Part shown: positions 1 to 64,000 of the stretch, one piece after another
Layout of the letters: each line of letters begins with the position of its first letter
How positions within the stretch are numbered: the stretch's first letter is position 1
Origin: an uncultured virus (IMG/VR IMGVR_UViG_3300027612_000506)
Lineage: Duplodnaviria; Heunggongvirae; Uroviricota; Caudoviricetes
IMG/VR virus record: IMGVR_UViG_3300027612_000506
Strand: one strand, 5' to 3'
DNA length: 64,000 bases
Program-made: the position numbers and the translations under genes
The notes under the pieces: generated by a model
What the model was told of the DNA's origin: nothing
Databases searched by the model: none
The model's input: the letters and a program-made list of their open reading frames with translations, nothing else

Positions 1-726
1 CCATATGGTACAAAAGAAGAGGCACTAGTATCTAAAAATAAGATGTATGGATTGCTACGGGAATATATGAATAGGCAACCTATAGATATAAACTCTATTG
101 ATTGGTCAGAACTTAATACCTGGGTGGATAACGGACCATATGAATTGCCTGATGTATATGGAGTTTCGGGTGAAACAGAAGAAAAAAAAGATGCCGCGAA
201 CTTTAGTAATAAGTGGTCACCTATAGTGGAAAATAATATTAGGGACAGTTACTTCAATGTAGTAGTTGAATCCCATTACGAACACACTAATCCTGGATTT
301 AGATATGACTCCAAATATTCGTACTTAGAGTTTTCACCAACCTTTATAACTGAAAAAACATATAAAGCAATCATGTGTCAAAGGCCTTTCATATTGTACG
401 CAGGTGCGTATGGGTTGAGACAATTAAGAAAGATGGGATTTAAAACATTTGCACCGTATATCAATGAGGAATATGATGAATGTCGAGATGACATTGAAAG
501 GATGCGTATGGTAGCAGATGAAATTGAAAGGTTATGCAATCTACCTGATGATGAGCTCAAAGATCTTTTTTATAACCATCTATTCCCCGTGGCAATATAC
601 AATCAAACAGTATTAAAAAAATATCAAAATCAGTTTACAGCAAAAAAATGGTTCCCAGAAATAGATTCATATTTCAGATACACTGCTAATCTGGATGATA
701 TCATACAAAAAGAACTTTATAAATAG
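1..726 (+). CDS. Glycosyltransferase-like protein (GT10/fucosyltransferase-like C-terminus), 5'-truncated by the window edge
   Basis: Frame is open from position 1; SYFNVVVES...FITEKTYK...PFI segment resembles the GT10-type EK motif. Confidence 0.45.
   Translation, partial: PYGTKEEALVSKNKMYGLLREYMNRQPIDINSIDWSELNTWVDNGPYELPDVYGVSGETEEKKDAANFSNKWSPIVENNIRDSYFNVVVESHYEHTNPGFRYDSKYSYLEFSPTFITEKTYKAIMCQRPFILYAGAYGLRQLRKMGFKTFAPYINEEYDECRDDIERMRMVADEIERLCNLPDDELKDLFYNHLFPVAIYNQTVLKKYQNQFTAKKWFPEIDSYFRYTANLDDIIQKELYK
718..725 (+). promoter_or_regulatory. T4-type late promoter TATAAATA
   Basis: Exact TATAAATA followed by an AGGAG RBS and the gp3 start; gp55 is encoded in the window. Confidence 0.8.
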
Positions 727-744
727 TCGTATAGGAGATAATAT

Positions 745-1332
745 ATGGCTTATAATCCAATAACAAATGTAGCAGAGGCAGGTTCATCAGGTGCAAACAA
801 CCCATCTGAACTTGATTATCTTCGCCCTAATGGATTTAAATTCCAAATCCATAATATCCCCAATGTGTCGTTTTTTTGCCAAGCGGCAAACATTCCTCAA
901 ATGTCACTTGGTCAACAAGAAGCACAGACACCTCTATCTAACCTATACTTCCCAGGTGAGAAGTTAGCTTTCGGTGAATTGGTTATCCGATTCTTAGTAC
1001 AAGAAGATATGGCTAATTACAAAGAGTTATATGATTGGATGGTTGGTTTAGGTTCGCCTGAAAACCATAAACAGTTTTCTGATTATGTTGACGGACAAAG
1101 ATTTAGGTTTCCCAACCAAAATTCTAAAACTAAAGACTTAGGTCAATTTAGTGATGCTACACTATTTGTGTTGGACTCAAACAATAATCCAAATGTAAAG
1201 TTTACATTTAAAGATGTGTTTCCCATCAGCCTGGAAGGATTAGATTTTGATATTAGTAGCGGTGACCAAAACTACTTTGTGGGTGTAGCGGCATTTAGGT
1301 ACCGGTTATTTAATATCGAAACGGTAACCTAA
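745..1332 (+). CDS. gp3: Tail completion / tail tube terminator (T4 gp3-like)
   Basis: YLRPNGFKF, FFCQAANIP and F-DVFPISL motifs; conserved position before uvsY. Confidence 0.8.
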   Translation: MAYNPITNVAEAGSSGANNPSELDYLRPNGFKFQIHNIPNVSFFCQAANIPQMSLGQQEAQTPLSNLYFPGEKLAFGELVIRFLVQEDMANYKELYDWMVGLGSPENHKQFSDYVDGQRFRFPNQNSKTKDLGQFSDATLFVLDSNNNPNVKFTFKDVFPISLEGLDFDISSGDQNYFVGVAAFRYRLFNIETVT

Positions 1333-1994
1333 TGAAACCAAATTTATTATGTGTAGGTAATGTGAAAGCTGGCTCAACATCACTTAATGAGACCTTAAAT
1401 CAACACTCTCAAATTTTTATGGCTAAAGAAAAAGAGATACACTTCTTTGACTTCAATTATGATAAGGGATTTGATTGGTATGAAAGTCACTTTAAACAGC
1501 ATACCAATGAATTGATTGTAGGTGAAACCACTCCAAACTATATGTATCGAGATATATTTTTAGATCGTATCTATAATTATGCAGACGACTTAAAAATTAT
1601 AGTCCTTATAAGGAACCCAATAGAAAGAGCGTTATCACATCACAATATGTTTTATCTAGGAGGAGTGGATAAATATACAACTATTACAGAATCTAATATG
1701 TTTAATTGGTATATGGAAAAATCACTATGTTATGATAGGATTAAACAACTAGAGGACCGGTATGATGTACTATGTGTTCAGACAGAGAAATTAGATCAAA
1801 GCTATAATATGATACAAAAATGGTTAGGGGTGGATAATGAGAATTTAATACCGGTTCGTGCTATGGTGGCACCATCTAAATTGGACATAGATATAGAGAC
1901 AAAGAAAACATTATTACCTTTCTTTAAAGATGAAATAGAAAACCTAGAAGAACATTTGGGATGGGATTTAAAAAATTACAAAACGGTCACATAG
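1332..1994 (+). CDS. PAPS-dependent sulfotransferase
   Basis: 5'PSB motif KAGSTSL, KEIHFFD, 3'PB motif RNPIERALS. Confidence 0.85.
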   Translation: MKPNLLCVGNVKAGSTSLNETLNQHSQIFMAKEKEIHFFDFNYDKGFDWYESHFKQHTNELIVGETTPNYMYRDIFLDRIYNYADDLKIIVLIRNPIERALSHHNMFYLGGVDKYTTITESNMFNWYMEKSLCYDRIKQLEDRYDVLCVQTEKLDQSYNMIQKWLGVDNENLIPVRAMVAPSKLDIDIETKKTLLPFFKDEIENLEEHLGWDLKNYKTVT

Positions 1995-2037
1995 TTCTTG
2001 ACTTTTGTACCGTTTGTTGCTATAGTATGTATAAATA
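1986..2037 (+). promoter_or_regulatory. Sigma70 promoter (TTGACT 1998, 17 bp, TATAGT 2021) with an upstream GTCA and a tandem late promoter TATAAATA (2030)
   Basis: Consensus boxes with 17-bp spacing upstream of uvsY. Confidence 0.75.
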
Positions 2038-2059
2038 AACACCTTGATATGAGTATAGT

Positions 2060-2503
2060 ATGATTACATTGAAAGAATTACAGGACATGTGGGCAGTCGA
2101 TTGCAAGATTGACGAGCTTAATCTGGGTAGTGAGAGTACTAAGATACCCGAACTACATTCCAAATATCTTACGCACATGAGTAATGTGCGATTGCAACTT
2201 CGCAAGTCAGAAGCATCCCTACTAAAATTACGGCGCATCAAGGTTCAATATTTCCGCGGAGAACTCTCTAAGCAAGAGTTAGATGCTTTAGGCTGGGAGC
2301 AATGGTTAGGTCCTAAAATGTTAAAGCAGGATATGAATGATACATTAGATTCAGACGATGACATCATTGAGCAAACAAACAAAGTAGAATACATTCGCAC
2401 TATTGCAGATTTCTTAGAGCGGGTTATGCGATACTTAAACAGCCGTACATGGGATATTAAAAACTCCATCGAATGGACAAAGTTTACTAACGGGCTAATG
2501 TAA
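2060..2503 (+). CDS. uvsY: Recombination mediator UvsY
   Basis: W-DCKID, IPELHSKY and RTWDIKNSIEW motifs; between gp3 and uvsW. Confidence 0.9.
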   Translation: MITLKELQDMWAVDCKIDELNLGSESTKIPELHSKYLTHMSNVRLQLRKSEASLLKLRRIKVQYFRGELSKQELDALGWEQWLGPKMLKQDMNDTLDSDDDIIEQTNKVEYIRTIADFLERVMRYLNSRTWDIKNSIEWTKFTNGLM

Positions 2504-3987
2504 TGATAACGGTTACTAAAAAAGATGAAGTAAATTTAATTGTTGATTGTGAGATTAGTATCGCACAAGAGATCAATGACTTCTTCACCTTTGAAGTACC
2601 CGGTGCAAAATTTATGCCTGCCTATAAGTCTCGCATGTGGGATGGTAAAGCTAGGCTATTTAATATTTACGCAAAGGAATTGCCTGTAGGACTTTTGTCG
2701 TATTTAAAAGAGTTTGCTGAACAGTTAGAGTATAAAATTGTTATAAATATCTCGGACATAGGACACCCTGTGTCTATCCCATACATAACAAACTTTACGC
2801 AGGAGTTAAAACTAACCTCTAATGAAAAACCTATTGACGCCAGAGAGTATCAAATTGAAGCAATCACACAAGGAATTAATAATGGCAGGAGTCTACTTCT
2901 TAGTCCCACTGCTTCAGGCAAGTCTCTCATTATTTATTCCCTGGTTCGTTATTATCAACACTTAGGAAAAAAACAGCTACTTATAGTACCAACCACATCA
3001 TTGGTTGAACAGATGTATGGTGATTTTGCCGACTATGCATCTAGAGATTCTTGGAAAGCATCAGAAAATTGTCATCGCATTTATGGTGGTAAGGAAAAGT
3101 CAAACGATTTCCCTATCACTATATCGACATGGCAATCAATTTACAAGTTTCCTAAAAAATGGTTTGACAAGTTTGATGTGGTGTATGGAGATGAGGCGCA
3201 TTTATTTAAGGCAAAGTCACTTACTTCAATTCTAAATAAGTGTGTTAATGCGCCTTATCGTTTTGGTACTACAGGTACCTTGGATGGAACAAAGACTCAC
3301 AAACTTGTTTTGGAGGGGTGCTTTGGACCTGTATATAAAGTAACCACAACAAAGAAACTTATGGATGACGGGGCACTTGCTGACCTTAAGGTAACCTGTC
3401 TACTTCTTGATTATTCAGATGAAGATAAAAAGTCCGTAAAAGATATGAACTATCAAGAGGAGATGGACTTTCTTGTCTCCCATCCTAAGCGCAATTCAAT
3501 CCTCCGCAATCTTTCAGTAACACAAAAGGGTAACACATTAGTACTTTTCCAGTATGTTGAAAAACATGGTGAAGTATTGTTTGATATGATTAAACGAAAA
3601 GTAGATGATGGGCGTCCAGTATATTTTGTATACGGCGGTACTGAAACTGACCAGCGAGAACAGATTCGTGCATTGACTGAAAAGGCAGACAACGCTATCA
3701 TTGTCGCCTCATATGGAACATTCTCAACAGGCATAAATATAAGGAACTTACATAATGTTGTGTTTGCTTCACCATCAAAAAGCAGAATACGAAACCTGCA
3801 AAGTATAGGTAGGGGCTTGCGTAAGGGTGACAGTAAAACAGCTTGTAATTTATTTGATGTTGGTGATGACTTAACTTGGAAGTCTAAGAAAAATTATACT
3901 TTGAATCATATGGTTGAAAGAATTAAATTATATAATGAAGAAGGGTTTAAATATAAACTCGTAAGGTTGTCTACATATGAAAATTGA
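2503..3987 (+). CDS. uvsW: SF2 helicase UvsW
   Basis: SPTASGKS Walker A, DEAH box, QSIGRGLR. Confidence 0.95.
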   Translation: MITVTKKDEVNLIVDCEISIAQEINDFFTFEVPGAKFMPAYKSRMWDGKARLFNIYAKELPVGLLSYLKEFAEQLEYKIVINISDIGHPVSIPYITNFTQELKLTSNEKPIDAREYQIEAITQGINNGRSLLLSPTASGKSLIIYSLVRYYQHLGKKQLLIVPTTSLVEQMYGDFADYASRDSWKASENCHRIYGGKEKSNDFPITISTWQSIYKFPKKWFDKFDVVYGDEAHLFKAKSLTSILNKCVNAPYRFGTTGTLDGTKTHKLVLEGCFGPVYKVTTTKKLMDDGALADLKVTCLLLDYSDEDKKSVKDMNYQEEMDFLVSHPKRNSILRNLSVTQKGNTLVLFQYVEKHGEVLFDMIKRKVDDGRPVYFVYGGTETDQREQIRALTEKADNAIIVASYGTFSTGINIRNLHNVVFASPSKSRIRNLQSIGRGLRKGDSKTACNLFDVGDDLTWKSKKNYTLNHMVERIKLYNEEGFKYKLVRLSTYEN

Positions 3988-4363
3988 AATACCAACTGTT
4001 ATTAAATTTGATAATGGTGATATAGTCATTGCATTGCTTGATGAAGAAACTGATATTGAGTCTCAAGGTTTTATTGATTTGTTATTCCCTATTAAGGTTG
4101 TGAGTGACCTGGTACCTCAAGGTCAACAAATAGTAGAAAAGTTTTCACTTCAACCTTGGATTGCCTTGTCAGATGAAATTGCTTTTCGTATCAGTACCAA
4201 AAGTATTACAATGATAACTCCTCTAAGAGAAGATTATGAGGCAGGGTATAAAAGAATGGTAGAAAACTTCTTTACAGAATTAAATGAAGATGATACTATA
4301 AAGGATAATGAGGAAACAATGTTTGAATATATGGAAGCATTAAAACATAATAAGATTAATTAA
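3977..4363 (+). CDS. Conserved T4-like hypothetical protein between uvsW and gp55
   Basis: IKFDNGDIVIA N-terminus, PW motif, synteny. Confidence 0.6.
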   Translation: MKIEIPTVIKFDNGDIVIALLDEETDIESQGFIDLLFPIKVVSDLVPQGQQIVEKFSLQPWIALSDEIAFRISTKSITMITPLREDYEAGYKRMVENFFTELNEDDTIKDNEETMFEYMEALKHNKIN

Positions 4364-4392
4364 GTTATTATTCCTTCAAACGCTACAGAGCG

Positions 4393-4421
4393 AGTATAAC
4401 GAATTAATTGGACATTGTCAA
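4393..4421 (-). promoter_or_regulatory. Antisense sigma70 promoter TTGACA-17-TATACT
   Basis: Minus strand reads TTGACA (4421-4416), 17 bp, TATACT (4398-4393). Confidence 0.7.
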
Positions 4422-4449
4422 GAACTATTTTAATATGGAGTACCAAAAA

Positions 4450-5046
4450 GTGAAACAAGTAAAGAAAAATGCACATTACATTGATAACAAGGAATTTCTC
4501 AAAGCCATTTCAGAATACCGAGAGAAGCGGCTTGAAGCCGAAGCGGCGGGTGAACCTAAACCGAGAGTAACAAATTACTTAGGTGAGTGTATGGTTAAGA
4601 TTGCCAATCACTTAGCATACAAAGCAAACTTTGTGAATTACACTTTCCGCGATGAAATGATTTTAGATGGGATTGAAAATTGTATTACATACATTGACAA
4701 TTTCGATCCAGAGAAATCTAAAAATCCTTTTGCATATTTTACTCAGATTACATACTATGCTTTCCTGCGTAGAATCCAAAAAGAAAAGAAACAACTAGAT
4801 ACCAAATATAAGTACATCCAGAGTTTGGACATGCAAACATTAATGATGTCGGAAGAAGGCAATGAAGGTTCAGGTGAATTTCTTGAATATATGCGTAAAC
4901 AGATTGACGAAGCCGCAACATTGGATAGAGACCATTCTGAACAAAAAGCAAATGTAATTAAACGCCGTCCGAAATATCTTGATGATAAGGCTGCTTTAGA
5001 ACTTGCTAAAGAAAAGGTAGACGGCATGAAAGAGTTGGATGATTGA
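4450..5046 (+). CDS. gp55: Late-transcription sigma factor gp55
   Basis: HYIDNKEF, NFVNYTFRDEMILDGIENC, NPFAYFTQI; GTG start with GGAG at 4437 (ATG 4435 is an alternative start). Confidence 0.95.
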   Translation: MKQVKKNAHYIDNKEFLKAISEYREKRLEAEAAGEPKPRVTNYLGECMVKIANHLAYKANFVNYTFRDEMILDGIENCITYIDNFDPEKSKNPFAYFTQITYYAFLRRIQKEKKQLDTKYKYIQSLDMQTLMMSEEGNEGSGEFLEYMRKQIDEAATLDRDHSEQKANVIKRRPKYLDDKAALELAKEKVDGMKELDD

Positions 5047-5467
5047 TATGCATGAGTACAGATGTAAAATTTTGAGAGTAGTTGATGGCGACACTGTAGA
5101 TGTGGATATTGATTTAGGTTTTGGTGTATGGCTAAAAAAACAGCGTATCAGATTATATGGTATTGACACACCTGAAAGCCGTACTCGTGATAAAGAAGAA
5201 AAGGTATATGGTCTTAAAGCCAAAGCCTTCCTTAAGGACCAACTTAAAAATGGTGCAACTCTTAAAACATATAAGGATGGTAAGGGTAAGTTTGGTCGTA
5301 TTCTAGGTGAGTTTATTGTGGAATCAGAAGGGTATGATGGTACAATGACGGTAGTCCATAATGTTAACAAACGCATGATTGAAAAACACCATGCCGTAGC
5401 TTACTTTGGTCAGTCTAAAGAAGCCATTGCCGAGGAGCATATTAAAAATCGCCTTTTGGTAGAATAG
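5039..5467 (+). CDS. Thermonuclease (SNase-like)
   Basis: RVVDGDTVD, RIRLYGIDTPE, GKFGRILG. Confidence 0.85.
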   Translation: MIDMHEYRCKILRVVDGDTVDVDIDLGFGVWLKKQRIRLYGIDTPESRTRDKEEKVYGLKAKAFLKDQLKNGATLKTYKDGKGKFGRILGEFIVESEGYDGTMTVVHNVNKRMIEKHHAVAYFGQSKEAIAEEHIKNRLLVE

Positions 5468-5470
5468 TAC

Positions 5471-5499
5471 TTGACATCTCTTTAACTTTTGTGTATAGT
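5471..5499 (+). promoter_or_regulatory. Sigma70 promoter of queE (leaderless)
   Basis: TTGACA 5471, 17 bp, TATAGT 5494; ATG at 5507. Confidence 0.8.
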
Positions 5500-5506
5500 T
5501 TACATT

Positions 5507-6412
5507 ATGAATATTAAATACTCTGAAATTTTTTATAGCTTCCAAGGTGAAGCTGAACTTGCCGGCAAGCCATCTGTGTGGTTACGCTTCTTTGGTTGTA
5601 ACCTTGAATGTAATGGCTTTGGTCAAGATAACCCTGCCGATGAATCCTCATGGGAACTTCCCTTTAAGGATGCAGACTTGTCACTCATTAAAACAGTAGA
5701 AGAACTTCCTGTTTTTAGTAAGGGGTGTGATTCATCTTACTCCTGGTCAAATCGCTACAAACACTTATGTCCTTCCGAATCTGTAGAGGAAGTATGTGAT
5801 AAGATTGAAGCACAACTACCCAATGGTAGATTTGTACAGGATGAACATTCTCCTGGTGCAACTGATACAATGCTTTGTTTTACAGGTGGTGAACCTATGC
5901 TACGGCAAAAACATATGCAAGCAATTGTTGAGGAGTTTATTAAACGGGGTAACTGTCCTAAAACTGTAACTGTAGAAACAAATGGCACTAAGCCCATAAC
6001 TGGTGCATTTAAGGATTGGTTATCGCTTATCACTTATGAGTTGGACATGAGATGGCATTGGGCAATCAGTCCTAAACTTCTTCATACAGCAGGGGAAAAA
6101 GATGCAGTTATTCCCGATGTTATTGTAGGTTATGCAGATGCTTGTTCTAGAGTTACAACTATTCTAAAGTTTGTTTGTAACGGATCAGATGCATCTTGGA
6201 ATGAAATTGATGAGGCATTAAAAAATACTAGTTTAGAGTTTGCAGATATTTCTGATGTAGTATCTTTTCCCGATGTTTGGATTATGCCTGTAGGCGCTAC
6301 TAAAGAACAACAAGAAAGTGTTGTTGATATTGTAATGGAAACAATGCGGCGAGGGTACAAGGTAGCAACTCGTAATCACGCATATGTATTTGGAAATCAG
6401 ATAGGAACTTAA
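5507..6412 (+). CDS. queE: 7-carboxy-7-deazaguanine synthase (radical SAM)
   Basis: EIFYSFQGE, LRFFGCNLEC...GCDS, FTGGEP, ETNGT. Confidence 0.9.
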   Translation: MNIKYSEIFYSFQGEAELAGKPSVWLRFFGCNLECNGFGQDNPADESSWELPFKDADLSLIKTVEELPVFSKGCDSSYSWSNRYKHLCPSESVEEVCDKIEAQLPNGRFVQDEHSPGATDTMLCFTGGEPMLRQKHMQAIVEEFIKRGNCPKTVTVETNGTKPITGAFKDWLSLITYELDMRWHWAISPKLLHTAGEKDAVIPDVIVGYADACSRVTTILKFVCNGSDASWNEIDEALKNTSLEFADISDVVSFPDVWIMPVGATKEQQESVVDIVMETMRRGYKVATRNHAYVFGNQIGT

Positions 6413-6414
6413 TT

Positions 6415-6894
6415 ATGAAATATTCTATGGAATACCCCCATCTTCCTCAACCGCAATATGAATATGATATTACATACAATTTAGGTAATCCGCAAATTGA
6501 ATTATCTTGGAAGAATATTAATCGTATTGTAGATAAAATTGAAGCTCAAGTACGAGACAAAGGTTATACCGCTGTAGTAGGGCTTGCTCGAGGGGGTGTT
6601 GTACCTGCTATTATGTTGAGTCACCGATTAGGAATAAAGTTTGAATCGGTCACATGGCAAACACGGGATGGCGGGTTTCAGGAGATAGGTCGTCTAAATA
6701 ATATCGTTAACCGAGAAAAGGTTTTAATTGTAGATGATATTTGTGACTCTGGGTTAACACTAACACAAGTAAAAGCAAATCATCCAGATGCAGATGTTGC
6801 TGTGTTAGTGACCAAAGTGGACACAAAACTAGTTGACTTTGTAGGTGAGACATATTATAATGATAATCGTTGGGTAGTATTTCCTTGGGAGTAG
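6415..6894 (+). CDS. Type I phosphoribosyltransferase (Gpt-like)
   Basis: GLARGG, PRPP loop VLIVDDICDSGLT, C-terminal WVVFPWE. Confidence 0.9.
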   Translation: MKYSMEYPHLPQPQYEYDITYNLGNPQIELSWKNINRIVDKIEAQVRDKGYTAVVGLARGGVVPAIMLSHRLGIKFESVTWQTRDGGFQEIGRLNNIVNREKVLIVDDICDSGLTLTQVKANHPDADVAVLVTKVDTKLVDFVGETYYNDNRWVVFPWE

Positions 6895-6896
6895 AT

Positions 6897-7577
6897 ATGA
6901 AAATAAGTGACAAAATTAAACAGCGTCTTGAATTGGACGCATATCGGTATCATGCCGCGGATAATATTAGTCAGTATATACATGAGGGAGAACATACTCT
7001 TTTAATTGATGAAGTATCTGAAAAATTTGAGGCTGTATTACAGAGTCTTGTAATTGATACTGAGGATGATCCTAATAGTAATGGAACTGCTCGTCGTCTT
7101 GCTAAGATGTATATTAATGAAATTATGGGTGGTCGTTATTATCCTAGTCCTAAAGTAACATCATTTCCTAATGATGGGCAGTATGACCAACTAATAGTCG
7201 TTCGTTCTGATATTAAGTCGATGTGTTCTCATCATCACCAACCCGTAACAGGTATTTGTTATATCGCCTGTATGCCGGGTGAGAATCTTATTGGGCTGTC
7301 TAAGTACACCCGAATCGCACAACACCTTGCATCTCGTGGACACTTACAAGAAGAACTAACAGAAATGATTGCTAGTGAGATTGAGCGTCTTACACATTCA
7401 CCTGCTGTTGGTGTTTACATTAGAGCAAGACACGGGTGTTGTGAAAACCGTGGCATTCGTTCATCTAACAGTGCCACACAAACTACTGTTCTTAAGGGTG
7501 CATTAAAAAATGACCCTGCTCTAAAGAACGAGTTCATGCACAATATTCAAATACAGGAGAATTTGTGTAATGGATAA
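6897..7577 (+). CDS. folE: GTP cyclohydrolase I
   Basis: TARRLAKMY, SMCSHHH, GLSK, QEELT, HGCCENRG. Confidence 0.95.
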   Translation: MKISDKIKQRLELDAYRYHAADNISQYIHEGEHTLLIDEVSEKFEAVLQSLVIDTEDDPNSNGTARRLAKMYINEIMGGRYYPSPKVTSFPNDGQYDQLIVVRSDIKSMCSHHHQPVTGICYIACMPGENLIGLSKYTRIAQHLASRGHLQEELTEMIASEIERLTHSPAVGVYIRARHGCCENRGIRSSNSATQTTVLKGALKNDPALKNEFMHNIQIQENLCNG

Positions 7578-8100
7578 TCAGAAGCAGGTAATGGTTGACA
7601 TTGAAACTCTTAGTGTTCGTCCATATGCCTCTATCCTCTCAATTGGTGCCGTATCTTTTAATGTAGAACAAGGCGTGCTTGACACATTCTATGTAAATGT
7701 AGATGCCAATTCTTGCAAGGACGCAGGACTTCATATCTCCAAGGATACTGTGGAGTGGTGGAGTAAACAAAGCAAGGAGGCTAGACAGGCTTTAACAGTC
7801 AATCCGTTACCTGTTACTGATGCACTACAGAAATTTGCCGATTGGTTTGGCAATGATAAGAAAACTGTAATCTGGGGTAATGGTTCTGCTTTTGACATTT
7901 CTATTCTGGAGTCTGCATATTGGAACACGGGGCTTACTATTCCCTGGTCGCCTTGGAAAGTACAGTGTTATAGAACGGTTCTAAATCTTGTAGGTGTAAA
8001 CAATAGTGCCATCCGTAAAGCCGAGAACGATACACATCACAATGCACTAGATGATGCTATGAGCCAAACTGGAACTCTATTAAAGATCTTGAGGAATTAA
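7570..8100 (+). CDS. DEDDh 3'-5' exonuclease (DexA/Rv2179c-like)
   Basis: MVDIETL, WGNGSAFD, HHNALDDA. Confidence 0.85.
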   Translation: MDNQKQVMVDIETLSVRPYASILSIGAVSFNVEQGVLDTFYVNVDANSCKDAGLHISKDTVEWWSKQSKEARQALTVNPLPVTDALQKFADWFGNDKKTVIWGNGSAFDISILESAYWNTGLTIPWSPWKVQCYRTVLNLVGVNNSAIRKAENDTHHNALDDAMSQTGTLLKILRN

Positions 8101-8322
8101 ATGTCATATCCATATACTAAAAATCTAAGACATTTCACTGATTTGAGACCTGTGCCGGCAATGAACAAGTTACACATTGAAGGGCAGGACCATCATGGTA
8201 AAAAAACGGTCACAAATGTTCTTGACTTTGATGCCGCAAATCTATATAATTTACTTAATGAGGTTTACAATTTAGGTAAATCAGATAAAGCAAATGAAAT
8301 TAGAAAGGCATTAGAACTATGA
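8101..8322 (+). CDS. Hypothetical protein
   Basis: Directly abuts both neighbours; RBS GAGGA. Confidence 0.55.
   Translation: MSYPYTKNLRHFTDLRPVPAMNKLHIEGQDHHGKKTVTNVLDFDAANLYNLLNEVYNLGKSDKANEIRKALEL
8209..8250 (+). promoter_or_regulatory. Internal sigma70 promoter driving the denV-like/dpdA/dpdL/GT/queD genes
   Basis: GTCA, TTGACT 8222, 17 bp, TATAAT 8245. Confidence 0.7.
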
Positions 8323-8867
8323 ACATTTTTTACTTGCATGAGAAGCCCGAAACTTGCGCTCAACTACATTGTGACAAGCATGTGGTTAAGATGATTATTG
8401 AGTATGCACAGTTGATGTCTACGGCACATCGTGTACTAGACGGTGACCTTTACAATGACAAGACTAAAAATGGTCGCAATATTAAACGGTGGCGCCTTAG
8501 TAGTGACAATGCCGAGTCTGTAATTTACAAAGCATCCCACATTAATCATCCTTCAGGTATTTGGACTCGTGCAACGGATGAAAATTACAAATGGCTTTAT
8601 GCGCTGTGGCTAGAATTGTGTAAAGAATACACACACCGTTATGGTAAGAAACATCTTACACAGGAAAAACTAGAGCATATACTATGTAACACTCCTACTA
8701 ACATTCCCTCTGGTCCTCTTACGGAAGTCCCACAGGCGATGCCCGATGATGTTAAGACAACAGATCCTATTAAGGCATATAAATCTTATTATCGTCAATA
8801 CAAACAGGCGTTTGCTAAATGGACAAACCGCCAGACACCAGAGTTTATGTTATGTCCCACACACTAG
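8319..8867 (+). CDS. Pyrimidine-dimer DNA glycosylase family (DenV-like)
   Basis: MNIFYL...HCDKHVVKM..EYAQL, HINHP, EYTHRYGK, PQAMP. Confidence 0.75.
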   Translation: MNIFYLHEKPETCAQLHCDKHVVKMIIEYAQLMSTAHRVLDGDLYNDKTKNGRNIKRWRLSSDNAESVIYKASHINHPSGIWTRATDENYKWLYALWLELCKEYTHRYGKKHLTQEKLEHILCNTPTNIPSGPLTEVPQAMPDDVKTTDPIKAYKSYYRQYKQAFAKWTNRQTPEFMLCPTH

Positions 8868-10120
8868 AATATGTAGTATCAGGCACAAGTTATATGCGTC
8901 TTAGCAATCCTCAGGTATCCAAGTCACCTGAGAATGTTGCTATGATTAATGACTTGTTCACAAAATTTGTACACAACCAGAAGGGACATACTTTTTCTGC
9001 TCTATACAATGCATATCAAGAGTCCAGTTTCGGTGAGAGATTTCAGCCGTATAAAAGTGCAATTAAAAATATACATGCAGACTCAGGTGGTTTGCAGATT
9101 GTTACTCTAGGCAAAACTATCACTGAGGAACTTAAAGATAAAATCTATGAAAATCAGGCTAAGTGGTCTGATGTAGGTATGTGCTTTGATGAGATTCCGG
9201 TTGTGTTGACTGATGGTAAGTCCGACAGAAATGATGTTAATGCAAGGTATTTTGACTTTGATAATTATGAGGAAATGGCTCGTAAGACAGGTCGAAATAT
9301 TAAACGACAATTAGAAATTTTTGAGAAAAACAATAGCACTTGTAAACCCTTTGCAATTTTACAAGGAAATTGTTATGACACTTATATGACCTGGTCAGAG
9401 CAATTGTTATCTGAGGTGCCTCAGGGCTGGCACGAGCGCATTGGTGGCATAGCAATGGGTGCGGCCGCACTAGGTACAGGTCCGCTAGAGGATGTTAAAC
9501 GAGCATTTATTGCTAGTCAGATTCCTTTGCGTAACAAACAAGGTAAACTACACTTACACATTCTAGGGGTAGGTTCTATTCGTAGACTTATTCCTTATCT
9601 TATCTTTTGTCAGAATGGATTGTACGACCACATCGAAATCTCATATGATAGTACAACACATAGTCGAGCGGCAGAGACAGGGCTATACTTTATGGGCGAT
9701 AAAACTATTAAGTATGGCAGAGAGTGGTCAGACTTGTATCAGACTTTTTATGATGACATCGAAAAGACTGAGCCAGTAGGGTGTAGCATAAAGGACTTTT
9801 ATGCTATTCTAAACTCAGGTTCAGAAAAATGGAAAGAGTCTGGTGGGGATTTTCACATGTGGCTTAGAGTAAGATACTTGTTTGTGTTGTCTAGTATTCG
9901 TAATTTTATGCATCGGGTTGACCAATTGATGAATGACCCAGAAGAAATTTTACGCTTTACGGGCAAACTGAAACTTGAACATCAATTTAGAAACCTGTAT
10001 AATGTAAAGACAGTCGAGGATTTTAAGCGATGGGAAAGCGACCAATACTTAGGGGGTAGCATGAAGTCGATGGCTGTTAAGAGTCAGGCACCTGCAACAT
10101 TGGAAGGATTATTTGGATGA
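8852..10120 (+). CDS. dpdA: TGT-fold base-exchange enzyme, DpdA-like (7-deazaguanine DNA insertion)
   Basis: TGT motifs ADSGGLQ, FDEIP, ILQG, HILGVG, SYDST; no C-terminal Zn-binding Cys cluster; inside the que cluster. Confidence 0.75.
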   Translation: MSHTLEYVVSGTSYMRLSNPQVSKSPENVAMINDLFTKFVHNQKGHTFSALYNAYQESSFGERFQPYKSAIKNIHADSGGLQIVTLGKTITEELKDKIYENQAKWSDVGMCFDEIPVVLTDGKSDRNDVNARYFDFDNYEEMARKTGRNIKRQLEIFEKNNSTCKPFAILQGNCYDTYMTWSEQLLSEVPQGWHERIGGIAMGAAALGTGPLEDVKRAFIASQIPLRNKQGKLHLHILGVGSIRRLIPYLIFCQNGLYDHIEISYDSTTHSRAAETGLYFMGDKTIKYGREWSDLYQTFYDDIEKTEPVGCSIKDFYAILNSGSEKWKESGGDFHMWLRVRYLFVLSSIRNFMHRVDQLMNDPEEILRFTGKLKLEHQFRNLYNVKTVEDFKRWESDQYLGGSMKSMAVKSQAPATLEGLFG

Positions 10121-10470
10121 GAAAAAACTTAATTAAAGTTAGCTTTCAAAAAGAGGGTATACATCAGTATCCCGCGGCTAAAGATTTAAAGGGTGTAGAG
10201 TTTTTACAATACCCACATCGACACATGTTTCATTTTTATGTTACACTAGAAGTATTCCATGATGATAGGGATGTAGAGTTTATTCTGTTTAAGCGTGAAC
10301 TTGAAAATTTATTTGAGGATGGTACAATGCAAGCAAACCATAAATCATGTGAGATGCTTGCAAACGATTTGTTAGATTATGTAGAAGTAAACTATCCTAA
10401 TCGTGGGTGTAAAGTTGAGGTATATGAGGATGATGAGAATGGTGGAATTGTTTACAACGAGCTTTATTAA
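10117..10470 (+). CDS. QueD-paralogous T-fold protein, DpdL-like (putative CDG decarboxylase)
   Basis: LQYPHRHMF matches LxxxHRHxF; SCEMLA; EDDENG; a true QueD is encoded separately. Confidence 0.7.
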   Translation: MRKNLIKVSFQKEGIHQYPAAKDLKGVEFLQYPHRHMFHFYVTLEVFHDDRDVEFILFKRELENLFEDGTMQANHKSCEMLANDLLDYVEVNYPNRGCKVEVYEDDENGGIVYNELY

Positions 10471-10534
10471 ATTCTTTAAAACCGAGGATAAGGTTGAAGT
10501 TCGTTGTATTTGGGACTTGGAGAATGAAGGATGA
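10439..10534 (+). CDS. Putative 31-aa peptide MVELFTTSFIKFFKTEDKVEVRCIWDLENEG
   Basis: GAGGA RBS; its stop overlaps the next ATG (ATGA). Confidence 0.35.
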   Translation: MVELFTTSFIKFFKTEDKVEVRCIWDLENEG

Positions 10535-11625
10535 TTTACTTAGTTGATCTTGAGTATGTAGAGTCTCGTTACACATCACAATGGAAAACAGAATTTCCTG
10601 CGCTTTTTAAGTGGCATGGTCTTGATGTGAAAGTCATTGAAGGTCCTGCTGATATTGCCGCATGTACTACACCAGGTGCGTTTCTTAACTTCTCAGGTAC
10701 AAATGTATATAAAGCAGAGCAAGTAAAAAGAATTGCCAACCTCTTTACATCTAATGATATTAAAGATGGTGACCAGTTTGTATTTGCGGATGCATGGCAC
10801 CCTGGTGTAATTAATCTTAAATATATGGCAGAACTATTAGGCATTAAGATTAAAATTCATGGTCTTTGGCATGCAGGTAGTTATGACTCTCAAGATTTTC
10901 TTGGTCGATTGATAGGCAATGCTGGATGGGTAAGACATGCTGAAAAAAGTATGTTTGAATGTTATGATTATAATTGGTTTGCTTCTGACTTTCACATTGA
11001 TTTGTTTATAGAGGAAATGCTTGATACAGATAAAAGAACTGGGCGTATTCGTTATATGGATACTGCAAAAGGTAAAATCTCAAAAACTGGTTGGCCTATG
11101 GATTATCTGCACAATGAGATCTCTTGCGATAAAGTAGGAACAAATAAAGATGATATAATTTTGTTCCCACATCGTATTGCACCTGAAAAACAACCAGAGA
11201 TTTTTGAGGACTTAGCAAACGAACTACCTGAATATCAATTTATCTTTTGTCAAAAAATGAATCTGTCTAAGAAAGAATATCATGCATTACTTGGTAAGGC
11301 AAAAATGGTATTCTCTGCTAACACGCAGGAAACATTGGGCATTGGTTGTTTCGAGGCTTTATGTGCAAATGCAATTCCATTAGTCCCAGATAGATTATCA
11401 TATACTGAGATGTACTATTCAGAGTTTAAGTATGACAGTGAATGGACTGAGAGTATGGATAGTTACATGAAACACAAGGAAAAACTTATTAGCCGTATTC
11501 GTAATTTAATGAGTAATTATAGTACAGATGCTGTACAAAGTGTAATAAATACAAATAGAGAATTTTTAGAATGTGATTATTTTTCTGCTGAAAGTCTAGT
11601 AGAAAAAATTAAAGAGGTGATGTAA
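10531..11625 (+). CDS. GT-B (GT4-like) glycosyltransferase
   Basis: HRIAPEKQP, SANTQETLGIGCFEA (E-x7-E), VPDRLSYTE. Confidence 0.8.
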   Translation: MIYLVDLEYVESRYTSQWKTEFPALFKWHGLDVKVIEGPADIAACTTPGAFLNFSGTNVYKAEQVKRIANLFTSNDIKDGDQFVFADAWHPGVINLKYMAELLGIKIKIHGLWHAGSYDSQDFLGRLIGNAGWVRHAEKSMFECYDYNWFASDFHIDLFIEEMLDTDKRTGRIRYMDTAKGKISKTGWPMDYLHNEISCDKVGTNKDDIILFPHRIAPEKQPEIFEDLANELPEYQFIFCQKMNLSKKEYHALLGKAKMVFSANTQETLGIGCFEALCANAIPLVPDRLSYTEMYYSEFKYDSEWTESMDSYMKHKEKLISRIRNLMSNYSTDAVQSVINTNREFLECDYFSAESLVEKIKEVM

Positions 11626-12083
11626 TGTATTATTCAACAAAGACTTATGGACACGAACGCGGCTTATCTTGTGCGTTTAGACAACCCCTAGCTAGTCATT
11701 CACACTGTAGTCTTATTCATGGTTACAGTCTCGCTTTCAGTTTTAAATTTGCCGCTAGAAACCTAGATGATAAAAACTGGGTAGTAGACTTTGGCGGTCT
11801 TAAGGATCTCAAAAATTGGCTAGAGAAAATGTTTGACCACACATTGGCTGTGGATAAAGATGATGTTAATCTCAAAGATTTTCTAGAGTTAGAAGAAAAG
11901 GGCTTGGCTGTTGTTCGTGTTATGAATGGTGTCGGGTGTGAGAAATTTGCCGAACATGCTTTCTGGTTTGCTGATGAGTTAGTCAAGACAATGACTGATG
12001 GTAGATGTCGTTGTGTTTATGCTGAGTGTAGGGAACATGGCGCAAACTCAGGCATTTATGAACCAGAGGTAATTGAAATTTGA
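11625..12083 (+). CDS. queD: 6-carboxy-5,6,7,8-tetrahydropterin synthase
   Basis: HCSLIHGY, WVVDFG, FDHT, GCEKFA. Confidence 0.9.
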   Translation: MYYSTKTYGHERGLSCAFRQPLASHSHCSLIHGYSLAFSFKFAARNLDDKNWVVDFGGLKDLKNWLEKMFDHTLAVDKDDVNLKDFLELEEKGLAVVRVMNGVGCEKFAEHAFWFADELVKTMTDGRCRCVYAECREHGANSGIYEPEVIEI

Positions 12084-13141
12084 AAATCGCTTTAATTACT
12101 GATACACACTACGGGGCTCGGTCGGATTCAATTCCTTTCGATAACTTCTTTGAGAAGTTCTATTCGCAATGTTTTTTTCCTGAGTTGGAAAAACGACAGA
12201 TTAAAACTGTAATGCATCTCGGTGATATTTTTGACCGCAGAAAGTATATTAACTTTAACACTTTAAAAAAATGTAAAGAGTATTTCTTTGACAAGGCGCA
12301 GGCTCTAGATATTGAAATGCATATGATTACAGGTAATCACGATACATACTTTAAAAACACAAATGATGTAAATGCACCAGAACTACTCTTGCAAGATTAT
12401 GATAATGTGACTGTTTATTCGGAGGTTACAGAACTGACCTTTGAGGGTAGGAGCATATTATTTACTCCTTGGATTTGTTCAGATAATTATAAAACAACAA
12501 TGGAGGCAATTGATGCAACAGACGCTAAGGTATGTTTTGGACACTATGAATTGGCTGGTTTCCAAATGTACAAAGGTCATGCGAACGACCACGGAATGGA
12601 CGCTAATATCTTTAACAAGTTTGATTTGGTATGTAGCGGTCACTTTCATCATAGGAGTTCCCGTGGTAATATTACTTACCTTGGTAATCCTTATGAGATT
12701 ACTTGGAGCGATTATGATGACCCTAGAGGATTTCACATCTATGATACAGAAACAAACGAACTTGAGTTTATTCAAAACCCATTTAGCATCTTTCACAAAT
12801 TTTATTATGACGACACAAACGATTCTTTTAGAACAAGTCTTTCTTCTTTTGACTTTACTAGTATTGCGGCTGGTTGCGTAAAGGTTGTTGTTGTTAAGAA
12901 AACGGACTTCTCGATGTTTGACAAGTTCATTGATAACTTGTATAATTGCAACTTAGTCGAACTAAAAATCATCGAGGATTTCTCAGAGTTTGAAGATGAG
13001 GCAATCGGCGAAGAAAACATAAACCTTGAGGATACAATTACATTGCTTAATGAGTATGTTGACAACATCGAAACAGAGTTAGATAAGAATACTTTGAAAA
13101 GCACATTGCAATCTCTCTATGTAGAAGCGCAGAACGCATAA
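12080..13141 (+). CDS. gp47: Recombination nuclease gp47 (Mre11-like)
   Basis: DTHYG, LGDIFD, GNHD, SGHFH metallophosphoesterase motifs. Confidence 0.95.
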   Translation: MKIALITDTHYGARSDSIPFDNFFEKFYSQCFFPELEKRQIKTVMHLGDIFDRRKYINFNTLKKCKEYFFDKAQALDIEMHMITGNHDTYFKNTNDVNAPELLLQDYDNVTVYSEVTELTFEGRSILFTPWICSDNYKTTMEAIDATDAKVCFGHYELAGFQMYKGHANDHGMDANIFNKFDLVCSGHFHHRSSRGNITYLGNPYEITWSDYDDPRGFHIYDTETNELEFIQNPFSIFHKFYYDDTNDSFRTSLSSFDFTSIAAGCVKVVVVKKTDFSMFDKFIDNLYNCNLVELKIIEDFSEFEDEAIGEENINLEDTITLLNEYVDNIETELDKNTLKSTLQSLYVEAQNA

Positions 13142-14811
13142 TGATTAATTTTCAAAAACTACGCTGGAAGAACTTTCTTTCTACGGGCAATGCATTTTCG
13201 GAAATAGACTTTACTCGCAGTCCTAGCACACTTGTTGTGGGTGACAATGGCGCAGGTAAGTCTACATTCCTAGATGCACTATGTTATGGATTGTTTAACA
13301 AACCCTTTCGCAATATTACAAAGCCTCAACTTATTAATTCTATCAACGGTAAAGATTTGGTTGTAGAGGTAGAGTTTAGTATTGGTAAAAAGAATTATAT
13401 GGTTCGCCGAGGTAGCAAGCCTAGTATTTTTGAAATTTATTGTGATGATGTTAAACTTGACCAGGACGCGGCTGTCAGAGATACGCAGAAGTATTTAGAG
13501 GAAGCAATTCTTAAATTAAACTATAAGTCTTTCACACAAATTGTTATTCTCGGCAGTGCATCTTTTACCCCCTTTATGCAACTTCCTTTAGGTCAGCGTA
13601 GAGAAATTATTGAGGACATTCTAGACATTCAAATCTTTACTGTTATGAATACAGTATTGAAAGATAAACAAAATGTATTGAAGGAAACAATTCGTGATAT
13701 TGAAACTGAGGTTGAGGTAGCTAAACAAAAAGCAACCTTGCAGAAACAATATATAGATACACTAGAAGAAAATAAAGCAAACAAAATTTCTGAAATCGAA
13801 GGAGAGATTAATGTCCTACAGTCAACGATTGAGACAGATGAAAAGAACACAAATGAGCTCGCAAAACAGAAGGAGGGTCTTGGCTCTCCAGAAACTAGAA
13901 GAAGAAAACTTGAAGGATACCGAGACAAATTTACCTCTCAAGTCTCAAAAATTAGAAAAGAGTTAGACTTTTATGCGGACCACGATGATTGTCCAACCTG
14001 TAAGCAGGATATACCCCATGACTTTAAGGAAGAGATACAACAGGAAAAGTTGGATAAAATCTCAGAAATCGAAAAAGCATCCTCACAAATGGATGCCGAG
14101 TTCTCGGAGTTGGATCGCTTAATCGAGGAATACACTAAATTAGATACTGAAATAATGAGTATTAATAATGACATTATTTCTAATCAAAGGTTTTTGCAAC
14201 GCCTATACGCGGAGTTGGGTGAAGCAAAAAACAATGTTGCTAACATTGACGATGAAAAAAGTAAACTGAAAGAGCTGGCTAAAATAGTAACAGCAAAAAA
14301 TACAGTAAAGTCGGAAAAGAATGAAGAGCAACATTATCTTACTGCATGTGCGGCACTGCTCAAGGATACCGGTATTAAAACTCGTATCATTAAACAGTAC
14401 CTACCTGCTATAAATAAGTTAGTAAACAAATACCTTGCGGCAATGGATTTCTTTGTTCAGTTTAATTTGGATGAGAAGTTTAATGAAACAATTAAGTCTA
14501 GGCATAGAGACAACTTCTCATATGCTAGTTTCAGTGAAGGTGAAAAACAGCGTATTGATTTAGCACTGTTATTTACCTGGCGTACAATTGCTAAGATGAA
14601 GAATAGCGCGGCTACAAACTTGCTTATTCTTGATGAGGTATTTGATAGTAGTTTAGATAACAATGGCACAGACTATGTTATGACACTACTAAATACTATT
14701 GGTGATGATGCAAATGTATTTGTAATATCCCATAAGGGTGACCAACTTTTTGACAAGTTTAGAAGTGTTATTAAGTTTGAAAAGAAACAAAATTATTCAG
14801 TGATGAGATAA
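13141..14811 (+). CDS. gp46: Recombination ATPase gp46 (Rad50-like)
   Basis: GDNGAGKS, CPTC zinc hook, FSEGEK, LDEVFD. Confidence 0.95.
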   Translation: MINFQKLRWKNFLSTGNAFSEIDFTRSPSTLVVGDNGAGKSTFLDALCYGLFNKPFRNITKPQLINSINGKDLVVEVEFSIGKKNYMVRRGSKPSIFEIYCDDVKLDQDAAVRDTQKYLEEAILKLNYKSFTQIVILGSASFTPFMQLPLGQRREIIEDILDIQIFTVMNTVLKDKQNVLKETIRDIETEVEVAKQKATLQKQYIDTLEENKANKISEIEGEINVLQSTIETDEKNTNELAKQKEGLGSPETRRRKLEGYRDKFTSQVSKIRKELDFYADHDDCPTCKQDIPHDFKEEIQQEKLDKISEIEKASSQMDAEFSELDRLIEEYTKLDTEIMSINNDIISNQRFLQRLYAELGEAKNNVANIDDEKSKLKELAKIVTAKNTVKSEKNEEQHYLTACAALLKDTGIKTRIIKQYLPAINKLVNKYLAAMDFFVQFNLDEKFNETIKSRHRDNFSYASFSEGEKQRIDLALLFTWRTIAKMKNSAATNLLILDEVFDSSLDNNGTDYVMTLLNTIGDDANVFVISHKGDQLFDKFRSVIKFEKKQNYSVMR

Positions 14812-14812
14812 A

Positions 14813-15349
14813 ATGGATTTAGATAATTTAGAACTACTTGACTTTGGTAATGAAGCGCTCAAAACTCCTCCTAAGTTTTTCAACTTTGAGGAACATGATG
14901 CTAAAGAAGTGTGTGAAGCACTATTTAAAAAGCAACATGAATTGAAGGGTATCGGATTATCTGCAAACCAAGTTGGTTTGGATATGCGAGTGTTTGTGTT
15001 TGGTGATGGTACACCAGAAGGATTGACTCGTTATATTATTAATCCAGAAGTTATTGATGTGGGTCAAGAAACTGATGTTATGAAAGAGGGCTGTCTAAGT
15101 ATACCGGGAGTATATTTAATGGTAAGACGGCCTACAAGTGTAACTGCATCTTATCAGGATATTACAGGTAATAATGTAACTGAAACTTTTACTAACCTGG
15201 CTGCAAGAGTATTCCTACATGAATACGACCATATGCTAGGACAAAACTTTACACAACGAGTGTCCAAATTGAAATTAGATAGAGCTATTAAAGCGGTGAG
15301 AAAAAAGGTTGAAAAAAACACTCGCAAACAAGGAGTATTTAATGGCTGA
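14813..15349 (+). CDS. def: Peptide deformylase
   Basis: GIGLSANQVG, EGCLS, HEYDH. Confidence 0.95.
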   Translation: MDLDNLELLDFGNEALKTPPKFFNFEEHDAKEVCEALFKKQHELKGIGLSANQVGLDMRVFVFGDGTPEGLTRYIINPEVIDVGQETDVMKEGCLSIPGVYLMVRRPTSVTASYQDITGNNVTETFTNLAARVFLHEYDHMLGQNFTQRVSKLKLDRAIKAVRKKVEKNTRKQGVFNG

Positions 15350-15710
15350 CGATTTCGATTTTGGATTTACTATTGTTGATAGTGATGACTTAGAAACACA
15401 ACCTCAACAACCTATCCAAGCAACTGTACCAGACGATTTCAAAGATGAGATCCTGGCTAAACTGTACGACATAGAAAATAGAATTTTGTCCTCGGACAAT
15501 TCAGGTATGATTAATGAACATCGTTCTCTTGTGGAACAAGATGTCGCACAGAAATTGCGTGATGTTGAAGATTTAATCCTACCGCTTTTGCTAAACCTTA
15601 AGAAAAATCCTGAAAAGGATATGATTCATTGGCCTAATCGAACGGCTATCATTGACAAACAAATTGAAAAAATAAAGGCGGTAACAAGATATTATGAGCG
15701 AATCCAATAA
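15342..15710 (+). CDS. Conserved hypothetical protein
   Basis: DFDFGF N-terminus, LLLNLKKNP...WPNR; AGGAG RBS. Confidence 0.6.
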   Translation: MADDFDFGFTIVDSDDLETQPQQPIQATVPDDFKDEILAKLYDIENRILSSDNSGMINEHRSLVEQDVAQKLRDVEDLILPLLLNLKKNPEKDMIHWPNRTAIIDKQIEKIKAVTRYYERIQ

Positions 15711-16284
15711 TACAACAGCAACAAAGGGATATGTTAACCAGCCTTTAGGGCAAGTACATCATTTCTATATCTCAGGTGAAATTACTGAGGCAGAAAATTA
15801 TACCGAATGGTTTAGTATTATGCGAGCCGCCGGTCCAATGGATATTATATACATTCATTTAAATTCTGAAGGTGGTGATGCATTTACTACAATTCAGATG
15901 ATGAGAGCTCTCAATGAATCTGAGGCTAAGGTCATTACTTCTGCTGAGGGTATGGTTGCATCGGCAGCCACAATGATTTTCCTCTGTGGAGACCAGTGTG
16001 AGATCTCGGACCATTCGGTATTCATGTTTCATACCTTCTCCTCATTCTCATATGGTAAGAGCAGTGAGATGCAAGCGCAGGTCAAACTTGAGGCTTCATG
16101 GGGTGAGAAACTAGTCAAATCTGTGTATGGAGGATTCCTTACAGATGCTGAAATGGCGTCACTTTTGGACGGAAAAGACTACTGGATGGAAGCCGAAGAT
16201 GTGCTGGAACGGCTAAAAAATAAAAAACTTGTTGAAGAACAAGGACCTACAGCACCTAAAAAAGGTACAAGAAAACGAAAATAG
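15694..16284 (+). CDS. ClpP-like serine protease
   Basis: HLNSEGG, ASAAT nucleophile, FMFH, DYWM. Confidence 0.8.
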   Translation: MSESNNTTATKGYVNQPLGQVHHFYISGEITEAENYTEWFSIMRAAGPMDIIYIHLNSEGGDAFTTIQMMRALNESEAKVITSAEGMVASAATMIFLCGDQCEISDHSVFMFHTFSSFSYGKSSEMQAQVKLEASWGEKLVKSVYGGFLTDAEMASLLDGKDYWMEAEDVLERLKNKKLVEEQGPTAPKKGTRKRK

Positions 16285-16287
16285 TGC

Positions 16288-16316
16288 TTGACTTCCGTGT
16301 GAAAAGAGTCCATAAT
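16288..16316 (+). promoter_or_regulatory. Early promoter, AAAAGAGTCCATAAT class
   Basis: TTGACT-17-CATAAT; near-identical to 18608 and sharing the extended -10 with 38504. Confidence 0.85.
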
Positions 16317-16341
16317 ATGGGTATAGTGAGGAGTAAGTATT

Positions 16342-18558
16342 ATGGAAATTGCACAGAAGAGCACATTAGCAAAGTTACTAGCCGCAGAAAATATATCGGT
16401 TGAGCACCGTAAGGTCTCAACCGCGGCTTTTGACCTCAAATCTCGCAAGATCATCCTACCCATTTGGAAGACAATGGACAATGACCTTTACGATATGCTT
16501 ATCGGTCACGAGGTAGGTCATGCATTGTACACCCCCCTAGAAGGTTGGCACGATGAGGTATCCGAAAAGGGTCAAGGCTTCAAGTCGTTTCTCAATGTCA
16601 TTGAGGACGCTCGTATTGAGCGTAAGATTAAGGACAAGTTCCCAGGCCTAGTTCGTAACTTTTACAAAGGTTATCAGAACTTATACGCCAATGACTTCTT
16701 CGGCATTAAAGGTCGAGATATTGATGCCCTCCCTCTAATTGACCGCATTAACCTACATTATAAGATAGGTAGTATGGCGGGTATTAATTTCACTGCCGAG
16801 GAACAGTCCTATATTAATCGTATTGACCTTGCCGAAACATGGGAAGATGTTATGGCGATTGCCAACGATCTGTTTGAATACTCGAAAGAAGAACCTGAGA
16901 TGCAGGACATGTTAGATGACCTTCAATACTCAGATGAGTATGACGATGAGGACGAGGAAGATAATGATATGTCCTCTGGTGCAGGTGATGACGATGAGGA
17001 CGAGGATGAAGAAGAACAGGAAGAAGCTAATGATTCCTCAGGCACTGCTCCTCGGTCAAACACAGATGAGAAAGAAGAAGTGGAAGACGAGTCTGCTCCC
17101 CAAGAACAAGGTGAGAGCAAAACACCCCAGTCATTTACAGATCAAAATTTCCGTGAAAGCGAGGACCGCCTTTTAGATAAGGGCGCCGACGATATCCTGT
17201 ATGCAAAGTTTCCTAAAATGAATATCAAGCGGTGCGTGATGCCCATTAAAGATGTATGGGACACAGAGTTTGAGGGGGTGTTTAAGCCTACATACCACTC
17301 AGAAGAAGATATTCCTTGGACTGAAATTGCAGATGAAGCGTGGAGCGAGTTTAATCTCAAGAATGCTTCTTACATTAATACACTTGTCCAGCAGTTTGAG
17401 ATGAAGCGTAAGGCTAGTGAGTTTGCCAAGGCTCGTCAAAACAAGACAGGTAAGCTAAATGTAGATAAGCTCTGGGCGACACGGTTGACCGAGGATGTGT
17501 TCTTGTCAAACACTGTAGTTCCTAAAGGCAAAAACCACGGTATGATGATGTTCATTGATTTTTCAGGTTCAATGAACCAGGACTTAGAATCTACTATTGA
17601 GCAGACATTGATTCAGATTAGTTTTTGTAAAAAAGTGAATATTCCTTTTGATGTTTATTCATTCACCACTAGCTCTAAAGGTATATGCAAACCTGGCGAG
17701 TCATATCGCGAGTCTCTTGCCATTGCAAATAATGGATTTGAGCCAGGTAAACTTGCAATGGTAAAAGAGGATCTTCAGATTAATCACTTGATGTCTTCCT
17801 CATTGGACGCCGCAACATATAAAAAAGTATTCCGCAAAATGCTAACATTGGCGAAGGCTATGGCTCCTAGAAGTTGGCACCGCGGACCAGAAAGTATAAA
17901 TGAACGATATATTGGGCGTTACCATTTGCCTGACCAACTAGGATTGGGAGGCACACCGCTTGCCGAGACTACTCTTGTAGCCCGTGACCTTATTAAGGAG
18001 TTCCGCAATAAACACAATGTTGAGGTGATGAATGTAATTTTCCTCACAGATGGTGATGCAACAGGTGAACTAGAAGTCCCTGATGGACAATCCTTACGCA
18101 AGGTTGGCTCTATTGCAATTACTGAAGGTGCAGTTACAACGGAATACAAATTCCGAGACTTGTTTTGGGCGCGGTATGGGGGTGATGTGTGGTATCGTGC
18201 GGTACTGAAACACCTTAAAAATACAGTAGATTGTAATTTGATTAACCTGCACATTGGTAGTTTCAAACGCCGTGACCTAATGGACATGTTCATTACAGCA
18301 CCGGACTATGAATACTCCAAGTTTGAGGAGAAGTACAAAAAAGAATGGACTGCCAATAAATTCTTTGAGCTTGAGAACTTCAAAGAGTTTGATGTGATGT
18401 ATGCCATTAAGAATGGTAACAACCTCAAGGTTGACGATGAGGGCTTGACCGTTAAGTCAGATTCCAAGAGTGATGTACTTCGAGGATTCAAGAAGTTTCA
18501 GAAAAATAAGACTACCAGCCGAGTATTCCTGAATAGGTTTATTGATAAGGTAGCCTAA
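16342..18558 (+). CDS. CobT-like protein: HExxH metallopeptidase-like N-terminus, acidic linker, VWA domain
   Basis: HEVGH, NVIEDARIE, MIDAS DFSGS...GGTP...LTDG; paired with a MoxR/CobS ATPase. Confidence 0.8.
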   Translation: MEIAQKSTLAKLLAAENISVEHRKVSTAAFDLKSRKIILPIWKTMDNDLYDMLIGHEVGHALYTPLEGWHDEVSEKGQGFKSFLNVIEDARIERKIKDKFPGLVRNFYKGYQNLYANDFFGIKGRDIDALPLIDRINLHYKIGSMAGINFTAEEQSYINRIDLAETWEDVMAIANDLFEYSKEEPEMQDMLDDLQYSDEYDDEDEEDNDMSSGAGDDDEDEDEEEQEEANDSSGTAPRSNTDEKEEVEDESAPQEQGESKTPQSFTDQNFRESEDRLLDKGADDILYAKFPKMNIKRCVMPIKDVWDTEFEGVFKPTYHSEEDIPWTEIADEAWSEFNLKNASYINTLVQQFEMKRKASEFAKARQNKTGKLNVDKLWATRLTEDVFLSNTVVPKGKNHGMMMFIDFSGSMNQDLESTIEQTLIQISFCKKVNIPFDVYSFTTSSKGICKPGESYRESLAIANNGFEPGKLAMVKEDLQINHLMSSSLDAATYKKVFRKMLTLAKAMAPRSWHRGPESINERYIGRYHLPDQLGLGGTPLAETTLVARDLIKEFRNKHNVEVMNVIFLTDGDATGELEVPDGQSLRKVGSIAITEGAVTTEYKFRDLFWARYGGDVWYRAVLKHLKNTVDCNLINLHIGSFKRRDLMDMFITAPDYEYSKFEEKYKKEWTANKFFELENFKEFDVMYAIKNGNNLKVDDEGLTVKSDSKSDVLRGFKKFQKNKTTSRVFLNRFIDKVA

Positions 18559-18636
18559 GTCCTTGATTCATTTGAGGAAAAGAGTTTGTATTTTGGTCAT
18601 AAAGTGCTTGACTTCCGAGTAAAAAGAGTCCATAAT
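18556..18636 (+). promoter_or_regulatory. IHF site (18556-18568) plus early promoter TTGACT(18608)-17-CATAAT
   Basis: TAAGTCCTTGATT matches YAANNNNTTGATW. Confidence 0.75.
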
Positions 18637-18683
18637 ACATGTATAGTTAGAAAGTTAGACATTTACTTGTGAGGAGTTATATT

Positions 18684-19844
18684 ATGTCAGATCGTCAAAC
18701 ACTTTTAAATACACTGGGTAACATTGACAACGGTACGGGTGTCTTCACTCGCATTGAGGTTATTGAAGCGGCTAAGAACGCAGGGCTTAAATTCCCTCAC
18801 TGGTTCTTCCGTGAGAACAAGGTTGCCCGTAACCAATATGCATTGAACATGCAGGGTGTGGTGGTTCCTATGCAGGCTAAACCCCAGACTCCTGTTATGA
18901 CAATTGAACCTCAGGAGGCTAAGGTAGTGACACAGGCTAAACTAGCGGTCGAGGTGGACAACCTTGTCCCCGTGGCTGATGCTACTTATGTGCCGTTTGG
19001 TTTCAGTAAGGACTTGACCCAGATTCTCAAGTCCCGAATGTTTTATCCTACTTTCATCTCAGGCTTGTCAGGTAACGGCAAGACTACGATGGTAGAACAG
19101 ACTTGCGCTAAGTTGAAGCGTGAGGCTATCCGAGTAAACATCTCAATTGAGACGGACGAGGATGACCTCATTGGTGGTAATACACTGGTCGATGGTAATG
19201 TTGTTTACCGTGAGGGTCCAGTACTTACCGCAATGAAGCGAGGCGCAGTTCTTATCCTTGATGAGTTGGACCGCGGTTCAAACAAGTTGATGTGCCTACA
19301 AGCCATCCTCGAGGGTAAGGCTTACTTTAATAAAAAGACAGGCGAGATGGTTACTCCTGCTCCTGGATTCAATGTCATTGCAACGGCTAATACAAAAGGC
19401 CGCGGTTCAGATGATGGCAAGTTCATGAGTGCTCAAATTCTAGATGAGGCATTCCTAGAACGGTTTGCAATCACAGTTGAGCAGGAGTACCCATCTCAGG
19501 CGCAGGAGAAAAAGATTATTCTCGGCAAGATGCAGAAGGCAGGCAAGCTGGATGAGGACTTTGCGGAGAAGCTAGTCACCTGGGCTGATATTATCCGTAA
19601 GACATTCTATGAGGGTGCTATTGAAGAGCTCATCAGTACCCGTCGATTAGAACACATTGTCAATGCATATGCAATGTTCAATGACCGCATGAAAGCTATT
19701 GAGCTTTGTGTTAACCGCTTTGATGCAGATACTAAGTCTGCGTTTACAGAGCTATACACTAAGGTTGATTCAGGTGTACTAGGCACTGAGGATGAAGTGG
19801 CTGATGTTGAGAGCCCAGAAGAAGTAGAAGGAGTATCATTCTAA
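18684..19844 (+). CDS. MoxR/CobS-like AAA+ ATPase
   Basis: GLSGNGKT, LILDE, ATANT, AFLERF, STRRL. Confidence 0.85.
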   Translation: MSDRQTLLNTLGNIDNGTGVFTRIEVIEAAKNAGLKFPHWFFRENKVARNQYALNMQGVVVPMQAKPQTPVMTIEPQEAKVVTQAKLAVEVDNLVPVADATYVPFGFSKDLTQILKSRMFYPTFISGLSGNGKTTMVEQTCAKLKREAIRVNISIETDEDDLIGGNTLVDGNVVYREGPVLTAMKRGAVLILDELDRGSNKLMCLQAILEGKAYFNKKTGEMVTPAPGFNVIATANTKGRGSDDGKFMSAQILDEAFLERFAITVEQEYPSQAQEKKIILGKMQKAGKLDEDFAEKLVTWADIIRKTFYEGAIEELISTRRLEHIVNAYAMFNDRMKAIELCVNRFDADTKSAFTELYTKVDSGVLGTEDEVADVESPEEVEGVSF

Positions 19845-20131
19845 TGAGTAAAAAAGTTTACAAGTTCCGTGAAGATGAGTTGATTGAGGAATTTAAAAAG
19901 TATATTGATTCTACTTACAAAGGTCACTATGGTCAAGGCGGACTTCAGTCCGCTGAGATCATTATAGATAGGGGTCATGGTCAAGGATTCTTTCATGGCA
20001 ATATCGACAAGTATAATGACCGCTACGGCAAAAAGGGTGATACCCCAGATGAATGGCGTAAGGATATTGTGAAGACTATTCACTATGGATTTCTTGCTTT
20101 GTATGAACACGATAGAGTTCACGGCAAGTAA
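19844..20131 (+). CDS. Conserved phage hypothetical protein (DUF3310-like)
   Basis: YIDSTY.GHY, GNIDKY.DRYGKKG. Confidence 0.6.
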   Translation: MSKKVYKFREDELIEEFKKYIDSTYKGHYGQGGLQSAEIIIDRGHGQGFFHGNIDKYNDRYGKKGDTPDEWRKDIVKTIHYGFLALYEHDRVHGK

Positions 20132-20137
20132 ACGGTT

Positions 20138-20197
20138 TGGGGCGGCGGTGTGACTCTAACTCTCTCTCCTCACTATGACACCGCCGTCCCATCTTTT
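20138..20197 (+). terminator. Intrinsic terminator: 14-bp GC-rich stem, 26-nt C/U-rich loop, short U tract
   Basis: TGGGGCGGCGGTGT pairs with ACACCGCCGTCCCA, followed by TCTTTT. Confidence 0.75.
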
Positions 20198-20204
20198 ATA
20201 AATA
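20197..20204 (+). promoter_or_regulatory. Late promoter TATAAATA
   Basis: Exact motif upstream of 20238. Confidence 0.7.
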
Positions 20205-20237
20205 ATTAACTATTTAAATGTTGTAAGGAATAAAATA

Positions 20238-20561
20238 ATGCCAGATATAAAAATTGTTGTTACCCGAGAGAGTATTAGTGACCAATGGCCTGCTGAACAA
20301 TCTTCGGATACGGAAGCCTACGCATTAGCGACAGTACAGGCGGCACAAAATGGTGATCACAATTGCGAGATGTCTTTTATTATAAGTGAGGACGGACTAA
20401 GCAAAGAACTTACTCTTGAATTTCCTACAACCGCAGATAGAGATGCATGGTGGGCGGATACACTAGACACCGAACTGGACGCAAAACTAAACGCCCGAAA
20501 CGATGATTCAGATAACCCTGTAACCTATTGGGCAGGTAATGCGGAAGATTATCCTAGCTAG
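20238..20561 (+). CDS. Acidic late hypothetical protein
   Basis: AAGGA RBS and late promoter. Confidence 0.6.
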   Translation: MPDIKIVVTRESISDQWPAEQSSDTEAYALATVQAAQNGDHNCEMSFIISEDGLSKELTLEFPTTADRDAWWADTLDTELDAKLNARNDDSDNPVTYWAGNAEDYPS

Positions 20562-20565
20562 TTTG

Positions 20566-20607
20566 GTCACCTCGTAGGTTGACTTTCCTAGTCTTTTATA
20601 TTATATT
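20566..20607 (+). promoter_or_regulatory. Sigma70 promoter of gp45 with upstream GTCA
   Basis: TTGACT 20579, 17 bp, TATATT 20602. Confidence 0.65.
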
Positions 20608-20640
20608 ATGATTATTAACTAATGAAACTGTGGAGTTTAT

Positions 20641-21303
20641 ATGATGAAAATCTCAAAAGATACGCTGGATGTACTTAAAAATTATGCCAGCATTAATACA
20701 AATATTCTTGTCCGAGAAGGTAGCACACTAGCAACTATTTCTACGGGCAAGAATATTTTTTCTCGAACTACTGTTAAAGAAACCTTTGATAAAGAGTTTG
20801 CAATTTACGATCTAAATAGTTTGCTTGCCCTACTCACTCTGATGGAAGATACAGATGTAGAGTTTGGTGATGAGAGCATTACTATTAGTAAAGACCGTAG
20901 TAAGTTTGAATATTACTATGCAGATCCTAGCATTATTGTCGCCGCGCCCGATAAGACAATTGAAGTAGACAATCATTTTACTTTCAATCTTTCATCTTCA
21001 GAGGTTGCAATGATTATGAAGGCGGCGGCTATCACGGCGGCGCCTATGCTTAGTGTTGTTGCTAAAGACGGTACAGTGACACTATCAGTTGGTGACCCTG
21101 CAACTCCCCGTAGCAATAGTTTCCGACATGTTATCGGTGAAACAGATGCTACAGACTTTGACTGCCGCTTGGCAATTGAAAACTTTAAAGTCATTCCAGG
21201 CGAGTATGAAATTACTTTGAGCCAGAAGAAGTTTATGCATCTTAAAAACAAAGCCACTGACCTTCAGTATTGGCTTGCACTAGAACCTAGCTCTGTAATT
21301 TAA
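20641..21303 (+). CDS. gp45: Sliding clamp gp45
   Basis: LKNYASIN, FAIYDLN, YWLALE. Confidence 0.95.
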   Translation: MMKISKDTLDVLKNYASINTNILVREGSTLATISTGKNIFSRTTVKETFDKEFAIYDLNSLLALLTLMEDTDVEFGDESITISKDRSKFEYYYADPSIIVAAPDKTIEVDNHFTFNLSSSEVAMIMKAAAITAAPMLSVVAKDGTVTLSVGDPATPRSNSFRHVIGETDATDFDCRLAIENFKVIPGEYEITLSQKKFMHLKNKATDLQYWLALEPSSVI

Positions 21304-21313
21304 GGAGTATGCG

Positions 21314-21931
21314 ATGCCAGGATTCCCTTTTAAAATTCCCAATGTAATTTTCAAAACCCGTGTTCGTGATGAGAGCATCGGCGGCGACAATCCTTATCGT
21401 TGGGATGATGTGACTACACAAGATTTGTTCGGCGGTAAACGGTGCATTCTGTTTTCACTGCCGGGCGCATTTACACCAACCTGTTCTACTTTTCAACTAC
21501 CTGACTTTGAAAAACTTTTTACAGAGTTTCAGGCAGAGGGCATTGATGAAATTTATTGTATGTCAGTAAATGATTCTTTTGTTATGAATAAGTGGGCACA
21601 AGATCAAGGACTACAAAATGTAAAGGTTATCCCAGATGGGTCTGCAATCTTTACTACCTATATGGGTATGGATGTTCTTAAAGACAACTTGGGGTTTGGT
21701 GTTAGGTCTTGGCGTTATGCTTTGGTTGTAAACAATATGGAGATTGAGAAATCTTTTATTGAACCTGGTATGATGGCTAATGCCGATGATGATCCTTATG
21801 GTATTTCCTCACCGCAAAACATCCTTGCATACCTACAGGGCAAACTGTTTGATGAAAGTGGGCAACCTCGAGGCAGACAACTTACCCTAAACTTGCAAGA
21901 TGGGGTTGACTCTAAAGCAAAAATGAGTTAA
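21314..21931 (+). CDS. Peroxiredoxin (Prx5 type)
   Basis: LPGAFTPTCS, SVNDSFVM, RSWRY. Confidence 0.9.
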   Translation: MPGFPFKIPNVIFKTRVRDESIGGDNPYRWDDVTTQDLFGGKRCILFSLPGAFTPTCSTFQLPDFEKLFTEFQAEGIDEIYCMSVNDSFVMNKWAQDQGLQNVKVIPDGSAIFTTYMGMDVLKDNLGFGVRSWRYALVVNNMEIEKSFIEPGMMANADDDPYGISSPQNILAYLQGKLFDESGQPRGRQLTLNLQDGVDSKAKMS

Positions 21932-21934
21932 ACT
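21906..21934 (+). promoter_or_regulatory. Sigma70 promoter of gp44
   Basis: TTGACT-17-TAAACT. Confidence 0.55.
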
Positions 21935-21968
21935 CTCACTATTAAATATATTATGATTGAGGTGAATT

Positions 21969-22904
21969 ATGGAAAACAAAGAGTTCTTGTGGGTAGAAAA
22001 GTATCGCCCTAAAACTCTTAATGAATGTATCCTACCTGATGAGACACTTACGGTTTTCCGTCAGTTTGTTGAAGCAGGTGAAATTCCTAACATGCTGTTA
22101 TGCGGCACTGCTGGCACGGGTAAGACTACGGTCGCCCGTGCCTTATGCAATGAGTTAGAATGTGATTACATTGTCATTAACGGATCTGAGGAGTCAGGCA
22201 TTGATGTGTTGCGAACAAAGATTAAGAGCTTTGCAAGCACTGTCAGTTTTGAAGGTAAGCCTAAGGTGGTTATACTTGATGAGGCAGACTATCTAAACCC
22301 TAACTCTACGCAACCTGCATTGAGAGCTTTTATTGAGGAGTTCTCAAAAAACTGTAGGTTCATTTTTACATGTAACTTTAAGAATCGTATCATTGCTCCT
22401 CTGCATAGTCGAACTACAGTCATTGAGTTTAAACTAGAGAATGGTCAGAAGCAAAGGATGGCTGGTAAATTTCATAAACGCATGATTGAGATTTTACAAG
22501 CTGAGAATGTACAATACAATGATAAAGTCCTTGCTGAATTGTTGATGAAGCACTTTCCTGATTATCGCCGTGTGCTTAACGAGTTACAGCGATACAGTGT
22601 AGGGGGTGTAATTGATGAGGGTATACTTAGTAACTTAGCTGAGATTAACACTAAGGCTCTTGTAGACGCTCTTAGAGACAAGGACTGGAAGAAGATGCGT
22701 CAGTGGGTCGCTAATAATGTAGACAGTGACCCTCAGGCGGTGTATCGTAAAGTGTATGACACAATGCTGGATAAGGTGAAGCAGGTGCCGCAGTTGGTAT
22801 TGTTAATTGCGGATTATCAGTATAAGGCAGCCTTTGTCGCTGACCAAGAAATTAATTTGACTGCATGCCTCACTGAGATCATGGCTAATGTGGAGTTTAA
22901 ATAG
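21969..22904 (+). CDS. gp44: Clamp loader large subunit gp44
   Basis: LWVEKYRP, GTAGTGKT, DEAD, LHSR. Confidence 0.95.
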   Translation: MENKEFLWVEKYRPKTLNECILPDETLTVFRQFVEAGEIPNMLLCGTAGTGKTTVARALCNELECDYIVINGSEESGIDVLRTKIKSFASTVSFEGKPKVVILDEADYLNPNSTQPALRAFIEEFSKNCRFIFTCNFKNRIIAPLHSRTTVIEFKLENGQKQRMAGKFHKRMIEILQAENVQYNDKVLAELLMKHFPDYRRVLNELQRYSVGGVIDEGILSNLAEINTKALVDALRDKDWKKMRQWVANNVDSDPQAVYRKVYDTMLDKVKQVPQLVLLIADYQYKAAFVADQEINLTACLTEIMANVEFK

Positions 22905-23992
22905 TGTGGTCATACGAAAAGTTAAATGCCGTACATTTAGAACTTAGCAGTCGGTGCAATGCCGCCTGTCCAGGATGTCCTCGACATCTTAGAAACTCTC
23001 CTAATGTGGATCCTAATTTACAACAACGGGATATTAGCATTGGTGAGTTTAAGTCTTGGTTCAGTCCTGATGCATTAGCCAAGATTGAAAACTGGATTAT
23101 ATGTGGCACCCACGGGGATCCTATCACCTGCAAAGACTTAGTAGAGATAGTAGAATATATCTGCCAACATAGCCCGGGCTCTATACAGATTAATACTAAT
23201 GGTGGGTTGCGAGGTACTCAATTTTTTTCGGACTTGGGTAGGGTACTTGCAGAAAATAAATTGCCTGATGTAAACAGAGCAGTTATTTTTTCCATAGATG
23301 GGTTAGAGGATACAAACCATTTATATCGAAGGCAGGTAAAGTGGGATAAAGTTATTAGCAACATTAAGGCATATGTTGCGGCAGGTGGTCTTGCGGCATG
23401 GGACTTTCTAAGATTCTCATACAATAGCCATCAAGTAGAGGAAGCTGAAAAGTTAGCAAAAAGTCTAGGAGTACATTTTAGACTTAAAAATCCTTTCGGT
23501 GTTGATGGTACAGGAATGCCTGTATATGACAAGGACTATAATCTAGAATATGTTATCAACCACTGGTCAGAAGGTGATAAGGAACCCTATGTGCCTCCTC
23601 ACTTGGGGTATGTTGCCCCAAGACCTAGATTGAAAACACGCCAAGGGTGTATAGAGTGTAATGCGTTTAGGAATCATCATCCCCCCAACCACGAGAAACC
23701 TATGTGTGAAATTTATATTGACCACTTAGGTAATGTACAGCCTTGTTGTTTTGTAGGGAACAAGATGTATGGACCTGCATATATGGAAGAAGCCACAGAA
23801 GTTAGAGGTGTACAAAAGGCTATCGGAAATCGTAACAATTTGTATACTTATAGCCTGCAGGAAGTGCTTGACAATGGTGCTCTAAACATGTATAGTGATA
23901 GTTGGAAGTATAAAACAATTAATCAATGTTGGGTGCAATGTGGTAAGCAAGAAGGCGGCGATAGATTAATTGATAGTTTATTTGTTAAATAG
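22904..23992 (+). CDS. Radical SAM enzyme with C-terminal SPASM/twitch domain
   Basis: CNAACPGC, GDP, NTNG, SIDG, G.VQPCC. Confidence 0.85.
   Translation: MWSYEKLNAVHLELSSRCNAACPGCPRHLRNSPNVDPNLQQRDISIGEFKSWFSPDALAKIENWIICGTHGDPITCKDLVEIVEYICQHSPGSIQINTNGGLRGTQFFSDLGRVLAENKLPDVNRAVIFSIDGLEDTNHLYRRQVKWDKVISNIKAYVAAGGLAAWDFLRFSYNSHQVEEAEKLAKSLGVHFRLKNPFGVDGTGMPVYDKDYNLEYVINHWSEGDKEPYVPPHLGYVAPRPRLKTRQGCIECNAFRNHHPPNHEKPMCEIYIDHLGNVQPCCFVGNKMYGPAYMEEATEVRGVQKAIGNRNNLYTYSLQEVLDNGALNMYSDSWKYKTINQCWVQCGKQEGGDRLIDSLFVK
23868..23896 (+). promoter_or_regulatory. Internal sigma70 promoter
   Basis: TTGACA-17-TATAGT. Confidence 0.6.
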
Positions 23993-24004
23993 TTAGGATA
24001 TAAT

Positions 24005-24163
24005 ATGATTAATAAAGACCCAGGTAAAAGACATTTTTATATTAGCATTGTCAAAAGTGTATTGCGGTTCGCCGCATGTGGCTACTTGTATGTAGGTAAT
24101 TATGAGGGAGCCGCTCTCTTTTTGTTCTCGGCAGAAGTATTAGGAATTGCTGAGGAGATTTAA
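24005..24163 (+). CDS. Small membrane protein (52 aa, not in the ORF track)
   Basis: MINKDPGKRHFYISIVKSVLRFAAC...AEVLGIAEEI; AGGA RBS; stop overlaps the next ATG. Confidence 0.65.
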   Translation: MINKDPGKRHFYISIVKSVLRFAACGYLYVGNYEGAALFLFSAEVLGIAEEI

Positions 24164-24921
24164 TGGACATTGTTCTTGTATCAGGTGGGTTTGATCCTTT
24201 ACACTCTGGACATATAGATTATTTCCGAGAAGCTAAAAAACTTGGAGATAGGTTGGCAGTAGGTATTAACTCTGATGCCTGGCTTATTAGGAAAAAAGGT
24301 AAGGCCTTTATGTCAGAGCAGGAACGAACTAGCATCATATCTTCCTTAGAGATGGTAGATGCAGTGTATACTATGAATGACAGTGATGATACTGCCACAA
24401 ACTTCATAGCCTCTATGATGAATGATTACCCAAATGATAACCTCATCTTTGCTAATGGAGGTGACCGCACACAAAAGACCGTACCTGAGTTTCATCGGTT
24501 TGATTATCCTAAGTTGAAATTTGTCTTTGGTGTAGGGGGTGACAAGACACAAAGTAGCAGTGAATTACTGAAACAGTATCAGACTACCGAAAGAGTTTGG
24601 GGACACTTTACAGAACTATTTAAAGATAGTAGAGTAAAGGTTAAGGAACTTGTTATTGAACCTGGTAAAGGTATTAGCTATCAGAAACATTTTCTAAGAA
24701 GTGAAGTGTGGTTTATCAGTCAGGGTAAATGCACACTAAAGACTAGCATGGGTGAAAGAACAAATTTTACCATGCATAATTTAAGAGAGGATGATGTACA
24801 TGTTGTCAGAGCAAATGAGTGGCATCAATTATACAATCCTTACAGTAAACCTTGTCATGTGATTGAGATACAATATGGTGAAGAAACAAGTGAAGAAGAC
24901 ATCCTCCGAGATGAAACCTAG
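24163..24921 (+). CDS. Cytidylyltransferase-family domain fused to a mannose-6-P-isomerase-type cupin
   Basis: GGFDPLHSGH, FANGGDR, then RVWG...SYQKH..RSEVW...WHQL..IEIQYG. Confidence 0.85.
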   Translation: MDIVLVSGGFDPLHSGHIDYFREAKKLGDRLAVGINSDAWLIRKKGKAFMSEQERTSIISSLEMVDAVYTMNDSDDTATNFIASMMNDYPNDNLIFANGGDRTQKTVPEFHRFDYPKLKFVFGVGGDKTQSSSELLKQYQTTERVWGHFTELFKDSRVKVKELVIEPGKGISYQKHFLRSEVWFISQGKCTLKTSMGERTNFTMHNLREDDVHVVRANEWHQLYNPYSKPCHVIEIQYGEETSEEDILRDET

Positions 24922-25369
24922 TTTCCTCGAAGATTTAGGTCCGCCCGTAGAACAGTTTAATGCTGAAAGTTATGTGGAGAAGAAAAAGGCTATAAGTCCC
25001 TTTGACTTTGCTAACAGTATTAATCATTCTAAGGATAATCTAATTATAGATGACTGGAGTGAGAAGCAATATAATCCCTTTATTGTCAATAAGGCTATGA
25101 GCTATGGACCTGATACTGTTATTGCCGCGAACGAGATGAACTCTCGCCCACACCTTGCACACAAGATGCAATATGACTTTTTACTCAATGTTGTCCGCAG
25201 TAAGAAGCGTTACAACAAATGGTTAAAACCTGAGAAGGAAGAGAATATTGAAATTGTAAAGGAGTACTTTGGATATGGTAATACAAAGGCACAGGAGGCA
25301 CTAAGACTTCTGTCAGATAAAGATCTAGGGGAAATACGAGCTCGCTTGAATAAGGGAGGTAAAAATTAA
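24911..25369 (+). CDS. gp62: Clamp loader small subunit gp62
   Basis: YNPFIVNKAMS, ANEMN, QYDFL, EYFGY. Confidence 0.9.
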   Translation: MKPSFLEDLGPPVEQFNAESYVEKKKAISPFDFANSINHSKDNLIIDDWSEKQYNPFIVNKAMSYGPDTVIAANEMNSRPHLAHKMQYDFLLNVVRSKKRYNKWLKPEKEENIEIVKEYFGYGNTKAQEALRLLSDKDLGEIRARLNKGGKN

Positions 25370-25375
25370 GTAAAG

Positions 25376-25383
25376 TATAAATA
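25376..25383 (+). promoter_or_regulatory. Late promoter TATAAATA upstream of regA
   Basis: Exact motif, intergenic. Confidence 0.6.
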
Positions 25384-25432
25384 ACCAGCGGAAACATATT
25401 TTAACTTCTCACTATAATAATAGGTATTAATA

Positions 25433-25849
25433 ATGAGTGAAGATTTCTTTGATATTGATTACCCTGGTTATGCGCCTCTGGAAATCAAACTAAAAAATGC
25501 AGATGACTTTTTAAAGATTAGAGAGACTCTATCTAGAATAGGTATTGCTTCTCGAAAAGAAAAAATCCTATATCAGTCCTGCCACATTTTACATAAACAA
25601 GGTCGATACTTTATCACACACTTTAAAGAGCTTTTTGCTCTGGATGGTAAAGCGGCTGACTTTGATGAAAACGATCTGCAACGCAGAAACACAATTGCCA
25701 AACTGTTATCTGACTGGGGTTTATTGGATGTAATGCATCCTGAAATCCATGAAGAACTCGCGCCGCTAAGCCATATTAAGATTATTGCTTTCAAGGAAAA
25801 GGGCGAGTGGGAACTGATAACAAAATACAATATTGGTAAAAAGAATTAA
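25433..25849 (+). CDS. regA: Translational repressor RegA
   Basis: DDFLKIRETLSRIGIA, LYQSCHILHKQG, HFKELF. Confidence 0.95.
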   Translation: MSEDFFDIDYPGYAPLEIKLKNADDFLKIRETLSRIGIASRKEKILYQSCHILHKQGRYFITHFKELFALDGKAADFDENDLQRRNTIAKLLSDWGLLDVMHPEIHEELAPLSHIKIIAFKEKGEWELITKYNIGKKN

Positions 25850-25890
25850 GTATTGCTCTTGTAATTTTAGAGATAATACTTATATATAGT

Positions 25891-25945
25891 AGGTGACGCC
25901 GTAAGGGTCACTTAAAATTTAACTCGCTTAATTAAGGAGAACACA
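25891..25945 (+). promoter_or_regulatory. Structured hsp20 5'UTR: GNRA hairpin and a ROSE-like SD-sequestering hairpin
   Basis: AGGTGAC-GCC-GTAA-GG-GTCACTT; CTCGCTT-AATT-AAGGAG with a bulged G. Confidence 0.6.
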
Positions 25946-26404
25946 ATGGTAGTTCGTAAATTTAATGCCTCTAATTTAGAGGATATCAAGGATCAAATCT
26001 CGCCTTTCACAATTGGCTTTGACCGCATCTTCAGTAATCTACATACGGTTGCTGACCTGTCAAACAATTATCCGCCTTACAATATTATTAAAGACAACGA
26101 TCTTTATGTTATTGAATTTGCCGCCGCTGGCTTTGACGAAGAAGAATTAACTATTCATCAAATCCCAGAAGGCAACAAATTGGTAATCCAAGGCGTACAG
26201 CAAAAAGAAGATAAACGAGATTATATCCATCATGGAATTGGTGCTCGTAACTTTACAAAAACATTTGCATTGAACGATGACATCGAAGTCGTAGGTGCAG
26301 AGTTTACACACGGTATGTTGCGTATCACATTAGAGCATATTGTCCCTGAGGCGAAAAAACCAAAAGAGATAAAAATCTCTACAAAAACTTTCCTACAGGA
26401 CTAA
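25946..26404 (+). CDS. hsp20: Small heat shock protein (IbpA/Hsp20)
   Basis: GFDR, NYPPYNI, AAAGF, HGIGAR.F, GML.I.L. Confidence 0.95.
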   Translation: MVVRKFNASNLEDIKDQISPFTIGFDRIFSNLHTVADLSNNYPPYNIIKDNDLYVIEFAAAGFDEEELTIHQIPEGNKLVIQGVQQKEDKRDYIHHGIGARNFTKTFALNDDIEVVGAEFTHGMLRITLEHIVPEAKKPKEIKISTKTFLQD

Positions 26405-26425
26405 ATAGTATGTAGTGTACACTAC

Positions 26426-26457
26426 GGGGGAGCCGCGTTTCCTTTCCGCGCTCCCCC
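26426..26457 (+). terminator. GC-rich hairpin after hsp20
   Basis: GGGGGAGC-CGCG...CGCG-CTCCCCC; weak U tail. Confidence 0.55.
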
Positions 26458-26486
26458 AAACTCTTAAATTATTATAGGATATTATT

Positions 26487-26663
26487 ATGACCACACATGA
26501 ACAGATTATTGCCGCTTATGAGGAATACCTAGTACAACACGAAGCATTTGAGGTTGGTGGTAAAAAGGTTGCCGCAACTCGTGCCCGCAAGGCACTCGGT
26601 GATTTAGGTAAACTTACAAAAGAACGCCGTAAAGAAATTCAAGAAAAGAAGAATTCACTATGA
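26487..26663 (+). CDS. Histone H1-like Hc1-family small basic protein (58 aa, not in the ORF track)
   Basis: G-KKVAATRARKAL...ERRKEIQEKK; ATGA-coupled to the next gene. Confidence 0.7.
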   Translation: MTTHEQIIAAYEEYLVQHEAFEVGGKKVAATRARKALGDLGKLTKERRKEIQEKKNSL

Positions 26664-26974
26664 GCGATGTCCAAATTGTAAAGCTCACTTCAGGTGAGGA
26701 ACTTATTGGTAAGGTAACTGAGACAGACCTCGAAGGTCGCCAGCTTGTACAAATTGAAAAGCCGGCAGTAGTTATGCTTATCCCTGACCAAAAAGAAGAA
26801 GGTAAGTTTGGTATTGGGCTGGCACCATATGCTCCTTATGCTGAAGGCAATCTTATCCCAATTTTTCCTAATCACATTATTTCAATTTTCTCTCCGGCTA
26901 AGACCTTGTTGAATGAATACAATCAGCATTATGGTTCTAAGGTCATTGTTCCTGAGTCCAAAATTCAAATTTAA
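26660..26974 (+). CDS. Conserved T4-like hypothetical protein upstream of gp43
   Basis: IVKLTSGEELIG, APYAPYA. Confidence 0.65.
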   Translation: MSDVQIVKLTSGEELIGKVTETDLEGRQLVQIEKPAVVMLIPDQKEEGKFGIGLAPYAPYAEGNLIPIFPNHIISIFSPAKTLLNEYNQHYGSKVIVPESKIQI

Positions 26975-26985
26975 TTGCTATATTG

Positions 26986-27026
26986 GTAAACTTCCGCTTG
27001 ACATCGGCGGAAGTTTACTGTATAGT
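26986..27026 (+). promoter_or_regulatory. gp43 promoter with its -35 box in the loop of a 12-bp inverted repeat
   Basis: GTAAACTTCCGC-TTGACATCG-GCGGAAGTTTAC; TATAGT at 27021. Confidence 0.8.
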
Positions 27027-27033
27027 GTACAGT

Positions 27034-29523
27034 ATGAATAGAAACTTTTATAGCTATGCCTGGCAATATGGCAACAAGGTGTTGTTACGCGGAGTGCGTG
27101 ACGGCAAAAGATTTAACGAGCGACATGAGTTTAAGCCTACTCTTTATGTAAGAGCAGAGGGCTCCTCGCAGTACAAAGGTTTATATGGTGAAAACCTAAA
27201 ACCTATTGAGTTTGGCAACAATGCCGACTGTAAAGAATTCCAGGACAAGTATAGTGACATTGAGAACTATCCTATCTATGGACAAACTGACCTAACTTAT
27301 CAATTCCTTTCTACGCAATATCCCAATGACATTGACTTTGATTTGTCACAACTTTCAATCTGGTCAATAGATATTGAGACTACTGCTGAACAAGGGTTTC
27401 CTAATGTAGATAACCCGCTCGAAAAAGTACTTCTTATTACTGTTATGAATAATAACACAAAAGAAATATTTACATGGGGCGAGGGTGAATGGACACCCGG
27501 TGATGCTACAAAACATCTCAATGTAACATACGAGCCCTGTGTAGATGAACACGAACTTCTAACAAAATTTGGTACATGGTGGTGCAATGAATATCCAGAT
27601 GTTATTACTGGTTGGAACAGTAGTCTTTTTGACATTCCTTATATCGTTGCCCGTATGGATAAACTGTTTGGTAACGATGCAAAGAATTCTCTTAGCCCTT
27701 TTAACATGACCCGCCGTCGTGGTATTAAAATGCATAACAAGGAAATTACTGCATATGATATTAAAGGTGTTGCACAATTAGACTATCTAGACTTATACAA
27801 GAAGTTTACTTACACTGCACAGGAATCCTACAAACTAGATTACATTGCTGAGGTAGAGCTAGGTAAGAACAAGTTGGAAAGTGGCTATGATACTTTCCGA
27901 GAGTTTTATGAGAATGATTGGAATCGCTTTATTGATTACAACATCATTGATACTAAACTTGTTGATGAGCTCGAGGATAAGATGAAACTTATCGAGCTGA
28001 TTGCTACAATGGCATATGATGCTAAGTGTAATTTCAATGACATTTATTCTTCGGTGCGTACTTGGGACTGCCTACTGTACAATCACCTGCTGAATAAAAA
28101 CATTATGATTCCTGCTCGTAAAAACTCTGAGGGTCGCCGCATTGAAGGTGCGTATGTACAGGAACCTAAGCCAGGTAAGTATGACTGGGTTATGTCCTTT
28201 GATGCAACTTCCCTGTATCCCTCTATTATTATGCAATACAACATGAGTCCTGAAACACTAGTACCTGGTATGGTGGACTGCACTGTAGACTCTCTACTGG
28301 AGCGTAAGGCAGAGATAAACACTGAATATGCTGTAGCGTCTAATGGACAAACATTCCGTAGAGACAAGCAAGGATTGTTTCCTGAGATCGTATCTAAGTT
28401 TTTTGATGACCGTCAAAAGTACAAGAAGCTGATGATTGCCACACAGAACGAATACGAAAAAACAAAAAACAAAGACTTGTTGAATGATATTGCAAAATAC
28501 AATAACTTTCAGATGGCAAGAAAGATTCAGTTGAACTCTTTGTTCGGTGCTATGGGTAACGAGTACTTTAGATATTATGATACCCGTATTGCTGAAGGCA
28601 TTACAATGACAGGGCAGTTTCTAATTAGGCAAACTGCAAAGGCTCTTGATGATTATTTGAATAAGGTATGTGGTACTGAGGGTGAGATGTATTCATTTTA
28701 TTCAGACACAGACTCTTGTTACATTACTATGGATGCACTTGTACAAAAGTTCTTTAAGGGTATGTCTAAAGATAAAATCGTTGACAACTTGGATAAGATT
28801 GGTAATGATAAGATAGAGCCTGCAATTAACAAAGCAATGGTAGACATTGCTAACTACACAAATGCCTTTGAACAAAAGATATTCTTTAAGCGAGAAGCAA
28901 TTGCTGAACGAGGTATCTGGGTTGCTAAGAAGCGGTATGCACTTAATGTTTCCGACAATGAAGGAGTGCGGTACGCAGAGCCTAAACTTAAAGTTATGGG
29001 ACTTGAGATTGTAAGGTCATCTACTCCTGCTCCTGTTAGGGAGAGCTTGCGGCAAGCGGTCAAACTTTGCCTTGAAACAGATGAACAAACATTGCAAGGT
29101 TTTGTTGCTGAGAACTGGGAAGCATTTAGGAAACTTACTCCTGAGGCAATTGCATTTCCTCGAGGATGTAATAACTTAGGTAAGTACACATCTTCTTCTC
29201 ACATTTATGAGAAGGGTACACCTATGCATGTCCGAGGCGCCCTAATGTATAATCATTTATTGAAAAAGCATAAGGCAGGCAATAAATACGAGGTCATCAA
29301 TGATGGTGATAAAATTAAGTTTCTTTATCTCAAAGAACCTAATCACATTGGCGAGAACTGTGTAGGGTTTATTAGCAAACTTCCTACTGAATTTGATGTT
29401 CATCGTTATGTAGACTACGAAACTATATTTGAGAAATCATTTGTAGACCCATTAAAAACAATTGCAGAAGGCTTAGGTTGGAATACTAGACCCGTTGCAA
29501 CACTAGAGGATTTATTTTCATGA
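27034..29523 (+). CDS. gp43: Family B DNA polymerase gp43
   Basis: DIET exonuclease motif, FDATSLYPS, KIQLNSLFG, YSDTDS, C-terminal clamp-binding TLEDLF. Confidence 0.97.
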   Translation: MNRNFYSYAWQYGNKVLLRGVRDGKRFNERHEFKPTLYVRAEGSSQYKGLYGENLKPIEFGNNADCKEFQDKYSDIENYPIYGQTDLTYQFLSTQYPNDIDFDLSQLSIWSIDIETTAEQGFPNVDNPLEKVLLITVMNNNTKEIFTWGEGEWTPGDATKHLNVTYEPCVDEHELLTKFGTWWCNEYPDVITGWNSSLFDIPYIVARMDKLFGNDAKNSLSPFNMTRRRGIKMHNKEITAYDIKGVAQLDYLDLYKKFTYTAQESYKLDYIAEVELGKNKLESGYDTFREFYENDWNRFIDYNIIDTKLVDELEDKMKLIELIATMAYDAKCNFNDIYSSVRTWDCLLYNHLLNKNIMIPARKNSEGRRIEGAYVQEPKPGKYDWVMSFDATSLYPSIIMQYNMSPETLVPGMVDCTVDSLLERKAEINTEYAVASNGQTFRRDKQGLFPEIVSKFFDDRQKYKKLMIATQNEYEKTKNKDLLNDIAKYNNFQMARKIQLNSLFGAMGNEYFRYYDTRIAEGITMTGQFLIRQTAKALDDYLNKVCGTEGEMYSFYSDTDSCYITMDALVQKFFKGMSKDKIVDNLDKIGNDKIEPAINKAMVDIANYTNAFEQKIFFKREAIAERGIWVAKKRYALNVSDNEGVRYAEPKLKVMGLEIVRSSTPAPVRESLRQAVKLCLETDEQTLQGFVAENWEAFRKLTPEAIAFPRGCNNLGKYTSSSHIYEKGTPMHVRGALMYNHLLKKHKAGNKYEVINDGDKIKFLYLKEPNHIGENCVGFISKLPTEFDVHRYVDYETIFEKSFVDPLKTIAEGLGWNTRPVATLEDLFS

Positions 29524-29900
29524 GCGACTATCAATACGATGTAGACCAATTTATGCTGGCGGCAGGACAAATGCCTCTATATGGCACAATGCCGCAAGAC
29601 ATTGAGGCACAAGCCAAACTTTATATGGATCTAATTACCGAGGAGTATAATGAAACTCTCGAAGCCTACAAGGCAGGTGATAAGGTTGAAATTGCCGATG
29701 GTCTTGCCGATATGGTATGGGTTATTATGGGAATGGCTACCACTTTAGATATTCCTTTTGATAGAGTTTGGAATGAGGTTCGTGCGTCTAACATGAGCAA
29801 ATGTATTGAGGGTAAAGTCATTAAAGATCCTGATACAGGTAAGGTACTGAAACCCGACGGTTACTTCCGTCCTGACATTGCTAAGGTACTTAGTTCATAA
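29520..29900 (+). CDS. MazG-like NTP pyrophosphohydrolase (PRA-PH-like)
   Basis: EEYNE...EIADGLAD, SNMSK, GKVLKP. Confidence 0.8.
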   Translation: MSDYQYDVDQFMLAAGQMPLYGTMPQDIEAQAKLYMDLITEEYNETLEAYKAGDKVEIADGLADMVWVIMGMATTLDIPFDRVWNEVRASNMSKCIEGKVIKDPDTGKVLKPDGYFRPDIAKVLSS

Positions 29901-30370
29901 TGGAACCTATTACTCATCTTAACTATCCTCTTAATAAGGATTTACTTCTTGTCATTGCAGAAATGGTTAAGCAGGATGCAAAGCCTTATACGGATCCTAG
30001 GTATGAGAAATCATTAGATACTTGGTTAATACTGAAACACACTGCACCTTATATTGAAAAGATTATGGAAGACTTTGGTGTTAATGGTAGTCCTAGGTTT
30101 TACTGGCAGGAAGCCAATTCAGTGTTGCCGATGCATGTGGATAACAATACGACCTGTTCGCTAAATTTTATCTTGACAGAGAACCCTGCACCTGTTACTA
30201 TAGGCGATGTAGATTACACATATGAACAAGCACTACTAAATACAACAGTACTACATGGTGTTAAAACAAATGATGAGGACAGAATACTATTGAAAATTAG
30301 TATTTTTGATGAATCATATGAGGATCTTTTAAAAAGAATACCTTATGTGAAAGAGGTTGTTAATGGATAA
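29900..30370 (+). CDS. Putative 2OG-Fe(II)/cupin oxygenase
   Basis: PMHVD (HxD), LNTTVLHGV, R-ILLKIS. Confidence 0.55.
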   Translation: MEPITHLNYPLNKDLLLVIAEMVKQDAKPYTDPRYEKSLDTWLILKHTAPYIEKIMEDFGVNGSPRFYWQEANSVLPMHVDNNTTCSLNFILTENPAPVTIGDVDYTYEQALLNTTVLHGVKTNDEDRILLKISIFDESYEDLLKRIPYVKEVVNG

Positions 30371-31052
30371 AGTATTTAAGCCAATCGACGGGTATGATGT
30401 ATCCAAGTTAAATGATAACATCGAAGAAATTACAAAGGAATATACGGAAAACATAGTAGCATTCCGTGAATATATGGATAACCATCCAGAACATCTTAGT
30501 GCCGCTGAGGCGTCCCGTAGCAACATGGGTGATATATTTCCAAATGTTCCTGTTAAAACACAAAGAGCCTCTCAACCATATGCAGATGGTTGGACTTCTA
30601 ATTGGCTTGGATATAATACAAAACTTTATGAACCTGTAGAAAAGTATTTCCCTAAAACATATGAAATTTTAAACGGTTTTGGAAATGTATTCTATGCACA
30701 GTTTGGTTCTCTTAAACCTCACGGCCGCATTAATGGACATTGGGGTGAAAAAAAGGATTTTATTCAAAGGTCACAATGGTGTTTTATTGCCCCCTCAGAT
30801 TCAAAGAACTGTTATATCGCAGGAACGGACAGTTTGGATGATAACTGTGAAGTAGAGCTTTTTCATTATGAAAAGAAATCCTCTTTTATATTTGATGATG
30901 CTAAATATTATCATTGGATAGAAAATAACACCGACGAGGAAAGAGTTGTTCTACTTATAGACTATTGGACTGATATGTCCAAAAAGAAAGATTACGATTA
31001 CTATTTGTATTATGGGCAAAGTGTTGTAAACGCATTTGGCCTTAACAATTGA
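30363..31052 (+). CDS. Aspartyl/asparaginyl beta-hydroxylase-like 2OG oxygenase
   Basis: LKP..RINGH, FIFDD..YHWIEN..DEERVVLLID. Confidence 0.7.
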   Translation: MDKVFKPIDGYDVSKLNDNIEEITKEYTENIVAFREYMDNHPEHLSAAEASRSNMGDIFPNVPVKTQRASQPYADGWTSNWLGYNTKLYEPVEKYFPKTYEILNGFGNVFYAQFGSLKPHGRINGHWGEKKDFIQRSQWCFIAPSDSKNCYIAGTDSLDDNCEVELFHYEKKSSFIFDDAKYYHWIENNTDEERVVLLIDYWTDMSKKKDYDYYLYYGQSVVNAFGLNN

Positions 31053-31076
31053 TATTAGCAAACTACGGAGAATATA

Positions 31077-32141
31077 ATGAGCTTACTTGATAAACTTAGA
31101 AAGAACTCGACTATTAAAGAGTCGTCTGTTCTTACAACATCTAAATTCTTTGGAACAAAGGATTTGATTCAGACTTCGGTGCCTGCATTGAATGTAGCAC
31201 TTAGCGGTAGATTAGATGGGGGACTTACTCCGGGACTAACGGTATTTGCAGGACCTAGTAAACACTTTAAGACTGCATTTGCTATGTTACTTGCTAAATC
31301 TTATTTGGACAAGTATGATGATGCAGTTATTCTATTTTACGATTCAGAGTTTGGTGCACCTCAAGGTTACTTTACTAGTTTCGGCATTGATACAGATAGG
31401 GTTGTCCATACTCCTATTACTGATATTGAACAATTGAAACATGATGTGATGTCTCAACTTAACGGCATTGAAAGAGGCGACCATGTTATGGTCATTGTCG
31501 ATTCAGTGGGCAACTTAGCAAGTAAGAAAGAAGTAGATGATGCACTTGAAGGTAAGTCTGTTGCTGATATGACTCGTGCAAAACAAATGAAATCCCTGTT
31601 CCGTATGATTACACCTCACCTTACAATTAAGGATATTCCTGCTGTAGTGGTTAACCATACCTACAAGGAAATTGGATTGTTTCCGAAAGATGTTGTTTCA
31701 GGCGGTACAGGCATTTACTACTCCGCAGATAACATTTTCATTATCGGACGCCAACAAGAAAAAACAGGCACAGACATTACAGGATACAACTTTATTATTA
31801 ATGTTGAGAAGTCCCGATATGTTCGTGAGAAGTCTAAAATTCCTGTTGAAGTATCCTTTGAAGGTGGTATTAGTAAATGGTCAGGCTTGTTGGCTATGGC
31901 ACTTGAGTCTGGGCATGTAACTAAGCCATCCAATGGTTGGTATCAACTCGCTAAAGATGGTGAGGACAGCAAAAAGTACCGCACAAAGGAAACATACACT
32001 AAGGACTTCTGGTTGCCTATCTTAGCAGATGAAACATTTTCATCTTGGATTCAGAAACGATATCTAATTGCTAGTGGTGATATTATTCAGGAAGAAGTTT
32101 CCGCCGAAGATATCGCAGAGGCTTATGGCGATGTTGACTGA
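31077..32141 (+). CDS. uvsX: RecA-like recombinase UvsX
   Basis: AGPSKHFKT, FYDSEFG, VVSGGTG. Confidence 0.95.
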   Translation: MSLLDKLRKNSTIKESSVLTTSKFFGTKDLIQTSVPALNVALSGRLDGGLTPGLTVFAGPSKHFKTAFAMLLAKSYLDKYDDAVILFYDSEFGAPQGYFTSFGIDTDRVVHTPITDIEQLKHDVMSQLNGIERGDHVMVIVDSVGNLASKKEVDDALEGKSVADMTRAKQMKSLFRMITPHLTIKDIPAVVVNHTYKEIGLFPKDVVSGGTGIYYSADNIFIIGRQQEKTGTDITGYNFIINVEKSRYVREKSKIPVEVSFEGGISKWSGLLAMALESGHVTKPSNGWYQLAKDGEDSKKYRTKETYTKDFWLPILADETFSSWIQKRYLIASGDIIQEEVSAEDIAEAYGDVD

Positions 32142-32781
32142 GATTGCAAATCTCTTCAATAATCTCGATGACCTAAATGTTACACATTATTCTGAACCGT
32201 GTAGTGTTTGGGTTGTTGATGACTTTCTACCAACTAATATTTTCGAGACATGTTTACAAGAAATTAATACTCGTACTATATGGGAGGATGTAGATGTTAA
32301 GACACCTTTACCTTATGTTACTCGATATGAATATAGGAAGTTGGACAAAACTCCTTACACCGAAAGCATAATTAATTATTTAAATGCCGGCAAGTTTCTT
32401 ACCTGGATTGAAAGTAAATCTAAATACAGTGGATTATTACCAGACCCATACTTGCATGGTGGAGGTGTTTGTAGAATCCCCGCCGGGAAAACACTTACTG
32501 TCCACAAGGATTTTAATTGGAACGATAAAATAAAATGTAGCCATGTAATAAATGCATGTCTTTATATGGACACTGGCGGCGACTTGCAATTTTGGGACGG
32601 AGATGAATGTATATTTACTGTAGATGTTAAACCAAATCGGTTAATATTTTGGGAAGACCCTCATCTATACAAACATGGGTTCAGTGAAATGTTAGAAACA
32701 GATAGGACAAATTTGGTGCTGTTTTATTATGAAAGTGATTGTACCCCACCTGAAAATGTCAATAAATCTTATGAGGCTTAA
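32131..32781 (+). CDS. 2OG-Fe(II) oxygenase
   Basis: PDPYLHGGG, VHKDFN, GGDLQFW, HGF. Confidence 0.8.
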   Translation: MLTEIANLFNNLDDLNVTHYSEPCSVWVVDDFLPTNIFETCLQEINTRTIWEDVDVKTPLPYVTRYEYRKLDKTPYTESIINYLNAGKFLTWIESKSKYSGLLPDPYLHGGGVCRIPAGKTLTVHKDFNWNDKIKCSHVINACLYMDTGGDLQFWDGDECIFTVDVKPNRLIFWEDPHLYKHGFSEMLETDRTNLVLFYYESDCTPPENVNKSYEA

Positions 32782-32783
32782 TT

Positions 32784-32948
32784 ATGAATAAATGTGACCG
32801 TTGCGATGTAGAAATACTTGACGATGATGCCGCAATATGTTTTAATAGCGGTGATGAAGAGGTTTACCTATGTGAGCCTTGTATTGAGGATGTGAAGCGG
32901 GAGTGGATGAGTGAGAATCGAGACACAAATATTATCGAATCTAATTAA
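32784..32948 (+). CDS. Small zinc-ribbon protein (54 aa, not in the ORF track)
   Basis: CDRC...CEPC; GAGG RBS. Confidence 0.55.
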   Translation: MNKCDRCDVEILDDDAAICFNSGDEEVYLCEPCIEDVKREWMSENRDTNIIESN

Positions 32949-34302
32949 TGATGAGGAATATGTTCGCAAGACTATTCCATTTATAAAAGACGAGTATTTT
33001 TCCGACCTTGAGGATAGAAAGGTATTCGGTGTTATTAAACAGTTCGTAGACAAATACAATAGTCCTCCTACAAAAAGTGCCTTGCTGATTAGCTTACAAG
33101 AAGACCGCAGTATCTCTGAGGACATGTATGTTAAGTGTGAGACAATTATTAATGCACTTAATGCAGATGATAAAACAGACTCCTCCTGGCTTATTGATGA
33201 GACTGAAAAGTTCTGTAAGGATAGAGCATTAGTTAATGCTATTATGGATTCTATTCAGATTATTGAAGGTCAAGGTGGGGATTACAGTAAAGATTCACTG
33301 CCTAGCCTGCTCTCACAAGCTCTTAGCGTGGGGTTCGATAATAATGTTGGACACGACTACATTGAGAACGCAGATGAACGGTATGAGTTTTATCATCGCT
33401 TGGAAGAAAAAATTCCTTTTGACCTTGAATACTTTAATCTTATCACTGAGGGTGGGTTAGCAAACAAGACTCTCAATGTTGCACTTGCAGGTACAGGTGT
33501 GGGTAAGTCCTTGTTCATGTGTCACATGGCAGCCGGTGCTATTTCACAGGCTAAAAATGTGTTGTACATTACACTTGAAATGGCAGAGGAACGCATTGCT
33601 GAAAGAATAGATGCTAACATGATGAATGTTGCTATTCAGGAACTGGGCGACCTATCTAAGAAAATGTTTAGTGAACGAATTGATAAGATTCGTAACAAGA
33701 TTCAAGGTAGGTTGGTTATTAAAGAATACCCTACTGCATCTGCACATTCAGGACACTTTAAGTCTTTGCTAGGTGAATTAAAAATTAAAAGAAACTTTGT
33801 TCCTGATATTATCTTTATTGACTATCTGAATATTTGTGCTAGTTCTAGATTTAAACCTAGTGCCAATGCAAATTCGTATACTATTATTAAAAGTATTGCT
33901 GAGGAATTGCGGGGCCTGGCTGTAGAGTTTGACTTGCCTATTGTTACTGCAACACAAACAACAAGAAGCGGCTACTCTAATAGTGATGTAGAACTTACAG
34001 ATACATCTGAATCGTTTGGTTTGCCTGCGACTGCTGACTTGATGTTTGCTCTTATCTCTACTGAAGAACTTGAGCAACAGGGTCAATTGATGGTGAAGCA
34101 ATTGAAGAACAGGTATTCAGATCCTACTAGAAACAAACGATTTATGGTGGGTGTCGATAGAAGTAAGATGCGCCTGTATGATTTGGATAGTGAGGCACAA
34201 AAGAACATTACAGACTCTGGGCAGGATGACAATGTGCCTGTATTTGATAGGGGACAGATGAGTACTCGTATTTCAAATGATTATGGAAGCATTAAGTTCT
34301 AG
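32911..34302 (+). CDS. gp41: Replicative helicase gp41
   Basis: AGTGVGKS, TLEMAEE, IKEYPT, SESFGLPATAD. Confidence 0.95.
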   Translation: MRIETQILSNLINDEEYVRKTIPFIKDEYFSDLEDRKVFGVIKQFVDKYNSPPTKSALLISLQEDRSISEDMYVKCETIINALNADDKTDSSWLIDETEKFCKDRALVNAIMDSIQIIEGQGGDYSKDSLPSLLSQALSVGFDNNVGHDYIENADERYEFYHRLEEKIPFDLEYFNLITEGGLANKTLNVALAGTGVGKSLFMCHMAAGAISQAKNVLYITLEMAEERIAERIDANMMNVAIQELGDLSKKMFSERIDKIRNKIQGRLVIKEYPTASAHSGHFKSLLGELKIKRNFVPDIIFIDYLNICASSRFKPSANANSYTIIKSIAEELRGLAVEFDLPIVTATQTTRSGYSNSDVELTDTSESFGLPATADLMFALISTEELEQQGQLMVKQLKNRYSDPTRNKRFMVGVDRSKMRLYDLDSEAQKNITDSGQDDNVPVFDRGQMSTRISNDYGSIKF

Positions 34303-35876
34303 TGTATGATGTCGTCTTTATTAACAGCGGTCCAATGCCCAACCACAAAATCCGTGGATTGGGTCCACACCTTCTTGCGGAGGAATTAAGACGACACGGC
34401 TACAGTGCGATTGTTTTAGACTTCATTGAGTACTGGAACATTTATGAATTCGGGAAGGCAATTGATAAGGTGGTGACACAAAACACCAAAGCAATTGCCT
34501 TTTCCATGACCTGGACATCTTCGGGTACGGGCACCGAACAAATAATTGAGAAAACTTGGAACACAGAAACAAGTAATGATGTTTATATTGGTGATTACCT
34601 TGTAAATGGTAAATTCACTTGGATGTTGGAAAGAATAAAACAGAATAACAATCAAGTAAAAATTATTGCAGGTGGTAGTAAAGCTCCCTCATTAGATACA
34701 CTATTGGGTTCCCATGTTGACCATATTATATGTGGCTATGGTGAAACCCAATTCATAGATTTAATAAAAAGCCCACTAGACTATTCTAGAATAATTAGTC
34801 ACGATACTAAGGCACATGCAGAACATACCTGTTTCGATTTTGCAAAAAGCAGAGCTAGTTTTACACCTAATACATTTTTAACTCCACATGAAGTCGTACC
34901 TATGGAGTGTTCTAGAGGGTGTAGATTTAAATGTAAGTTTTGTTCTTTTCCTTTAATTGGGATGAAAAATATTGCAGGATATATTAAAACAAAGGAAGCC
35001 TTTAGAGACGAACTGATTTATAATTACGAACACTTTGGCATAACAAAATATTCAATACAGGATGATACCTTCAATGATACAATCGAAAAGGTTAGGTTTT
35101 TTGCAGATGTAGTTGATTCGCTGCCTTTTAAAATTTATTTTTGGTGTTACTTGCGAGCGGACTTACTTGTCACACAACCTGAGCAGATAGAATTATTACA
35201 TCAAATGGGCTTAGTGCATACTTGGTTTGGTATTGAGACTTACAACCAGAGAGCAGGGAAAGTAGTAGGTAAAGGACTAGACCCAGAGCGAATTAAGGAT
35301 ATGCTGTACCAGGCAAAAAGTGTATGGAAGGGTGATGTGTTTGTACAACAAGGTTACATTGTAGGATTGCCCCATGAGAATATTGAATCAGTAGTACATC
35401 ATGCCGAATGGTTAGCAAGTGAGGAATGTCCGGTAGATAACACATTGTTTATACCGTTGTATATCCTACCTAAAGAACTACAGAATAAGTATGTACTCAA
35501 TTATACTTCTGAGTTTGATAGAACATATCAGCAATATGGATACTCCTTTCCTGATGCAAACAACCCGGATGGTCTGAAGGCAGTGAGATGGGAAAAAATT
35601 GATGGCTCCGATATTACATCCTTTGAAATTGCACAGGGCATATGTAATAGATTAAATCCTTGGGTCGAACAAAAGAAACCATTATATCCTTTGAAACCTG
35701 GTATATTTGATACAGCCAGACCTTTTAAGGAACTAGAGGACTTTGAGAAGATTCGTAATTTGCCTACAGAGGAATATGATAATCTTATGGCAAGCCTGCC
35801 AACCCTGGGCGACACGGAAGCATATATAGAAAAGTTAAGAGAAACATATATCGAACCGCTTTTGGAATCTTTATAA
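34302..35876 (+). CDS. B12-binding radical SAM enzyme
   Basis: SRGCRFKCKFC, DDTFND, FGIET, IVGLP; N-terminal cobalamin-binding-like domain. Confidence 0.8.
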   Translation: MYDVVFINSGPMPNHKIRGLGPHLLAEELRRHGYSAIVLDFIEYWNIYEFGKAIDKVVTQNTKAIAFSMTWTSSGTGTEQIIEKTWNTETSNDVYIGDYLVNGKFTWMLERIKQNNNQVKIIAGGSKAPSLDTLLGSHVDHIICGYGETQFIDLIKSPLDYSRIISHDTKAHAEHTCFDFAKSRASFTPNTFLTPHEVVPMECSRGCRFKCKFCSFPLIGMKNIAGYIKTKEAFRDELIYNYEHFGITKYSIQDDTFNDTIEKVRFFADVVDSLPFKIYFWCYLRADLLVTQPEQIELLHQMGLVHTWFGIETYNQRAGKVVGKGLDPERIKDMLYQAKSVWKGDVFVQQGYIVGLPHENIESVVHHAEWLASEECPVDNTLFIPLYILPKELQNKYVLNYTSEFDRTYQQYGYSFPDANNPDGLKAVRWEKIDGSDITSFEIAQGICNRLNPWVEQKKPLYPLKPGIFDTARPFKELEDFEKIRNLPTEEYDNLMASLPTLGDTEAYIEKLRETYIEPLLESL

Positions 35877-35879
35877 ATA
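35872..35879 (+). promoter_or_regulatory. Late promoter TATAAATA, 5 nt before the ATG
   Basis: Exact motif. Confidence 0.75.
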
Positions 35880-35884
35880 CTTGT

Positions 35885-36274
35885 ATGACTAAAATATATT
35901 CACTACTAATTATTTTCGGTGTTGTAGGTGCAGTCCTATTTGGTGCTTGGTATGAGTATAAGGATATGCAGACACGCATGGAAACTCTCCGTGAGAACAA
36001 TGCAAAACTAGCCGAGTCTGCCAAAGCAAATGCCGATGCTCTTACTGAGGTACAGCAATTTGCCGAACAGATGGCAGAGCAAAATGCTACCCTGCAACAG
36101 GACTTGCAGAAAGCGGAATCATATAAGGATGATTTACTGGGAAAATTGCAGAAGCATGACCTTGCTTTACTGAGTCTGAAAAAACCTGGTTTAATCGAAA
36201 AGAGAATTAATAATGCTACAGCTAAAGTATTTGACGAAATTGAGTCTATTACTAAGCTCAGCCCTGCTAATTAG
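35885..36274 (+). CDS. Putative i-spanin (Rz-like)
   Basis: N-terminal TM helix and coiled coil; overlaps a lipoprotein gene. Confidence 0.65.
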   Translation: MTKIYSLLIIFGVVGAVLFGAWYEYKDMQTRMETLRENNAKLAESAKANADALTEVQQFAEQMAEQNATLQQDLQKAESYKDDLLGKLQKHDLALLSLKKPGLIEKRINNATAKVFDEIESITKLSPAN

Positions 36275-36608
36275 CGGCTGTTCTTTATTACGAACTCCTG
36301 AAAAGGAGATAGTGATTCAAAATCAAATCGTCGATAAAAAAATCCCACTACAGACCGCACCTAAGCCTGTCACTTTAGGACAGACTAAATTCTATGTTGT
36401 AACTACTGAAAATTTTGACGAGTTTATAGAAACATTTAAAAAAGAGAACGGCGACCCGTGGGTGTTTTATGCAATGAGTGTTCGCTCGTATGAAACTATG
36501 TCTGTGAATGTAGCAGAGATTAGAAGATATTTGGAACAGCAAAAGGCTATCATAGTGTACTATGAGAATGCCATCACCAGTAAACCTAAAGAAGAGGTAG
36601 TAGAGTAA
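36213..36608 (+). CDS. Putative o-spanin lipoprotein (Rz1-like)
   Basis: Lipobox LISGC and Pro-rich segment; overlaps the i-spanin gene. Confidence 0.65.
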   Translation: MLQLKYLTKLSLLLSSALLISGCSLLRTPEKEIVIQNQIVDKKIPLQTAPKPVTLGQTKFYVVTTENFDEFIETFKKENGDPWVFYAMSVRSYETMSVNVAEIRRYLEQQKAIIVYYENAITSKPKEEVVE

Positions 36609-36979
36609 TGCGTATGCTTGCGGTGTTAGCAGTATGTTCTATGTTTGTAGCGGGGTGCAGTGGAGTCCCCTCAATTAGTTTTCAAGATTCAAACGAATCA
36701 ATCCTGGCAGTTGAAGTTCGTCTGGAAGTATCCAGATTAGATTGTAAAAATCCAGGAACACAGTTAAGCACAATTAAACGAAGCGTAGACTTTCTGCAAT
36801 TGTATTCTGAATCCAAAGGGTCTAAGGACTTACAGGCTATGGTGTTAGAAATGCAGGATACTACTAACGGGCTATATGCTAAGGGGAACAACTTGTCTCC
36901 AGTATTTTGTGACTTGAAAAAGAAAGTTCTTACCACACAGAGCAAAGACATAGCTGATGCAGTTATGAGGAGATTCTAA
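36608..36979 (+). CDS. Lipoprotein
   Basis: Signal peptide with lipobox VAGC. Confidence 0.65.
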   Translation: MRMLAVLAVCSMFVAGCSGVPSISFQDSNESILAVEVRLEVSRLDCKNPGTQLSTIKRSVDFLQLYSESKGSKDLQAMVLEMQDTTNGLYAKGNNLSPVFCDLKKKVLTTQSKDIADAVMRRF

Positions 36980-37212
36980 TGTTAGATGATATTAAGGCAC
37001 TACTCAATTGCGGCGATGAAGAAGTAGAAAAACAAGCCCAAATCATTATTGATGTTACTGAACATCGAGAAGCAGGACATATTACAGAAAGTGAATACAA
37101 AGAAATTCTAGAGGATTGTGTTCGTATGAATAACATTTCTGAAATGTCTGATGATATGGTTTTAAAGGCAAATTTAGCAAAAGCCGCTAGTTTAATTCTC
37201 AAATTATTATAA
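36979..37212 (+). CDS. Hypothetical protein
   Basis: GAGGAG RBS, coupled to the upstream gene. Confidence 0.55.
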   Translation: MLDDIKALLNCGDEEVEKQAQIIIDVTEHREAGHITESEYKEILEDCVRMNNISEMSDDMVLKANLAKAASLILKLL

Positions 37213-37215
37213 ATA
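37208..37215 (+). promoter_or_regulatory. Late promoter TATAAATA
   Basis: Exact motif. Confidence 0.7.
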
Positions 37216-37247
37216 CATTTAATGAGTATCCATTAATGGAGAGATAG

Positions 37248-37568
37248 ATGTCTAAAACACTTGAAGAAGGCAGCACATATGCAAGTGCTGATTTGGATGG
37301 TGATGGTGTCGTAACAGACGAAGAGCTCGCTAAACACGAGCGAATGATTATGATAGAGAATGAAGATAAGAAACAGGATGCACAACGAAATATGGCATGG
37401 TTTGCTCTTGCCGGCATGTTGTTGTATCCTTTCGCAGTAGTTATTGCATATGGTTCCGGTTTCGATGGAGCGGCTACAATCCTAGGTGACATGGCAGCCA
37501 CTTATTTTGTTTCGGTCGCCGCAATTGTCGCCGCATTTTACGGCTCACAAGCCTTAGGTAAAAAATAA
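37248..37568 (+). CDS. Two-TM holin-like membrane protein with an EF-hand-like loop
   Basis: DLDGDGVVTDEE, then two hydrophobic helices and a basic C-terminus. Confidence 0.5.
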   Translation: MSKTLEEGSTYASADLDGDGVVTDEELAKHERMIMIENEDKKQDAQRNMAWFALAGMLLYPFAVVIAYGSGFDGAATILGDMAATYFVSVAAIVAAFYGSQALGKK

Positions 37569-38332
37569 TGTCCACATTTTTATTCGGCGATGATTGGAAA
37601 CTAAATGCGGCGAGAGGTAAACTCCGCAATGCTTTCCATGTACACAAGTTTGGACGAAACACAGCACCGGCAAATGGTGTTGAAGAAACTGTCTGGGACG
37701 GATCTAATCTATATCCATGGTCAACATGGGATGTAGGAGGTGCTGACAATGTGTTTCTTAAATCAGATGCAGAGACTGGAGACGAATCCAAAACAATCTT
37801 CATCCAAGGACTTGATGCTGACTTTAATGTGCAAAGCGAGACTGTAACATTAGATCCTACTGATGCCACTACCGCAGTATCATCTGCAAATACATATGTT
37901 CGTTTGTTTAGAATGTATAACAATGGCAGTACACCTTTTACTGGTGACATAACAGCCCACTATGGTTCCGGTTCGGGCACAGTAGTCGCTAAAGTGTTAG
38001 AGGATCAAGAGCAAACACTCATGGCAGTGTACACTGTTCCTGCAGGGTATACAGCATATCTTATGAAGTATGACTTCTCAGGTAGTGCCAACGCCGCAAT
38101 CGCAAGCAGACTTTTATTCCGTGAGCCAAATGGTGTTTTCCGTATTCAGCACTCTGGTGCAGTATATGGCGGTCAATACGATTATGAATTTCAAATACCG
38201 TTGACTATCCCAGAAAAGACTGACATTGATTTGAGACTTACAGCAAGCACGGGTTCCGCAACATTGGGCGCAAACTTCAACTTGCTTGTAGTCAAAGAGA
38301 ACGCTTTCAATGAGTGGTCTGAGGGCTACTAA
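37568..38332 (+). CDS. Late hypothetical protein, probably virion-associated
   Basis: HKFG...EETVW, QGLD, YTVPAG; beta-rich. Confidence 0.5.
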   Translation: MSTFLFGDDWKLNAARGKLRNAFHVHKFGRNTAPANGVEETVWDGSNLYPWSTWDVGGADNVFLKSDAETGDESKTIFIQGLDADFNVQSETVTLDPTDATTAVSSANTYVRLFRMYNNGSTPFTGDITAHYGSGSGTVVAKVLEDQEQTLMAVYTVPAGYTAYLMKYDFSGSANAAIASRLLFREPNGVFRIQHSGAVYGGQYDYEFQIPLTIPEKTDIDLRLTASTGSATLGANFNLLVVKENAFNEWSEGY

Positions 38333-38450
38333 ACCCCTCAAATTACCCTAAATTACCCCTATATTTACCCTATACAGCACCCTACATACACTAAGTGTGT
38401 CCTAACATACACCTTATATACCCTCCCTTACAGGGCAATCTAGGGCTTTC
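38333..38450. repeat. Non-coding C-rich tract with ACCC(C)T repeats about 11 bp apart
   Basis: Repeats at 38333, 38345, 38355, 38367, 38379 and 38420. Confidence 0.55.
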
Positions 38451-38451
38451 C

Positions 38452-38532
38452 TAACCTATTGATTTTGTTAGGAAAAAGATTTCAAAAAGATTGCAAAAAA
38501 AGGTTGACATTGGACCCAAAAGAGTCCATAAT
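38452..38532 (+). promoter_or_regulatory. IHF site (38452-38464), A-tracts and early promoter TTGACA(38504)-17-CATAAT
   Basis: TAACCTATTGATT; shares AAAAGAGTCCATAAT with 16288 and 18608. Confidence 0.8.
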
Positions 38533-38565
38533 AAGTATATAAAGTGAAGAGTTAGGAGAAAAATT

Positions 38566-38889
38566 ATGAATCTAGAAGCATTAGTAGAAACAATCGTTAA
38601 AGACTACCAGTTTTGGAATGCCCGTTCACCCTATGGTGATGACGACCGTAAGGCAGAGCGTGTCCAAGAGTTTGTTGACCAAATTAAGATTGTTGAAGGT
38701 AGCAAGTACATTAAGGTCATCACTGGAGGCAGTGTTTGGGGTTTTGTTGTTAAGACCGAGAACGATAAGAAGTTCCGTCAAGGTGACATTCTTAAACCCG
38801 CTGGTTGGGCGGCGCCTGCTCGAAACAAACCCCGAGGTAATGTTCTCGATGGAGATTACTCCTGGGTTCGTTGGACCGGTCCTCAATAG
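38566..38889 (+). CDS. Conserved early hypothetical protein of T4-like phages
   Basis: KYIKV, SVWGFV, GDILKPAGWAAPARN.PRGNV. Confidence 0.7.
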   Translation: MNLEALVETIVKDYQFWNARSPYGDDDRKAERVQEFVDQIKIVEGSKYIKVITGGSVWGFVVKTENDKKFRQGDILKPAGWAAPARNKPRGNVLDGDYSWVRWTGPQ

Positions 38890-38903
38890 TTATAGGACCA
38901 AAA

Positions 38904-38945
38904 GTCAACAAAAAGGTTGACAACCGTTTAAATTGGTAGTATTAT
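38904..38945 (+). promoter_or_regulatory. Sigma70 promoter with upstream GTCAA
   Basis: TTGACA 38917, 17 bp, TATTAT 38940. Confidence 0.7.
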
Positions 38946-38978
38946 TGTATTATAAATTAATTAGTGAGGAATATCATT

Positions 38979-39287
38979 ATGACAAATCAAACATTCACCG
39001 TTGCTGGCGTTTCAACTTTACCTTCAGGCCTTGTTAAGGCTCGTTTTGGTAATGACCTTGTAGGGCGTATTAAGAAGTTGAAAGACAACACAAATCACAA
39101 TATGATTGAATTGCCCCAGGCTATGACAAAAGCTGAAGCGGCTACTTTTCTTCTTGAGAAAGAGGAATTTCAATCTGCTGAAAATCGCGATGCTTTAACT
39201 AAGGTCGTATTCCGTAATGTACCGAAACGCAAAAGTGTTTCAGTGCCTAACACCCCCGTCCAACTAAATAGTGAGAAAGTTGACTAA
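38979..39287 (+). CDS. Early hypothetical protein
   Basis: GAGGA RBS; FTVAGVS..KARF.ND, IELPQAMTK. Confidence 0.6.
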   Translation: MTNQTFTVAGVSTLPSGLVKARFGNDLVGRIKKLKDNTNHNMIELPQAMTKAEAATFLLEKEEFQSAENRDALTKVVFRNVPKRKSVSVPNTPVQLNSEKVD

Positions 39288-39454
39288 TGAGTAACGAGTC
39301 TGAAAACTTTGCTGTCTGGAAGCTGAAGCCAAACTTTGATGCGGCTATCATTTCTGAAACCGACATTGTGTATTATAAAAATAAATACAATGTCCCCCAA
39401 GATGCGGCTATCGTCATTCTAAAGAGTGACGGCACTGTACGAGACATCGTATAA
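39287..39454 (+). CDS. Hypothetical protein (55 aa, not in the ORF track)
   Basis: TAATG coupling to the upstream gene. Confidence 0.45.
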   Translation: MSNESENFAVWKLKPNFDAAIISETDIVYYKNKYNVPQDAAIVILKSDGTVRDIV

Positions 39455-39460
39455 GTTTGA

Positions 39461-39537
39461 GGTCCCTTAGCTCAGCTGGATAGAGCAACAGCCTTCTAAG
39501 CTGTGGGTCCCAGGTTCGAATCCTGGAGGGATCGCCA
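39461..39537 (+). tRNA. tRNA-Arg(TCT)
   Basis: Cloverleaf, ACAGC-CTTCTAA-GCTGT anticodon arm, GTTCGAATC, CCA end. Confidence 0.95.
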
Positions 39538-39541
39538 ATAT

Positions 39542-39617
39542 GCTCCAGTAGCTCAGTTGGCAGAGCAGGGGTTTTGTAAACCTCAGGTCGGCGGTTCGAA
39601 TCCGTCCTGGAGCTCCA
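39542..39617 (+). tRNA. tRNA-Thr(TGT)
   Basis: GCTCCAG/CTGGAGC acceptor stem, TTTGTAA loop, CCA end. Confidence 0.95.
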
Positions 39618-39632
39618 TATGAGAGAGGTGTT

Positions 39633-39809
39633 ATGGAAAAGTATCGAATAGTTTATCGTCATTGGAAGAAGCCCGATGTTCTGCTTGAAGTTACAGGGGT
39701 TGAACTTCCAATGAATCCTAAGAGTGACCGCATTGTCATAAAGCAGGATGATGGTAAGCATGAGGATATTATCCGTAGCACTATTGTAAGTAAAGAGATT
39801 GTGCTATAG
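39633..39809 (+). CDS. Hypothetical protein (58 aa) between tRNAs
   Basis: GAGGTG RBS; its stop overlaps the tRNA-Trp 5' end. Confidence 0.55.
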   Translation: MEKYRIVYRHWKKPDVLLEVTGVELPMNPKSDRIVIKQDDGKHEDIIRSTIVSKEIVL

Positions 39810-39881
39810 GGGAGAAGTGTTACGGTAGCACGGCTGGCTCCAACCCAGTAAGACGAGGTTCAATTCCTTGCTCCCTTGCCA
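39808..39881 (+). tRNA. tRNA-Trp(CCA)
   Basis: AGGGGAG/CTCCCTT acceptor stem, CTCCAAC loop, GTTCAATTC, CCA end. Confidence 0.9.
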
Positions 39882-39900
39882 ATTATTAAGGAGATATATT

Positions 39901-40062
39901 ATGTATTTTTGTATCTGGGAAATTTTTGTAAACGGCATCAGTAAAGGATGTGTTAGAGCATTGACTGAAAATGATGCTCGTAATCAGTATTACATGAAGT
40001 ATGGCGGCGCAAGTCGTTACTCAGGTATCGGAATGAATAATATAAAAGCAGTTAAAGTTTGA
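39901..40062 (+). CDS. Hypothetical protein
   Basis: AAGGAG RBS. Confidence 0.55.
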   Translation: MYFCIWEIFVNGISKGCVRALTENDARNQYYMKYGGASRYSGIGMNNIKAVKV

Positions 40063-40139
40063 CGGGGCTTGGCGCAGTCTGGTAGCGCACCTGGTTTGGG
40101 ACCAGGGGGTCATAAGTTCGAATCTTATAGCCCCGACCA
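40063..40139 (+). tRNA. tRNA-Pro(TGG)
   Basis: CGGGGCT/AGCCCCG acceptor stem, CCTGG-TTTGGGA-CCAGG, CCA end. Confidence 0.95.
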
Positions 40140-40157
40140 ATTAACAAAAGGTTTGTT

Positions 40158-40898
40158 ATGAGTAATGCAATTGTAGGTTATGGTTTTGTAGGTAAAGCTA
40201 CAGAATATCTTTTTAGAGACAGTGAATTTGTAATACATGACCCCGCACAGGACATGGTTATTGCTGACTGGTCAGATGTAGAGCTTGCATTTTTATGTGT
40301 ACCTACACCCCTAAAAGATGGTTCATTGGACCTTACAATTTTATCTGAGGTATATGATGCATTACCTGAGCATGTCATTCCTGTTATTCGCAGTACAATT
40401 GGACCTGACCAAGTAGAGTTATTTCCTCGGGCTATATTCATGCCTGAGTTTTTACGAGAGAATAATTGGAAAGAAGATGTTGATGATGTAAATATTCCTA
40501 TCATTCTCGGTGCATCCCAAGTTCCTAGAGAACACAGAGTCAAACTTTTAAAACTAATTTCATCTACAATGAAGTTTTTACAGGTTGTCTCAGGTAAAGA
40601 GGCAATGATGTTTAAGATGGCTCGTAACACAGCACTTGCCATGACCGTTGCCCTTGCTAATGAATTATATCAGATATGTCTTGCAGAAGAAATGAGTTAC
40701 CCCACTCTTATGGGTATGCTCACTGACGATGAGGTATTAGCATCTTCACATTGGCAAGTTCCAGGTCCAGATGGAGACTTGGGATTCGGCGGTAAATGTT
40801 TGCCCAAGGATATGACACACATGTCTAATTTATCTGATGCAGAATTTAATATTATGAAGACTGCTCTACTTGCAAATGCCCAACGCCGCCCTATATAA
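40158..40898 (+). CDS. UDP-glucose/GDP-mannose dehydrogenase family (short form)
   Basis: VGYGFVG, CVPTP, RST, PEFLRE, GFGGKCLPKD. Confidence 0.85.
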   Translation: MSNAIVGYGFVGKATEYLFRDSEFVIHDPAQDMVIADWSDVELAFLCVPTPLKDGSLDLTILSEVYDALPEHVIPVIRSTIGPDQVELFPRAIFMPEFLRENNWKEDVDDVNIPIILGASQVPREHRVKLLKLISSTMKFLQVVSGKEAMMFKMARNTALAMTVALANELYQICLAEEMSYPTLMGMLTDDEVLASSHWQVPGPDGDLGFGGKCLPKDMTHMSNLSDAEFNIMKTALLANAQRRPI

Positions 40899-40901
40899 AT
40901 A
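40894..40901 (+). promoter_or_regulatory. Late promoter TATAAATA
   Basis: Exact motif. Confidence 0.65.
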
Positions 40902-40924
40902 TAATGAATTAACAGGAGGGCGTA

Positions 40925-41245
40925 ATGCCTATTTACAGTATACGCAATAATGATACAGATGAGGTGTGGGAGGAAATGATGTCCTGGACTTCATTACAGG
41001 AGTACTTAGCCGCAAATCCTAACTACGAAAGTATTATCACTAAAGCACCCGGGCTTGTTAGTGCAACAGGTGACCGTACAAAGGTTGATGGAGGCTTTAA
41101 GGAATTGCTGGGTCGTATTGCAGATCAAAATCCTACCTCTGCACTTGCTGACGATTACGGTAGAAAAGATGCTAAATCTGTTGCTGTTCGAGACACAGTT
41201 AAGAAAGTTAAAAAGCGATTGGGTGATATTTCCAGTACGGAATAA
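40925..41245 (+). CDS. Conserved T4-like hypothetical protein (FmdB-like N-terminus without Cys)
   Basis: MPIYS...EYLAANP...DGGFKELL. Confidence 0.6.
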   Translation: MPIYSIRNNDTDEVWEEMMSWTSLQEYLAANPNYESIITKAPGLVSATGDRTKVDGGFKELLGRIADQNPTSALADDYGRKDAKSVAVRDTVKKVKKRLGDISSTE

Positions 41246-41250
41246 GAATA

Positions 41251-41295
41251 GGGTGGCGCCTTAATACGCCCGCGGCAGGTCACGGTTAATCTGCC
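41251..41295 (+). ncRNA. Candidate two-hairpin structured RNA or terminator
   Basis: GGCG-CCTTAATA-CGCC and GGCAGGT-CACGGTTA-ATCTGCC, then U-rich. Confidence 0.4.
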
Positions 41296-41329
41296 ATTTA
41301 TTATTTTAGGATGTAAAAGGAGTTACATT

Positions 41330-41527
41330 ATGGATCCTATTCAAGTATTAGTAGAAACAATTGTGCATGGTTATGCGGTAATTATTGCGTTTATGGCTGG
41401 GTGGGCTTTACCTCGAGGCAATACTCTGCGTAACATTCAATTGGCTATTTTAAGAAAGATGCACAACTTCCTCGCTTGGGAAGATGAGCGTATTCAGGAA
41501 CGAATTAATAAACTGAAAGGCAAATAG
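41330..41527 (+). CDS. Small membrane protein
   Basis: AAGGAG RBS; one hydrophobic helix. Confidence 0.55.
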   Translation: MDPIQVLVETIVHGYAVIIAFMAGWALPRGNTLRNIQLAILRKMHNFLAWEDERIQERINKLKGK

Positions 41528-41534
41528 GCGACCT

Positions 41535-41738
41535 ATGAAACTTAGAGAAAAGATAACCCTACGCATGGATGACTTGCAGAACGCAATGGAAAGCAATCGT
41601 CATCTACATTATCCTGAAAAGGTATTAGAGTCTGTTTATCAAATCTCTAAGTTTTGGCCTGTTCTTTCTGAAGAAGATAGAGACTATCTACAAGTGGCTC
41701 AAGACGCAATTGAGAATGAAACAGAGTGGCAAGTATGA
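41535..41738 (+). CDS. Hypothetical protein
   Basis: SKFW..LSEEDRDY motif. Confidence 0.55.
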   Translation: MKLREKITLRMDDLQNAMESNRHLHYPEKVLESVYQISKFWPVLSEEDRDYLQVAQDAIENETEWQV

Positions 41739-41754
41739 TAAGAATTATTATTAA

Positions 41755-42636
41755 ATGACGCATAAAATCATTGATGTTAATATTGACGAATTATCACCTG
41801 AAATTTGTCAATCTATTTTTGAAGAACTAAAACGAGAACTAATTGTCGTTATTAAACGGCAAAATATAGATCCTGCAAAGTTCTCTAGACTTGTTTACAG
41901 TATGTCCCATATTGCTAACTGGAAACAATTAACATGGGACGCCAACGGCAATGTTGTTGGTAGCCCCGAAACATATCCCAATCCTTGGGAGCAATCAAAC
42001 TTCCCCGTACAACGAGTTACAGGCGAAAAGAAAGATGATGAATACACTGGTATTTTTCCTGTAGGCAAACTTGACTGGCACTCCAATTTAAATGGTCCTA
42101 ATAGAGCAGATGGGGTTGCCCTTCAAGGTATTCGGGGTGTTGAGGGTACTGTTACATCATGGGTAAATACTGCTCTTGCTCTAAAAGAAATGCCAAGTGA
42201 ATTGCGTAGCCGAATAGAAAACAAATATTGTTCCTACTATTATAATATGGAAAACTGGGCTGATATTGAAAACAAAAACCAGTTAGAGTTTATGCGGAAA
42301 AATCAGGAATCCTACTACATGTACATTCTACAAAAAAATGTAGCGGGTACTGAAGGTATGTATTTCTACATAAATAATGATTTGAAAGTGTGTGAAGCAG
42401 ATGAGGATTTATTTTCAAAACTTCAAGAACACCTCTTCCAAGAAAAATACATTTATCACCATGAGTGGGAAGTGGGTGATATTGTATTAAGTGACCAATT
42501 ATTGACACTGCACAAACGACAACTCAGAAGTGATGCGGTGTTTGAGAAAAGATTATTGCATAGATTAACCTTCCCTATCAGCAATGCAGATAATCCTAAC
42601 TTTATTGTGGAGGCTAATAACATTGGAAAAGTTTGA
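41755..42636 (+). CDS. TauD/TfdA-family dioxygenase
   Basis: LDWHSN, HEWEVGDIVLSDQ..TLHKR, RLLHR. Confidence 0.8.
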   Translation: MTHKIIDVNIDELSPEICQSIFEELKRELIVVIKRQNIDPAKFSRLVYSMSHIANWKQLTWDANGNVVGSPETYPNPWEQSNFPVQRVTGEKKDDEYTGIFPVGKLDWHSNLNGPNRADGVALQGIRGVEGTVTSWVNTALALKEMPSELRSRIENKYCSYYYNMENWADIENKNQLEFMRKNQESYYMYILQKNVAGTEGMYFYINNDLKVCEADEDLFSKLQEHLFQEKYIYHHEWEVGDIVLSDQLLTLHKRQLRSDAVFEKRLLHRLTFPISNADNPNFIVEANNIGKV

Positions 42637-42937
42637 TAAAGATGTACTAACACAATTATCATTGATTGAGCAAAAGAAACAGTGGATGCAGATGCATCAA
42701 AAAGTACAAATGGACTATGTGTTTCTTACAGGCAATGCTCATGCTGAAAGTACACTTCTCAACAAAACCATCGTAGAATTGCGTGAAGAGATTGCATCTC
42801 AAACTGCTACCATTGAAGAAATGGCTAAAGAGCAGATGGAGCTCTATATTAAAGTAAAGCATCTTACACTGGAACTTGAGAATATTAAAAAGCATGATAA
42901 GCCTGCACCTAAAAAGAGGAAAAAAACTAATGGATAA
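42623..42937 (+). CDS. Coiled-coil hypothetical protein
   Basis: GGAGG RBS before a TTG start. Confidence 0.5.
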   Translation: MEKFDKDVLTQLSLIEQKKQWMQMHQKVQMDYVFLTGNAHAESTLLNKTIVELREEIASQTATIEEMAKEQMELYIKVKHLTLELENIKKHDKPAPKKRKKTNG

Positions 42938-43070
42938 TCTATTACACTATAGACTTTCAAATGTGATTACTGCTATGAATAATGCAAAAAATCCAGAGTT
43001 TAAAGCATATTGGCAGGGTGTATATGATGCGCTTATTAAGCAGGCTAATGAAGTAAAACAAGTTCACTAA
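42930..43070 (+). CDS. Hypothetical protein
   Basis: GAGG RBS; AKNPEFKAYW. Confidence 0.5.
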   Translation: MDNLLHYRLSNVITAMNNAKNPEFKAYWQGVYDALIKQANEVKQVH

Positions 43071-43073
43071 TCT

Positions 43074-43081
43074 TATAAATA
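43074..43081 (+). promoter_or_regulatory. Late promoter TATAAATA, 5 nt before the ATG
   Basis: Exact motif; same TATAAATAGTCGTAT context as at 718. Confidence 0.75.
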
Positions 43082-43086
43082 GTCGT

Positions 43087-44340
43087 ATGAAAAGATTATC
43101 GACATATTTAACAGAAGATAAGCAGGGTAAGAACCTACACTTGGAACACATTGAGGATGATATTCTCAACTTTGGTGTTGTAGGTGCTAGAGCCGCTATT
43201 AACTTCCTTCAATCCTTGCGAGATATGCTCGCAGGCAGTTCTCGTTCTTCAGTCAACATGACCGTTAAATGGGATGGCGCACCCGCAATATTCGCAGGTA
43301 TTGATCCTGCAGATGGTAGATTCTTTGTTGCAAAGAAATCCGTATTTAATAAAGAGCCTTTGTTGTATAAGACACAGGCTGAAATTAATGCAGACCCTAA
43401 ACTACCCGCTTCACTAAAGCCTAAGTTTAGTATTGCATTAGCCGAGTTTAGCAAACTTGGTATTAAAGGTGTTCTTCAAGGCGACCTTATGTTTACAAAG
43501 GCTGACTTGAAAACAGAAACGATAGATGGACAGAAACACACAACTTTCCAACCTAATACTATAGTCTATGCAGTCCCTGTAGGCTCGCCTCTGGACACTA
43601 AGTTTAAACAAGCAAAGATAGGTGTTGTTTGGCATACATCGTATTCTGGGAACTCGCTGACAGATATGAAGGCGTCTTTTGGTGCAAACATCAGTTCATT
43701 GAGACAAGGTTCGTCAATATGGATGGATGATGCTACATACAAAGATACATCTGGTTCAGCGACATTTACACAAGCAGAAACCGCGGCAGTAACCTCACTG
43801 CTTTCACAGGCTGGTACACAGTTTAGAAAGATTGGGTCTGCCCACTTAAATACTTTTAACGCATTACAGGATTCCTTTACTGGAAAGATGGTAGGCGCAA
43901 GTCTCAAAACTTATAATAATAGCAAAGTTCGTGAAGGACAAAAAGTAACAAATCCTAAGGCTCACGCTTCCGGTTATTATAACTGGGTAGAAAGTAAGTT
44001 TAAAATTGAGATTGAAAAGTTAAAAAGTGAAAAGGCAAAGTCTGCTTTAGAAATAAAAATGCAGGAAACACTTAAAGAAGTAAAGCGGCACCAACAACTA
44101 CTGGAAGATATTACTAAGTTCCAGGGTCTAATTGTCGATGCTAAGATGTTAATTGTTAAGAAGCTAGATACAGTAAAACAATTAACAGGCACTTTTATTA
44201 AGACTGCAAACGGATTTAAAGTAACAGCACCTGAAGGGTATGTTGCTATTGATAGAATTAGCGGCGGCGCCGTAAAACTTGTAGATAGAATGGAGTTTAG
44301 TTATAATAACTTTACTGCCATTAAGGCATGGGATAAATGA
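43087..44340 (+). CDS. Conserved T4-like protein with ligase-type nucleotidyltransferase motifs
   Basis: TVKWDGAP (KxDG), QGDLMF, PEGYV, VKLVDR. Confidence 0.6.
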   Translation: MKRLSTYLTEDKQGKNLHLEHIEDDILNFGVVGARAAINFLQSLRDMLAGSSRSSVNMTVKWDGAPAIFAGIDPADGRFFVAKKSVFNKEPLLYKTQAEINADPKLPASLKPKFSIALAEFSKLGIKGVLQGDLMFTKADLKTETIDGQKHTTFQPNTIVYAVPVGSPLDTKFKQAKIGVVWHTSYSGNSLTDMKASFGANISSLRQGSSIWMDDATYKDTSGSATFTQAETAAVTSLLSQAGTQFRKIGSAHLNTFNALQDSFTGKMVGASLKTYNNSKVREGQKVTNPKAHASGYYNWVESKFKIEIEKLKSEKAKSALEIKMQETLKEVKRHQQLLEDITKFQGLIVDAKMLIVKKLDTVKQLTGTFIKTANGFKVTAPEGYVAIDRISGGAVKLVDRMEFSYNNFTAIKAWDK

Positions 44341-44927
44341 GTAAAACAATTGTATTTGCATTTGGTCGCATGAACCCGCCGACTAATGGACACGGTAAAC
44401 TTGTAACTAAAGTTAAGCGTATGGCGCAGACTAATGGTGCGGATCATCTGATTGTCGCCAGCCACAGTTATGACAAAAACAAAAATCCTTTAGAGCCTAA
44501 GAAAAAACTAATGCATCTAAAGGCAATGTTTCCCAACACAAATTTTAAATTGTCCGATACCACAAACCCTAACTTTATCAAGCAACTTGGTTTACTTACA
44601 GGTAAGTATGATAATGTTATTTTTATTGCTGGTTCGGATAGAGTATCTGAGTTTCAGAAGTTACTTGACAAGTATAATGGCAAGGACTTCACATTTAAAT
44701 CTGCAAAAGTAGTATCCGCCGGCGAGCGAGATCCTGATGCAGACGGTGTTACTGGTATTAGTGCCAGTAAAATGCGGTTGTTCGCAAAGAATAATGACTT
44801 CAAGTCATTTAAGAGAGGACTACCTACAGGATACCGCGGCGCACAAAAACTATTTGACGATGTCCGTGACGGCATGCAACTGAAAGAAGGCATCTTCCAT
44901 TCCTTCTCACAATTTATTAGAGGATAA
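44337..44927 (+). CDS. HxGH nucleotidyltransferase (cytidylyl-/NMN-adenylyltransferase-like)
   Basis: FGRMNPPTNGH, GSDR, ISASKMR. Confidence 0.8.
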   Translation: MSKTIVFAFGRMNPPTNGHGKLVTKVKRMAQTNGADHLIVASHSYDKNKNPLEPKKKLMHLKAMFPNTNFKLSDTTNPNFIKQLGLLTGKYDNVIFIAGSDRVSEFQKLLDKYNGKDFTFKSAKVVSAGERDPDADGVTGISASKMRLFAKNNDFKSFKRGLPTGYRGAQKLFDDVRDGMQLKEGIFHSFSQFIRG

Positions 44928-44928
44928 A

Positions 44929-45393
44929 ATGCAACTTAGCAAGAACTTTACACTACAAGAATTCACCAAATCACAAACTGCATTGCGTATGGATATTGAT
45001 AATACGCCTGAGGGAGAACATCTCGAAGCCGCGAAGGTATTGTTTGAAAAAGTAGTACAACCTATTAGGGAACACTTTGGTCCTACTGTATTGAACAGTG
45101 GATATAGAGGTCCTAAGTTAAATGAAGCTGTTGGTGGTTCTGCAAAATCACAACATTGCAAAGGGCAAGCGGTTGATTTGGAAGTTCCCGGTGTTGCTAA
45201 TGCAGATATCGCACAGTGGATTGTCGATAACTTAGACTTTGACCAAGTCATCTTAGAATTTTACACTCCTGGCATTCCTGATAGTGGCTGGGTGCATGTA
45301 TCATATAATCCCGATGGGGAACAACGCAAGTCTATTCTTACTGCAATGAAAGAGAATGGTAAGACTGTATATAAAACAGGCATTATTGCGTAA
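44929..45393 (+). CDS. Peptidase M15A (putative endolysin)
   Basis: SGYR, SQHCKGQAVD, WVHVS. Confidence 0.85.
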   Translation: MQLSKNFTLQEFTKSQTALRMDIDNTPEGEHLEAAKVLFEKVVQPIREHFGPTVLNSGYRGPKLNEAVGGSAKSQHCKGQAVDLEVPGVANADIAQWIVDNLDFDQVILEFYTPGIPDSGWVHVSYNPDGEQRKSILTAMKENGKTVYKTGIIA

Positions 45394-45608
45394 TGGAATT
45401 GCGTAGTATAGTTATGAGAGCAAGGCGTTATAGAGATATGCGAGGAATTTGCAATAAATTAATGCCTTTAGTGAACAGGAAGACTCCATTGACCTTTGAT
45501 GAACGAAATACTCTTATAAATATAAGAGGTGTATATAGAACATTGGTGTCCCATAAAAATAGGGGCTTGGTTGACGCAATTATAGACGGACTATTAAGTA
45601 AAAAATAA
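45393..45608 (+). CDS. Hypothetical protein
   Basis: TAATG coupling on both sides; contains late promoter 45515-45522. Confidence 0.4.
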   Translation: MELRSIVMRARRYRDMRGICNKLMPLVNRKTPLTFDERNTLINIRGVYRTLVSHKNRGLVDAIIDGLLSKK

Positions 45609-47467
45609 TGGAAAAAACATTTAAAGACTTTATCCCGTTAGAAGAAGGTGTCAATGACCCCAGCATCTTTAAAGCTGTCTTTCTAGCTGGTGGTCCTGGT
45701 TCAGGCAAGTCCTTTGTCGTAGGTAATACTGCATTGACTGCACAGGGATTAAAGTTAATTAATTCCGACGATGCATTTGAAAGGTCTCTTGCTAAAGCAG
45801 GTATGGGACCTACACCAGAGAATATCTTTTCTGACAAGGGACAGGATATTAGGGCTAGAGCAAAGGCTTTAACTGCAAGGAAAATGGATATAGCAATCAA
45901 AGGCCGTTTAGGTTTAGTTATTGATGGCACAGGTAAAGACTACGCTAAAATTGCAAAACAAAAAGCCTCATTAGAAGCATTGGGATATGACACAATGCTA
46001 GTATTTGTTAATACGGATGAGGAAACAGCCCAAGCCCGCAATAGGGGACGAGCTCGTACTTTGCCAGAGCCGGTTGTTTCTAGAATGTGGAAAGAAGTAC
46101 AAAATAATATCGGTAAATTCCAAAATTTATTTGGCAATAACATGCTAATTGTTGACAACAGCGACAAAGCAAATAGCAGTGCTGTAATGTTATCCGCATA
46201 TCGTAAAATATCTAACTGGACACGCCAGCCACCACATAGTTACATTGCTACTAGATGGATTAAGGCGCAGAGAAGTGTAAGAAAAGAAGATTTAAACTTG
46301 CAAAAAGTGTCTAAGCTCAAACCAGTAAAGTCCGTTGAGCAGAAAAAATACATTAAGAGCCGCGAAAAGCAAAAAGTATTCAAATCTTATAAAGTTGGTC
46401 CAGAGGCAAATCTGGAACAGGTGACACCAGATATGGAGGTCACCGTAGAAGAAATGGGTATTACAATTAGAGATAAACTTAAAGCTAAAACTGTTTATAA
46501 ACGAGATTATGAACACGCCGCTAAAATCTTAAGGAAAGTTTATGACCGCAAAAAGAAAGAAGCGGGCCGTGGCTCAATGCGGCACAATCTACTTTACTAT
46601 GCGGCTGAAATTCTAAGGACTGTCCGTGACGGCGAAAAAATGAACGCTAGAATATTAGCCAAGATGTTGCCAGAAGAATATCAGGCTCAGAAACATGAAT
46701 GGGGTACACCTGAAGGTACCGAATATTACAAAAATTTGACACCCGGAGAAGGTAAAACAGCCTGCCCTAAATGTGGGTGTAAATGCGGTGAATTGCCTTG
46801 CAAAACATGTGGTACATTCCAGAGCAAAGTACAAGAAGGTATAGACAAAGACTTTATGGAATACCTACATCGCATCGAGGTAGTAGGTTTCACGGATCAG
46901 GATGTACTTGAAATGGAACGAGACATAGATGCTATGTCCTTTGATGACTTCATTGACCTAGGCATGTATGAAGAAGATGAGCTTGAGGATATGGATACCG
47001 ATGATGATGGCGATTACGATATCCTTGACGATGTAGAAATTACAGAAGCTCTTAGTATTCAGGGTCGTATGAAACGCCGCTTTAATGCAAGGCGAAACAG
47101 ACAAAAACTTAAGGTTGCTAGAATGCGTAGAAGTAGAATGGCATCCTCACCTGATAGAATTAAAATGCGAGCCGCCCGCGGCGCCCGTAACATGTTTAAG
47201 AAAAGACTTGCTCGTGGTAGAGATGTTTCATCCATGCCTCCTGCAGAAAAGAATCGCCTAGAGACTATGCTAAAACGATTCGCACCTATTGTGAGTAAAC
47301 TTGCACAACGAATGATTCCACAAGTTCGTAAAGCAGAGATAGGTAGACTTAAAAATCGTAAGAGCGCCTCATCAATGAAAGCTAAGAAGTTTGTTGTTAA
47401 AAAAGGCGGTACTGCTTCTAAATATAAGGCTAAAAAGTTTAAGATTAAAAAGGCAGGTAAGAAATGA
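45608..47467 (+). CDS. P-loop kinase (zeta-toxin/AAA_33-like) with a long charged C-terminal region; probable head protein
   Basis: AGGPGSGKS, NSDD, IDGTG, ARNRGRAR; N-terminal KTFKDFIPLEE. Confidence 0.7.
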   Translation: MEKTFKDFIPLEEGVNDPSIFKAVFLAGGPGSGKSFVVGNTALTAQGLKLINSDDAFERSLAKAGMGPTPENIFSDKGQDIRARAKALTARKMDIAIKGRLGLVIDGTGKDYAKIAKQKASLEALGYDTMLVFVNTDEETAQARNRGRARTLPEPVVSRMWKEVQNNIGKFQNLFGNNMLIVDNSDKANSSAVMLSAYRKISNWTRQPPHSYIATRWIKAQRSVRKEDLNLQKVSKLKPVKSVEQKKYIKSREKQKVFKSYKVGPEANLEQVTPDMEVTVEEMGITIRDKLKAKTVYKRDYEHAAKILRKVYDRKKKEAGRGSMRHNLLYYAAEILRTVRDGEKMNARILAKMLPEEYQAQKHEWGTPEGTEYYKNLTPGEGKTACPKCGCKCGELPCKTCGTFQSKVQEGIDKDFMEYLHRIEVVGFTDQDVLEMERDIDAMSFDDFIDLGMYEEDELEDMDTDDDGDYDILDDVEITEALSIQGRMKRRFNARRNRQKLKVARMRRSRMASSPDRIKMRAARGARNMFKKRLARGRDVSSMPPAEKNRLETMLKRFAPIVSKLAQRMIPQVRKAEIGRLKNRKSASSMKAKKFVVKKGGTASKYKAKKFKIKKAGKK

Positions 47468-47751
47468 TTTCCTTTAAAGAATATTTAGAAGAAGATAAGG
47501 GCATGGAAGGTATGACCCAAGGTGGTGGTCATAAACGCCCTACTGATAAAGGTGCCGGTCTTACTAAAAAGGGTGTCGAAAAGTATCGTAGACAAAATCC
47601 AGGAAGTAAACTGCAAACCGCAGTAACTACGCCTCCTAGTAAACTAAAGCCTGATAGTAAAGCGGCTAAAAGAAGAAAATCCTTTTGTGCCAGATCTAAA
47701 GGTTGGACAGGTGAGCGTGGTAAGGCTGCCCGCAGAAGATGGAATTGCTAG
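47464..47751 (+). CDS. Small basic phage protein, probable head protein
   Basis: MISFKEYLEE; KRRKSFCAR...RRWNC. Confidence 0.65.
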   Translation: MISFKEYLEEDKGMEGMTQGGGHKRPTDKGAGLTKKGVEKYRRQNPGSKLQTAVTTPPSKLKPDSKAAKRRKSFCARSKGWTGERGKAARRRWNC

Positions 47752-47752
47752 T

Positions 47753-48526
47753 ATGGAAAACTTCAAAGAATATATAGATGAAGACCTACGCAAATGGTTC
47801 GGCAAAGGCAAAGAAGGCGATTGGGTCAGAGTAGACACAAAAGGCAAAATAAAAGGTGATTGTGCTAGAGAGCCAGGTGAAGGCAAACCCAAGTGTATGC
47901 CACGGTCAAAGGCACACAGCATGGATAAGGATGACAGAGCTAAGGCTGCCAGGAGAAAGCGTAGAGAAGATCCTGTTGCGGATCGCAAGGGTAAGGGCGG
48001 CAAACCAGTTATGGTTGCCACTGAAGATACTATTGTAGAGAAGAATGTTCCTACTAAACCTGCGTTATGGGCAAAGTATAAAGCACAAGCAAAGTCAAAA
48101 TTTGATGTTTATCCTTCAGCATATGCTAATGGCTGGGCTTCTAAAATGTATAAGAAGGCGGGTGGTAGTTGGAAAACTGTATCTGAAGGTAAAGAGCATT
48201 CTTGGAAGTCTGAAGGTCATTACACCAAAGACGGCGAGGAATGGACAGGTCCACAACATGCACATAATGGTCAGGTAATGACAGGTGAAAAGCATACCGC
48301 TGATAGTCAAAACTTATATCACTACAAAGAGCTATCTAAAGAAGCGCAGAATAAAGTAGAGAAGAAGCACGAAAAAGTTGACGAGGATTGTTGGAGCGGT
48401 TATAAGCAAAAGGGCATGAAAAAGAAGGGTAAGAAGATGGTACCTAATTGTGTGCCTGAGTCCTTCAGAACTCGTAATAGAGTTACTGAAAGCACACCTA
48501 AATCCTCAGATTACTGGAAATTATAG
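47753..48526 (+). CDS. Modular basic protein, probable head protein
   Basis: MENFKEYIDE; LRKWF, KFDVYPSAYANGW and CWSGY...VPNCV modules. Confidence 0.65.
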   Translation: MENFKEYIDEDLRKWFGKGKEGDWVRVDTKGKIKGDCAREPGEGKPKCMPRSKAHSMDKDDRAKAARRKRREDPVADRKGKGGKPVMVATEDTIVEKNVPTKPALWAKYKAQAKSKFDVYPSAYANGWASKMYKKAGGSWKTVSEGKEHSWKSEGHYTKDGEEWTGPQHAHNGQVMTGEKHTADSQNLYHYKELSKEAQNKVEKKHEKVDEDCWSGYKQKGMKKKGKKMVPNCVPESFRTRNRVTESTPKSSDYWKL

Positions 48527-48541
48527 CACCCACACTATATT

Positions 48542-49090
48542 ATGTTTATTGAAAAAATTGAATCTTTACACCTAGACTACGAAAAAATGAGAGAGGATTA
48601 TAATACAGTCCTCTCTCTTGCTCTCCCTAATGGATGGGATCAATCTGCTATTCTGCAAGCCAAACAAGTAAACCTCCGCGGTGAACACCTAATACCATCC
48701 TTCAATTCAGAGGATGCAGATCCTAAAAACACAGAAAGACTAGCCAAAGAAATGTTTTCTTTTTGGAATGATTCTGCACCTAAATATACTCGCGATGCTA
48801 TTGAAGAGCTTTGTTATATAACAGGGTTTAAACTGACTAGAGCAAGGTATCTTTGTCAGGCACCTGGTAGAGGATTAAGTGTACATAAAGATCCGGGTGT
48901 AAGATTTCACTTTGTACTTGATACAAACCCACAAAGCCTGTTTTTTAATGTTAAAGATACCCCTTTGCATGAAAATATGGACACATATCATTTACCCTGT
49001 GGTAGCCATTTTTATAAAATAGACACTACACAGGACCACTTTGTGTATAATGCTGGGCATACCAACAGAATACATTTAGTAATTTCTTAA
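48542..49090 (+). CDS. Putative 2OG-Fe(II)/cupin oxygenase
   Basis: SVHKD...RFH, DTTQDH..YNAG...RIHLV. Confidence 0.6.
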   Translation: MFIEKIESLHLDYEKMREDYNTVLSLALPNGWDQSAILQAKQVNLRGEHLIPSFNSEDADPKNTERLAKEMFSFWNDSAPKYTRDAIEELCYITGFKLTRARYLCQAPGRGLSVHKDPGVRFHFVLDTNPQSLFFNVKDTPLHENMDTYHLPCGSHFYKIDTTQDHFVYNAGHTNRIHLVIS

Positions 49091-49093
49091 TCT

Positions 49094-49101
49094 TATAAAT
49101 A
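49094..49101 (+). promoter_or_regulatory. Late promoter TATAAATA
   Basis: Exact motif. Confidence 0.75.
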
Positions 49102-49130
49102 TTAGAAACATTACCATAAGGGGCTATCAA

Positions 49131-50525
49131 ATGTCATATAAAAACGAAATGCAGACGATGCGAGCCGTTCTTCTAGGTGAGGGTGCAGACCGCCGTAAAC
49201 TAGATATGCTCGTTCGTCAAGGTATGATGTCGCCAGCGGCATTACCAATGCTTCACAGAGGCTTAGATAAACTACAAGCCGGGAAAACACTTAGCCCTCA
49301 AGAGCGCGATGCGGTTGCTAAGGTTGTTGATTCATTACTGTACATTGTAACAGGTGATGATACTGTATTCCAAAAAGCTAAAATGCACACACAGAAAAAC
49401 CGTTATCAGACTGAAGAACAAGATCCTCAGATTGCCGATGAAAATCCTGTTACTGAAAATGGGCAGGATGCATTGGATGAGAAAATGGATTTGGCTAAAG
49501 CTGATATGGGAGATGTAATTAAGGATTTTAAAAAGTCTGATGCTCCACAATTCAAAGGTAAGTCTGATAAGAAAAAGCGTGAGATGGCAATTGCCGCTAA
49601 ACTTGGCGCGGAGAAAGAAGATATGAAAGAAGAAGAAAAAATTAAGTGTGACAAGTGTGACGGTAAAGGCTGTAAACATTGTGACGATAAAGGATATCAC
49701 ACAGAAGGTTACTTTAAGTCTTTGGACACAGACCGCCAAGAAAAAGAGCGTCTCGCTAAAAGAAAAAATACAATGATTGCTAATCCTAAGACTCAGAAGG
49801 TTCGTAAAGTAACTCCTGAGCGGGCTAAGTCAGCGGTCAAAAAAGGGTTTGTCTATGCTGAAGAATGGACTGACGCAGAATTGGACGCATTGTTTGAAAT
49901 GGAATATAAAGACAAGTTCCAGGCAATGCTTAAAAAGACAGGCAAATCTTTAGCCAACATGTCTGATGATGAGAAGAAAAAGTTTTTCAATACGGTCGAT
50001 GCCGCACACAAGGCTAAGAATGAAAACTATGTAACTCCCACTGCCGCACAAATTTCAGCAGACGCGAAGAAGGGCGAAAAGAAGCAAAGAACTTCAATAA
50101 CACCCAAGCGCGCTAAAAGTGCTGTCTATAAGAACATGATGGGCGGCGTGAAAGAAGAAATCGAGCAGATTGATGAAGCACCGTCAGCCGCAGATAGAGC
50201 CAGAGCAGCCGCCCGCCGCGATATGAGAAAAGACTCTAAGGGTATGGCGCCAGTTAAAAAAGCTGGTGACTTAGGTGGTACAGGAAAATACAGAGCAAGT
50301 AAGCCCGACAACATTGAAAAACATGGCGGGCACATTGTTACTCAAATGAAAAAGGCCATCACCGTAGGCAAACCAGTTAAGTTTAAAGACGGCACGGAAA
50401 AAGTGGTAAGTAAAGCACATGCCCACAAATACCTTTCCAAGTATATGTCAGGTAAACCTGCACAAAAGGTAGATATGCATGGTGCCCACGATTCACATGA
50501 CGCCTTTATGAAACATGTTTCTTAA
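49131..50525 (+). CDS. Highly charged late protein, probable processed internal head protein
   Basis: Repeated xxE/EE junctions, CDKCDGKGC module, late promoter. Confidence 0.55.
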   Translation: MSYKNEMQTMRAVLLGEGADRRKLDMLVRQGMMSPAALPMLHRGLDKLQAGKTLSPQERDAVAKVVDSLLYIVTGDDTVFQKAKMHTQKNRYQTEEQDPQIADENPVTENGQDALDEKMDLAKADMGDVIKDFKKSDAPQFKGKSDKKKREMAIAAKLGAEKEDMKEEEKIKCDKCDGKGCKHCDDKGYHTEGYFKSLDTDRQEKERLAKRKNTMIANPKTQKVRKVTPERAKSAVKKGFVYAEEWTDAELDALFEMEYKDKFQAMLKKTGKSLANMSDDEKKKFFNTVDAAHKAKNENYVTPTAAQISADAKKGEKKQRTSITPKRAKSAVYKNMMGGVKEEIEQIDEAPSAADRARAAARRDMRKDSKGMAPVKKAGDLGGTGKYRASKPDNIEKHGGHIVTQMKKAITVGKPVKFKDGTEKVVSKAHAHKYLSKYMSGKPAQKVDMHGAHDSHDAFMKHVS

Positions 50526-50528
50526 TCA

Positions 50529-50536
50529 TATAAATA
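50529..50536 (+). promoter_or_regulatory. Late promoter TATAAATA
   Basis: Exact motif. Confidence 0.75.
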
Positions 50537-50570
50537 CTTATTTAAAACACTCAATTTAGGAGAGAACAAA

Positions 50571-51113
50571 ATGTCCGGATGGTCAAGAACTACAAAGCCA
50601 AGTGCAGATACTACTATTTCTGCTGGCGACATCTACGGTGTAGACCGTAACGAAATCGCAGTAACAGAAGGTATTGCACAAGTAGGTTGGGTAAAGCGTA
50701 CTACTGTAGGTTCTCGTGTTAAGCACGAAGTCCTAGTAGCAATGAAAACACCACCAGTTGAAGATAACGCAGACGATTCAGTATTGCCTGATACAGTACT
50801 TGCGATTGGCACACAGCCTGCAAGCCGCTCTGATGCATCGGGTTCAGCGGTAGACTTCTCAGTTGTAGCTACAGCAACCCCAACAGCAACAATCAGCTAT
50901 GTATGGGAACGCTCACTTGATAGTGGCTCTACCTGGGTAACTGTAGACGGCGTTATTGACAGTGCAGTATACAGCGACTTCACTACTGATACACTAGCAA
51001 TCAGCGACAACACTGGTCTAGATACATATCAGTATCGTGTACTTGTCTCTGCCGCTGATACTGGAGCCGCTACATTGACTTCAGACGCCGCTACATTGAC
51101 TGAAACTGCTTAA
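50571..51113 (+). CDS. Virion protein with a C-terminal Ig-like domain
   Basis: GWV...RVKHEVLVAM; TQPAS, SYVW, YQYRV, SDAATLT. Confidence 0.7.
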   Translation: MSGWSRTTKPSADTTISAGDIYGVDRNEIAVTEGIAQVGWVKRTTVGSRVKHEVLVAMKTPPVEDNADDSVLPDTVLAIGTQPASRSDASGSAVDFSVVATATPTATISYVWERSLDSGSTWVTVDGVIDSAVYSDFTTDTLAISDNTGLDTYQYRVLVSAADTGAATLTSDAATLTETA

Positions 51114-51130
51114 TATAGGAGTCGGTTACA

Positions 51131-51574
51131 ATGGCTGACCAAAAGCTAAGTGAACTGACTGCCGCTACTAGTACTGCCAGCACAGATAAAGTATATCTTG
51201 TGTCTGGTGGTGCCAGTAAGCAGATTACAGTTGCAAATTTGTTTGCTACTATTCCTACGCCTGTATCATTCAGTGATAAAATTTCTATCACCGATACAGA
51301 CACAATGTCTAGCGCAGGTGAAGTTTCATTAACAACCAACATTACATACCTCAGCAATCCTGCCGCTAATGGTACTTTAACTATTGGCGCTGGCACTGAG
51401 GGTCAAATTAAAATCATTGTAATGGTATCTAACACTACAGCTAGAACATTAATTCTTGATGATTCGGATCTCGCACATGACACTGTAACTTTCAGTGCTG
51501 TAGGGGATACCGCGACACTTATATATACTAATAGCAAATGGTATTTAATAGGTGGTACTGCTACCGTAGCATAA
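51131..51574 (+). CDS. Putative virion structural protein
   Basis: ADQKLSELTA N-terminus, GQIKII, Thr/Ser-rich. Confidence 0.55.
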   Translation: MADQKLSELTAATSTASTDKVYLVSGGASKQITVANLFATIPTPVSFSDKISITDTDTMSSAGEVSLTTNITYLSNPAANGTLTIGAGTEGQIKIIVMVSNTTARTLILDDSDLAHDTVTFSAVGDTATLIYTNSKWYLIGGTATVA

Positions 51575-51587
51575 AGAAAACAATTAC

Positions 51588-51956
51588 ATGATTGATTTGA
51601 ATGATGAAAACTTTTTGATCTTCGCTATTAAAAATTATTCTAACCCAGGTTGTGAAGGTATGTCTGAGTTAGAAGAGGATTTAAAAAGATTTAAGTACAT
51701 TAAACGACTTTTTCGCAGGTATGAAAATTCGGGTGTACTAAATGAAAGACTTATACTCAACCATATAATGGTATTGTATAATGTATTTGATAAAGCGGCG
51801 ACCCCTATGTTATTTTTCAAGATTGAAGAAAAATATTGGGCAATACTAAAGTCTTTCCTGGTCTATATGTCTAGGATGCCGTTAGAACAAATTGGAAGTA
51901 CTGAACCCCATTTACCTTTAGATGGTAAGGTATTAGACGAACTAAGGAAACTTTAA
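51588..51956 (+). CDS. Conserved T4-like hypothetical protein
   Basis: NF..FAIKNY.NP, EDLKRFKYIKRL, ERLILNH. Confidence 0.7.
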   Translation: MIDLNDENFLIFAIKNYSNPGCEGMSELEEDLKRFKYIKRLFRRYENSGVLNERLILNHIMVLYNVFDKAATPMLFFKIEEKYWAILKSFLVYMSRMPLEQIGSTEPHLPLDGKVLDELRKL

Positions 51957-52489
51957 TGTCACGGTTTACAGATGCAGTAGTAGGTTATAGAATCCTCCGT
52001 CTATTGTCCACACCAATAGATAAGAGTGACGCCTTCCGCCTCGGCATTATTGATAAAGACGGTGAGAAAATTAAAGACCCTATTACTTCTCAAGAATTAG
52101 ATTCGTATTCATTACTACAGAGATTTGTTTTCAAAGTCCAAAAAGCATTATTAAAATCACCTGACCGCAATGCAAAGAGACTATTGACATTTGCGGCGGC
52201 TCTTGCTATACTTAGAGAGTATAAAGAGACGGATGAAGATAATGTGGAGGCACTGTTAGAAGTCTTCATGGAAGATGCAGAAGTACAAAAACAAGCCGAA
52301 CTACTAGAGAGCGGTTTGTTGTCATTTAAAAATTACAACATTAAAGAGATGATGAGCGCAGGTGGTGGTGGTATTGCCGGCATTGGTACAGGTCCAGCAG
52401 ACCAAAAAGAACCGGGCAGAGACCCGATATTCATGCCAATGGCTAGAAGAAAAAAGAAGAAGAAAAATGCCACAATCACTAGAAGCTAA
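51956..52489 (+). CDS. Conserved T4-like hypothetical protein
   Basis: AFRLGIIDKDG, FAAAL. Confidence 0.65.
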   Translation: MSRFTDAVVGYRILRLLSTPIDKSDAFRLGIIDKDGEKIKDPITSQELDSYSLLQRFVFKVQKALLKSPDRNAKRLLTFAAALAILREYKETDEDNVEALLEVFMEDAEVQKQAELLESGLLSFKNYNIKEMMSAGGGGIAGIGTGPADQKEPGRDPIFMPMARRKKKKKNATITRS

Positions 52490-52955
52490 AGTTTCAGTCA
52501 TAGAGCACGATGTCGCTAGAATGGGCGAATTGTTCTCAAAGTTAGATGTCACGATTGAAAAAATCACCGACATCTCTAACTGCATTAATAAAATGCTCGC
52601 AGTACATGAGCAAAAGATTAACCAGATATCTGAAGATACGGAAGATGTCTTTCACCTTGTTGAAAAACGGAGAATTGAGATGGATGATAACATCAAAGAA
52701 CTTCATTCCCGTATTACAACGGGTAATCGGGAAATGACTAAAGAGATGGCTGATGCATTTGCATCCGTACATGCGTCTATTTCTAAACTGGAAGAAAAAC
52801 TTGACCGTAGAGAAGAACACTTAGTTGATACTAAAGCCCAAATGGAAAACAGAATAAGCCAGTTAGAAAAAAAGCAGTGGTTCATCATGGGTGGAGCCGC
52901 TGTAATTGGTTTCCTTGCAGGTAATATGGACCTTTTAGGTAAATTCTTTTCTTGA
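52467..52955 (+). CDS. Coiled-coil protein with a C-terminal TM helix
   Basis: LAVHEQKI, LEKKQWFIMGGAAVIGF. Confidence 0.6.
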   Translation: MPQSLEAKVSVIEHDVARMGELFSKLDVTIEKITDISNCINKMLAVHEQKINQISEDTEDVFHLVEKRRIEMDDNIKELHSRITTGNREMTKEMADAFASVHASISKLEEKLDRREEHLVDTKAQMENRISQLEKKQWFIMGGAAVIGFLAGNMDLLGKFFS

Positions 52956-52980
52956 CAATCAAGCAATAGTTATGTATTAT
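52952..52980 (+). promoter_or_regulatory. Sigma70 promoter of primase (leaderless)
   Basis: TTGACA-17-TATTAT; ATG at 52988. Confidence 0.75.
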
Positions 52981-52987
52981 ACATACT

Positions 52988-54022
52988 ATGAGCTTATATA
53001 TTGATGTAAAATTCCTAACACAAATCTCTCACAGATTCGAACGCTTCGAGAAGAAGAATGACTATTTGTGGAATGTTCGTTGCCCTATCTGTGGCGACTC
53101 TCAAAAGAACAAGCGTAAGATGCGCGGTTACTTTTTCCGAAAAGACAATGACCTAATGTACAAATGCCATAACTGTGGTCATGGCGCACATTTTGGTACA
53201 ATGTTGAAATCCCTTGATGGTATACTATACAAGGAATATGTCTTAGAAAGATATGCTGAGGGCGGACATCGCAAAAAGCATGGTACTGAAAAGGCAGTGA
53301 AGGAAATTGTAAAAGCACCCGAACCTTTTTACAAACCTATATGGGCTAATCTGATGGATAGTCTATATGAGTTGCCTGCTGACCATGAGGCAGTAGAATA
53401 TGTAAATACTCGAGGATTGCCTAAAGATTCACATAAAAGGTTATATTATGTGCAAAATATCCAAGATATAGTTCAACTTAATTATAAGTATAAAGAGACA
53501 ATAAAAACAACAGAGCCTAGACTTGCTATCCCGTTTGTAAATGAAGCGGGTCAGTTAACTGCCTTATCATTGAGGGGTATGCGAGATGAGGCTCTGCGTT
53601 ATGTATTGCTCAAGGTGAAAGAGGATGCACCTACAGTGTACGGGCTCGATAGTGTTGACAAGACACGCCCTGTGACAGTTGTAGAGGGCCCGCTGGACAG
53701 TTTGTTCTTAGATAACGCACTTGCATGTGCAGGTACCTCCTTTAATAAAATTGAGGAGTTAGGGTTAGATAAAGAGCTTGTAACTATTGTATTTGACAAT
53801 CAGCCTAAGAACAGAGATGTTTGTAGATTGATGAATAAGTACATAAAACTTGGGTATAACATTTGTATTTGGCCTGATAAGATAGAGGGTAAAGATATAA
53901 ATGATATGGTTTTATCGGGCATTAGTGCCGATGAAATTAAGCAAGTAATTAAGAAACATACATATAAAGGCCTTAGGGCAGAAATGAAATTCACTACTTG
54001 GAAAAAAATAGGAGACATATAA
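52988..54022 (+). CDS. gp61: DNA primase gp61
   Basis: RCPICGDS...CHNC, VEGPLDSLF, KDIND. Confidence 0.95.
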   Translation: MSLYIDVKFLTQISHRFERFEKKNDYLWNVRCPICGDSQKNKRKMRGYFFRKDNDLMYKCHNCGHGAHFGTMLKSLDGILYKEYVLERYAEGGHRKKHGTEKAVKEIVKAPEPFYKPIWANLMDSLYELPADHEAVEYVNTRGLPKDSHKRLYYVQNIQDIVQLNYKYKETIKTTEPRLAIPFVNEAGQLTALSLRGMRDEALRYVLLKVKEDAPTVYGLDSVDKTRPVTVVEGPLDSLFLDNALACAGTSFNKIEELGLDKELVTIVFDNQPKNRDVCRLMNKYIKLGYNICIWPDKIEGKDINDMVLSGISADEIKQVIKKHTYKGLRAEMKFTTWKKIGDI

Positions 54023-54288
54023 TGTCATTTTGGAAGACTGTAGTAACATGGTTTACTAGCACATTTGATTACAACAAAGATGGTGTTGTTGATAAGGAAG
54101 ATGTCGAGATGAAGGTCGAAGCGGTTAAGAAGGAAACAAAGCGCCGTGTACGCCGTGTTAAAGAAGAACTGGATGATGTAAAATCTGCCGCCAAAGATGT
54201 CGTTGATCAGGCGAAAGATGTTGCAGGTGCCGTCAAAGGAAAACCACGCCGCGGCCGCAAGCCAAGAGCAACAACAAAAAAGAAGTAA
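54022..54288 (+). CDS. Hypothetical protein with an EF-hand-like loop and a basic tail
   Basis: DYNKDGVVDKED; AGGAG RBS. Confidence 0.55.
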   Translation: MSFWKTVVTWFTSTFDYNKDGVVDKEDVEMKVEAVKKETKRRVRRVKEELDDVKSAAKDVVDQAKDVAGAVKGKPRRGRKPRATTKKK

Positions 54289-54303
54289 AAGGGAAATTAT
54301 ATA

Positions 54304-54996
54304 ATGAGTGAAGTGAACCTTATTGCATTATCAAAGCCATCTGCAAAAACTGACTGCAACGCCGCCTCTGATTTGATTGCTTATACTGCTCGTGTAAGCA
54401 ATCCATCTAATCAAAATAACATGGAGACTGCTCCTAAGTTACTACGGTATCTGATTAAGGAGAACCATTGGTCTCCTTTTGAAATGGTACATATGACTAT
54501 GGAGATTAAAACTACTCGTGACATTGCAAAACAAATTTTGCGTCACCGCAGTTTTAGCTTTCAGGAGTTTAGCCAGCGGTATGCAGTTTCGGACTCGTTT
54601 TCTTTGAGAGAAGCGAGACTGCAAGATCCTAAAAATCGTCAAAACAGCATTGAGTTGGATGAGGTTGAGGATGTTGGCAAAGGTGGTAACAAGACTCAAC
54701 AGGAAAGACTTTATGAAAACTGGAACATGAAGCAAATGGAAGTTATCAATAAGTCTAAGGAAGTATATAAGTGGGCGTTACAGCAAGGAATCGCTAAGGA
54801 ACAAGCAAGAGCGGTACTACCTGAGGGCAACACTGTAACCACACTTTATATGGCAGGTAGTTTGCGTTCATGGATTCACTACTGTGATTTGCGCCGCGGT
54901 AATGGTACCCAGAAAGAACACATGATAATTGCCGACAAGTGTTGGGCTATTATTGGTTCACACTTTCCTGATATTGTAGCGGCACTGGAAGAATAA
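54304..54996 (+). CDS. thyX: Flavin-dependent thymidylate synthase
   Basis: HWSPFE, RHRSFSFQEFSQRY, QKEH. Confidence 0.95.
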   Translation: MSEVNLIALSKPSAKTDCNAASDLIAYTARVSNPSNQNNMETAPKLLRYLIKENHWSPFEMVHMTMEIKTTRDIAKQILRHRSFSFQEFSQRYAVSDSFSLREARLQDPKNRQNSIELDEVEDVGKGGNKTQQERLYENWNMKQMEVINKSKEVYKWALQQGIAKEQARAVLPEGNTVTTLYMAGSLRSWIHYCDLRRGNGTQKEHMIIADKCWAIIGSHFPDIVAALEE

Positions 54997-55502
54997 TGGA
55001 ACCGATTTTTCATCTACAAAAAGAGTTCTGGGACTATGCCGACTTGAAAGAGGAAGCAAAAGTTTTAAAAAATGAAGCTCTAGTATTTGAAACATCCAAA
55101 GCTATTATCCGTGCAGTACCCATGTCCAGTAGGAGCCCTGCTTTAAAGAAGTTATATGGGGAGTTCTTAAAAACATACCCATATAACTTCGGGGAAATCT
55201 CAATGTCCTACATGTACATTAATAAGGGTGAAGTATATCCTTATCATGTTGACAATGTAGCATCTACCGCAGTTAGTAATCTTAAGCCTGTGCAATGCAC
55301 TATTAATATTTTAGTTTCAGGCGATGAAAATGAAGTAGAATTTGAAGGGTTAGGTAAATACAGGTATAAGGCATGTGTGTTTAACACATCACACATGCAT
55401 AGAATTACACCGCAGTCTGACCGAACCATTGTAAGGATTTCTTTTAGAGAATCCTCATATGAAGATGTCGTCCGCAAAATAAAAGATACAATAAATACCT
55501 AA
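54996..55502 (+). CDS. Putative 2OG-Fe(II)/cupin oxygenase
   Basis: PYHVD, FNTSHMH, R-IVRISF; similar architecture to 29900. Confidence 0.55.
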   Translation: MEPIFHLQKEFWDYADLKEEAKVLKNEALVFETSKAIIRAVPMSSRSPALKKLYGEFLKTYPYNFGEISMSYMYINKGEVYPYHVDNVASTAVSNLKPVQCTINILVSGDENEVEFEGLGKYRYKACVFNTSHMHRITPQSDRTIVRISFRESSYEDVVRKIKDTINT

Positions 55503-55520
55503 CCAGTGAAAGGAAATACT

Positions 55521-55691
55521 ATGACAAAAAAACAACCCTCCTACAGTGACTTAGAAGCAGAGCACTATCAAAAATTAAAAAACAAAGAACTTGATCCCGA
55601 CAGGCGGGATTGGGAATATTCACCTGAGGGCACAAAAATCTTTAAACCCGAAGCGGGCAAACCAACCCCAACAGTATACGAGAAAGAATAA
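55521..55691 (+). CDS. Hypothetical protein
   Basis: AAGGA RBS, coupled to nrdA. Confidence 0.5.
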   Translation: MTKKQPSYSDLEAEHYQKLKNKELDPDRRDWEYSPEGTKIFKPEAGKPTPTVYEKE

Positions 55692-57490
55692 TGGCAAAAC
55701 AAGATTATATGGGTATTCAAATTGACCCTTCCCGGGATGAACTATTTGACAAGCTGGGACTTAACCGGTTAAAAGAAAGTTATATGCGAGATGATGAGAC
55801 ATCTCCACAACAAAGGTTTGCGTATGTAAGTAAACAATTTGGATCTAATCCTGAACACGCACAGAGGCTTTATGAATATTCTAGTAAACATTGGTTGTCT
55901 TATAGTACCCCTATTCTATCTTATGGTCGCAGTAAGCGCGGCATGCCTATTTCTTGTTTTCTTAACTACATTGAAGATACAGCGGAAGGGCTTGTCCAAA
56001 ACTATTCTGAGACCTCTTGGCTCTCTATGCTTGGGGGTGGTGTTGGTATTGGGTTTGGGATTCGTGCGGCAGACGATAAGTCAACAGGAGTTATGCCCCA
56101 TCTTAAAACCTACGATGCAAGTTCCTTGGCTTATCGACAAGGCCGCACTAGACGAGGAAGTTATGCCGCTTACCTAGATATTTCACATCCCGACATCGGA
56201 ATGTTCCTCGAGATGCGTAAACCTACTGGTGACCCAAACATGCGCTGTCTCAATCTCCATCACGGTATCAATATCAGTGATCGCTTTATGGAAATTGTTG
56301 AACGCTGTATGACTGATCCTAACGCCGACGATGGTTGGAATTTGTGTGACCCCCACACTGGTGAAGTAAGAGATACTGTATCAGCGAAGGCACTGTGGCA
56401 AAAGATTCTAGAGTTGCGTATGGAGACCGGTGAACCATACATTCATTATATTGACACAAGCAATCGTTTGATGCCTGAGTTTCAGAAAGAACTTGGGTTG
56501 AAAATCCATCAGTCAAATCTTTGCTCTGAAATTATCCTACCTACAAACGAACAAAGAACCGCTGTATGCTGTTTGTCATCTGTTAACTTAGAATACTATG
56601 ATGCTTGGTCGAAGGATCCTATGTTCCTCAAAGACATGGCAGAGATGTTAGACAATGTGTTACAGTTCTTTATTGACAATGCTCCAGACGCTGTAGCAAG
56701 AGCTAAGTTTTCTGCTACACAAGAAAGGAGTATTGGTATCGGAGCATTGGGATTCCATGCCTATCTACAGAAAAAGAATCTTGCATGGGAAGGCGCTATT
56801 GCTAAAGGCGCTAACATGAGAATGTTTAAGTTAATTAGGAGCAAATTGGATGAAGCAAATATTGAACTTGGTAAAGAGCGAGGCGAGGCTCCTGATGCAA
56901 AGGGCACAGGCAGAAGATTTAGTCATGTTATGGCTATCGCTCCCAATGCTAGTAGTAGTATTATTATGGGAAACACTTCGCCGTCCATTGAACCATATCG
57001 TGCAAACGCATATCGTCAGGACACACTTAGCGGTGCGTATCTCAACAAAAATAAGCATTTGGATAATCTCATTAAGAGTAAAATTGAAGAAAATCCAAAG
57101 ATTGATTATGATGAAACTTGGTCTTCAATAATTGCAAATGATGGGTCAGTACAACATCTAAAATTCTTGGATGAATATGAGAAAGATGTATATAAAACAT
57201 CAATGGAAATTGACCAGCGGTGGGTAATTGAACATGCGGCTGATAGACAGGTATTTATCGACCAAGCACAATCGCTGAACTTGTTCTTCCGCCCTGATAC
57301 AAACATTAAGTATCTACATGCCGTACATTACCTAGCATGGAAACAGGGATTGAAAACTTTATATTATTGCCGTTCAGAAAAACTCGGTAAAGCAGACAAA
57401 GTGTCTAACCGAATTGAGCGACAAATTATTAAAGAAATTGATATGAGTAGTTTGGTAAATGATGAAGAATGCCTGGCCTGCGAAGGCTAA
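55691..57490 (+). CDS. nrdA: Class I ribonucleotide reductase alpha subunit (no ATP cone)
   Basis: PISCF, SNLCSEI, APNASSS, TLYY, C-terminal CLACEG. Confidence 0.95.
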   Translation: MAKQDYMGIQIDPSRDELFDKLGLNRLKESYMRDDETSPQQRFAYVSKQFGSNPEHAQRLYEYSSKHWLSYSTPILSYGRSKRGMPISCFLNYIEDTAEGLVQNYSETSWLSMLGGGVGIGFGIRAADDKSTGVMPHLKTYDASSLAYRQGRTRRGSYAAYLDISHPDIGMFLEMRKPTGDPNMRCLNLHHGINISDRFMEIVERCMTDPNADDGWNLCDPHTGEVRDTVSAKALWQKILELRMETGEPYIHYIDTSNRLMPEFQKELGLKIHQSNLCSEIILPTNEQRTAVCCLSSVNLEYYDAWSKDPMFLKDMAEMLDNVLQFFIDNAPDAVARAKFSATQERSIGIGALGFHAYLQKKNLAWEGAIAKGANMRMFKLIRSKLDEANIELGKERGEAPDAKGTGRRFSHVMAIAPNASSSIIMGNTSPSIEPYRANAYRQDTLSGAYLNKNKHLDNLIKSKIEENPKIDYDETWSSIIANDGSVQHLKFLDEYEKDVYKTSMEIDQRWVIEHAADRQVFIDQAQSLNLFFRPDTNIKYLHAVHYLAWKQGLKTLYYCRSEKLGKADKVSNRIERQIIKEIDMSSLVNDEECLACEG

Positions 57491-58070
57491 AGAAATAGCA
57501 AATAATATCCCCAGAGACAAACGAATTGCAGTAGTTGTCTCTGGGGGTTGGGATAGTGCCGTGTTATGGCACATTGTTTATAATGAGTGTCTTGAGCGCA
57601 GACAAAGTTGTCGCCCATATACTGTACCTAAATTAGATGGGGCTGTACATTGGGCTAATCAAGTATTAACACTATCAGGTTATACCGACACAACAAATGT
57701 TATAGGTAGTGTTGATGCTGAAGATCCCTCTAAATATGTTGCAAGCGGCATCATTGATATCTTTGAAAAGGGATTAGCTGATATTGTTTATGTGGGAGTA
57801 ACGAAATATTATGAAGGTATGGAACCCGACCACGATAGACAACATGCAAGTCAATACAATGCCGAGGATAAATGCCTACAACCTTTTTCTAATATGACAA
57901 AGGATGAGACTGTACAGTTAGGTTTTGATTTGGGTATTGCACAGGGACTGATGCATACCACGCATAGTTGCACAGAACAGGATGTTGGTAGGTGCCAATA
58001 TTGCCAGTGGTGTAAGGAGCGAGAATGGGCATTCAATGCCATTGGTAAAATAGATGAAGGAAGAAACTAA
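57459..58070 (+). CDS. QueC-like PP-loop ATPase
   Basis: VSGGWDS; THSC...RCQYCQWCKER zinc motif. Confidence 0.7.
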   Translation: MMKNAWPAKAKEIANNIPRDKRIAVVVSGGWDSAVLWHIVYNECLERRQSCRPYTVPKLDGAVHWANQVLTLSGYTDTTNVIGSVDAEDPSKYVASGIIDIFEKGLADIVYVGVTKYYEGMEPDHDRQHASQYNAEDKCLQPFSNMTKDETVQLGFDLGIAQGLMHTTHSCTEQDVGRCQYCQWCKEREWAFNAIGKIDEGRN

Positions 58071-58255
58071 TGAAATTTAAAATTTACTCTAGAGATGATT
58101 GTAAGTTCTGCAAAGATGCTAAGGACTTTTTAACTGGTATGGACTATGAGTTTGAGGAGGAAGAACAACCTACAGGAACGGTGCCTCAAATTTATTTAGG
58201 TGAGGAACATATCGGCGGTTATAATGAACTAGTTAAATGGGTGGCTGCACAATAA
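58070..58255 (+). CDS. Glutaredoxin
   Basis: CKFC, TVPQI, IGGY. Confidence 0.9.
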   Translation: MKFKIYSRDDCKFCKDAKDFLTGMDYEFEEEEQPTGTVPQIYLGEEHIGGYNELVKWVAAQ

Positions 58256-59028
58256 TGTTAATTTCCTTTGACGATATAACCCTTAGTGACCGCTTATTAA
58301 CTAAAGTGCCTGATTGGTATCTTTACACATTGGATATTGAAACTGACAAAGGGCATTATCAGATAAATTGGGAAAGTGTAGATAAGTTAGCATTTTACAC
58401 AACATTTCAAATAGGTTTAGGAAACCATGGACCTGTTTCACTGCAAAATTTTTATAACTTACATAATCAAATGCGACAAGAGGAATGGAATAGAAATCAT
58501 TCCTTGGGAACATATAATGACTTGCCTCGAGACGCAAACATTCTTGATATTGGGTGTGGTGTAGGTATTAACAGTTTGATCTTACATAACTACTTACCTG
58601 AGAGTAAATTAAATCTTTTGGATAAGAACGCTGGGTGGGAAGAAGTTAAGGATCAGCCTAGAGATTTTTTAAATGGTTACAATGAGGAATATGTTTTTTA
58701 CAATGACACCAGCTTAACTGAGGAAGCAATTAGACTTAGTAATATGGACTCTGACCGTTTTAGATTTATGACCCCCGACAGTGAGTGGGAACAATATGAT
58801 TTAATTCAGTCTACTTGGTCATATGCATGGCATTATCCTCTTGACATTTACTATGAAAAAGTGTTACAATGCTTAAAACCAGGCGGTAAACTATTGTTAG
58901 ATATTTGGAGAGTTGAAGATGCAGAGCGTATTAGTAAGGATTTAAATTGTGAACCCGAACTAAGTGATTTTCCTATAGAACAAATGGTTTGTGGGCACTC
59001 TAAACGCTTTTTATGGACTAGGAAATAA
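58255..59028 (+). CDS. Class I SAM-dependent methyltransferase
   Basis: ILDIGCGVG, YDLI, LKPGG. Confidence 0.85.
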   Translation: MLISFDDITLSDRLLTKVPDWYLYTLDIETDKGHYQINWESVDKLAFYTTFQIGLGNHGPVSLQNFYNLHNQMRQEEWNRNHSLGTYNDLPRDANILDIGCGVGINSLILHNYLPESKLNLLDKNAGWEEVKDQPRDFLNGYNEEYVFYNDTSLTEEAIRLSNMDSDRFRFMTPDSEWEQYDLIQSTWSYAWHYPLDIYYEKVLQCLKPGGKLLLDIWRVEDAERISKDLNCEPELSDFPIEQMVCGHSKRFLWTRK

Positions 59029-59031
59029 ATT

Positions 59032-59964
59032 ATGAAAATTTTGATAACCGGCTCATCTGGATTCATTGGATCTCATCTTGTTCCAATGCTTAAAAAAGAG
59101 CACCAAATATACCACCTGGACAATGACTTACGAGACCACTTAAAGGTTCGTGAGGAAGTTAGTTATATTAACCCAGATATTATTGTACACTTGGCCGCAC
59201 GAACAGAGGTCGAACAGAGTTTTTATGAGCAAGTAACCTTTAGTGACATTAATTATACTGGCACAGTAAATTTAATTGAGGCTGCCAGAAATTGTAAGAA
59301 TCTCAAAAACTTTGTTTTTGCTAGTACAATGGAAGTATACGGCTGGCAACCAATTAGTGATGAAATAAAAATTAATGGTAAGCCAGAGAAGCATGTTGCA
59401 TTTGATGAAAACACACAGCCTAATCCTAACGCACCTTATGCGGTTGCAAAATATGGGTGCGAGAAATATCTACAGTATGCACATAGATCTTATGGTATGC
59501 CTTTCACTGCTATTCGACAAACAAACTGTTATGGTAGAAAAGACAATGACTTTTTTGTTACGGAGCAAATCATAACACAGATGTTGCATAGTATAAATAG
59601 CGGGTCGAATGAACCTCAAATTAATTTGGGTTACGGCGAACCGTACAGAAACTTTATATATATTGATGACATGTTAGAAGCATGGCACGCCGTAATTTCT
59701 AACCCAGAAAAATGTAATGATGGTAAAATATTTACCATTGGTCCTGACCAACCTATTAAAATTTCCGACTATGTTGATATGATAGCGGAAAAACTAGATT
59801 GGCACGGTACTGTTAATTGGGATACAAAGCCACATAGACCAGGTGAAATATACTGGTTGAACAGTAATCATAATTTGATTACAGAGACTTTAGGGTGGCA
59901 ACCAAGTACAACCTTATCTGATGGGTTGGACAAAACAATAGCAATATGGAAAGACTTACTATAA
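59032..59964 (+). CDS. NAD-dependent sugar epimerase/dehydratase
   Basis: GSSGFIG, HLAA, YAVAK (YxxxK), RNFIYIDD. Confidence 0.9.
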   Translation: MKILITGSSGFIGSHLVPMLKKEHQIYHLDNDLRDHLKVREEVSYINPDIIVHLAARTEVEQSFYEQVTFSDINYTGTVNLIEAARNCKNLKNFVFASTMEVYGWQPISDEIKINGKPEKHVAFDENTQPNPNAPYAVAKYGCEKYLQYAHRSYGMPFTAIRQTNCYGRKDNDFFVTEQIITQMLHSINSGSNEPQINLGYGEPYRNFIYIDDMLEAWHAVISNPEKCNDGKIFTIGPDQPIKISDYVDMIAEKLDWHGTVNWDTKPHRPGEIYWLNSNHNLITETLGWQPSTTLSDGLDKTIAIWKDLL

Positions 59965-62201
59965 TGGCAAGAAAAAATTTATATCTTTTTCAACCACAAT
60001 ACACCATGAACTTTCAGGGTACTACACAGAACTGGCTACCCTATTCAGCAGGTTGTTTGTGGGCATATGCTAATGAAAAGTCTGACATTGTTAAGGAGCA
60101 TTGGAATCTCGATGGGCTTTATTTTGCAAGAGATAAAATTGATGAAGTTCTTGAAAAAATGGAAGAGCCTGTACTTGCAGGGTTTAGTACATATGTATGG
60201 AATGAACAATACAATCTGCACATGGCATACGCAATTAAGGAACGCTGGCCTAATTGTATCATAGCATTTGGCGGCCCACAGGTTAATGAAAGCGACCTTG
60301 ATACATATCCTTGGATTGACTTGGTCATGTTAAGTGAGGGCGAAAAACAATTTACAATGTTGTTGGAAGATATACACAACAACAAACCTCTAAAAACTAT
60401 ATACACTGGACAACGAATTACTGATCTATCAGAACTCCCTAGCCCGTTTACTACCGGGGTGTTTGATAAACTGATTGCAGACAACCCTGATATTATTTGG
60501 CAAACACCATTTGAAACATCCCGTGGTTGTCCTTTCTCCTGCACCTTTTGTGATTGGGGAAGTTTAACATACTCGAAAGTTAAACAATATGAGTTTGAAA
60601 GGTTAGAAGAAGAAATTATTTGGATGAGTAAGAATCCTATTGCCTATGTTTTTATGGCAGATGCAAACTTTGGCATTTTCAAAAAACGGGATGTGGACCT
60701 TGCTAAGATGTTTCACAAACATTTAGATAATAGTCGCATGGATAAAATTAATATCCAATATGCTAAGAACAGTAATGACCATGTTATTGAAATTGGTAAG
60801 GCTCTTGGTAGATTGGGTAAAGGCATCACCCTTAGTCAACAAAGTATGAGCCCCACTGTACTAGAAGAAATTAAGCGAACTAACATGGACATTAATAAAC
60901 TTAATGAAATGTTAGATAAAACTGAAGAGGCTGATTTGGATGCATACAGTGAAATGATTATCGGCTTACCCGGTGAGACACTAGAGTCCTGGAAAAAAGG
61001 TATGGGTGAGATACTTGAAGCCGGTCAACATAATTGCGTTGAGGTTTGGTATGCACAAACTCTTAAGAACAGTGACATGTCTACAATTGAATCAAGAGAG
61101 AAGTACGGTATTAAAACTGTACTAGTTAAGGACTATATCTTCCTTTATAATGACCCAGATGATATTCCTGAATATGTAGAAGTTGTTAGTGGTACAAAGG
61201 ATATGCCTACTGAGGATATGATTGAAGCATATATGTATTCTTGGATGGTTGTTCGTTTTCATGTATATGGATATACATATGCTCTTGCACGATATGCAAG
61301 ACAAAAAGGCATTTCTTATAATGACTTTTATGAAAAAATGTTCTCTCTAATTCCATCTACTAATCATATTGATGACCACTTTAATACTATTAAAAGAAGT
61401 GTAAGTAAATATCTTACAGAAGACCAAGTGGGTGAAGATGCAGGTAAGGGATGGTTCCAACTCCGCAAAAATATTCCTGACCACAGGCAAAAACCTGCAA
61501 GCGGTGAAGCTGTAGCTGATGGTCGATTGCTTATTGCAAACGAGAAGGGTGGAGACTGGTCTCAACTTATTGCAACCGATAAAACATCCCCCCTAGAGTT
61601 GACCCCAAACGGAAAAGAGGAAGAGGAAAGACCCATCTTCTCTATGAACTTCTATGAAAAATCTAAAGGTAACAGTAATATGGAGAATGTCACTACTGCC
61701 GATAGATATGAAAAGGAAGAAGAACCTAAAGCAATGTTCTCAGGTAAAAATAACCTGATGACAACAGGTACTCCTAAAGAAACAATGCAAGAAGCAAGAG
61801 TAAAGGTAAGTACCTGTGATGAAGAAACAAAAAATGATTCTGCACATGCTTGGTTGTATCAGAAAGAGACAGACTTTGTAGATCATAAATTAGAAATTTA
61901 TGATATTGCTTGGCAAACCTTAAAACACTTCCTACCAGATACTGATGAGAGTATTTTGGATTGTCAAAAGGCATACATGTTTGATCCTAGTCATGTATAT
62001 CCATTTACACTACGCACTAAAATGGATTGGAATACATTTGAAGAAACTGAGGAATATAAGTACTATACTGTTACCAGCAATATGACCGAAGCTGGCGGCA
62101 CATATGACAATAGACGGAACCGTCACCCTGCTAAAAATACGCTAACCCTAATAGAGAACGAGGATACCCATGTCGAAGAAACAAAACTTGCAAGAGCCTA
62201 G
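59964..62201 (+). CDS. B12-binding radical SAM enzyme with a charged insertion
   Basis: GFSTYVWN, GGP, ETSRGCPFSCTFCDWG, DANFG, IGLPGET. Confidence 0.85.
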   Translation: MARKNLYLFQPQYTMNFQGTTQNWLPYSAGCLWAYANEKSDIVKEHWNLDGLYFARDKIDEVLEKMEEPVLAGFSTYVWNEQYNLHMAYAIKERWPNCIIAFGGPQVNESDLDTYPWIDLVMLSEGEKQFTMLLEDIHNNKPLKTIYTGQRITDLSELPSPFTTGVFDKLIADNPDIIWQTPFETSRGCPFSCTFCDWGSLTYSKVKQYEFERLEEEIIWMSKNPIAYVFMADANFGIFKKRDVDLAKMFHKHLDNSRMDKINIQYAKNSNDHVIEIGKALGRLGKGITLSQQSMSPTVLEEIKRTNMDINKLNEMLDKTEEADLDAYSEMIIGLPGETLESWKKGMGEILEAGQHNCVEVWYAQTLKNSDMSTIESREKYGIKTVLVKDYIFLYNDPDDIPEYVEVVSGTKDMPTEDMIEAYMYSWMVVRFHVYGYTYALARYARQKGISYNDFYEKMFSLIPSTNHIDDHFNTIKRSVSKYLTEDQVGEDAGKGWFQLRKNIPDHRQKPASGEAVADGRLLIANEKGGDWSQLIATDKTSPLELTPNGKEEEERPIFSMNFYEKSKGNSNMENVTTADRYEKEEEPKAMFSGKNNLMTTGTPKETMQEARVKVSTCDEETKNDSAHAWLYQKETDFVDHKLEIYDIAWQTLKHFLPDTDESILDCQKAYMFDPSHVYPFTLRTKMDWNTFEETEEYKYYTVTSNMTEAGGTYDNRRNRHPAKNTLTLIENEDTHVEETKLARA

Positions 62202-63156
62202 AGAATATTTTAAACCTTTTAATTATCCTTGGGCTTATGATGCTTGGTTAAAACATGAGCAGTCTCACTGGCTACACACCGAAGTCCCTATGGCAGAGGA
62301 TGTAAAGGACTGGAAAAACAAACTAACTAAAGCCGAACAAGCCTTTCTAACTAATATCTTTCGTTTCTTTACACAGGGTGATATTGATGTTGCGGGTGGT
62401 TATGTGACAAATTACCTGCCTCACTTCCCACAGCCTGAGGTTCGCATGATGCTTGCAGGGTTTGCGGCAAGAGAAGCATTACATGTTGCGGCTTATTCGC
62501 ACCTCATAGAGACCTTAGGAATGCCAGAGAGCACCTACAATGAGTTTCTTGAGTATGAGGCTATGAAGGACAAGCATGAATACTTTATGGAACTGTCTAA
62601 CATGGATGCAGACAAGAAAACAGTAGCAACAAACATTGCCGCTTTTTCTGCATTTACTGAAGGCATGCAGTTATTCTCCTCGTTTATTATGTTGCTGAAC
62701 TTCCCTCGACACGGCAAAATGAAAGGCATGGGTCAGATTGTTACTTGGTCAATTGTTGATGAGACAATGCACGCCGAGTCAATGATTAAACTGTTCCGTA
62801 CCTATGTTGAGGAAAACCTAGAGATTTGGAACGATGACCTCAAAGGTAAGATCTATTCTATTGCTGAGAAGATGGTAGAGCTTGAGGATAAATTTATTGA
62901 CCTGGCATTTGCCATGGGTCCAATGGAAAATCTTTCATCCGAAGATGTTAAGAAATATATCAGATATATCTGTGACCGCAGACTCATTAGTCTTGGTCTT
63001 AAAGGTATTTTTAAAATTAAAAAGAATCCTCTACTGTGGGTTGAGGAAATGATTAACGCACCAACACATACAAACTTCTTTGAAAACCGAGCAACAGACT
63101 ATGCCCGAGGCGCATTGTCAGGTGATTGGGGAGATGTATGGGGTTCTGCGGCGTAG
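62170..63156 (+). CDS. nrdB: Ribonucleotide reductase beta subunit
   Basis: FFTQGD, EALH..AY, TEG..LFSSF, DETMH, NFFE. Confidence 0.95.
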   Translation: MSKKQNLQEPREYFKPFNYPWAYDAWLKHEQSHWLHTEVPMAEDVKDWKNKLTKAEQAFLTNIFRFFTQGDIDVAGGYVTNYLPHFPQPEVRMMLAGFAAREALHVAAYSHLIETLGMPESTYNEFLEYEAMKDKHEYFMELSNMDADKKTVATNIAAFSAFTEGMQLFSSFIMLLNFPRHGKMKGMGQIVTWSIVDETMHAESMIKLFRTYVEENLEIWNDDLKGKIYSIAEKMVELEDKFIDLAFAMGPMENLSSEDVKKYIRYICDRRLISLGLKGIFKIKKNPLLWVEEMINAPTHTNFFENRATDYARGALSGDWGDVWGSAA

Positions 63157-63165
63157 GAGAATTTA

Positions 63166-63336
63166 ATGCCTAAAGCCAATAAATGGTTAGAATGCATTTC
63201 GTGTGAGGCGATGTTTACTGTAAAGCATAGTATGGATATAGAATTCTATACTGTAGAGCATTGCCCTTTCTGCGGAGATGAGCTTGATATTGAAGTTGGG
63301 TTGGATTATGACGAAGAAGAAGAGGATTACGAATGA
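63166..63336 (+). CDS. Small zinc-ribbon protein (56 aa, not in the ORF track)
   Basis: CISC...CPFCG, acidic tail, AGGAG RBS. Confidence 0.65.
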   Translation: MPKANKWLECISCEAMFTVKHSMDIEFYTVEHCPFCGDELDIEVGLDYDEEEEDYE

Positions 63337-63512
63337 GCCAATGGCATGGCGGGAAGGGCAGTAAGCCTAGAAAAGTTACAGACCAGGATCAGTTTGATTC
63401 CAATTGGGATTTAATTTTTGGCAAAAAGGATCAAAAAGTCAAACAGGCAATGGTGACAGATCTCAATTGGGACGGTGAAGAAGAGGAAGAGCCTAAAACA
63501 GATGACGGCTAA
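63333..63512 (+). CDS. Small hypothetical protein (59 aa, not in the ORF track)
   Basis: WHGGKGSKPR...NWDLIFG; ATGA coupling. Confidence 0.6.
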   Translation: MSQWHGGKGSKPRKVTDQDQFDSNWDLIFGKKDQKVKQAMVTDLNWDGEEEEEPKTDDG

Positions 63513-64000
63513 ATATTGTATAGCCCCCTTTGCAATGTATGAAATGCATGTTGATGGGGGGGATAGTGTTTGCTGTCCCTCTCATAACAATCACCCTGAA
63601 CTCCAAGGCAATACTATTCTTGAGAAGTTTAATAGTTCTCAAGCAAAGGTTATCCGCGAGTCGGTATTAGATGGTTCATATAGGTATTGCAAAGATAGTT
63701 GCCCCTTCCTATATTCCCACCGTCAGGGTGCTGAAAACTTACTGTTTAGAGATGTTGAACCATATAAGGACAATACAGCACCTTTGCATGTAGTGTCTGC
63801 TGAAGATAGAACTTGTAATTTGGCATGCCCCACATGCCGTAAGGATTTCATTCTAGATGATGAGTCTGGTAGAGACATAGAAAGGGAATTATCAGAAATA
63901 TCTGAAAGTGTTACCACCTTTGTAACTTCTGGCTCAGGTGACCCACTTTATAACAAACGCACATTCAAACTATTACAGAGCCTAACGCCTGAAAACTATC
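63502..64000 (+). CDS. Radical SAM enzyme with N-terminal twitch/SPASM domain, 3'-truncated by the window edge
   Basis: YCIAPF...VCC, CNLACPTC, SGSGDP. Confidence 0.75.
   Translation, partial: MTAKYCIAPFAMYEMHVDGGDSVCCPSHNNHPELQGNTILEKFNSSQAKVIRESVLDGSYRYCKDSCPFLYSHRQGAENLLFRDVEPYKDNTAPLHVVSAEDRTCNLACPTCRKDFILDDESGRDIERELSEISESVTTFVTSGSGDPLYNKRTFKLLQSLTPENY

Follow-up and report, generated by a model that had tools for sequence, protein, structure and literature searches.

A conserved hairpin behind the cobT-cobS-p95 genes of uncultured marine T4-like phages carries a loop complementary to cobT and cobS leaders

Why should a phage gene cluster close with a GC-rich hairpin that holds a wide pyrimidine loop open, and what, if anything, does that loop recognize? 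What is known of post-transcriptional control in lytic phages concerns mostly proteins such as RegA and RegB, together with a few sRNAs. The hairpin considered here lies in a 64,000-nucleotide stretch of DNA from an uncultured virus (hereafter the window), and an initial annotation had proposed its loop as a candidate antisense RNA that shuts off early expression. The window has a GC content of 38.8% and 80-odd open reading frames (ORFs), all on the + strand, including T4-type replication and recombination genes (gp46/47, gp45, gp44/62, regA, gp43, uvsX, uvsY, uvsW, and gp41) and marine auxiliary genes (peptide deformylase, hsp20, cobS/cobT-like genes, peroxiredoxin, and 7-deazaguanine synthesis). 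The nearest cultured phages, pelagiphage HTVC008M and cyanomyophages, share only ~50% identity in CobS and gp43, and a near-identity search of a phage collection with the window gave no match; the source phage is a member of an uncultured clade of marine T4-like myophages. The photosystem gene psbA was not found in the contigs of three relatives (one estimated to be 86% complete), which makes a cyanobacterial host doubtful.

The window holds several further features. Candidate 7-deazaguanine genes lie at 6870-7577, 11625-12083, and 57459-58070, together with radical-SAM genes, and the presence of a GTP cyclohydrolase I, a PTPS/QueD-like gene, and a gene with a QueC-like C-terminal match suggests 7-deazaguanine (queuosine-type) modification of DNA or tRNA. 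Four tRNA genes are clustered at 39461-40136 (Rfam tRNA, 51-68 bits). A 237-codon open frame at 32068-32781 overlaps the end of uvsX and fills an apparent gap of 642 nt between uvsX and gp41, which is therefore not non-coding.

The hairpin occupies positions 20138..20191 of the + strand, with a 5' arm at 20138-20151, an open loop at 20152-20177, and a 3' arm at 20178-20191. The inverted-repeat list gives arms of 14 nt each that are 93% complementary, with one G-U pair, and the minimum free energy (MFE) is -29.7 kcal/mol in a 96-nt context (z -4.6) and -28.3 in a 68-nt context (z -5.7, with 0/200 shuffles equally good). All 26 nt of the CU-rich loop, including the core CUCUCCUC at 20164-20171 (+), are unpaired in the predicted fold. 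Arms, fold, and loop letters thus bear out the 14-bp GC stem with a 26-nt loop that was initially described. The sequence CTCTCCTC occurs once in the 64 kb. The hairpin starts 6 nt past the stop codon of a 95-aa ORF (p95; DUF3310, phrog_480; 19844..20131, +), the last gene ahead of it, and is followed by a U-rich tail, TCTTTTAT (20192..20199, +), a possible intrinsic-terminator tail in which 5 of the 8 nucleotides behind the stem (UCUUUUAU) are U. Directly behind lies TATAAATA (20197..20204, +), which we take to be the T4-type late promoter consensus; the window contains 14 copies, all on the + strand, versus 6.85 expected.

One reading is a plain 3'-end hairpin, either an intrinsic terminator or an exonuclease block, whose loop is conserved for some other reason, for example as the site of an RNA-binding protein. 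A GC stem with a U-rich tail closing an operon is what this reading expects, and the stem (14 bp, 93% complementary, -28 to -30 kcal/mol) is as GC-rich as that of an intrinsic terminator. The loop is not short, at 26 nt in the window and 18-26 nt in relatives, and a terminator consensus scan with a loop limit of 3-8 nt did not call the hairpin. The U-tract is good in one relative (L004) and poor in two others (L016 and L008), so termination is not assured. Between the cobT and cobS promoters and position 20138, the inverted-repeat list contained no second GC-rich intergenic hairpin, and among the inverted repeats from the cobT promoter to gp45 this is the sole GC-rich intergenic one of its size. 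Given the two promoters (16288 and 18608) and the absence of another strong hairpin ahead of 20138, we predict that the hairpin forms the 3' end of a cobT-cobS-p95 transcription unit shared by both messages. Contigs of four metatranscriptome runs were thin on cobT/cobS and none reached the hairpin, leaving them uninformative on expression, ends, and strand. Elsewhere in the window, a second GC-rich hairpin follows the hsp20 gene (26426-26457; z -3.8 in context), with 11 predicted pairs in an 8-bp and a 3-bp helix separated by a one-base bulge, a 9-nt pyrimidine loop (UUUCCUUUC), and no U-tract immediately after it.

The promoters that would feed this unit are of one type. A sigma-70-like promoter, TTGACT-17-CATAAT, precedes the cobT-like gene (phrog_459; 16342..18558, +) at 16288..16316 (+), and the same TTGACT-17-CATAAT arrangement at 18608..18636 (+) precedes the gene of a cobS-like AAA ATPase (18684..19844, +), the start of which we corrected from GTG 18669 to ATG 18684, behind a Shine-Dalgarno (SD) sequence GAGGAG at 18672-18677. 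A third promoter and its leader (38503..38555, +) lie ahead of ORF 38566. These three promoters share the 16-mer AAAAGAGTCCATAATA, which spans the spacer and -10 element of TTGAC-type promoters and occurs in three exact copies, all intergenic, at 16302-16317, 18622-18637, and 38518-38533; the nearest record to the window (G001), a 39-kb contig of L001, contributed no further promoter copies. With the cobT -10 element at 16311-16316, the cobT message would start at about 16323. Five to six nucleotides past each 16-mer copy stands a second -10-like element, (G)TATAGT or TATATA, of which TATAGT after the -10 is retained in relatives; a tandem promoter, a conserved initial transcribed sequence, or a sigma-dependent pause site could each account for it. 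The 233-nt spacer that precedes the third promoter contains degenerate direct repeats of the TACCCT/ACCCTA type (38333-38440), which could be iterons or protein-binding sites.

All five matches to the loop's reverse complement that the initial annotation had listed were recovered at their coordinates. The longest, ATAGTGAGGAG at 16323..16333 (+), is 11/11 complementary to loop positions 20167-20177; its first base is the predicted first nucleotide of the cobT message, and it continues through the SD GAGGAG. The cobS leader carries two segments within 18649..18676 (+), AGAAAGTTAGA at 18649-18659 (10/11) and GTGAGGAG at 18669-18676 (8/8, including the SD). The remaining two lie in the leader of the third promoter, AGAGTTAG at 38548-38555 (8/8, +), and at 38962..38970 (+), where TAGTGAGGA (9/9) belongs to the leader of an ORF whose start we corrected to ATG 38979, behind a TTGACA promoter at 38917. 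Apart from the 11-mer, neither strand of the 64-kb window has an antisense match of at least 10 nt, and a match of this length was reached by 0.2% of loop shuffles, or by 0.4% when the core CUCUCCUC was kept. Taken singly, the 8- and 9-mers at 18669, 38548, and 38962 are at chance level, and the window contains eight further 9-mers, seven of them on the + strand and one on the minus strand, that fall at none of the leaders considered here. By their position, these short matches do stand out. Ranked against the 85 leaders of the window, the cobT leader is first both by duplex energy (-20.7 kcal/mol) and by longest match, and the three leaders behind the identical 16-mer promoter rank 1, 5, and 7 by energy; two sites outside leaders (53743 and 63118) score above the cobT leader when the entire window is scanned for raw duplexes. 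GAGGAG itself occurs in 3/85 leaders, two of which are those of cobT and cobS. The loop modules complementary to the 5' end and to the SD are in the wrong order for colinear pairing with both leader segments simultaneously. RNAcofold of the hairpin with the leaders gave ddG values of -1.4 to -4.1, which are uninformative because the nested model cannot place intermolecular pairs in a hairpin loop.

Is the loop then a general repressor of early messages? In the form initially proposed, a stable fragment of the 3' untranslated region (UTR) would accumulate and block the ribosome-binding sites of early phage messages and possibly of the host. The four window leaders with the best longest matches all stand behind TTGAC-type promoters, two of them 18 kb from the hairpin, and the anti-SD core would be able to pair with any GGAG-type SD. 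However, of the window's six intergenic TTGAC-type promoters, those of uvsY and gp45 have leaders without any loop match, GAGGAG is confined to the few leaders counted above, and in relatives the extensions past the core are specific to cobT and cobS. Since the gp45 and uvsY early-type leaders are not targets, a general early shut-off is not indicated; we regard it as improbable, and this part of the initial proposal is not upheld.

We collected CobS loci from IMG/VR (80) and from metagenome contigs (56); with the window included, 70 loci had a p95 homologue, and 68 of these had enough downstream sequence to be evaluated. The core CTCTCC(T/C)C was located no more than 170 nt from the p95 stop in 60/68 loci, representing 24 distinct sequences (16 short and 8 long types); the eight loci without it comprised one in-clade contig (L063) and seven of distant clades. 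Among the short types folded, 10/10 genotypes formed a stem of 10-19 bp whose loop of 18-26 nt stayed open (z -4.0 to -7.6). Stem sequences vary between relatives (for example, the GGGCGGCGG..., AGAGGCGCAGCGGC..., and GGGGGCUAGGUUG... types), and the loop keeps ...CU(A/C)AC...CUCUCCUC... while the stems change, with the core as CUCUCC(U/C)C in RNA. For the short type, the structure is taken from per-sequence folds: MAFFT alignments lost the register of the two arms, so that neither a formal pair count nor a covariance model is given. Hairpin and loop core are thus conserved in relatives, a point in favour of the initial annotation. An IMG/VR pattern scan for a GC stem with the core yielded 68 loci, among which the element was restricted to this clade and this position; the low-GC matches of the scan were of the same family at the same position. 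The high-GC matches and four checked mid- or low-GC ones (L159, L177, L183, and L185) were intragenic and taken as chance. Rfam contained no family at gathering score across the window, nothing at E <= 10 for 19900-20400 except chance miRNA/snoRNA rows, and nothing at E <= 1 for seven relatives.

One subclade carries a longer version of the element (L012:4558-4719, with L013, L018, L033, L088, L093, L110, and L123). It is a multi-helix form of ~150 nt that presents the same CU-rich loop on a 7-bp apical stem, and 3 of its 34 predicted pairs show compensatory double changes among the eight sequences. It also carries a conserved single-stranded UCGUUAUUAAUA stretch and has no Rfam match, and we consider it a candidate for a structured RNA in its own right. 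The sole in-clade locus without the hairpin, the IMG/VR contig L063 (CobS 73% identical), has its cobT start codon ~6 nt past a TATCAT -10 box, so that the cobT message looks leaderless there.

The position of the element bears on another possible role, in which the loop would sequester the SD of the downstream gene p107 in read-through early transcripts, and transcripts from the late promoter TATAAATA would escape. Escape of late transcripts from SD sequestration is the arrangement of the T4 genes e, soc, and 49. A late promoter does stand between hairpin and next gene in 14/15 short-type sequences that are complete downstream (one of the 16 short types, L005, is truncated), and in relatives the SDs of the downstream genes are of the AGGAGA type. 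In the window, however, the SD that follows is AAGGA, in a leader outside the best 15 of 85, and where the loop extends past its core, it is the upstream leaders that are matched and not the downstream one. The promoter consensus is present in 0/8 long types, and all of these, as well as L008, keep the element behind p95 with other downstream genes and without the late promoter. The element therefore belongs to the upstream unit. The late promoter notwithstanding, the T4-type arrangement of e and soc was not found here, and control of p107 by the loop is very improbable.

If the element belongs to the upstream unit, its loop can be compared with the leaders of that unit in each phage. For 12 genotypes, we searched the loop reverse complement against the 50 nt before the start codons of the genotype's own cobT and cobS, with p values from 5000 shuffles that held the 8-nt core in place. 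A significant match of 10-13 nt to an own leader was present in 6/12 genotypes, or 4/7 lineages when relatedness is considered. The longest match lay in the cobT leader in the window (11 nt, p 0.004), L009 (11 nt, p 0.0006), and L016 (10 nt, p 0.0022), and in the cobS leader in L004 (13 nt, p 0.0008) and L014 (12 nt, p 0.0008); L035 matched both, with 13 nt in cobS and 11 nt in cobT (p 0.0002). The other six genotypes had only matches of 7-9 nt to the anti-SD core that were no better than core-preserving shuffles: 9 nt in cobS of L008 (p 0.12), 8 nt in cobT of three long types (L012, L018, and L033; p 0.43-0.44), 7 nt in both cobT and cobS of L019 (p 1.0), and 7 nt in cobS of L031 (p 0.60). 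In the sense orientation, control matches reached 4-6 nt only, in 12/12 genotypes. In six genotypes, a search of the entire locus (4.7-9 kb, or the 64-kb window, both strands) placed the loop's longest antisense match in the cobT or cobS leader; the whole-locus scan also returned one additional 10-mer, intragenic, in L153.

The matched segments differ among lineages (ATAGTGAGGAG, ACTTGTGAGGAGA, GAGGAGTTAGA, and TATAGTTAGGAAA). The TATAGTTAGGAAA match uses the 5' half of the loop and the extreme 5' end of the leader, not the SD core, and in L004, the cobT leader of which is without a GAGGAG SD, the match shifts to cobS. Because leader sequences are conserved between relatives, a loop often matches a non-cognate leader equally well; the window loop, for example, matches the leaders of L008, L009, and L016 over 11 nt. 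Covariation of loop and leaders is therefore apparent between lineages, where the register differs, but is not strict within groups of relatives. Duplex energies set against core-preserving shuffles were significant (p < 0.05) in 3/12 genotypes (window 0.037, L004 0.005, and L009 <0.0025), with 0.052 for L016, and not significant for the AU-rich 12-13-mers of L014 (0.41) and L035 (0.34). Among 20 distant cobS leader genotypes (CobT N-terminus <= 66% identical), no terminal hairpin with a leader-complementary loop was found; their best reverse-complement matches to the cobT leader were 8-11 nt and scattered, with none of at least 8 nt in L104, and two of these genotypes, L019 and L031, carry the hairpin itself. 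The view that the loop is antisense to early-like leaders behind TTGAC promoters beyond a generic anti-SD is thus supported, but nothing past the SD core is matched in 3/7 lineages.

These results also bear on the plain-hairpin reading, which would explain the leader complementarity as a by-product of purine-rich SD regions and shared ancestry. It accommodates the six of 12 genotypes without a match past the SD core, the energy test that is significant in 3/12 only, and an invariant part that is the core CUCUCCUC, as for a fixed ligand. Terminator loops are, however, normally short and unconserved, whereas here a loop of 18-26 nt remains open and is preserved in sequence across differing stems. 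Exact own-leader matches of 10-13 nt in four registers (p <= 0.004 each with the core fixed) are likewise unexpected for a by-product, as are their standing as the best matches of whole loci and the short matches of the sense-orientation control. On balance, a hairpin with no bearing on the leaders seems rather unlikely to us.

Alternatively, the complementarity could reside in the DNA, with a double-stranded TATAGTGAGGAG-like motif serving as an operator at early transcript starts and an inverted copy placed between the hairpin arms. GTATAGT(G/T)AG sits right behind the -10 of the three promoters with the identical 16-mer, a classical operator position, and an L035-type phage has three TATAGTTAGGA copies, two in leaders and one in the loop. 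Yet the matched motif varies, being GAGGAGTTAGA in L009 and an SD-proximal ACTTGTGAGGAGA far from the start in L004; every loop copy is antisense; and the placement within a covarying GC stem whose loop is open speaks for a role of RNA or a single strand. We consider such an operator highly unlikely.

How does the element compare with known RNAs that display anti-SD sequences? The closest likeness is to the icaR mRNA of Staphylococcus aureus, in which the sequence UCCCCUG of the 3' UTR pairs with that message's own SD (PMC3868564). Both cases have a C/U-rich anti-SD motif at the 3' untranslated end, complementary to the SD of their own message, and the expected effect in the phage would by analogy be a block of initiation. 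The phage loop is complementary to the SDs of its own predicted mRNA over 11 nt in cobT and 8 nt in cobS of the window, and five further genotypes have own-leader matches of 10-13 nt. In contrast to icaR, the phage motif lies in the open loop of a terminal GC hairpin on a polycistronic message of 1.5-3.9 kb, the loop matches two leaders (cobT and cobS) and reaches the extreme 5' end, no duplex of RNase III length would form, and the phage pairing is a prediction from sequence.

The Cuckoo RNAs of Alphaproteobacteria (CcsR/RSs0680, ar14) consist of 2-4 adjacent hairpins, each with the loop motif CCUCCUCCC (PMC4615179). Their stems vary by compensatory changes and a loop of 9-27 nt keeps an anti-SD-like pyrimidine motif, and the phage element likewise combines variable stems with a conserved anti-SD-like loop in this size range. 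As described there, Cuckoo RNAs differ in being chromosomal stand-alone sRNAs, whereas the phage hairpin is at the 3' end of an operon. Membership is ruled out, on the features that this source gives, by the single hairpin (or one loop on the multi-helix form), by the core CUCUCCUC, and by the lack of an Rfam match at E <= 10. The cyanobacterial RNA Yfr10 carries ACUCCUCACAC in a single-stranded loop on a stem (PMC6778093), and this motif is an ultraconserved 11-mer in an unpaired region of Yfr1/Yfr10 (PMC2190773). The window loop shares CUCCUCAC, 8 contiguous nt of the 11, but the conserved part here is CUCUCCUC, not the CACAC end. With the full 11-mer absent, no Rfam match, and no psbA in the contigs of three relatives, mimicry of Yfr1/Yfr10 was rejected.

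Loop-displayed C/U-rich seeds also bind ribosome-binding sites in the C-rich hairpin loops of S. aureus RNAIII and in the c4 antisense RNA of phages P1/P7, and c4 RNA derives from the very transcript under its control; these systems differ from the phage element in organism, sequence, and architecture. The T4 endoribonuclease RegB inactivates a subset of early messages via GGAG Shine-Dalgarno sequences, which is a functional analogy only, RegB being a protein nuclease and not an antisense loop. In architecture the hairpin resembles the loop-displayed anti-SD RNAs, namely Cuckoo RNAs, Yfr10, and RNAIII, but it lacks defining features of the Cuckoo and Yfr10 families and is not a member of either. 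A full-text literature search listed no account of a comparable hairpin from marine T4-like phages. The element is a conserved, uncatalogued phage RNA element on the known theme of anti-SD loops and 5'-3' UTR pairing.

We consider it somewhat probable, from the complementarity and its distribution, that the hairpin presents an anti-leader, anti-SD loop for pairing with the leaders of cobT and cobS, in cis or as a 3' fragment in trans. At the predicted 3' end of the unit, the GC-rich stem holds a pyrimidine loop of 18-26 nt open, and the core of this loop, CUCUCCUC, is complementary to GAGGAG(AG), a strong SD that is rare here; loop extensions in several lineages add complementarity to the first nucleotides and the SD region of the phage's own cobT and/or cobS leader. 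The loop would then probably base-pair with these leaders, covering the ribosome-binding site and the 5' end, and this pairing would limit the translation, and perhaps alter the stability, of the cobT/cobS messages. Structure, conservation, and the complementarity with its statistics are results of the sequence analysis; the transcription starts, the termination, the pairing in vivo, and the direction of its effect are inferred from them. Since the cobT and cobS messages are both predicted to end at the hairpin, pairing within one molecule is possible. In cis, an intramolecular 5'-3' UTR contact could form only in a finished message, which would make translation of the first cistron self-limiting. 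In trans, a nuclease-resistant 3' fragment could act on the cobT/cobS leaders and on similar ones (ORFs 38566 and 38979). The two best-matched leaders are in the hairpin's own transcription unit, so cis pairing is at least as likely as a trans fragment.

A more specific version of this anti-leader reading, which we put forward tentatively and with some doubt, is that the hairpin works as a built-in timer of its own message, with the ~150-nt long form as an elaborated, structured version. The leader would be free and translated while the cobT/cobS mRNA of 1.5-3.9 kb is being made; once the 3' hairpin is transcribed, its loop would capture the 5' end and SD of the same molecule, closing the message. 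The design is simple and testable by reporters with compensatory mutations.

If pairing of this kind does occur, an early operon would sense its own completion and shut its ribosome-binding sites, an RNA-only feedback in abundant marine T4-like phages, and bacterial 5'-3' UTR pairing would be extended to phages. It may also bear on why CobS/CobT-like proteins need tightly limited expression.
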